A stretch of 32,000 nucleotides of DNA from Candidatus Thorarchaeota archaeon (GTDB taxonomy: Archaea > Asgardarchaeota > Thorarchaeia > Thorarchaeales > Thorarchaeaceae), in NCBI GenBank assembly GCA_003345555.1, contig PRDJ01000035.1:1-32000 (forward strand), read 5' to 3'. The notes beneath the pieces were generated by a model. The model saw only the letters and a program-made list of their open reading frames with translations. It had not been told where the DNA came from and searched no databases. Of the stretch, positions 1-32,000 are shown in pieces (position 1 is the first letter of the stretch; the number at the start of each line of letters is the position of its first letter). The translations under genes were made by a program, and so were the position numbers.

Positions 1-156
1 AGTGGGTTCGTTGACGGCTCGCCCGACATCGAAAATCCCACCGATTGGCTGCAGTATCCCGAGGCCGCCAGCCAATGGCCCTATCGGCATCGTGAGAATC
101 ACTATCATTACGATAGGTCCCACGAGCGAAAGGCCGAACTTGATGATCTTCTTCAC
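1..156 (-). CDS. Partial CDS running off the left edge; probable penicillin acylase (Ntn-hydrolase) family membrane-anchored protein, N-terminus only
   Basis: Not in the ORF track. GTG at 156, just after an in-frame TAA, reads MKKIIKFGLSLVGPIVMIVILTMPIGPLAGGLGILQPIGGIFDVGRAVNEPT. This is a basic N-terminus, a TM helix, then GPxxxLGxLQPxGGIFD, which resembles the N-terminal anchor of penicillin acylase family proteins as I recall them. A TATA-like AAGACTTATC lies upstream on the minus strand (~218-209). Confidence 0.5.
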   Translation of the reverse strand, partial: MKKIIKFGLSLVGPIVMIVILTMPIGPLAGGLGILQPIGGIFDVGRAVNEPT

Positions 157-345
157 GTTTCTCGCCTTGCAGCAGAGAGTTTAGTCTATGCAGATACGCA
201 AGCCACTAGATAAGTCTTGGCAGAAGGGGGATGTGCAATCTAGGAACGTGCAAAGAACTGGCCACTTCTAGCGTGGTCGCCTACTGTTTCGCTACTGATA
301 CTACTGAAGTTGTGAATACGTTGCGGCACATTGGCACCCATACTA

Positions 346-1176
346 CTACGGTGGGATATCCGTTTGCTTGAAATACATAAGATAATTGTCAGGACCAAAC
401 ACTACTACAGTGGGATCTCCGATGAACCCGGTAAATCCCGTAATCAGATCTTCCGCTAGAACTGTCAAACCGCTGCTGTTGTATTCCGCCACTGAGATCC
501 CTTTAGATCCAAGATAGTACGTGTGTAATTTACCATTAATGTAATGTGTCGAACACAGTATGCCCCCGAAACTAAAGGTGGTATCTCTCACAAGTGGCAT
601 TGATATGGAAGTTCCATTGGCTTTTAACAAAGTGCTCCCTAGATCCACGAAGAGGATCCACTCACCTGGGCTGTACTGAAATAGATCCGGATCGGTGATG
701 TTGGCTTCACTGAATAGAATCGCATCTTCGACGAAGTTGATTCCATCGAACGAGTGGCTGGTCACAATATTAGCCGGGTTTCCTCCCAAGTTACCGACAT
801 AAGTGAGCCGTATTAGTCCGCCATCGACTATCGGGTTCGGATCGACGGGGCGCGGACTATTCGACCCTGAAATCGCTACATCATATACTGCAAAGCTGTT
901 GCCGTGATTATCGCTGATGGCGACACTCAGTTTCTCACCACACTCAGCATTAATGAAATAGAGATAGACCTTGCCGTAATAATACACGGCTCCAGGGACA
1001 GATGCATGATTGAAAATCACGGTACTATTGACAGTCCAGCTCAAGCCATTGACCGAGGTGGCGGAATAGACTCTATGATAATACGGAGCCACAATATTGC
1101 AGTTAGGGTAGAGTGCGAGGGGGGCTATGACCACAACCAAGACCGCGATCAACCCCACTGCAAGGATGGGAGTCAT
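346..1176 (-). CDS. Membrane-anchored/secreted beta-propeller protein (glycoside-hydrolase GH32/43/130-like fold, Asp-box-like repeats)
   Basis: Likely start is ATG 1176 (MTPILAVGLIAVLVVVIAPLAL, hydrophobic anchor); the track start at 1236 is probably too long. Repeated Asp-box-like motifs ATSVNGLSW, ISDNHGNSF, SHSFDGINF, and blade-start motifs ASVPGAV, PVDPNPI, ITDPDLF, IGDPTVV. Confidence 0.55.
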   Translation of the reverse strand: MTPILAVGLIAVLVVVIAPLALYPNCNIVAPYYHRVYSATSVNGLSWTVNSTVIFNHASVPGAVYYYGKVYLYFINAECGEKLSVAISDNHGNSFAVYDVAISGSNSPRPVDPNPIVDGGLIRLTYVGNLGGNPANIVTSHSFDGINFVEDAILFSEANITDPDLFQYSPGEWILFVDLGSTLLKANGTSISMPLVRDTTFSFGGILCSTHYINGKLHTYYLGSKGISVAEYNSSGLTVLAEDLITGFTGFIGDPTVVVFGPDNYLMYFKQTDIPP

Positions 1177-1345
1177 GATTCTCAGTTTCTTGGAGACCAC
1201 AGTCGCTACCTCGCAAGAATAGAGGAGAGTTCGCAAGCTGGCACTTAAGGCTTTAGAGCGATTTCATGATGTCCGGTCAAGCTAACCCAGAACGACCCGG
1301 AACTACTTTCTCACCCATAGGTTCTTGAAATCCCCCTTTGTTGAC

Positions 1346-1354
1346 AAGCTTTTT
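1346..1354 (+). promoter_or_regulatory. Putative BRE/TATA element of transcarbamylase A
   Basis: AAGCTTTTT about 45 nt upstream of ATG 1396; similar motifs occur upstream of other genes in the window. Confidence 0.4.
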
Positions 1355-1395
1355 CAGCAAGATATAGACCGCACGTCACAAGGTCGTGGACTAAT

Positions 1396-2442
1396 ATGAC
1401 AAAGACCGACGGATTCAGAGGTAGAGATTTCATCACTCTACGAGATTATACCAAAGAGGAAGTTGAGACTATCTTGGAGGTCGCATCTGACCTCAAGAGG
1501 AAATTCGCAGTCGGGGAGCCACACAAGCTTCTAGACTCGAAAACGCTATTCATGATTTTCTATAACCAGAGCCTACGCACAAGAAACTCGTTCGAAGCCG
1601 GAATGACTCAGCTCGGTGGGCATGCGCACTACCTAGACCCTGACAAGATATACGCTCCCGCGCTTGAGGGTGACGAGAAGGCATACTCCACAGAACGAGT
1701 GGCTGACGTAGCCCGGGTTCTCGCACGAATGGGGCACGGGATATCGATTCGCTGTTATGGTGATCCGGTAGGCTGGATATACGGGAGAGCACATGAGATA
1801 ATCACGAATTTCGCACACTGGTCTAGCATTCCCGTTATCAATATGGAGGACGACATGTATCATCCATGTCAGGCACTCGCAGATATCTTGACGGTCAAGG
1901 AGAAATTCGGCACTTACAAGGGTGTGAAATTCGTAATGTCTTGGGCGTATTCTCCGTCTGTTCACAAGCCGCTGGCGGTACCTCAGAGTGCGGTTATCGC
2001 GGCGACCAAGATGGGCATGGACACCGTGCTAGCTCATCCAAAAGGAATGGAACTCGATGATGACATCATAACGCAGTGCAAGACATACGCTGAGGAGAAC
2101 AACAGCAGCTTCGAAATCATGAATGATATGGAGGAGGCGTTTGAGGGTGCTCAAGTTGTGTATCCCAAGTCTTGGACATGCAAGCAGTACATTCCGCCTT
2201 TCAACAGCAAGCCTGAGCTTGACAAGGCAAAGGTTGTCTTCGATAGGAACAAGCACTGGATCTGTGATGATGCAAAGATGAAGATTGCAGGATCCAAGGC
2301 TCTCTACATGCACTGCCTGCCATGCGACCGAGGTTTCGAAGTGGCGAATTCAGTCATCGATGGTCCACAGTCAATCGTGTGGGACCAAGCCGAGAACAGA
2401 CTGCACGTCCAGAAAGCAGTAATGGCATTAACCATGCGCTAG
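1396..2442 (+). CDS. Transcarbamylase family protein A, non-canonical (YgeW/N-acyl-ornithine-type, knotted clade); substrate unknown
   Basis: Carbamoyl-phosphate motifs FYNQSLRTR, HPCQALAD, HCLP and ENRLH are present. The OTCase DxxxSMG loop is absent and replaced by YPKSW. SWAYSPSVHKPLAVPQ closely resembles the YgeW TWAYSPSYGKPLSVPQ loop. Confidence 0.85.
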   Translation: MTKTDGFRGRDFITLRDYTKEEVETILEVASDLKRKFAVGEPHKLLDSKTLFMIFYNQSLRTRNSFEAGMTQLGGHAHYLDPDKIYAPALEGDEKAYSTERVADVARVLARMGHGISIRCYGDPVGWIYGRAHEIITNFAHWSSIPVINMEDDMYHPCQALADILTVKEKFGTYKGVKFVMSWAYSPSVHKPLAVPQSAVIAATKMGMDTVLAHPKGMELDDDIITQCKTYAEENNSSFEIMNDMEEAFEGAQVVYPKSWTCKQYIPPFNSKPELDKAKVVFDRNKHWICDDAKMKIAGSKALYMHCLPCDRGFEVANSVIDGPQSIVWDQAENRLHVQKAVMALTMR

Positions 2443-2490
2443 TCTTTTTCTGTATCGGGGTCACGCACGCCTGCGCAAGAGCGCCGTGAC
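2443..2490 (+). terminator. Putative terminator between the two transcarbamylases
   Basis: TCTTTTTCT directly after the stop, then a GTCACG...GCGC-AAGA-GCGC-CGTGAC hairpin (2460-2490). Confidence 0.35.
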
Positions 2491-2546
2491 GTGACCTCCG
2501 ATACATCTTAAAACCAGACGTTGTTCTTGTTTCAGCGGTGATTCTG

Positions 2547-3611
2547 ATGGCAAAGTCTGGGAAAGCGAGCTCAAAGAGCCTGTTCGGACGTGACCTCATT
2601 TGCACTCAAGAATGGAGCGTTGAGGAGTTAGAGCGAACTCTCGCCTTGGCGTTCGAGTTCAAGGCAAACCGCTTCGATCATCCTTTGAGGAATTGTCTTG
2701 ATCGCAAGACCTTCTTCATGTTCTTTTACAATCCAAGTGTGAGGACGCGTCAAAGCTTTGAATGTGCGGCTACCGAACTGGGTGGTCATGCTCAGTTCTT
2801 GGAACCTACATCAATGAGGCTGAAGACGAAGACTACTGCAGGTGAGACCATACAAGATGCGGCGAATGTTATGAGCAGGTATGCTTGCGGAATCGGAATC
2901 AGAACTCTTGAGACCGCGGTCGAACACTATGGCGAAGGTGACGAACTCCTCCGCGAATATGCAAAGTGGGCCAGTGTTCCCATCATCAGTATGGCGCATG
3001 ACAAGTTTCACCCCTGCCAAGGATTGGCTGATGTCATGGGAATGAGGATGCACGGCGGCAAGAATCTCAAGCGTAAGAAACTCCTTCAGGTCTGGGGGAA
3101 GGGAGCATTGGTGCGGTCCTGGTGCTCAGTGCAGGAGAGCATCCTGATTAATACCCGGCTCGGACTCGATGTGACCTTGGCGTACCCAGAAGGCTACGAC
3201 TTGGATCCAGAAGTGTACAAGTGGTGCGAAAGCAATGCTGCCGCATCAGGCGGCCGATTCGAAATCGTGCACGGCCTAGAGGAAGGATACAAAGGAGCTG
3301 ATTTTGTCTACAGTCGGAACTGGCAGAGTCCTGCCTTCTATGCGGATATGAAGAAAGTAGGTGTGGACGCCGCCAAGAAGAAAGAGATTGAGATGGCGGC
3401 GAAGTACGATGACTGGATCTGCAACAAAGAGTGGATGTCGAGGACGAGAAACGCATTCTTCACTCATTGCGGACCTGTCGATAGGGGAGCGGAGGTCACA
3501 GATGAAGTGTGTGACGGCCCGCGGTCCATCGTGTACGACGTAGCCGAGAATCGGTTGCATGTTCAGAAGGCGATAATGGCCTTGACAATGGCTAGCCCTA
3601 AGCAGGGTTGA
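2547..3611 (+). CDS. Transcarbamylase family protein B, diverged paralog of A; substrate unknown
   Basis: FYNPSVRTR, HPCQGLAD, YSRNW, HCGP (instead of HCLP) and ENRLH. Probable start is ATG 2547 (track start GTG 2538). Confidence 0.85.
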   Translation: MAKSGKASSKSLFGRDLICTQEWSVEELERTLALAFEFKANRFDHPLRNCLDRKTFFMFFYNPSVRTRQSFECAATELGGHAQFLEPTSMRLKTKTTAGETIQDAANVMSRYACGIGIRTLETAVEHYGEGDELLREYAKWASVPIISMAHDKFHPCQGLADVMGMRMHGGKNLKRKKLLQVWGKGALVRSWCSVQESILINTRLGLDVTLAYPEGYDLDPEVYKWCESNAAASGGRFEIVHGLEEGYKGADFVYSRNWQSPAFYADMKKVGVDAAKKKEIEMAAKYDDWICNKEWMSRTRNAFFTHCGPVDRGAEVTDEVCDGPRSIVYDVAENRLHVQKAIMALTMASPKQG

Positions 3612-3733
3612 ATCAAGGTGGAGTCGCATTAGCTGAGAGCCGACTTAGTGACAAGACGCAGGACTAGTGGTTGCACATTCCGATGCTGACACCGTGGCGG
3701 GTCGCGACTATGAGCTAGACTGGCACCCGTCAA

Positions 3734-4015
3734 CTACCATGCGCCTTGAGATGTATCGAACATCTTCGCTAAGAAATAGATAATGACGGCCACAATCAGC
3801 AATATCGCAAAAAACGCAACCACGAATGACGGGCCTGACAATTCATTCCACCAGACTAACGGCCCGAAAATCTCACTGAAGTGTATCACACCGGTCAGGT
3901 CTGCTATTACCACCAGAACAAGAGGCATTCCAACGAGTACACCTGTTGCTAATGCCAAGTATGCTGCTCTTTTAATCCAGATGCGCTTCGAATCAAGCGG
4001 TTGCTTGCTAACCAT
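3734..4015 (-). CDS. Small two-TM membrane protein, paralogous to the C-terminal domain of the upstream gene
   Basis: ATG 4015 with a CAGGAG SD-like motif upstream; KRAAYL...DLTG...FSEIFG...NELS...GAW aligns with the 3' end of 4061..4924. Confidence 0.75.
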   Translation of the reverse strand: MVSKQPLDSKRIWIKRAAYLALATGVLVGMPLVLVVIADLTGVIHFSEIFGPLVWWNELSGPSFVVAFFAILLIVAVIIYFLAKMFDTSQGAW

Positions 4016-4060
4016 CGCACTCTGCTCCTGACTCGACCATGAAGATCGATACAAAATCGA

Positions 4061-4924
4061 CTACCAGCTGCCTTCCTTCGCGCTAAAAGCTTTGAGGATG
4101 AAGTACATCATGGCTATCACTAGGAGAACAACGGACGAAAAGCCCGCCAGAAAGGCGGTTGATGACAATTCATTGAAGAATACAATGTTTCCGAAAATCT
4201 CACTAAAGGTGTGCGCGCCAGTCAAGTCCGATACCATGACCAGAAAGAAAGGTGTAGTTACAAATACAAGTGCAGCAATGGACAGGTACGCCGCACGCTT
4301 AAGCCAGAGGGATGTAGAATCGCGCTGCATCGCTTCCACTGGGGTCGCAACATGCGTTGGGGCTGTCGGTTCTATTACTTTCGTACCTCTTTTCAGCAAT
4401 CTGTCGCGGAGCGAGTCGTACTTGCCCGTCCAGTAGCCCGAGATTCTCTGCTTGCTGATGTCCTCTGTTTTTCCGAGGAGACCCCTGAGTAGAAGGGCTG
4501 AACCAATCCCGGCAATCGCTGCTGCTGTGAATGCAGCCTGGAATCCGTAGAACAGGAGAATGTTGTATGCCGCAGCTCCTATGCGAAAACCAAGCAGGGC
4601 GGCAAGCCATCCGGTGCGATTCCCGAAGATGCGAGAGCGAGTATGAAGATAGTAGGATCCAGCAATCATGGCGAAGAGCGAGAAGGAAACTATGTCAATT
4701 ACAAACCATAGAAACCACCAATCTGTGCTGAGAGCATAACGAACAAAGGGGTTGAACTCAAAGGCTGCTCCATAGCTGTTCCAGAGCAGAACCGTGTAAA
4801 TAGCATCGATCAGACCAATTGGAGTAAGGGAGAAGACAAGATATCGAACCCATTTCTCTTCCCACCAGATAGAGAGCATCTCTCTCGTTGTCATAGTGGA
4901 CAGGTCTCTTCTTCTCTTGGCCAT
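4061..4924 (-). CDS. Multi-pass membrane protein, N-terminal DUF5658-like domain plus C-terminal duplicated module
   Basis: IDAIYTVLL...FEFNPFVRYAL resembles the D-x-x-T...E-x-NP signature of DUF5658. Several hydrophobic helices. AAGCTTTTATA promoter-like element at 4977-4967. Confidence 0.65.
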   Translation of the reverse strand: MAKRRRDLSTMTTREMLSIWWEEKWVRYLVFSLTPIGLIDAIYTVLLWNSYGAAFEFNPFVRYALSTDWWFLWFVIDIVSFSLFAMIAGSYYLHTRSRIFGNRTGWLAALLGFRIGAAAYNILLFYGFQAAFTAAAIAGIGSALLLRGLLGKTEDISKQRISGYWTGKYDSLRDRLLKRGTKVIEPTAPTHVATPVEAMQRDSTSLWLKRAAYLSIAALVFVTTPFFLVMVSDLTGAHTFSEIFGNIVFFNELSSTAFLAGFSSVVLLVIAMMYFILKAFSAKEGSW

Positions 4925-5109
4925 CTGCAACTAATCGGCACCCAAGTCTCCGTCCATAAATCATCGTATAAAAGCTTCCAAATGAGCCATTTGCATCCAT
5001 GGCTGAACTTCTGCCCGGTGGTCAAATCCCCTAGCTGCAATTAGGAAGATCTCCGAAGGGTTCCTCTGCAATGTCGGGCGTATGCACAGTCGCTGTGACA
5101 CGACGGAGC

Positions 5110-5147
5110 AATGAAAAAGAAGAGTGGGCAGAGGATTGCGTTCCTCT
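5110..5147 (-). terminator. Putative terminator of the peptide-binding protein gene
   Basis: On the minus strand, the hairpin GAGGA-ACGCAA-TCCTC is followed by CTCTTCTTTTT, about 25 nt after the stop at 5170. Confidence 0.45.
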
Positions 5148-5169
5148 GCCTGTCTAGTAGATACTTAGT

Positions 5170-7050
5170 CTATGGCATAGTGTACCCCGTGGGGTAAGCC
5201 TTGTAGAAGTGGTAGAAGTACAGACCGTACCACATTGGGTTGTAGTTGTAACCGTTCATGTACACACCCTCAACGTGGAAGGTCTGAGCCTGGTATGCCC
5301 ATACGAAGGCAGCCTGATCTACCACTGCCTGCTGAATCTTGCCGTAGAGCACATTGCGCGCAGTTGGGTCTAATTCCTGAGCAGCAGCAGTGATCCAGCC
5401 GTCAACGAGAGTCGCGTTCCAACCCGTAGAGAGTTGTAGGCCGATTCTGTTCGCGTACAGTCCAGTGCTCTTCACGAACGGGACAACGTAGTCGTCCGGG
5501 TCAGCGTAGTCGGGTGCCCACCCAAGGAAGAAGAACCCGAGCTGCCTGTTGTTCAGCATGTAGAGGTAGCTTGGCCACGCCACCGACTTCACTGTTACGG
5601 TGAGCGGACTAACAGGCTGAAGCGCTAGGGGATCATCAAGGATAGCTTGTATGCCGTCCCCCATGAGCAGACAACCCTGCTGTCGGACCGTGTTCCCTTC
5701 ATTGTAGTAGATGTCCAAGTTGTAAGACATGTTGGCAAGGATGGGTTCCAATAGGCCCGAGCTCATGGCTGCGTTCCACTTTTCTACTGCCTTGTCCAAA
5801 TCGTAGCTGTACATGCGAAGGCTGTCATTGTGGCCGAACATGCCGATTGGGATAGGTCCCTGGGCCTGCTGGCCAAAGCCGTTAAGCACGTTCGCAATCA
5901 TGGTCGCGTAGTCAAAGGCGTAGGAGAATGCTTCCCTCACTTCCTTGATAACGAATGGGCTCTTTACTATGTTGTTTGAAATGTTCATGTACTCTCTCAT
6001 GTTGAATCCCATGAACATCACGTCATAGGTGGGAACCTGGCACCATAGCTTGAGCTGTGGATAGAGGGACTTCAAAGTACCGTCGCCGTTGCTACCATTG
6101 ACACGGTTCCATATGTAGAGAGCATGGGTCGTCGGCCAGTAGCCCGTATCGGTTGAGTTTGCCAAGAGATTGAGGATTCTGCTGTTGACATCGGTGTTCT
6201 GCTTGATCACTACGTTCGTGATGCTGCCAGCGTTCGGGAACTCGGCTTTCGCCGCTGTGGCTCTCCAGTAGTTGGTGTACGCCGTAAGCTGGATTTGCTC
6301 AGTCGGTACCCAGCTGGTCATCATGTACGGACCTGTACCACAGGTGTGTGTATCGACGTAGGCGTTGTGTGTACCATACTCGACTCCTCCGTTTGCTTCA
6401 ACCCAAGTCGGGCTCACGGCGCAGGCAACTGAAAAGGCCAGTACCGAGAAGAACGGAGCATACTTGAAGGCGAGCCTAAGCCGAATGGTGTAGGTATCGA
6501 GTACTATGATAGAGTGTGAGTTCGCGAACCAGTTGTCATAGGCTGCGTTGAACTCAGTGCTCGGGGCGCCGAACTCGTTGGCTGCGTCTTCAACTGCCTG
6601 ACCGCCTAGGAGTGGTTCTGCGAACATCCAAGCCGGTCCTGCGGTATCGAAGATCTTCATTACTCTGTCAAGGCTGTATTTCATAGCTGTTGCATTGAAC
6701 GGCGTACCGTCATGGAATGTTACTCCCTGCCTCAGCGTGAAAGTGTAGTTTTTACCATCGCCTGAGACCACGTAACTCGTAGCGAGCAATGGTACGCTGG
6801 GTGTCGTGTTTGTACCCACCCATTCGTACCCATACAGCGTCTCATATACATTCATGATTACTGCTCCGCCAGCGGTTTCATAGTCCACGGCGGGGTCCAA
6901 GTATTCTGCATCGCCAGCCGTCTCCTGGATGATTGTATGGATCCTTGGAGGTATGAGGGTCACGGCCGGGGGCTGCAACAGGATATACGCTCCGGCAGCG
7001 CCGACTACAATGACCACCACTACGATGGCGAGCACCATATTCTTTTCCAT
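5170..7050 (-). CDS. dppA: ABC transporter peptide/oligopeptide-binding protein (SBP family 5), N-terminal membrane anchor
   Basis: LDPAVDYE, YETLY, YTFTLRQGVTFHDGTPFNA, GTGPY, EAFSYAFDY and GWAPDYADPDD are family-5 motifs. Strong SD GAAGGAGG upstream. Confidence 0.95.
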   Translation of the reverse strand: MEKNMVLAIVVVVIVVGAAGAYILLQPPAVTLIPPRIHTIIQETAGDAEYLDPAVDYETAGGAVIMNVYETLYGYEWVGTNTTPSVPLLATSYVVSGDGKNYTFTLRQGVTFHDGTPFNATAMKYSLDRVMKIFDTAGPAWMFAEPLLGGQAVEDAANEFGAPSTEFNAAYDNWFANSHSIIVLDTYTIRLRLAFKYAPFFSVLAFSVACAVSPTWVEANGGVEYGTHNAYVDTHTCGTGPYMMTSWVPTEQIQLTAYTNYWRATAAKAEFPNAGSITNVVIKQNTDVNSRILNLLANSTDTGYWPTTHALYIWNRVNGSNGDGTLKSLYPQLKLWCQVPTYDVMFMGFNMREYMNISNNIVKSPFVIKEVREAFSYAFDYATMIANVLNGFGQQAQGPIPIGMFGHNDSLRMYSYDLDKAVEKWNAAMSSGLLEPILANMSYNLDIYYNEGNTVRQQGCLLMGDGIQAILDDPLALQPVSPLTVTVKSVAWPSYLYMLNNRQLGFFFLGWAPDYADPDDYVVPFVKSTGLYANRIGLQLSTGWNATLVDGWITAAAQELDPTARNVLYGKIQQAVVDQAAFVWAYQAQTFHVEGVYMNGYNYNPMWYGLYFYHFYKAYPTGYTMP

Positions 7051-7190
7051 GTTATCCTCCTTCTTTCGTGTTATCTAGCACAGAGGTCCTTGCGTCCCCA
7101 AAAAGGCCGCAAATTGGACCGCATAGGAGCTACACTTACGTGTTGACCCCTATACTTGTAACACGAGGCATTGTTTACTGGGACGCGTCT

Positions 7191-7260
7191 AATATAGCTT
7201 ACTACTTCTGGACCAAAGAAGAGCGCATTTTCTAATCTTGCAGTAGTCAAAAGCTATTAT
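7191..7260. promoter_or_regulatory. Back-to-back divergent promoters for dppA (-) and dppBCDF (+)
   Basis: AAGCTATATT on the minus strand (7200-7191) and AAGCTATTAT on the plus strand (7251-7260), 50 nt apart, each ~130-140 nt from the respective start codon. Confidence 0.45.
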
Positions 7261-7388
7261 AGTTGTGCAGGTGGTTACACATCATGAGCCGAACTCAACC
7301 AAAAACTTAAGTGGCGTGCAAAAACCGCAGTCCTAGCTCAAGAGGAGCAGAGGTTCGGTCCGCGGTATCAAGACTCGAGGTTTGATAG

Positions 7389-8453
7389 ATGAAGCTTAGG
7401 GATTTCATCCTTAGAAGGATAATCTTGGCTGTACCCGTTGTCTTTGGCGTACTTACGATAACTTGGTTCTTGTCTTATGTTGTGGGAAACCCGGTTGCCA
7501 TGTTCATAACAGAGCGGACTTCTCCGGCAGCCATCCCAGGAATAATCCGGGAGCACGGGTTTGATCAACCTCTGGTCATTCAGTACTTTCTGTACTTGAG
7601 AAGCCTCCTGATTGGCGATTGGGGGACTAGTTATTCAACGGGCGGTGACCGGCCAGTGTTAGAGATTATTGCCCGTAAGTTCCCCGCTACTATTGAACTT
7701 GCGATTGTCGCGATGATATTCGCCGTAGTCCTTGGCATTCCGCTCGGCATCCTCTCGGCGACAAGGAAAGACAAGCCGGCTGACCACGTCACACGGGTGT
7801 TCTCCCTAGCTGGAGTGTCAATGCCAATCTTCTGGTTCGCTCTGATGCTCAAGTATGTGTTCTTCTACCAGTTCTCCGTGTGGGGCCTTCCCTATCTGCC
7901 CAATGGCGATAGAATTGACAACGAGCTCTGGAAGGCTGTTCTCAACAACGGAGTCGGTTACGATTATACCACAAGCATAACTGGGTTTGTTCTCGTAGAT
8001 TCCCTGCTATACGGCCAACCTTTTCTGTTTTGGAATGCAGTACTCCATCTTATCATGCCGGGCTTCTGCTTGGGCTATCTAACGCTTGCTATCGTCACGA
8101 GAATGATGCGTTCAAGCATGCTCGAAGTCATGAAGGAAGACTACATCACATTGGCGCGCTCCAAGGGGCTGACCGAACGTATTGTAGTATACAGGCATGC
8201 CTTGAGGAATGCACTCATTCCGACAGTGACTGTCATTGGCTTGGCATTCGGAGGTCTAATGACCGGCGCTGTACTAACCGAGACTATCTTCAACTGGCCT
8301 GGTCTGGGTCGATGGGCGACCGGGGCAATCTTAGCGTCTGACATGGCTGCAATCAATGGCTTCGTTCTTCTAGTGGCTCTCGTTTTTGTAAGTGCAAATC
8401 TAATAGTCGATTTGGCATATGGGACGCTTGATCCTCGCATAAGATTCGGCTAG
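7389..8453 (+). CDS. dppB: ABC peptide transporter permease DppB/OppB
   Basis: GFDQPLVIQYFLYL, GDWGTS, FPATIELA, and the EAA loop RSSMLEVMKEDYITLARSKGL. Confidence 0.95.
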   Translation: MKLRDFILRRIILAVPVVFGVLTITWFLSYVVGNPVAMFITERTSPAAIPGIIREHGFDQPLVIQYFLYLRSLLIGDWGTSYSTGGDRPVLEIIARKFPATIELAIVAMIFAVVLGIPLGILSATRKDKPADHVTRVFSLAGVSMPIFWFALMLKYVFFYQFSVWGLPYLPNGDRIDNELWKAVLNNGVGYDYTTSITGFVLVDSLLYGQPFLFWNAVLHLIMPGFCLGYLTLAIVTRMMRSSMLEVMKEDYITLARSKGLTERIVVYRHALRNALIPTVTVIGLAFGGLMTGAVLTETIFNWPGLGRWATGAILASDMAAINGFVLLVALVFVSANLIVDLAYGTLDPRIRFG

Positions 8454-8465
8454 GAGAGGAAATCG

Positions 8466-10211
8466 ATGACCGTCAAGGGAAGCAATGGCAATAATCAAGG
8501 CGAACAAGAGTCAACACATTTGCAGGGACTGGTTCACAGTGTATTCCCACGATTCCATATTGTTCTCTGTCTCGTGGCAATATTCCTTGGTGTTGCTTAC
8601 ATAGTAGGCAATTTTGTTGGTTGGGTAATGCACTCGTTTGCCCACGAAATTGGTTTCGCGCTTCCGTCACTGCTGATTGGCTGGCCGTTTCAGGCATTGT
8701 TGCTTATTGTGATTGGTTACATGAACTTCAAAGTTGGCAAAGCGATTTCTAAAGGAGAAGCTCAGGCATATTCATCGTCGCTCTACATGAATATCATCAC
8801 TGTCGTTATTCTATTAACCATAGGACCTTTGGGGCTGCTGCCTGCTATTGCCTTTTTCATATTGATGCTTGCGTTGTTTGCACCCAGTGTGAAGTCGTAC
8901 TGGTACAAGGAGTTCAGGGAAGACATGGGGCCTCGCAGCAAGGAATTGAAATTCAGTCTTCACCTTCTTCGTAGAAGCCCGCTTGTCATCGCTGGGATTG
9001 TCATAGTGGCTGTGTATTTCAGTATTGCACTGCTAGCTCCGTGGATCACGCCGTACGGAGCGACGGAACGTGTCTGGGCCGATGCGAAATTGCCTCCCGG
9101 CACACCTTCCGGAGAAGCGAAGGTCAGTACTCGACTTATATCCAGCAATTACTCGTTGGACATCGGTCTTTACCCTGATTACTATCATGGAGAAATCCAG
9201 ATTAGTGCGGGGGAAGTCGCCACCTCGATACCTCCAATTATAGCGTTTTCCATCTATGTTCGTAACACGAGTCTCGACAGTCCGGTTGTAGTCCTGATTC
9301 ACACTGCAGTATACAGACTGGACTTGACAACCTTTGATACTCTCGATTGGGGCCAGCGCGATCCGTACCTTGTCAGTGCCGGGAACAAGACGACGCTGTT
9401 CCGTTCGAACATAGTTGTGAACAATACGCCTTCGACCTATGTCTGGGTTGTCTGGTACACCGCCAGCACGAAGACCACGCCGTGGATGGTGGAAATGATT
9501 CTGAATCTAAAGTACAACCAGTACTACCCCATTCACTACTGGGGGACAGACGAATCAGGCGGCGACATGTTCAGTCGCATTATCTGGGCTGCTGGTGTCG
9601 ACCTGAGAGTATCTCTCAGCGTTGTTTTTGTGGCGTTGGCGTCCGGTGCTGTCATCGGGGCTGCATCGGGCTACTTCGGCGGAGCGCTGGATGAGATAGT
9701 GATGAGAATCACTGACATATTCTTCGCCTTCCCCGGCCTGATTCTAGCCATGGCCATTGTCATGGCCTTGGGTACTCGCAATCTTGACAACATAGCCTAC
9801 GCACTCATGATTACGTGGTGGCCGACATATGCAAGACTTGTGAGGGGTCAAGTCCTCTCGGAACGGGAGAAGCTCTATGTTGAAGCAGCTCGTTCAGTCG
9901 GAGCAAGTGACACCAGAATCTTGGTTTCTCATATAATACCCAATACTGTTCAGCCGTTAATCGTGCAAGCAACAATGGATACTGGCGGTGTCCTCTTGAC
10001 TGCCGCGGGTCTTTCCTTCATAGGGTTCGGTTCCGCTGCTGGCACTGCAGAATGGGGTCTGATGATTTCCACCGGGCAGTACTACTTGCTCAATTATCCA
10101 TGGATGGCCATGATTCCGGGGTTGGCCATACTCTTCGCAGCATTGGCATTCAATCTCGTTGGTGACGGGATTCGTGACATTATGGACCCCAAGATTAGGA
10201 GAAGAGGGTGA
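8466..10211 (+). CDS. dppC: ABC peptide transporter permease DppC/OppC with an extra N-terminal membrane domain and a large extracytoplasmic insertion
   Basis: OppC N-terminal motif LRRSPLVIAG, then HYWGTDESGGDMFSRI, MRITDIFFAFP and the EAA loop YVEAARSVGAS; 581 aa versus roughly 300 aa for a typical DppC. Confidence 0.92.
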   Translation: MTVKGSNGNNQGEQESTHLQGLVHSVFPRFHIVLCLVAIFLGVAYIVGNFVGWVMHSFAHEIGFALPSLLIGWPFQALLLIVIGYMNFKVGKAISKGEAQAYSSSLYMNIITVVILLTIGPLGLLPAIAFFILMLALFAPSVKSYWYKEFREDMGPRSKELKFSLHLLRRSPLVIAGIVIVAVYFSIALLAPWITPYGATERVWADAKLPPGTPSGEAKVSTRLISSNYSLDIGLYPDYYHGEIQISAGEVATSIPPIIAFSIYVRNTSLDSPVVVLIHTAVYRLDLTTFDTLDWGQRDPYLVSAGNKTTLFRSNIVVNNTPSTYVWVVWYTASTKTTPWMVEMILNLKYNQYYPIHYWGTDESGGDMFSRIIWAAGVDLRVSLSVVFVALASGAVIGAASGYFGGALDEIVMRITDIFFAFPGLILAMAIVMALGTRNLDNIAYALMITWWPTYARLVRGQVLSEREKLYVEAARSVGASDTRILVSHIIPNTVQPLIVQATMDTGGVLLTAAGLSFIGFGSAAGTAEWGLMISTGQYYLLNYPWMAMIPGLAILFAALAFNLVGDGIRDIMDPKIRRRG

Positions 10212-10217
10212 GCTTCG

Positions 10218-11378
10218 ATGTCTAGTTCTGAAGACCTTGTGCTCTCCGTAAAGGGCCTCACCACCAATTTCTATACCTATGAAGGCATAGTCAAAGCACT
10301 TGATAGTGTCGAGCTCAGCCTGAGACGAGGTGACACCATGGGCATAGTTGGTGAGACTGGCTGCGGGAAGTCGGTCACGGCCAAGTGCATTCTGAGGCTC
10401 ATTGAGCCGCCCGGTCGCATCGACGGAGGCCAGATTCTATTCAGCGATCGAGATCCGAAGACCGGCGAAACCAATGAAATCGATATTCTCCAGCTTGCGC
10501 CTGAGGAGATGCTGACTATCCGGGGAAACAAGATCGCCATCGTTTTCCAAGATCCCGCTACTTACCCAAACCCTGTTTTCAGGATCGGCGCTCAAATAGC
10601 GGAGGTTGTGTCGCTGCACCAGGATTTGGGAAGGGAAGTCCTCGAGATTAGAATCCGAGAGCTAGAAGATTCGGTCAAGAACTCGTCCTCAGCTGAACAT
10701 CAAGCCAAGGTCAGAGAGCAAATTGAGCACTATGTATCGATGCTCGAAAATCCACCTAAGCCCGACAAGAAATACGCGCGTAAAGCTGCATGGGCCAAGG
10801 CTGTTGATATGCTTAGGCTAGTAAGGATGCCTTCTCCTGAGCAGGTTGCCAATCAGTATCCACACGAGCTTTCCGGTGGCATGAGGCAACGAGCGCTCAT
10901 TGCAATGGCGTTGGCCTGCAATCCATCTATTCTGATCTGTGACGAAGCGACAACGGCCTTGGACGTAACTGTTCAAGCGCAGGTTCTCAATCTGCTGAAT
11001 GAGCTCAAGAAGGACATTGGAGCGTCAATCATGATAATCACACATGACCTAGGGGTTGTTGCTGAGACCTGCAACTGGGTCATGGTGATGTATGCCGGGA
11101 CGACCGTGGAGTCAACGAGTACCAAGGAGTTGTTTGAGCATCCCGTTCATCCTTACACCATTGGACTCATCACCGCAATTCCAAAGCTACATGAAAACAA
11201 GGAGCGGTTGGATCAGATACAAGGCACTGTTCCGAACTTAATTAATCCGCCCACAGGCTGCAGATTCCACCCCAGATGTGCGTTCGCTACGGAGATATGC
11301 AGTAGAGAGAGGCCATCCCTCGAAGAGGTTAGGCCGGGGCACTATGTGGCCTGCCATAACCCGCAGGGGAACGTATGA
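10218..11378 (+). CDS. dppD: ABC peptide transporter ATP-binding subunit DppD/OppD
   Basis: Walker A GETGCGKS, Q-loop IVFQD, signature LSGGMRQR, Walker B LICDEATT, H-loop ITHD, C-terminal Cys motif GCRFHPRC...C...CH. Confidence 0.95.
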   Translation: MSSSEDLVLSVKGLTTNFYTYEGIVKALDSVELSLRRGDTMGIVGETGCGKSVTAKCILRLIEPPGRIDGGQILFSDRDPKTGETNEIDILQLAPEEMLTIRGNKIAIVFQDPATYPNPVFRIGAQIAEVVSLHQDLGREVLEIRIRELEDSVKNSSSAEHQAKVREQIEHYVSMLENPPKPDKKYARKAAWAKAVDMLRLVRMPSPEQVANQYPHELSGGMRQRALIAMALACNPSILICDEATTALDVTVQAQVLNLLNELKKDIGASIMIITHDLGVVAETCNWVMVMYAGTTVESTSTKELFEHPVHPYTIGLITAIPKLHENKERLDQIQGTVPNLINPPTGCRFHPRCAFATEICSRERPSLEEVRPGHYVACHNPQGNV

Positions 11379-11391
11379 GGAGGAACACGGA

Positions 11392-12426
11392 ATGTCACAA
11401 TCGGAAACGCTAGTAAGCCTTGCGAACCTCAAGAAGTATTTCCCATTGACCGGAGGGGTGTTCAGGAAGATAATAGGTATGGTACATGCAGTCGATGATG
11501 TAAGTCTTGACATCTATCGCGGAGAAACGCTCGGGGTGGTCGGCGAGTCGGGATGCGGGAAGACAACGTTGGGCAGGACCATCTTGAGACTGCTTGAGCC
11601 GACTGATGGGACAATCACTTTCATGGGCCAGGACATCACGCATCTGAAAGGATCCGATCTTCGCAATATCAGACACGAGATGCAGATTGTCTTCCAAGAT
11701 CCAATGGCCTCTCTTGATCCCAGAGTCACGATAAAGAACACCGTCGGAGAACCCTTGCTGATAAACGGCATTGCGCGAGGGCCGAAGCTGAGAGCTATGG
11801 TTCTTGATTTGCTGCAAAAGGTTGGTTTGACCGAGGATCATCTCAACCGTTTCCCACATGAATTCAGTGGCGGTCAAAGACAGAGGATATGTATAGCACG
11901 TGCGCTGGCTCTGAATCCGAAATTCGTTGTCATGGATGAGCCCACATCAAGCACGGATGTGTCGGTGCAGGCCCAGACACTTAACCTGATGAAAGACCTT
12001 CAAGATGAATTTGGTCTCACATACATGTTCATTAGTCACAATCTCAGTGTAGTGAAGCACATGAGTGACCGTCTCGCCGTGATGTACTTGGGGAAGATCG
12101 TCGAGCTCACTCCGTACGACATCTTTAGGAAGGCGCTTCATCCGTATACGTTTGCATTGGTGTCTGCGGTTCCGGTTCCCGACCCAAGATTCTCGGGCAG
12201 AGCCGTATTACTGAAGGGAGAAGTCCCGAGCCCGATAAATCCCCCAATTGGCTGCCGTTTCAATCCTAGATGCATATTCGCCCAAGAAATCTGCAGAACC
12301 GACGAGCCGCCTCTGAGAGACGTGGGCGACGGACACCTTGTTGCCTGCCACTTTGCTGGGGAACTGGACTTTGGCAAGAGTTCTCAGATGGAATATGCGC
12401 AGACCGCAGAGGCCGAAGCAAGTTAG
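11392..12426 (+). CDS. dppF: ABC peptide transporter ATP-binding subunit DppF/OppF
   Basis: True start is ATG 11392 after SD GAGGAGG; the track start 11278 overlaps dppD. GESGCGKT, FSGGQRQR, VMDEPTS, ISHN, GCRFNPRC. Confidence 0.95.
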   Translation: MSQSETLVSLANLKKYFPLTGGVFRKIIGMVHAVDDVSLDIYRGETLGVVGESGCGKTTLGRTILRLLEPTDGTITFMGQDITHLKGSDLRNIRHEMQIVFQDPMASLDPRVTIKNTVGEPLLINGIARGPKLRAMVLDLLQKVGLTEDHLNRFPHEFSGGQRQRICIARALALNPKFVVMDEPTSSTDVSVQAQTLNLMKDLQDEFGLTYMFISHNLSVVKHMSDRLAVMYLGKIVELTPYDIFRKALHPYTFALVSAVPVPDPRFSGRAVLLKGEVPSPINPPIGCRFNPRCIFAQEICRTDEPPLRDVGDGHLVACHFAGELDFGKSSQMEYAQTAEAEAS

Positions 12427-12484
12427 CCTCCTGGGAAAGGTTTCTAAGTTCTCGACCGTGTTTCGATAAGTGTGAGTGCATAGC

Positions 12485-12712
12485 ATGAACGAAGACAAGG
12501 AACCGAGCCCCGAGGACCACACACTCTCGGATGACGCTGAGGTAGACTGGAAGCATTATGTCTATCAACAAGAAGACCAGACGGCGCCCGTGCACTTGGA
12601 TGCAAAGGATTACTTGGCTCTGTTCATAGCCTCACTGGAAACAATCTTTCTGCCGCTAGTCATTCTTGCTGTAATGCTCTTGGTTCTTGGCTTCATCTTC
12701 ACACACATATGA
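12485..12712 (+). CDS. Small acidic protein with a C-terminal TM helix, unknown function
   Basis: ATG 12485; acidic N-terminus followed by a hydrophobic C-terminus; co-oriented with the dpp operon. Confidence 0.65.
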   Translation: MNEDKEPSPEDHTLSDDAEVDWKHYVYQQEDQTAPVHLDAKDYLALFIASLETIFLPLVILAVMLLVLGFIFTHI

Positions 12713-12736
12713 TAGGGAACATCTGGTGATGATGTA

Positions 12737-13081
12737 TTGCCTAGACGCTATCAGTTCATCTTCGAAGCTGCCGCGATATCCTCGATCATAATGGTGATTG
12801 ACCTTCTTTTTGGTCTCATCCTTCTCTTTGGTTTTCCTGGTGCATCGCTGTTCGTGCTGGTTTCCAACGTTCTCGTGATTGAATTTGGCGCGATGCTTAT
12901 TCTTGGGGGCTGCTTGATGGCTCGCCAGCCACTTGTCGATGAACTGCGATATGATAATGCGGGTAAGCCTACCAAGGCTTGGCGGCTTGCAGTGCAGGGT
13001 CGGCAAATACTGCTATCTTCTATCTTTGTACTGTTGTTCGCTCTCCTGTTTGTACTAGTCGAGAACAGCCTTGGAGTATGA
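12737..13081 (+). CDS. Small multi-TM membrane protein, unknown function
   Basis: TTG start preceded by SD GGTGA; three hydrophobic segments. Confidence 0.7.
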   Translation: MPRRYQFIFEAAAISSIIMVIDLLFGLILLFGFPGASLFVLVSNVLVIEFGAMLILGGCLMARQPLVDELRYDNAGKPTKAWRLAVQGRQILLSSIFVLLFALLFVLVENSLGV

Positions 13082-13147
13082 ATCGGCCAAGATAACAGCC
13101 AGAGGTCCATTCACGATGAATCATCAACTCGGATGCTGTCTATCTAA

Positions 13148-14128
13148 CTAACTCGAGACGGGTTTCGGACCTCCACCCGTTAGTGCCATCGCCTGTTCAA
13201 CAGCACTGAGCCAAACGTGAAAGGCAAGTGTGCTCGCAGAGTTTTCGGCTGGAATTGGAGACCTGCCTATCAGAATTTTCGTCTCACCCCGTAGTGCTGT
13301 CTCGGCACGCGTTCCGACTTGGAGATGAACACTGTCATTCACACAGTCTATCCTCAATCCGTGTTCATGAAATACTTTCGGGCTCTCAGAGAATCTGAAG
13401 TCGAACTTCTTGTCGGGTATTGGGTAGAGAGCGCAATCCGATTCTGAAGAATCGATCGTAATTCGCAGAAGCTGAGATTCGTAATGGGGCACTTTCTCTC
13501 GTTCACCTATGGTTCCGGGAAGAAACATCGGCCGCAATCCTATGAGTCTTCGGACTACCCTTCCTTCAATTAGGCCTGCAAAGTCTCCTCCGTTCCCGGT
13601 GAACACGATTCGGCTCTTATCCTCAAGCATTGATACACCGAATGTGCCGTGTGTATCGCGTCGTATGCCCAAGGGGTTCATCTTCGTCTTTGCCGCAGGT
13701 TCCCAACGGAACCAGGGCACTGTCAACATAGGGAGCATGTTCGTCTTGTGATCCTTCTTCTTCTGCATGAGTCTCCAAGTATCTTCGTTGAGGACAAACA
13801 AGGACAAGGATATTGGTTGCAGTTCGGCCGCGCCGCTTTCCACAAACCTGAACAGCGACTTCGGGGTTGTGCACAAAGAACGGACGATTTCTCCAATCTG
13901 CCCGATTTGCAAAGTCGTCCGAGAGCCGTCTTCCAATGCGGCCACTTGCTCTCTGTCGAGGTCAATTTTGACCCCCATCTTCGTCTGAAAGCGTTCGATT
14001 TCCTCCAAATCAAACGCATACTTTGTCGACGTCTTATCATCCCTTTCGCGTGCGATTGATCTTGGCCAAGGCGGCGTTTGACCAGTGAGTCGTTGGACAA
14101 AGCCTTTGCTCCTTGGCAGATTAGCCAT
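13148..14128 (-). CDS. Hypothetical soluble protein
   Basis: Long ORF with protein-like composition. Probable start is ATG 14128 (MANLPRSK), but this is uncertain. No family recognised. Confidence 0.7.
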   Translation of the reverse strand: MANLPRSKGFVQRLTGQTPPWPRSIARERDDKTSTKYAFDLEEIERFQTKMGVKIDLDREQVAALEDGSRTTLQIGQIGEIVRSLCTTPKSLFRFVESGAAELQPISLSLFVLNEDTWRLMQKKKDHKTNMLPMLTVPWFRWEPAAKTKMNPLGIRRDTHGTFGVSMLEDKSRIVFTGNGGDFAGLIEGRVVRRLIGLRPMFLPGTIGEREKVPHYESQLLRITIDSSESDCALYPIPDKKFDFRFSESPKVFHEHGLRIDCVNDSVHLQVGTRAETALRGETKILIGRSPIPAENSASTLAFHVWLSAVEQAMALTGGGPKPVSS

Positions 14129-14154
14129 GACTACATATTGTAGTGGGATTCGTA

Positions 14155-15090
14155 ATGGCATATCTTCAAAAAGTGTTCGTAGGAGGCAGCACTGGCTTAG
14201 TTGTGACAAAGACCTCGGTTATAGCAGCTGGCGATAGGCTCACTGATTGGGTACGTGTTGTGAACGCAGGTCGTGAACACTGGTACGGTTACGTTCCACT
14301 GACCATCCGTGAAGTGGAGAAAGTGGTGTCTAGGCATCTGGTTAATGTCGAGGGTATGTACATTGGGTTCGAAGGACCTGTTCCCGCCTCGACCGCACGA
14401 CTTGTGCCCCTGGGAAGTCATGCTGCAGCGATATGTGATCTCGCAGTTGCACCGGGATTACGATTTGCTGGTCTCGCCTTGGTGGAGCGGTTGCTTGAAG
14501 TGTGTCGAGATGCTAGCATCGAATCGATTGTCGCTTGGGTTAGTGAACTAGACTTTCGCGTGTCCGATGTCCTTTCGTCTTTCACATTTGAGCCCCGGCG
14601 TGTCAGAGTCAGCGCCAACGTATCACTGCGTACTCCGCCCGAGGGAGTGGAAGCCCAATCGGTCCAGATAGTCGAAGGTCGTGAACTCTCAGAGTCAGGA
14701 GCCCAAGGTGTTCCGTTTTCTCCCAGCAGAAGGGGCGCGAGAGACATCACCGAAATCAGAGATGATTTGGAGAAGAAATGGAAGACGGTTGTCGTCGTTT
14801 CACGGAACGGATACGAGCCTTTCATAGTCGGTCAGTCCTCCGAGTCCGACCGAAGGTTGGCCTCGCTTCATATAAACGAGACCGCCATGTTGGAGAATCC
14901 CGCATGGCACTTGTCGCCCGAGTTGGTCCGAGAATCGCTCCGGAGGCTCTACAGCTCTGGTGCTCGTGAGGTGTCTTGCGAGGTTGATGTAGATTCAAGG
15001 ATCAAGACACCAATCCTCGAGGCAGGCTTCGTGCCGTATACCACGCTATTCCAACTCGTTTTCGAATTTGCACATGAATCACCTCCTTGA
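14155..15090 (+). CDS. GNAT-fold protein, probably two tandem degenerate GNAT domains
   Basis: AAICDLAVAPGLRFAGLALVERLLEVC resembles GNAT beta4/motif A, and there is a second LLxAGF-type C-terminal motif (ILEAGF). Start codon uncertain (14143, 14155 or 14203). Confidence 0.55.
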   Translation: MAYLQKVFVGGSTGLVVTKTSVIAAGDRLTDWVRVVNAGREHWYGYVPLTIREVEKVVSRHLVNVEGMYIGFEGPVPASTARLVPLGSHAAAICDLAVAPGLRFAGLALVERLLEVCRDASIESIVAWVSELDFRVSDVLSSFTFEPRRVRVSANVSLRTPPEGVEAQSVQIVEGRELSESGAQGVPFSPSRRGARDITEIRDDLEKKWKTVVVVSRNGYEPFIVGQSSESDRRLASLHINETAMLENPAWHLSPELVRESLRRLYSSGAREVSCEVDVDSRIKTPILEAGFVPYTTLFQLVFEFAHESPP

Positions 15091-15261
15091 GTTTGCGCAT
15101 TCTCCCATTGGCGCCAATACTGTCTCGCGGAGTCCTTTCCTAGAGGACATATATGCAGACCTAGGGTAGTGACAAATCGTCTCAACCGGGAGGACTGAGA
15201 CATCAGCAACGGACACCTTGTGTCTGATGCTCAATTGCACACACAGGACGGATTCTTTTCC

Positions 15262-15279
15262 GGGCGCCTGCGGGCGCCC
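15262..15279. terminator. GC-rich hairpin between convergent genes
   Basis: GGGCGCC-TGCG-GGCGCCC directly after the 15283 stop, flanked by TTCTTTT on the plus strand. Confidence 0.4.
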
Positions 15280-15282
15280 ACA

Positions 15283-16371
15283 TCATTCCCTTTCTATCTC
15301 ACCCCAGCGATGACATCGAATCCAATGGTCTGTTTCTGGTTCCCTGAACTCAGGTATCTCTGATTTGCATCTGTCGACTGCATAATTGCATCGAGGATGA
15401 AACGGGCAGCCAGACGGAATTGCTGTGAGGTCTGGTGGGTCTCCCCTGATCCCTCTGAGCACTGGGCGCTTGGCGCCTGCCTTCATTCGCATCATGGCGA
15501 TTGTCGGGAAGGACGCCATCAACCCCATTGTGTATGGATGAGCAGGATGATGGAACATCTGAACGGCGTTTCCTAGTTCCATTATCTTGCCCGCATACAT
15601 CACTGCGACTCTATCGGCAAGCTCTGCAACAACGCCTGCGTCATGGCTTATGAGAAAGAGAGAGACACTGAATTCATCTCTGATCATTCTTAGCACATTG
15701 AGTATTTGGCATTGGATTGTGACGTCCAGCGCAGAAGTTGGCTCGTCAGCTATGACGAGATATGGTCCGGCAATCAGTGACATCGCAATGAGGATTCTCT
15801 GGGCCTCTCCTCCGCTAAAGCAACCTGGATCCAGCACAAACCTAGTATCGGCATCCCCGAGTCGAACGATGCCAAGGTACTCCAAGACTCTCCTTTTGAG
15901 TCCAATCAATCTGACATTGTCGTCATGAATTTCAACAGGTTCGCCCGTCTGCATTCCGATGCTGAACATAGGATTCAGAGCGTGTCCGAGCCCCTGAGGA
16001 ATCATGGATATCTCTCTGCCTCTCAGCTTTACGAACTCCTCCTCTGGGAGGCTCGTCAGCTCAACACCCCTAAAGTAAACCTTCCCCTGTACGCCAGGTC
16101 TGTCGCCAGTCTGCTCTTTTGGAACCTTGTCGAACTGTCGACGCAAACTCGAATCTGAGGCTCCTGCCGCGTAGCGGGCCACTCTTTCGAAGAAACCCAT
16201 TATGGCAAGTGCAAGACTGGTTTTTCCACACCCGCTCTCCCCGAGCAGGCCAACACACTCGCCCTCGTGGACAGCAAAGCTGACATCATCAACGGCTCGG
16301 ACGAGTCCTTTCTTTGACGCATAGTATGCCTTGAGATTTTCCACCTTGAGAAGTGTGTCACCTTTCGGCAT
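15283..16371 (-). CDS. Stand-alone DppD/OppD-type ABC ATP-binding protein
   Basis: GESGCGKT, MIPQ, FSGGEAQR, VIADEPTSALD, ISHD and the C-terminal GCPFHPRC...C...CH motif; no adjacent permease or binding protein. Confidence 0.9.
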   Translation of the reverse strand: MPKGDTLLKVENLKAYYASKKGLVRAVDDVSFAVHEGECVGLLGESGCGKTSLALAIMGFFERVARYAAGASDSSLRRQFDKVPKEQTGDRPGVQGKVYFRGVELTSLPEEEFVKLRGREISMIPQGLGHALNPMFSIGMQTGEPVEIHDDNVRLIGLKRRVLEYLGIVRLGDADTRFVLDPGCFSGGEAQRILIAMSLIAGPYLVIADEPTSALDVTIQCQILNVLRMIRDEFSVSLFLISHDAGVVAELADRVAVMYAGKIMELGNAVQMFHHPAHPYTMGLMASFPTIAMMRMKAGAKRPVLRGIRGDPPDLTAIPSGCPFHPRCNYAVDRCKSEIPEFREPETDHWIRCHRWGEIERE

Positions 16372-16585
16372 TGAATCAACGCTTCCAATCCCTTTGTGAG
16401 CATATTAAAACGTATCAATAGCGCAATAGCCCTCACGTCCCTTTCGTCTAGTGATTCATCTGGCTTGAACGTGTAGGGATTGTGACCACATCATATGGCT
16501 GGAGCAGGTCAACGTTAAGACTTAAAACGTCAATATCTCGCGCAGGGCTCACTCGTCTAAGTAGAATGACGGAGATGTGAAGAGG

Positions 16586-17542
16586 ATGAAACGAATTCTT
16601 GTCACTGGCAGTTACGGTCAAATCGGGACCGAACTCATAGGCGCACTGAGAAAGAAGTACGGTGGAGAGAACGTCATAGCCACGGGACGCAAGAAAGCAC
16701 CAGACATCTTGACTGCAGACGGACCCTACTATAGACTCGACGCCCTTGATATGAACGACCTTCAAAACCAGCTCGTCGATTACGATATTGACGTGGTCAT
16801 TCACAATGTCTCTATTCTTTCTGGGGCCGGAGAGCAGAACCCGCAGCTTGCATGGGAGACGAATGTACAATCTGCCTACAACGTGTTGGAGGCAGTGAGG
16901 ATTCTGGGACTCAACCAAGTCATGATTCCAAGCTCAATCGCTGCATTCGGTCCTAGCACTCCAAGAGAGAATACACCGAATGATGTGATCATGAGACCGA
17001 CGACAATGTATGGGATCACAAAGGTTGCTATCGAACTACTGGGAGAGTACTATACTCGAAAATTCAATGTAGACTTTCGTTCCCTGCGCTATCCCGGGAT
17101 TATCAGTTCCGAGGCGCTGCCGGGTGGTGGCACGACGGACTACGCCGTTGCCATATTCTATGAGGCAATCAAGAACAAACGCTACACGTCCTTCCTTTCA
17201 AAGGACACGCGCCTGCCGATGATGTATATGCCTGACTGCATCAAGTCAACAATCGACCTCATCGAGGCAGATGCCAAGAAGCTAGTGCATAGAACCTTCA
17301 ATGTGACGGCAGTGAGTTTCACGCCGGAAGAGCTGGCCAATGAAATCAAGAAGATCATCCCCGACTTCCAGATAGACTACAAACCCGATTTTCATCAGGC
17401 CATAGCCGATTCATGGCCGAAGTCAATTGATGACAGTGTTGCCAGAAAGGAGTGGGGTTGGAAGCCCGATTATGACTTGCCAAGCATGACCAAAGACATG
17501 ATCAAGAAGCTCAAGGCAAAACTCAGCGCGCCCGGTAAGTGA
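16586..17542 (+). CDS. tdh: SDR-type (epimerase-like) NAD-dependent L-threonine 3-dehydrogenase
   Basis: TGSYGQIG Rossmann motif, LSGAGEQNP, PSSIAAFG, catalytic YGITK, LRYPGIIS and PGGGTTDYAV, which are characteristic of the extended-SDR TDH family. AAGACTTAAA promoter-like motif at 16517-16526. Confidence 0.8.
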   Translation: MKRILVTGSYGQIGTELIGALRKKYGGENVIATGRKKAPDILTADGPYYRLDALDMNDLQNQLVDYDIDVVIHNVSILSGAGEQNPQLAWETNVQSAYNVLEAVRILGLNQVMIPSSIAAFGPSTPRENTPNDVIMRPTTMYGITKVAIELLGEYYTRKFNVDFRSLRYPGIISSEALPGGGTTDYAVAIFYEAIKNKRYTSFLSKDTRLPMMYMPDCIKSTIDLIEADAKKLVHRTFNVTAVSFTPEELANEIKKIIPDFQIDYKPDFHQAIADSWPKSIDDSVARKEWGWKPDYDLPSMTKDMIKKLKAKLSAPGK

Positions 17543-17620
17543 TCCTCTTCACAGCGATGGCCGTTGTTTTCGCGGCCCACCGCAGTCCCTCCTTCTTCGA
17601 TTGAAGTCACAGGCCAGTTT

Positions 17621-18772
17621 CTAGAACACCTTTCGCTTGATATCGATTCCTCGAGCCCGCATCTGCTCAATGAACAGACTAGGAGGAATGGCCTTCTCCG
17701 GCGGAAGCACTCCCCTGTCCTTGATCGTTCCGTCTGCTATCCATACTGCTATGAGCGCGGCAGGAAAGGCTGTTGTTCTCATCATCGATGTCAGGCCGGT
17801 CTCGTCATCGAAGTAGTCGATCAATTCATACTCTACTTTGCGAGACTCAGTTCCTTTCCACCCCTCGACCGTAACACGCAGAAGTGTCACGTCTTTCTCT
17901 GACTTAGGCAGGTTCTTTTCAAGTAGCCTCTCAAGCACCTTCCTAGGGGCTATTTTCTTGCCATCGAAATCCTGTTCGGTACTGTCCATGAATCCAAGCC
18001 TGTAAAGACACCACATTTTGTGCCCATGTCCGGGATATCTCAGCGTTTTGTAGTCAAGGTCCTTGACCTTGCCCTGGTATGTAAGAGGAAGGGTTGAGCT
18101 GCCACCGCTGGTATTGAAGGCCTCAAGCATTCCGAACGGTTCGGGAAACTGGACCTGCTCGAAACCGACAAGCGGGTCCTCGTAAGCTATCTTGCCGCTT
18201 CGCAATACTCTGCAAGGTTCAACATACTCGTTGATCAACCCTTCAACGGAGAATAACAAAGAGTAGTTCAGTGGAGGCTGAGGCTTCTGCTGGAGTCCTC
18301 CCACTCTTATCTTCACTCGCTCTGTCCTAGTCAGATAATCGACCCCGTCGCGCACAAGAACACTGACCATGCCCGGAGCGAGTCCGCAGTCAGGTATCAC
18401 TGTCACCCCGGCCGCCTTGGCTTTACTGTGCATCTCAAGCTGCTTTTCCACGACCGTCAGGTTTCCTCCGAGATCGCACATGTGTACTCCGGTCTCGATT
18501 GCCACTTCTGTACACAAAGTGTTTATCGAATAACTGGCACAACTGATTACCGAGTTCACTCTTGAGAACGACTTGGCCAGCTGGGTCTTGTCCCGACCAT
18601 CCAGCTTCTCTGCGACTGCCTTGGGTCCCGTCTCTTTCGCGAGGCTTTCGGCACGCTGAAGGTCGACGTCGGCTATGTGTATCTGATCGACCTTTGGGTT
18701 CTTGGCAAGATCATACACTGCTCCCCTGCCCATCATGCCTGAGCCAACAACCAGGACCTTCAAGCCAATCAT
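17621..18772 (-). CDS. Saccharopine dehydrogenase family protein, lysine 6-dehydrogenase-like
   Basis: GSGMMG Rossmann motif, DLGG, PDCGLAPG, YKTLRYPGH and MMRTTAFP. Confidence 0.8.
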   Translation of the reverse strand: MIGLKVLVVGSGMMGRGAVYDLAKNPKVDQIHIADVDLQRAESLAKETGPKAVAEKLDGRDKTQLAKSFSRVNSVISCASYSINTLCTEVAIETGVHMCDLGGNLTVVEKQLEMHSKAKAAGVTVIPDCGLAPGMVSVLVRDGVDYLTRTERVKIRVGGLQQKPQPPLNYSLLFSVEGLINEYVEPCRVLRSGKIAYEDPLVGFEQVQFPEPFGMLEAFNTSGGSSTLPLTYQGKVKDLDYKTLRYPGHGHKMWCLYRLGFMDSTEQDFDGKKIAPRKVLERLLEKNLPKSEKDVTLLRVTVEGWKGTESRKVEYELIDYFDDETGLTSMMRTTAFPAALIAVWIADGTIKDRGVLPPEKAIPPSLFIEQMRARGIDIKRKVF

Positions 18773-18999
18773 TCCCTCGCGAGTATTTGACTAGATAGTG
18801 TTCTCCGGGATAAAAACAGTATCGAAGGTTTGAGGAGCCCAATGGCTCACTCCTTTCGAGGAGCACTCTGCCCTCTGATGGTTTCAAGAAAGGTGGCAGG
18901 TGAACGACAGAAATAGCTCCATTCACCAAGAGTCAGCTAACCATGGTAGGTCCTCACGCGGTTCATCTGTTGTTACAGAGTACATGAAGAAGAAAGAGT

Positions 19000-19101
19000 A
19001 GCATCAGCAGACCCGACGAGTTCTCGTCGCCGGGCCCGCAGATGCTCGTGGAGCTAGCAGCTCGATGAGCCGCTAGCTACCTTCCAGCCCTAATCACGAG
19101 C
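19000..19101 (-). other. Twin stem-loop structured element followed by a pyrimidine tract (3' UTR/terminator or small RNA)
   Basis: Minus-strand hairpins at 19101-19044 and 19046-19000, with G-U pairs that only form on the minus strand, followed by ACTCTTTCTTCTTC. Confidence 0.5.
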
Positions 19102-19125
19102 TGTGAGATCGGATGACCCTACTCA

Positions 19126-19281
19126 CTATGCTCGTTTACTAGTTGGCTGTGTTCTCGTGGTCGAACCTTGGGTCTGACCAGTCCGGGTTGCAGTTGTATG
19201 CGACGCCGTCGGCTGCTCCCTGTTCTGACGATTGCGCTTGTCAGCACGAGACTTGCTAGTGTGATTGTTGTGTTTGCCCAC
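19126..19281 (-). CDS. Small basic, hydrophilic 51-aa protein, below the ORF track cutoff
   Basis: Perfect archaeal SD GGAGGTGA 8 nt upstream of GTG 19281; reads MGKHNNHTSKSRADKRNRQNREQPTASHTTATRTGQTQGSTTRTQPTSKRA, then TAG TGA. Confidence 0.55.
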   Translation of the reverse strand: MGKHNNHTSKSRADKRNRQNREQPTASHTTATRTGQTQGSTTRTQPTSKRA

Positions 19282-19540
19282 TACCTATCTCACCTCCATG
19301 GCATGATAGAAAGCGGACTGCTGCGATGCATTCCTGTCAGCACAAAGGTGCGGACACGAATCCGCAGTTCTACCTTCTGCGATTGAGATAGGCGTGTATC
19401 GACACGTCGGCAAGATGGGGATCCGACTCAGTGAGCTGAAAGCCCTTGGTCGAAATCCGTACTCCCCGATTCAATTGTGGTAGATACGATGTATCATGTT
19501 GAGGCAGTATCGCCTTCACACACATATGCGTAATGAATGC

Positions 19541-19552
19541 TAATAAAGCTTT
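19541..19552 (-). promoter_or_regulatory. Putative BRE/TATA element
   Basis: AAAGCTTTATTA on the minus strand, matching the motif class seen upstream of other genes. Confidence 0.45.
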
Positions 19553-19737
19553 ACCCAGCCGTTTCGGGAAATCAGGGATTTATCAGGTCCCGCCGCAGGT
19601 GTTCGGGCTGTAACGCACTTGTTCATGAGAGTGGCAAATTTGCCCTATTTTCGGCGATTTGCTGTCAGATTCAAGGCGCACAAACATACGAAATCCCGAC
19701 TTCCAAATCTGACTGACCGACTAGAAGCGTCGCAAGT

Positions 19738-19986
19738 TCATGAACTTCCTCCGCCGACCGGGGGAAAGAATACCACGAGATCATCATCGGACAGTTTCTG
19801 ATTCAAGTCGAAAGTGCGGACACCATTGACGAATATGATGCGTGCTTGGTCGGGCGGAAATCGAAGCCTGGCAATTATATCCGAGATTCTTCCGTGCTGC
19901 AGCTCCACTTCGAAGGACTCTCCTATCGCCGTACCGGGCGGCGCAAACTGACGAAGCGTTGCATAGAGCTTGACGTTAACGTGCAT
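19738..19986 (-). CDS. MoaD/ThiS/SAMP-type ubiquitin-like beta-grasp protein with a short extension after the Gly motif
   Basis: VKLYATLR...IFVNG...DDDLVVFFPPVGGG, followed by SS before the stop (CCG GTC GGC GGA GGA AGT TCA TGA). Confidence 0.88.
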   Translation of the reverse strand: MHVNVKLYATLRQFAPPGTAIGESFEVELQHGRISDIIARLRFPPDQARIIFVNGVRTFDLNQKLSDDDLVVFFPPVGGGSS

Positions 19987-19995
19987 CCCAATCGC

Positions 19996-20316
19996 CTAGT
20001 AGTAGTCGACATCCACGTCAGTATGCGTGTAGCCATGACCCTTGAGATGCTGCCCTCCGCAGAGAAGAACCATGTTGAACGGAAAGAGACCTATGCGAGC
20101 TCCTTCTGGAATAAGTGAAGAGGGCTTTGCGAGAGTACCATCAATGAAACAGTCTCCAAGATCACTTGGCTTCAAGCCTAGACGTGCGACTAGGCCGCCG
20201 AACGTCTCGTTCGAGATACTATCGAGCCGCAACACCGTGTCTTCGTCAGGTCGACTATCTGGAACTAGGGACCTTAGTGCACCGTACAAATGAATCTCTA
20301 TCCGTCTGGAATTCAT
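19996..20316 (-). CDS. Atypical MoaD/ThiS-like beta-grasp protein with internal CGG and an 18-aa His-containing tail
   Basis: Start ATG 20316; IHLYGALR...CFIDG...EGARIGLFP follows the beta-grasp pattern and ends MVLLCGGQHLKGHGYTHTDVDVDYY. Confidence 0.7.
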   Translation of the reverse strand: MNSRRIEIHLYGALRSLVPDSRPDEDTVLRLDSISNETFGGLVARLGLKPSDLGDCFIDGTLAKPSSLIPEGARIGLFPFNMVLLCGGQHLKGHGYTHTDVDVDYY

Positions 20317-20452
20317 GATTGTCTTCCTTACATCGCTTGTCTCTTGAGCGACTATGCATTGCAATCTAGCTTACGTAAGACAATAAGCTTGCGGATATGG
20401 TTGCTGAAAAATGAGGAAGGAGGGGATTCAGAATCCCCTCTTCGGTCTAATA

Positions 20453-22246
20453 CTAGGTTCCCTTGTATACTGCGTCGATATCTCCATCAGAGACATCGAA
20501 CGTGACATTGTGAGGCGGAAGCTTCTCTGTTCGGAAGAACTCAGGTAGACGGTCATCTCGTTCTGTGAAGCCTGCTCTCTTGTTGAAGTCGCGTTCGGCC
20601 TTCAGCACTTTCATTCCATACTCCGTCACATCGATCTTCTTACCAAGGAATGCATCCACGCTGTCTGTCATTCCCTTGAATCCCTCGTCAATGTCGAGGA
20701 CTGCGAACGCAATGAACAGACAATAGCCAGTGGAATCGATGTACGCGGTAGTGGCTTGAAAGGCTCGCGAGAGATCTGCTTTCTTGAGTTCTCTTGGGTC
20801 AGTGACCTTGCCCTTGATTCCAAGTATCTCTGCGGCGATTGTGTAACCTGACGTATGGTCGGCTCCCATCGGAGTTGTCGCATAGGTCACACCAATACCA
20901 CGGATTGGTCTTGGGTCGTAGGCCGGCAGTGACTGTCCTTTGACAACAGGAATCCGTGTCACTCCCAACACGTGACCTGCACTTGACGCCCCCGAGGATA
21001 CCAATCTGCCAAGGTAGGACTTGGGATTGTACGCTTCCTTAAGTGCAGCTATAGCTGCTGGTCCGTCGCCGAACTTGATCATTCCTGATTCCATCAGCAT
21101 TGCAAGCGTGTTTCCAGTCTCAATGGTATCCAATCCGAGGTCGTTGCAGAGCCTGTTCAGTTCCGCTATGTCTTGAAGCACATCGATGCCCAGATTGGGC
21201 CCTAACGACCACGTCGTTTCGTACTCAAGAGGCGAAACATGCATCTTACCTGTGTTCTCATATGGTACTGCGTTGGAGCAAGCCATGATGCAGCCGACAT
21301 GACACGGGTGACCGTACTTTCCTTCTGCCTTGTCGCCGAATTTCGCTTTCGTCTTGTCCACAAGCTCGTGTATGGCTTCTCCAGATACCTTGGCCGCGTT
21401 TTCGAAGCGTCCGGCACTGAAAGCTCTTGTGGGCAAACCGCCTGCTTCATTCAGGATGTTGATGAGCACTGCCGTTCCATAGTTTTTCAGGGCACCGAAC
21501 GGCTTTCCCTGTGGATCCTTGAGAACGCCCGTGACGGCCTGAGTATCAAGCGCCTTGGCGAGCGCTTTCCTACCACTCTCGAAGAGTGTCTTATCCTTGG
21601 CTGTTGGCACTGCCCCGCCTGTGTCCTCGCTGATGATTGCGACGACATGCTTTGAGCCGAGGACTGCACCGATCCCGCCTCGTCCAGCGTACCTGCCAGG
21701 GTCGTTGTTCTCGATATTGTTACCGAAGATTCCGGCTGCCTTCATCAAGCGCTGTCCAGCAACCCCGCACCCAATCACGCCGGGTTTGGACGGGAAATCC
21801 TTCCAAGCCTTTGCAATCATCTCATAGCATCCTATTCCGGCATAGTCATTCTTCTTGAGGATCTCGGCCTTGTCCTTCCCTACGTGGATGATGTACCAGT
21901 CTGTCGTACCTTTGGGTGGGGCACCCTCAATAATGATTCCTTTTACGCCTATACGACCCAGCTTAGTCGCTGTAATTCCGCCTGCATTAGACTCCTTTAT
22001 GCCGCTGGTAAGCGGCGATTTCGCACCAACACTCAGCCTCCCGGAGGAAGGCGCAGAGGTCCCGGCTAGGAGACCTGGCGAAACAACAAACTTGTTGCGT
22101 TCGCGGAGCGGGTGGCACGTGGGATCGACTTCAGTGGACACGATTGTTGAAGTGAAAGCACGGCCAGCCAGCTGTTCCTGCTCAGGCTTGACCTTCTCCC
22201 ATTTGAAGCTGAGGTCATTCATATTGACTCTCAGGATCTTGCTCAT
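20453..22246 (-). CDS. aor: Tungsten-type aldehyde:ferredoxin oxidoreductase (AOR/WOR family)
   Basis: SVGAKSPLTSGIKESNAGG, GRGGIGAVLGSK, CHVGCIMAC, EYET, DLGLDTIE, GYCLF and ERDFNKRAGF...DRLPEFF. Confidence 0.93.
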   Translation of the reverse strand: MSKILRVNMNDLSFKWEKVKPEQEQLAGRAFTSTIVSTEVDPTCHPLRERNKFVVSPGLLAGTSAPSSGRLSVGAKSPLTSGIKESNAGGITATKLGRIGVKGIIIEGAPPKGTTDWYIIHVGKDKAEILKKNDYAGIGCYEMIAKAWKDFPSKPGVIGCGVAGQRLMKAAGIFGNNIENNDPGRYAGRGGIGAVLGSKHVVAIISEDTGGAVPTAKDKTLFESGRKALAKALDTQAVTGVLKDPQGKPFGALKNYGTAVLINILNEAGGLPTRAFSAGRFENAAKVSGEAIHELVDKTKAKFGDKAEGKYGHPCHVGCIMACSNAVPYENTGKMHVSPLEYETTWSLGPNLGIDVLQDIAELNRLCNDLGLDTIETGNTLAMLMESGMIKFGDGPAAIAALKEAYNPKSYLGRLVSSGASSAGHVLGVTRIPVVKGQSLPAYDPRPIRGIGVTYATTPMGADHTSGYTIAAEILGIKGKVTDPRELKKADLSRAFQATTAYIDSTGYCLFIAFAVLDIDEGFKGMTDSVDAFLGKKIDVTEYGMKVLKAERDFNKRAGFTERDDRLPEFFRTEKLPPHNVTFDVSDGDIDAVYKGT

Positions 22247-22469
22247 ACTGGTCTAAACGCCTCCTTGCTGCTGAAGACATACATACTGCTGGGATATATG
22301 CCAGTGTTATGCACGACTGCGCATATCGTGCTTCTCTTTACAAGCAGGTGCACGTCAGAAGTGGAAGTGTTCTGAAGTTGGAGAAGTACCGAATCCTCTC
22401 TAGGGCCGAAAGAGAATATAGTCCCTTTTTGCTAGGCACAGGTGAGCAGATTCCGTACAGAAAGGATCG

Positions 22470-23348
22470 TTGAGTCAGATGTGTGAATGGTGTTACAAAC
22501 ACGGTGCGGGTCAGAAGTGGTACTTGAACTCGAAGAACTACCTGCGTGAGACCGCACTTGAGGTCGGGGCCCATGATTACATCTTTGAGTTATGGAAGCA
22601 GTTTGACAAGGTCTATCTCCAGAGGATTTATGGTATTTCCATGAAGGGACCGGGATACAAGTTCCGGATTCCCTTGGTTGGCAGGGTTCTGAGAAGCTAC
22701 GTCAATGGATGGTTCCGTAAGGAGAGACCGGTAAAAGGTCGAAACCCGAGAAGAGCAGAAGGGCATCCAGGGCAGGTTGTGCCACTTGAAGATGCAAAGA
22801 AGATTCTGGAGCTCGCGAGTCCCATTCTCAGAGTCAATTGCGCTTGCAGGAAGATGACGCGCGGAATCAATGATCCCTGTTGCCTTGCTTTTGGTGCGCT
22901 CGCCGAGATGGTTCCCAAGCTGCCACGCTACATTCCAGATCGAGGGATGGAACCCCTTCACGTCGATGAAGCACAATCATTCGTAGAGGAGATGAATACG
23001 GCTGGGCGCATCAACACCGTCTGGTTTGGCCCCATGCCCTACATCGCTGCGCTGTGTAACTGCCAACAACCGGAATGCGCCGCCGTGAGACTCAAGACCT
23101 CCTACAATCTCCAATTCCTATACAAAGGCGAATACGTGTCCAAGGTTGATTTGTCAAAATGCGACGGTTGTCGTGCTTGTTCATCGAGATGCCAGTTCGG
23201 TGCGCTGACCTTTAGCCACTTGATGAACGGCCCGTTCATCGACGCTTGGAAATGCTATGGCTGCGGTCTATGTGCCACGGCATGTCCTCAGCATGCAATC
23301 CAGCTTGTCGAGCGTGTCTCACTTCCCGCTCTCAAGGAGGTATGGTGA
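22470..23348 (+). CDS. Multi-cysteine Fe-S protein with a C-terminal 2x[4Fe-4S] ferredoxin domain
   Basis: TTG start; CDGCRACSSRC and CYGCGLCATACP motifs, plus additional CEWC, CAC, CC and CNCxxxxC cysteines. Confidence 0.85.
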   Translation: MSQMCEWCYKHGAGQKWYLNSKNYLRETALEVGAHDYIFELWKQFDKVYLQRIYGISMKGPGYKFRIPLVGRVLRSYVNGWFRKERPVKGRNPRRAEGHPGQVVPLEDAKKILELASPILRVNCACRKMTRGINDPCCLAFGALAEMVPKLPRYIPDRGMEPLHVDEAQSFVEEMNTAGRINTVWFGPMPYIAALCNCQQPECAAVRLKTSYNLQFLYKGEYVSKVDLSKCDGCRACSSRCQFGALTFSHLMNGPFIDAWKCYGCGLCATACPQHAIQLVERVSLPALKEVW

Positions 23349-23570
23349 ACGAAAACACATATCGCTGTAGACTACGGGAAATGTGGAGATCCAAGGGAGT
23401 GCAAGAAGTGCCTTCTGGCTTGCCCTTCTGCACTCTTCATTTTGTACTCCCCGGATAGAGAGAGTAACGATCCGAGCGTGTGGAGAGTAGACGTAGCGTT
23501 CACTGACCTTTGCACCCGCTGCCTAGATTGTGTGAACGCCTGTCCCAAAGGTGCCATCAGAATCAAATGA
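23349..23570 (+). CDS. Small 2x[4Fe-4S] ferredoxin with no canonical start codon (first codon ACG)
   Basis: Not in the ORF track. In frame directly after the TGA of the previous gene: (T/M)KTHIAVDYGKCGDPRECKKCLLACP...LCTRCLDCVNACPKGAIRIK. SD GGAGGT lies 7 nt upstream of the ACG. Confidence 0.8.
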   Translation, partial: TKTHIAVDYGKCGDPRECKKCLLACPSALFILYSPDRESNDPSVWRVDVAFTDLCTRCLDCVNACPKGAIRIK

Positions 23571-23588
23571 TGGTGCGCCAGAGAGATA

Positions 23589-24809
23589 TCAAGGCGTTGT
23601 TTGAGACTTCAGAGGAGCTCTCCTATAGAGAGCCCATGAAACGATTAGGTACAGAATTGAGGCGCCCAGTATCGCTTCAAAGAGCACCCTGATTCCCACT
23701 TCATAGAACGGTTCGAATAGAACAGGAATCAACGCGTTGCCAATGAACTGTGCTGACATGAGAAGACCTGCTAGGGCGCCGCGCTTTCCAGGTGCGAGCA
23801 TCTGGCTATAGTAAATCGAAGTAGGATATAGCATTCCTGCGGCAACCGCAACGACGAGGAGGGCAGCTGTGACACGCGGCAGACTGAGCGGATTCCCAAG
23901 GTCGTCTATACTAGTAAGAACAATGGCGGAAAGAATCAGTGTCGTTATCCCCAGTATGAGAGGAAGACGTACTCCTCTACGTTTAGTGAGCCAGCCCGCA
24001 ACGACTCCCACAACAGCGGCCACTAGGCCGGAGATCATCAGGAGATTGCCGATGACAGTGTCACTAATCAGACCCGTGAGCGCCCTCGAGGTCCAGACTA
24101 CTGTCGCAAGATATGTCTCAGCGAACATGAATCCCATGAGCATAAGCAACAGAACCACAGGTCGACGTAATTCCTGTGATACGTATGAGAGAAAGACTCT
24201 CATTCCGGAACCAACTGCCCGGGCAGTTCCTGCATTTCTGCTGAATGCAATAGCTGGCAACACAAGAAGTGTTACGAAGAACAGTGAGGCATAGAACCAA
24301 CGCCAACTGTGTGTCAGAATAATACTTGCGGCAAAAGGTCCCAATGCAACACCGATTGACCCCACGGCTCCTATTATGCCCATCTTTGTTGGGACGCTTT
24401 CTGGTGGTGTTAGATCTGTTATGAGTGCGATGGCCGCGGGATTGATGAATCCCCACCCTATGCCCATTATGATGTGTGCTCCGGCGTAGGTACTAACCGA
24501 TGTGGATGTTGCTGACATAGCCAGCCCAAGTGAGGACAGCGCCACCCCACAAAACACAACGGGCGTTCTTCCTACGACATCTGAGATAGCGCCCGAGATC
24601 AGCTGCAATATGGCAAAGGGCACCATGAATGCTGTGATGGCGACCATTACCTCACTCGGGTCCACAGCGAACTCATGCGAGAGAGAACCAAAAAGAACCA
24701 GCATACCATTCATGATGAATGGCCCAACTAATAGAAGGACATAGGCAGCACCTTCGGCCAATCCTGATCTTGGTTTCTTTTCGCAGCTTACTTGCTCTAC
24801 ATCAGACAT
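23589..24809 (-). CDS. MFS transporter (12-TM, drug/metabolite-type)
   Basis: Motif A GAISDVVGRTPV and a second copy GWLTKRRGVR; about 12 hydrophobic helices. ATG 24809 is preferred for SD (GAGGTGA) spacing; the track start is 24818. Confidence 0.9.
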   Translation of the reverse strand: MSDVEQVSCEKKPRSGLAEGAAYVLLLVGPFIMNGMLVLFGSLSHEFAVDPSEVMVAITAFMVPFAILQLISGAISDVVGRTPVVFCGVALSSLGLAMSATSTSVSTYAGAHIIMGIGWGFINPAAIALITDLTPPESVPTKMGIIGAVGSIGVALGPFAASIILTHSWRWFYASLFFVTLLVLPAIAFSRNAGTARAVGSGMRVFLSYVSQELRRPVVLLLMLMGFMFAETYLATVVWTSRALTGLISDTVIGNLLMISGLVAAVVGVVAGWLTKRRGVRLPLILGITTLILSAIVLTSIDDLGNPLSLPRVTAALLVVAVAAGMLYPTSIYYSQMLAPGKRGALAGLLMSAQFIGNALIPVLFEPFYEVGIRVLFEAILGASILYLIVSWALYRRAPLKSQTTP

Positions 24810-24842
24810 ACCTGCCATTCACCTCTCTCATTGATTCTGCTC

Positions 24843-25979
24843 TCAAGTCGCTAAGTCGACAAGTTCGACGATGTCTAGGACCTTGGCCACTTGGCCTTGG
24901 TTTGCATCGCTAAGATTCCTTTTGCAGAATGGGCATGCAGAGACAAGTATGTCCGCATTCACGGCCCGAGCGTGCCCAAGGCGAATCGCCGCCGTGGCTT
25001 GCGCAAGTTCGGGAAACGATGACTTAACCCCGCCGCCCGCACCGCAGCACCAAGCGTTCTTTTCGTTCGGATGCATTTCAACAAATTCGACGGGCAGTAC
25101 CCCAAGCATTTGTCTGGGCTCTTCGTAGACACCCATGTGTCTACCCAAATGGCAAGGGTCGTGGTATGTCACGCGACCAATAGATCCTTGTTGAGTGACT
25201 TTCAGCTTCTTTTCGGTAAGCAGTTCATTTACGAGTTGAACAGAGTGGAGCAGGTCGATATCTAGATCGAAGCCAAGTTTCTTGTAGTCTTTCGAAAGCG
25301 TTCGATAGCAGCCTGCGCACGATGTGATGACTCTCTCTGCACCCGCTTTTTCAAAGGCCTCTAGATTGTGTTCTGCGGCTTGCCGTGCAAAAGCCCTTTG
25401 TCCGGTCCTGAGAAGCGGAGACCCGCAGCAGTATTCATCCACGACCGTGAAGTTGATGCCTGCTTTCTTGAGAACGGAAAGCGTCGCATCACGGACGCTC
25501 GTTTCCTTGTAGTTTGAAGTGCAGCCCAGAAAGAGCACTGTATCTGCCTTGTCGGGAAGATTGAGCTGCTGCACGATCTCACGATTGTGGTGGGTGGCTT
25601 CATACGGATTGTGCTTTCGTGAGATGCTCTCAGCAATAGCACGGTGTGGAGGCAATGGTCCTAGCTTATCAACCACCAGACTTCGCAGTTCTTCAATCAT
25701 CTCAACGATGTGTTCTCGATGTGGGGCCATGCATTGAATCTGACAGGCTCCGCACTCCGTGCAGGCAAAAGTGGGCTTGAGCAACGATTCCTGCCAGTCT
25801 ATCTCACCAGTGGTCAATGCTCTGGCAATCGATATCCTTCCGGATGCAAAGTAGCTCTCAAACCTGTACTGTTCTCCTGATGGACAAGACGGACCGTAGT
25901 CCCGAAAGATGTACTTACAGGTGCCGCACCGGTTACATCGGTGCAACCAATCCGCTATCACTGATTCGTATGGACTCAC
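24843..25979 (-). CDS. Fe-S oxidoreductase, HdrD/GlcF-like (2x[4Fe-4S] plus two CCG domains)
   Basis: True start is GTG 25979, overlapping the upstream stop as GTGA. CNRCGTC...CP, CTECGACQIQC, YCCG...SCAGC and YHDPCHLGR...WCCG...ACPFC. Confidence 0.9.
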   Translation of the reverse strand: MSPYESVIADWLHRCNRCGTCKYIFRDYGPSCPSGEQYRFESYFASGRISIARALTTGEIDWQESLLKPTFACTECGACQIQCMAPHREHIVEMIEELRSLVVDKLGPLPPHRAIAESISRKHNPYEATHHNREIVQQLNLPDKADTVLFLGCTSNYKETSVRDATLSVLKKAGINFTVVDEYCCGSPLLRTGQRAFARQAAEHNLEAFEKAGAERVITSCAGCYRTLSKDYKKLGFDLDIDLLHSVQLVNELLTEKKLKVTQQGSIGRVTYHDPCHLGRHMGVYEEPRQMLGVLPVEFVEMHPNEKNAWCCGAGGGVKSSFPELAQATAAIRLGHARAVNADILVSACPFCKRNLSDANQGQVAKVLDIVELVDLAT

Positions 25980-27409
25980 AGTCCCCACCTCCCAGGGTTC
26001 ATTATCCCATTGGGGTCGAGGGTCTTGCGGATTCTCTTGAGCAGTTCCACGAATCCGGGATCTGCATTCTGCTGTAGCTTCTTCGCGGCCCACACGGGTG
26101 TCTTGTATGGAAGTGCCTTGAGGCTGAGAGCAAAATCGAGGAGCTCTTCGTTGCAGTGCCTCACTTTCTCAACTGTTGCATCGTCTTTTGGGAATCTGAT
26201 GATGAACTTGAATTCGCCAAAATGCATGCTGTTCATGGGCTTCAAGTAGGCCATCAGCTCAAACCCGTACTTCTCAACAATCTTTCTTCCTCCGGACAAT
26301 GCTTCTCCCCAGTGTTTGGGATGGATGTATGTGCCAACCCAAGTCAATCCATCGTATTCTGTGAGCACTTTGAACGCATCAGATGGAAAGTCCACCCATG
26401 ACTTGGCTTGGTCACCCAGCATTCTGGAGATAGCGTCCCAATCAACTAGAAGCTGGCGGCTTTCGTTCTTTCTTGCATCTTCCACGAATGTTTCAATCAG
26501 CTCGTATTTCGCGTCTGCTTCCTTCTCGATATTGCCAGAAAGAGTGAGCAGAGTCCCATAGTCGGGCTCTCCTCCATATACCTGCACGGGGGGTGAGACG
26601 CCGAGCAGCATTTTGACAATCGAAAGGGACATGCAGTCGGCGTCGTCGATAAGCTGCGCTCTAGCTATCCGCTTCAACAGCTCTGTAGTGGGCACCTCTC
26701 CAAATGTGAAGAGGGCCGCGTGTCTTGTGAATTGCTTCTTCGGCCAAAGCTGAACTGCAATCTTTGTGACGAAGCCGCTCATCCCTTGCCACCCACTGAA
26801 GAGACCTACAAGATCTGGAAGAGGATACCTCCCGAACCAATTGCCATCGCCCATGATTGCTGACCCTGCTCGCACAATCTCGCCCGTAGGAAGAATCGCC
26901 TCGAGACCGTTGATGAAGTCCCCCATTGCTCCGCGCATTGTCGAAAGGTCGCAGAGTCCTTGGAGCAGGGCGTTCGCCAGCACGGATGTGTAGGGTGGGG
27001 CCAAGGGATAGGTGTACGTCAGAGACGGGTTGTGCTCGTCAAGATATTTCCGGAGATGGCCGAAGGTCACGCCGGGTTCAACGACGGCATACATGGCTTC
27101 GTCATCAACTTCGACAATCTTGTTCATGCGCTTGAGGTCCACGGTGACTGCATCATCTACTTGAGGGATTGTGAGGCCGCCGATATTCTGCCCTGTCACA
27201 AATGGGACAAGTGGGACCCTGTCCTTGTTCGCAATCCGTACGATCTGCTGCAACTGTTGGACCGATTCGGGCATGACGACCATTGCAGGCCGCTTGGGCG
27301 GGTTTTCAGTCATGTCGAACGAATAGACGTACTTCTCGGCAAGACCATCGGATACGTACTGTTCACCTACTATCGAGATTAGTTTCTGCTTCAGGCTCAC
27401 CGTAGTCAC
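25976..27409 (-). CDS. FAD-binding oxidoreductase, VAO/PCMH (GlcD/D-LDH-like) superfamily
   Basis: PAMVVMPESVQQLQQIV, VDLKRMNKIVEVD, VVEPGVTFG, GLEAILPTGEIVRAG and the terminal LDPNGIMNPG. Confidence 0.9.
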   Translation of the reverse strand: MTTVSLKQKLISIVGEQYVSDGLAEKYVYSFDMTENPPKRPAMVVMPESVQQLQQIVRIANKDRVPLVPFVTGQNIGGLTIPQVDDAVTVDLKRMNKIVEVDDEAMYAVVEPGVTFGHLRKYLDEHNPSLTYTYPLAPPYTSVLANALLQGLCDLSTMRGAMGDFINGLEAILPTGEIVRAGSAIMGDGNWFGRYPLPDLVGLFSGWQGMSGFVTKIAVQLWPKKQFTRHAALFTFGEVPTTELLKRIARAQLIDDADCMSLSIVKMLLGVSPPVQVYGGEPDYGTLLTLSGNIEKEADAKYELIETFVEDARKNESRQLLVDWDAISRMLGDQAKSWVDFPSDAFKVLTEYDGLTWVGTYIHPKHWGEALSGGRKIVEKYGFELMAYLKPMNSMHFGEFKFIIRFPKDDATVEKVRHCNEELLDFALSLKALPYKTPVWAAKKLQQNADPGFVELLKRIRKTLDPNGIMNPGRWGL

Positions 27410-27765
27410 CTCTTGAGAGAAGATGAAATCAACCTGTAGAATCTCAGAGTGGCACGTGGGTGTCTCAGAATCCCTTTGACCTTCAGACCTCCGTTCAAGA
27501 GGGCTCTGATTGGCGAGGTTTTCCCTTTCACGAGTTCGATAATTGTGCTCAGCTTGGCATTCACTCGGAGCGTCGGATGTGGGATGTCCCCGTGCTCCAC
27601 TCTCATTCCTTTGTCAAACCGAATGGTCACTGGGTAATAGTCGGTTTCAAGGACAACGACCATCTTCCATTTGGCGACGATGTCTTTGAAATCAGGTCGT
27701 GCAAGCGGCTTTGATGTAAGTATCGCGAGAATGTTACCGATGAAGTCCTTTGGCTGCTCTAGCAT
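27406..27765 (-). CDS. SCP2 (sterol carrier protein 2-like) lipid-binding domain protein
   Basis: VEHGDIPHPTLRVNA...IIELVKGKTSPIRALLNGGLKVKG matches the SCP2 signature (G-x-x-x-P...A-x-x-x-G-x-L-K-V-x-G). Its stop overlaps the next start as GTGA. Confidence 0.8.
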   Translation of the reverse strand: MLEQPKDFIGNILAILTSKPLARPDFKDIVAKWKMVVVLETDYYPVTIRFDKGMRVEHGDIPHPTLRVNAKLSTIIELVKGKTSPIRALLNGGLKVKGILRHPRATLRFYRLISSSLKR

Positions 27766-27910
27766 GAATTCACTCTCGGTTTCGCTTCTGGTGCTCTCCG
27801 ATTCTGCGTCTCCGTCGCGTATCCCTCTATTGAAGTTGCGGGATGGCTGGTATACTGGTGCAGGCCAGTCCTTGGGCCGGAGTAATCCTCACGTAGAGAA
27901 GCGAGACATT

Positions 27911-30900
27911 CTAGAGCAGGTCTCCCAGCACGGCTTGGACCTTCTCCAGCTCTTCGTAGCTTGAGGGGTCAATGAACAAACATGCCCTGACAACTCTCTC
28001 GTCTCCGGGCATTAGCCAACACCTTGAGTCCATGCCACCACACATTGAGAGCTCACTTGTACACACAGCAAGCGAGCTAGGTTCCGCACCCGCCCAGAGA
28101 ACTCCAAGTCGTTCTGGACTATCAGGGCTGTCACCCCTTGTGAACATCATTGAATTCGTGTCTGGTGTGACCGCCGCTGGTACGAGCAAGTCCCTGAGGT
28201 CCAGGGTATTTCCTCCCCACCGTGTATGCAGGGTTGTGCCTTCATAGACACCATTCCATCCTGGATCCACGAAGAGACTAGGCATGAAAGAGATTGGCGC
28301 ATTGGTCGGATTCCTGATGAGCCAGTTGACCAGAAGGATTGGGCTGCCTGGGGCCGTCAGATACTGGAGCCTAAACTGCACTCCTCGGCACACCAATTGG
28401 AGGTGTCCGGTCCACGATACCTCTACGCCCGTCCATAACCCACCTTCTTGACACGGTTTCGCATCCATCTTTTCCTTGTTAGTTTGGGCCTTGAAGAGGT
28501 CGTCGCTCGTTAGCTCATCCCACACTATGGGCTGAATCCCACCGTAGTAGTTGTCGATGAATTGCTTGGGTGCTGGCGTGGGGAACGCAGAACACAGTAG
28601 TTCAGTAGAACGAGTGTTCTTGAGAGAGAACAAACAGCCGCCGTAATCCGGTGATACAGCAAAACTGAACACACCGTTATTCACTCTGAGAACTCTAAGT
28701 CCCTTCTCAGTCCCTTCCGAGATCTTCACGTCTGATCCTGTTGTGCCGAGCTGGAGTAGCGTGAATTGCCTGGAGAATTCCATGGGTGTCCGCACACGGA
28801 TGAGTCCATGACCGACTGAGAACCCGACGTTCGCTGAATCGGATGGGGTCAATCTCAACTTATATGAATGATTACCTTCTATGACCACTTCCTCCAGGGG
28901 AGTACTGTCGTGCTCCAGTTCTGGCGGGCCTGATTGCTTGACCTCACCGTGCCACCCTTCAGGGGCATCCACTTCTATCCTGCCTACGAGCGGTGCATTT
29001 ACCATGTTTTGAATATCGAATTCCATCAGTGCAGGCTGACGGTAAGGTATGATCAGCGGTTTGTTCTTGATTGCTATCATTGGTATGGTTGGCTGATGTG
29101 CGAGGATTTGCTGTGCGTTTTCATACTCACCCCTTATGTCTGCTCGCCATGTCCTCTGTATCGAGCGCCAATCAGAAGAAGCGGCGATACACCATACCTC
29201 AGACACGCATCGTGTCTCTTTTCCTTCGAGCCTGAAGGGCCTGTACATGATGCGTTGTATCTGTCCTCCTGCGAGTTGGATCGAGTCCACACCATCTGGC
29301 TTCCAGACTTGACCTGATGCGCCGAGGGGACTGACCGTGGCGATCCACTGCTCTGAAAAAGCACTGGGCTCTGATGGGACGGATGGATATCCCATGAACA
29401 AATTGCCCGTTGGTGACTCTACAATCCCTGTGGCTAGCGGGATGAACGTGTGGTCAAAGCTGATTGATATGCCTCCTCCCCTGCCGTTGAGTCTAAGCTG
29501 GAACTCATGGCTCTCTTCACTTGTGTTCGTTACCCATACCTCATGCTTGAGCTGCGACGAAGAGTTGAGTGCAATCCAGCGGTCCTCTATTACGAGTGGT
29601 CTCTCGGGATGGCGCGCATGGGCAGAGACGATGACTCCGGATTCGGTACTGCGGATGTTGACTTCTCTTTCAGAAAAGCGGAACGGGCTTAGTCCGAAAG
29701 GCGGACCTATCTCAGTTGATAGGCTAACCGGATTCATGGCACCAGCGTAGCTACTGTATAGCGAGAGGATTCCCCCTTCCCGTAGAAGCCGCGCAGTGTA
29801 TTGCGGACCAACAATCAGCACCTGTCGTTGACGGTCGTCCTCGCCTGTGGAAATCCTTCCGTCCTGCAGACAGAATAGCGGTATGCGATATCTGCCCGTT
29901 TTGAGTTCTGTCTTTTGCCTGCTTTCGTCTTCATACGAAAGAACCATGTAAGCCCAAAGGTCGTGCGTACCGGGGCTTAGTTCTGCGCCCGTGCGTACCG
30001 TGACAGTAGCTCCTCCCAGACCATCTGGAGCAAGCTCAAGATCGCTTTCCGGAGGCGCAATTGTAATATGAGGACCGGGCTTCTCGAACATGAGCTTGCC
30101 AGTTAGGTTCCTCGAGGAGTTGTTGATCACAGTGATAGGTAAGGTAGTCTTCCCGGATTGTAGTACACGACATTCTCTCCATCTCGTCTGAATCTCGGCG
30201 ACCGGCTTCACTCTCAGCCCCGTACGCAGCGTCGACTCCTGTCCGTTAATCTTCAACTTCGTAACAATCGAAGGCGCCTTGATGTACTGGCGGAATGCAG
30301 GAGCATCCGGTGAAAGGTTGAAGGGAACGGACCATGTGAATGTTTTCTTGGCCTTTACTCGGGCGGTAGTCTGAGGGTTTGAGTCAAAATGCAGACTCTT
30401 GAAGCCGTCCAAAGCAACGCTGAGGTCTATGTCCTTAGTTGTCCCGTTCTCGAACTTGAGTTCGTAGACCGAGGGGATTCCACAAAGGGTGAGATGTTGG
30501 CTCACGAGTGCCTTCACCACAAGGCGGCCTTCGGCCGTCACTCGCTCTATGCCAGTGATAGCTCTAGCCAAACGATCTACAGTGACGTGCAGACTATTCT
30601 TGCCGTTTTCGAAGCCATACGGGTAGATTGCCATTCCATGTTCTGTGTAGTCGTCTGGAGCTTGATTCAGCTCTCTTCGCTGCATGCCGTACCATGCACT
30701 TCGGTCGGGGTTCGTGGTAAAGAAGGGAGTGCACAAGGGGTGTCGGAGAATCTCGGGAATATAGCTCTGCATTTCCACTCCCTGACCCTCCGGGTTCCAC
30801 ATGAGACCCATCTTCTTGTAGAGCGGTACTGCTCTAAGGTTTCCTGCCCAGGTGTTCAGGTCGACTCTGGTATACCCTTTCTGTATGGCGATTTCAAAGC

Positions 30901-31225
30901 ATTTCAGTAGAAGGTGCTTTCCCACTTTCTTGTTCAACGCTTCAGGGCTCACGCCCAGGGTTCCGACATAGGCAGCTTCGGTATCCCTCCAGTGTGAAAG
31001 AAGGGTCACTGACCCGACGGGGCGGTGGGTTGTCTTGTCAATTGCTATGAGAATCGCAAGAGCTCGCATTGACTCGTATTGCTTGACGACTCTTTGAGCT
31101 GTGAACGGCACTCCCTGAGTGAAGCCTCCCAGCCACAGCGGATCCCAGCTGTTATACATTTCCGCTAGCGATTCTGCGTCTTCAGGCCTGTATTCTCGAA
31201 TCTCTGTTGTTAGTTCCTCGGGCAT
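27911..31225 (-). CDS. Large (1104 aa) protein with an N-terminal GNAT acetyltransferase domain and beta-rich C-terminal modules
   Basis: IREYRPEDAESLAEM, AYVGTLGVSPEALNKKVGKHLL and LNTWAGNLRAVPLYKKMG are GNAT motifs in the first ~190 aa. No signal peptide. Confidence 0.85.
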   Translation of the reverse strand: MPEELTTEIREYRPEDAESLAEMYNSWDPLWLGGFTQGVPFTAQRVVKQYESMRALAILIAIDKTTHRPVGSVTLLSHWRDTEAAYVGTLGVSPEALNKKVGKHLLLKCFEIAIQKGYTRVDLNTWAGNLRAVPLYKKMGLMWNPEGQGVEMQSYIPEILRHPLCTPFFTTNPDRSAWYGMQRRELNQAPDDYTEHGMAIYPYGFENGKNSLHVTVDRLARAITGIERVTAEGRLVVKALVSQHLTLCGIPSVYELKFENGTTKDIDLSVALDGFKSLHFDSNPQTTARVKAKKTFTWSVPFNLSPDAPAFRQYIKAPSIVTKLKINGQESTLRTGLRVKPVAEIQTRWRECRVLQSGKTTLPITVINNSSRNLTGKLMFEKPGPHITIAPPESDLELAPDGLGGATVTVRTGAELSPGTHDLWAYMVLSYEDESRQKTELKTGRYRIPLFCLQDGRISTGEDDRQRQVLIVGPQYTARLLREGGILSLYSSYAGAMNPVSLSTEIGPPFGLSPFRFSEREVNIRSTESGVIVSAHARHPERPLVIEDRWIALNSSSQLKHEVWVTNTSEESHEFQLRLNGRGGGISISFDHTFIPLATGIVESPTGNLFMGYPSVPSEPSAFSEQWIATVSPLGASGQVWKPDGVDSIQLAGGQIQRIMYRPFRLEGKETRCVSEVWCIAASSDWRSIQRTWRADIRGEYENAQQILAHQPTIPMIAIKNKPLIIPYRQPALMEFDIQNMVNAPLVGRIEVDAPEGWHGEVKQSGPPELEHDSTPLEEVVIEGNHSYKLRLTPSDSANVGFSVGHGLIRVRTPMEFSRQFTLLQLGTTGSDVKISEGTEKGLRVLRVNNGVFSFAVSPDYGGCLFSLKNTRSTELLCSAFPTPAPKQFIDNYYGGIQPIVWDELTSDDLFKAQTNKEKMDAKPCQEGGLWTGVEVSWTGHLQLVCRGVQFRLQYLTAPGSPILLVNWLIRNPTNAPISFMPSLFVDPGWNGVYEGTTLHTRWGGNTLDLRDLLVPAAVTPDTNSMMFTRGDSPDSPERLGVLWAGAEPSSLAVCTSELSMCGGMDSRCWLMPGDERVVRACLFIDPSSYEELEKVQAVLGDLL

Positions 31226-31373
31226 TTATGAACCCACCTCTGTAGGATTATGATTTCCTGCCAATTGCACTCCCTCATATATGCGATTGGTAAGTTGCAA
31301 TCTGCAATCGCAAGAATGCTGACCATGACATCTGGGCAAAGGTTTTTTCCTTCTCCGACACCATTTCCGGCAA

Positions 31374-32000
31374 ATGACGGGCGAACCATTGACTGCACTG
31401 GTCTTAAGACGGTTCGCAAAGGAAGTCAGTGTCGTTGCTGTCATTGCAGCCGGATTCTATCTTGCTACTGTGTCTGCTTGGGATAGCTACCAAACGAACG
31501 TTGATTATCATGCCGTAGTGTCATTTCTCGCGATTTCGTGTGCGTCCGCCTCACTCTTCCAATCAAGGGAAAACCGCTCGCCTCTGACTGTTCTGTTGCT
31601 TTCGGCCTTTCTCTTCTCGGCCATTGTACACATGATTGGTTCCGCCGAGCATCTAGTTGGCGGCCCTTCTCTTATTCCGACTGAGACCCCCATAGACACT
31701 TGCCTCGAGTTGGTTGAGCTGGGCCTTTTTGGAATCACAATCCTTGCTGCTGTGGGTCTTGAACGCAGAGTCTCGGGAGCCTCCAGACATGCCCTCTACT
31801 CTCTTGCATTCTCGGTCACGTTTCTATCCTCTCTAGTGTTTACTGTGATCTGCTGGTTTGTTTGGTCTGGAGTTTGGCAAGTTCTCGTTGTGAGTTACTT
31901 GGCCGCACCGGTGGCTGTTATTACAATGACGCTATCTGGAGTGGTGCTCTTCAGGCGTGTCCCTTACCCGCATGTCACTGACAGATATCGCTTGTTTTTT
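31374..32000 (+). CDS. Partial multi-TM membrane protein running off the right edge
   Basis: Not in the ORF track. The frame is open from ATG 31374 to the window end (209 codons): MTGEPLTALVLRRFAKEVSVVAVIAAGFYLATVSAW..., with about six hydrophobic helices. Confidence 0.7.
   Translation, partial: MTGEPLTALVLRRFAKEVSVVAVIAAGFYLATVSAWDSYQTNVDYHAVVSFLAISCASASLFQSRENRSPLTVLLLSAFLFSAIVHMIGSAEHLVGGPSLIPTETPIDTCLELVELGLFGITILAAVGLERRVSGASRHALYSLAFSVTFLSSLVFTVICWFVWSGVWQVLVVSYLAAPVAVITMTLSGVVLFRRVPYPHVTDRYRLFF

Follow-up and report, generated by a model that had tools for sequence, protein, structure and literature searches.

The window, a 32,000-nucleotide stretch of a Thorarchaeota MAG (the host), contains two carbamoyltransferase genes in tandem with a hairpin between them:

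1396..2442, + strand: gene A, family-A carbamoyltransferase of 348 aa (open reading frame and translation, Pfam OTCace_N and OTCace)
2451..2505, + strand: strong hairpin in the A–B spacer (inverted repeat, RNA fold)
2547..3611, + strand: gene B, family-B carbamoyltransferase of 354 aa starting at ATG 2547 (open reading frame and translation, Pfam OTCace_N and OTCace)

Both genes exist as the preliminary description of this DNA had them. They are intact, and their products share 38% identity across 344 residues. Gene B has an alternative GTG start at 2538 (2538–3611, + strand, 357 aa), but the ATG start fits better with homologues of approximately 343 aa. The spacer is 95–104 nt long, depending on the start of B. 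RNA folding of positions 2443–2546 gave −42.6 kcal/mol (z = −5.0), and 0 of 200 shuffled sequences were equally stable. A U-rich run lies just 5' of the hairpin, immediately after the stop codon of A. The hairpin may be a terminator, an attenuator or a transcript-stabilising element. Homologues number in the thousands for each family, with a mean column identity of about 70%, and A and B are real, conserved genes. The flanking open reading frames at 346–1236, 3734–4054 and 4061–4930 (all − strand) had no Pfam match, and those at 346–1236 and 4061–4930 had no NCBIfam match either.

Both proteins retain the carbamoyl-phosphate site (SxRTR, HPCQ, ENRLH) and lack the ornithine motif DxxxSMG, as had been seen in the sequence. 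A contains SLRTR, HPCQ, HCLPCDRG and ENRLH, with VVYPKSW in the place of DxxxSMG, and the loop WAYSPSVHKPLAVPQS, which has three prolines. B contains SVRTR, HPCQ, HCGPVDRG and ENRLH, with FVYSRNW in that place, and the loop WGKGALVRSWCSVQES, which has none. The place of DxxxSMG is in the 240s loop, where the host genome's own OTCase has DTFFSMG. Invariant columns among 37 homologues gave a family-A signature of SLRTR, HPCQ, HCLPxDR, YPK(S/A)W, WAYSPSxxKPxAVPQ and long 80s and 120s loops. Those among 36 homologues gave a family-B signature of SVRTR, HPCQ, HCGPVDR, YSRNW, WGxGALxRSWCSVQ and a long 120s loop. The carbamoyl-phosphate motifs were invariant inside each family in these sets, and the 120s loop of A and B, about 9–10 residues longer than in OTCases, aligned with the AOTCase/SOTCase loop. 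B has HCGPVDR, and most family-B relatives have HPMP(V/I)DR instead. This departure from HCLP and the lack of the proline-rich loop would agree with only one of the two proteins being an enzyme and the other a non-catalytic or regulatory paralogue. However, HPxP is the normal form of this motif in ATCase, and both families show little or no variation in SxRTR, the xIR-strand Arg, HPxQ, HxxP-x-DR and ENRLH. Furthermore, B occurs with carbamate kinase and without A in many loci. A single active enzyme is therefore very improbable.

The specificity residues of AOTCase are Glu92, Asn185 and Lys302 in X. campestris numbering (PMC4581275). The by-eye assignment of Thr (A) and Gly (B) to the Glu92 position was reproduced both by a HMMER alignment with PDB 3kzc plus its E92 mutants and by MAFFT, the residues being T99 and G102. 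At positions 92, 185 and 302, A has T99, P192 and E315 and B has G102, S194 and E319; each matches 0 of 3 AOTCase residues. For SOTCase we took A/S/P/V/Q, Pro and V/I/E at the equivalents of these positions. A fits at two of the three and B at one, and neither has the full set.

The OTCase equivalog TIGR00658 (cut-off 280.85 bits) scored A at 255.1 and B at 209.7 bits, both below the cut-off. With the AOTCase model NF003384 of NCBIfam (cut-off 288 bits), B reached 250.2 bits and A 292.8 bits, over the cut-off by only 5 bits, whereas reference AOTCases reach 427–637 bits; the curated cut-off of this model appears to admit a non-AOTCase family. Scores for A and B were 159 and 130 bits with the YgeW model TIGR03316 (cut-off 500), 165 and 140 bits with the YgeW model NF005538 (cut-off 453), and 215.7 and 189.6 bits with the putrescine carbamoyltransferase model TIGR04384 (cut-off 500). 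Against PDB entries, the sequences matched SOTCase at about 92–100 bits and AOTCase at 194–211 bits.

In the phylogenetic tree, A (99/96), B (100/100), the YgeW-type proteins (99/91) and AOTCase+SOTCase (100/100) formed clades that grouped together, apart from the OTCases, at 99/95. A and B each form a clade of their own with good support, inside the knotted superclade but outside both the AOTCase/SOTCase and the YgeW clades. The AOTCase+SOTCase clade holds at 100/100 without A or B, and A is its weak sister (72/52). Clade placement and the mismatches in motifs and specificity residues bear out the claim that neither protein is a canonical OTCase, an AOTCase or a SOTCase. The knotted-type assignment made for the pair was upheld in part. 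The clade with A and B contains all known knotted members, and the best fold matches of both AF2 models are knotted enzymes: AOTCase for A (pLDDT 88.5, TMq 0.84–0.85), and AOTCase (TMq 0.83–0.85) and the E. faecalis YgeW homologue 2yfk (0.85) for B (pLDDT 92.2). Phylogeny and predicted fold thus point indirectly to a trefoil knot in the C-terminal domain of both proteins, but the loop that a 2015 review (PMC4581275) takes as the knot signature is without proline in B.

The host genome has a canonical OTCase on contig C10 (STRTR, HPCQ, DTFFSMG, HCLP) and an ATCase on contig C48, and A and B are therefore surplus to arginine and pyrimidine synthesis. Three other pair-bearing genomes likewise have strong OTCase-type matches in addition to the A/B-type ones. 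These data bear on the possibility that A is an anabolic N-acyl-ornithine carbamoyltransferase (AOTCase/SOTCase-like) of arginine synthesis and B a diverged duplicate. Such a role would agree with the name 'N-acetylornithine carbamoyltransferase' that sources give to family-A proteins, with the score of A above the NF003384 cut-off, with its weak sister position, and with its Pro and Glu, which are SOTCase-like at two positions of the three. True AOTCases, however, score far higher on the same model, A is without Glu92, Asn185 and Lys302, and it falls outside the AOTCase+SOTCase clade. In addition to the canonical OTCase in the host, no arg genes lie nearby, and the relatives adjoin carbamate kinase and purine genes. 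We consider an anabolic role for A highly improbable.

The pair co-occurs in relatives. Among 59 genomes sampled from the taxonomic family of the host, 39 have both genes. With the host included, 40 genomes of this family have both, 31 of them on one contig at most 16.3 kb apart, and in 13 genomes A and B are head-to-tail with A upstream. The pair is also present in Chloroflexota, Elusimicrobiota, Eisenbacteria, Caldisericota, Desulfurococcales and the Heimdall/Hod/Hermod archaea. An even sample of 251 Chloroflexota genomes had only 5 clear family-A matches, too few for a table of A, B and YgeY by genome. In bacteria and other archaea the order A–B–carbamate kinase recurs, and in one Asgard family (f22) B is immediately adjoined by carbamate kinase, and A lies close by. 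Linkage was counted in 57–61 B-centred loci from many phyla. A lay within the locus of B in 33 of 57 and directly upstream of B in 19; a fourth family, D, was directly upstream of B in 4 further loci. In 27 of 55 loci, carbamate kinase lay downstream of B at a distance of no more than 1.5 kb. The mere presence of carbamate kinase in Asgard archaea is not specific, because it is found in 187 of 251 genomes, including families without A or B. Recurrent neighbours over cut-off were carbamate kinase, YgfK (972 bits) and YgeY (474 bits). An SsnA-like amidohydrolase, an allantoinase/hydantoinase-like (HyuA-type) amidohydrolase, a PreA/DHODH-like reductase, XDH Mo and FAD subunits, adenine deaminase and a Bmp/PnrA nucleoside-binding protein also recurred, and the neighbourhood includes YgfK/UacX-type and nucleoside-transporter genes. 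The linkage of A and B to each other, to carbamate kinase and to purine genes in relatives is thus directly observed.

Wide co-occurrence and tandem arrangement would also agree with the mixed trimer that had been proposed, taken here as an obligate hetero-oligomer of A and B with a single substrate. Such a trimer is physically conceivable because transcarbamylase active sites lie at subunit interfaces (PMC4581275). However, B occurs without A in four genomes that are 97–98% complete (G280, G294, G300 and G349) and in the genomes of loci L021 and L027, A occurs without a close B in other genomes, and the two genes are 3–16 kb apart or divergent in many Thorarchaeota genomes. Both proteins have the full set of carbamoyl-phosphate residues, and the replacement of A by unrelated hydrolases, described below, would be unexpected for a structural subunit. 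An obligate mixed trimer is very unlikely, if slightly less so than the two alternatives above.

Where A is missing, a carbamoyl-amide hydrolase adjoins B: YgeY in bacteria and a CN_hydrolase in Thorarchaeota. Two genomes that have YgeY beside B lack A altogether. It was found in 0 of 23 loci that have B plus A or D and in 3 of 11 B-only loci, small counts in which kinship was ignored. In four A-less Thorarchaeota genomes (97–98% complete), a conserved CN_hydrolase whose best match is N-carbamoylputrescine amidase adjoins B, and this gene is absent from the A-bearing Thorarchaeota loci. In one bacterial cluster (L060), however, both A and B occur along with YgeY and a YgeW-type gene, and A and B are therefore not simple substitutes everywhere.

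The conserved neighbours in relatives correspond to the gene set of the 2,8-dioxopurine, or reductive uric-acid, pathway published in 2025 (PMC12507026; bioRxiv 10.1101/2025.04.24.650524), and we therefore place the pair in this pathway. In the published pathway, YgeW and YqeA make ATP from 2,3-diureidopropionate, and the two papers differ in the ureido group that they assign to YgeW for removal (PMC12507026; bioRxiv 10.1101/2025.04.24.650524). Because families A and B sit with carbamate kinase in purine-breakdown clusters of many anaerobes, they are most likely energy-yielding and not arginine-making as publicly annotated. On the basis of sequence, A and B are most likely two distinct catabolic carbamoyltransferases, both predicted to be catalytically competent. 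The direction, substrates and ATP yield that we infer are as follows. A and B would each run phosphorolytically, converting an N-carbamoyl compound and phosphate to an amine and carbamoyl phosphate, from which carbamate kinase would make ATP. The substrate of the pair would be 2,3-diureidopropionate, the open-chain compound to which the 2,8-dioxopurine route degrades purines under anaerobic conditions. One enzyme would take the first ureido group and the other the second, leaving 2,3-diaminopropionate. The pair would then stand in for the transcarbamylase YgeW and the hydrolase YgeY and give two ATP instead of one. We lean towards this reading of the pair as phosphorolytic enzymes for both ureido groups of 2,3-diureidopropionate. 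As had been suggested, A and B are two different enzymes, and they most plausibly use two different carbamoyl acceptors in consecutive steps of ureido-compound catabolism. The suggestion of an undescribed pathway holds for the two-transcarbamylase version, but the neighbours themselves are those of the published route. Literature searches on a variant with two transcarbamylases and on purine degradation in Asgard archaea returned only the two 2025 pathway papers.

The situation in the host differs from that in bacterial clusters. The window has neither an arg gene nor a carbamate kinase, as had been reported, and no purine gene adjoins the pair there. The single carbamate kinase of the host genome is on contig C52. 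An SsnA-like homologue (373 bits) and adenine deaminase are on C67, and a hydantoinase-like amidohydrolase (dihydropyrimidinase/allantoinase-like) and a PreA-like DHO_dh+Fer4 reductase are on C24. C12 has a homologue (70% identity) of the 492-aa cysteine-synthase-like PLP enzyme of the module. A search of the host genome for XDH, YgfM, YgeX and YgeY homologues gave nothing convincing, and for YgfK-type proteins it gave only partial matches (33–37%). This leaves both the entry into the published pathway and the exit from it unaccounted for in the host. Since the partner genes are dispersed over other contigs, the purine assignment is less secure in the Thorarchaeota host than in bacterial clusters. 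In Thorarchaeota, the neighbourhood of the pair is conserved for an ABC transporter of the Opp/Dpp type and for genes of oxidative stress.

A and B could be catabolic with other ureido compounds as substrates: the reductive pyrimidine breakdown products N-carbamoyl-β-alanine and N-carbamoyl-β-aminoisobutyrate, N-carbamoylputrescine, citrulline-like compounds, or allantoate, ureidoglycine or oxalurate. In Thorarchaeota these might be imported by the adjacent transporter, which is kept beside B across genomes. The reductase and amidohydrolase of the host, in a genome where XDH, YgfK and YgeX were not found, are in line with this, as is the closeness of the Thorarchaeota stand-in hydrolase to N-carbamoylputrescine amidase. 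A ureidoglycine carbamoyltransferase has also been proposed in purine catabolism (PMC4016543), but that enzyme belongs to the ATCase branch and not to the branch of A and B. Moreover, YgfK, XDH, the SsnA-like protein, adenine deaminase and the purine-nucleoside transporter of the bacterial module are 2,8-dioxopurine markers, A shares the substrate loops of YgeW, and the putrescine model scores (216 and 190 bits) are far under 500. We regard other ureido substrates as rather unlikely, and 2,3-diureidopropionate remains our preferred substrate.

A broader form of the preferred reading is possible, and we offer it tentatively. A and B may represent two new activities, 2-ureido- and 3-ureido-specific carbamoyltransferases acting on 2,3-diureidopropionate and ureido-aminopropionate. 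Together with carbamate kinase they would make the lower branch of anaerobic purine fermentation phosphorolytic throughout, with two ATP per purine. Thorarchaeota and other Asgard archaea would use this branch to live on sediment nucleobases, and the genes would have been exchanged with Chloroflexota-like bacteria. Two large families from Asgard archaea, Thermoproteota, Chloroflexota, Elusimicrobiota and others are now annotated as ornithine or N-acetylornithine carbamoyltransferases. On present evidence both would belong to purine catabolism that yields energy and no longer to arginine synthesis. If true, the two-transcarbamylase route would double the substrate-level ATP gain of the 2,8-dioxopurine pathway, the amidase step (YgeY or CN_hydrolase) would be interchangeable with a phosphorolytic step in a trade-off between flux and energy yield, and nucleobase fermentation would join the inferred Asgard lifestyle.

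Of the known systems, AOTCase is structurally closest to both models (TMq 0.83–0.85). The AOTCase from Xanthomonas campestris (PDB 3kzc) and the SOTCase from Bacteroides fragilis (PDB 2fg6) share the long 120s loop with A and B, the long 80s loop with A, and a YxKxW motif of the same type. Glu92, Asn185 and Lys302 of AOTCase are replaced by Thr, Pro and Glu in A and by Gly, Ser and Glu in B, and unlike these enzymes A and B have no arginine gene context and share their genome with a canonical OTCase. The catabolic ornithine and putrescine transcarbamylases of the arginine and agmatine deiminase pathways follow the same energy logic, ureido phosphorolysis followed by ATP formation through carbamate kinase. 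They belong to the OTCase branch, have no knot, and carry DxxxSMG or a putrescine-specific motif, whereas A and B lack these motifs, fall outside that branch, and are not accompanied by any deiminase or antiporter gene.

E. coli YgeW, a knotted transcarbamylase with a catabolic role, belongs to the same superclade as A and B, and its loops WAYSPSxxKPLxVPQ and YPKSW are common to A. At 396 aa it is about 45 residues longer than A and B, and its extra N- and C-terminal helices and two-helix 240s-loop insertion are absent from both in the alignment. YgeW stands with YqeA, YgeY and YgeX; relatives of A and B stand in a like context of carbamate kinase, SsnA, a HyuA-type hydantoinase, YgfK or a DHODH-like reductase, and XDH, with threonine-synthase-like and cysteine-synthase-like PLP enzymes and not YgeX. 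This context is conserved in relatives, including carbamate kinase in nearly half of the loci counted, but those of its genes that the Thorarchaeota host has are dispersed. The predicted logic is alike in both systems, from ureido group to carbamoyl phosphate to ATP, with one transcarbamylase and the amidase YgeY in the YgeW system and two transcarbamylases in that of A and B.

Genes A and B, neighbouring transcarbamylase genes whose named near homologues belong to Candidatus Thorarchaeota, lie in the opening 32 kb of contig C35, part of a 2.28-Mb, 93%-complete metagenome-assembled genome.

1396-2442, + strand: gene A, ORF of 348 aa
2451-2505: 55-nt hairpin in the A-B spacer, arms about 2451-2470 and 2486-2505 (inverted repeat and RNA fold)
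2538-3611, + strand: gene B, ORF of 357 aa from GTG, or of 354 aa from ATG (2547-3611)

Both proteins contain the Pfam domains OTCace_N and OTCace and share 38% identity. Every motif cited in the preliminary description was found in the translations, and the Thr (A) and Gly (B) that it placed by eye at the AOTCase Glu92 site were located as Thr99 and Gly102 in two alignments, one made by HMMER to PDB 3kzc and its mutant forms, the other by MAFFT. The spacer from the A stop to the B start (2443-2546) folds at -42.6 kcal/mol (z = -5.0), and its very stable hairpin may act as a terminator or attenuator, or may mark a site of processing. A U-rich run lies just 5' of the hairpin, and same-genus genomes retain a spacer of ~115 nt. 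Elsewhere in the window, the 1104-aa product of an ORF (27911-31225, - strand) carries a GNAT acetyltransferase domain at its N terminus and weakly matches an Ig-like domain (FixG_C); its remainder gave no Pfam match.

The top NCBIfam model for both proteins is the AOTCase model NF003384 (A 292.8 bits, B 250.2; cut-off 288 bits), on which reference AOTCases score 427-637 bits. AOTCase is defined by Glu92, Asn185 and Lys302 (2015 review, PMC4581275); at these sites A carries Thr/Pro/Glu and B carries Gly/Ser/Glu. Because family A passes NF003384, an equivalog model, with about 293 bits (A itself, P0019, P0022, P0030, P0032 and others), family A bears the public name N-acetylornithine carbamoyltransferase. 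This name is at odds with the specificity residues, with the tree and with the gene context. Trees were built from 154 transcarbamylases, with a careful tree of 65 (LG+C20+F+G4 PMSF) whose AOTCase and SOTCase references were verified against NF003384 and PDB 2fg6. Its clades were as follows (UFBoot/SH-aLRT).

Clade A: 99/96
Clade B: 100/100
YgeW-type clade, including E. coli YgeW: 99/91
Small family D clade: 100/99
AOTCase + SOTCase clade: 100/100
These five joined, apart from OTCases: 99/95

The phylogeny bears out the earlier separation of A and B from canonical OTCases. The branching among the five clades was weakly supported (A with AOTCase/SOTCase 72/52, B with YgeW-type 43/41). AlphaFold2 gave confident models, with a pLDDT of 88.5 (A) and 92.2 (B), and their top fold matches were AOTCase structures (TMq 0.83-0.85; OTCases 0.71-0.79); B additionally matched 2yfk, the E. 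faecalis YgeW homologue. Knotted enzymes share with A a proline-rich loop and two long loops; in B the 120s loop is long, but the knot-signature loop contains no proline.

This genome has four transcarbamylase-fold genes: a canonical OTCase on contig C10 (STRTR, HPCQ, DTFFSMG, HCLP), an ATCase on C48, and A and B, which are therefore extra to biosynthesis. Three further pair-bearing genomes also have strong OTCase-type matches in addition to the A/B-type ones. An anabolic AOTCase role for A, for which its NF003384 score would speak, is unlikely.

A family-B profile scan with one genome per species gave 80 loci, in which ORFs were called and neighbours clustered and named by Pfam and NCBIfam. 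The repeated order is A, B and carbamate kinase; two PLP enzymes, one threonine-synthase-like and one of 492 aa that is cysteine-synthase-like, often come next. Around these genes, relatives have:

SsnA-like amidohydrolase
allantoinase/hydantoinase-like amidohydrolase
YgfK (972 bits, over cut-off) or PreA/DHODH-like reductase
xanthine dehydrogenase Mo and FAD subunits
adenine deaminase
Bmp/PnrA-type transporter
GntR regulator

A is within the locus of 33/57 B genes, immediately upstream in 19, and in 27/55 a carbamate kinase gene follows B within 1.5 kb. Family D (STRTR, YAKSW) takes the place of A immediately upstream of B in 4 additional loci (L019, L046, L052 and L090). Some bacterial clusters have a third or fourth transcarbamylase. 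An OTCase-branch gene stands 3' of a PLP enzyme at L019:13863-14792, L058:13279-14187 and L060:8953-9963, and L060 has in a row YgeY, a YgeW-type gene, B, carbamate kinase, two PLP enzymes, the OTCase-branch gene and an A fragment. In the clusters, the threonine-synthase-like (288-323 bits, NF006050) and 492-aa cysteine-synthase/SbnA-like enzymes replace the diaminopropionate ammonia-lyase YgeX.

L029:13513-14769, L029:11994-13472, L011:8575-9822: PLP enzyme genes of clusters
C12:43302-44279: PLP enzyme gene, this genome

Loci with B occur in phyla including Chloroflexota, Elusimicrobiota, Eisenbacteria, Caldisericota, Myxococcota, Desulfurococcales and Heimdall/Hod/Hermod archaea. In both trees bacterial and archaeal sequences are intermixed within each of the two families, and Thorarchaeota A and B each adjoin Chloroflexota-type sequences; B of Heimdall/Hod/Hermod falls inside Anaerolineae, with Desulfurococcales and Nitrososphaeria as deeper branches. 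The families have likely been transferred between domains.

Hydrolases are found in place of A. YgeY (474 bits, over cut-off) was present in 0/23 loci with B plus A or D versus 3/11 loci with B only (p = 0.03 by Fisher's test, without correction for relatedness), and A was not found anywhere in two genomes in which YgeY adjoins B. In single-transcarbamylase clusters of the YgeW-type clade, YgeY, the transcarbamylase and a PLP enzyme are consecutive. In four B-only Thorarchaeota genomes (97-98% complete), a conserved CN_hydrolase (70-100% mutual identity) adjoins B in 4/4.

L010:9017-9883 (- strand), and L121-L124: CN_hydrolase (nitrilase superfamily) beside B at the expected place of A, in Thorarchaeota without A

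Its top match was N-carbamoylputrescine amidase (246 bits, below cut-off); it was not found in any A-bearing Thorarchaeota locus, and the search of this genome gave nothing closer than a 26% relative. Since hydrolases displace A, A is interchangeable with enzymes hydrolysing N-carbamoyl groups, as should be the case were A to cleave off a carbamoyl group phosphorolytically.

Among 59 sampled genomes of the window's own family, 39 have both genes, 6 only A, 9 only B and 5 neither. The pair recurs in relatives. Of the mixed trimer suggested in the preliminary description, which tandem genes would suit, an obligate form is judged unlikely beside the single-gene genomes. It is also unlikely that one gene is a dead paralogue. 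Including this genome, 31/40 both-gene genomes have A and B on the same contig at most 16.3 kb apart, and 13 have them head-to-tail, A coming first and no more than 1.1 kb separating the two. Thorarchaeota loci at first seemingly without A have it about 11 kb off. In Asgard family f22, B is abutted by carbamate kinase with A nearby; in f12, A-like and B-like genes are adjacent and divergent. An Opp/Dpp-type ABC transporter and oxidative-stress genes are kept beside the pair across Thorarchaeota. A ~860-aa gene that lies 5' of A in other Thorarchaeota is broken across window 4-153 (- strand) and C62:1-2136; contig C62 therefore probably joins the left end of the window. C62 bears rubrerythrin and flavodiiron genes, found left of the pair in relatives.

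The partner genes in this genome are scattered over contigs.

C52: carbamate kinase
C67: SsnA-like gene (373 bits) and adenine deaminase
C24: hydantoinase/allantoinase-like gene and DHO_dh+Fer4 reductase, each adjoining an aldehyde:ferredoxin oxidoreductase
End of C12: 492-aa PLP enzyme (70% identity)
C24:4254-6197, C24:14845-16719 and window 20453-22246 (- strand): aldehyde:ferredoxin oxidoreductase (tungsten-type)

Homologue searches of this genome gave no xanthine dehydrogenase, YgeX or YgeY. Because xanthine dehydrogenase is missing, one thought is that an AOR-family enzyme might act on N-heterocycles here. With these partners partly present and partly absent, another ureido substrate in this archaeon, for example a pyrimidine-derived one, is a serious rival to 2,3-diureidopropionate.

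Judged by its predicted enzymes, the genes around A and B in relatives are those of the 2,8-dioxopurine (reductive uric-acid) pathway. There, ring opening of the reduced purine by SsnA and HyuA yields 2,3-diureidopropionate. YgeW releases one of its ureido groups as carbamoyl phosphate, and ATP is formed by YqeA carbamate kinase; the other ureido group is hydrolysed by YgeY, and YgeX deaminates 2,3-diaminopropionate (PMC12507026; bioRxiv 10.1101/2025.04.24.650524). The two sources conflict on the regiochemistry of YgeW, and no two-transcarbamylase form was found described in the available portions of either. Of the preliminary proposal, a pair of enzymes in ureido catabolism is still the most plausible part, but the pathway is not entirely new, its gene set having been published in 2025. 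A shares substrate loops with YgeW, which suggests that A binds the YgeW substrate; however, it is A that hydrolases replace. The best-supported reading is that A and B are a phosphorolytic pair acting on 2,3-diureidopropionate. The two would strip both ureido groups, either enzyme taking either step, and pass carbamoyl phosphate to carbamate kinase, so that the pair would stand in for YgeW plus YgeY of the known pathway.
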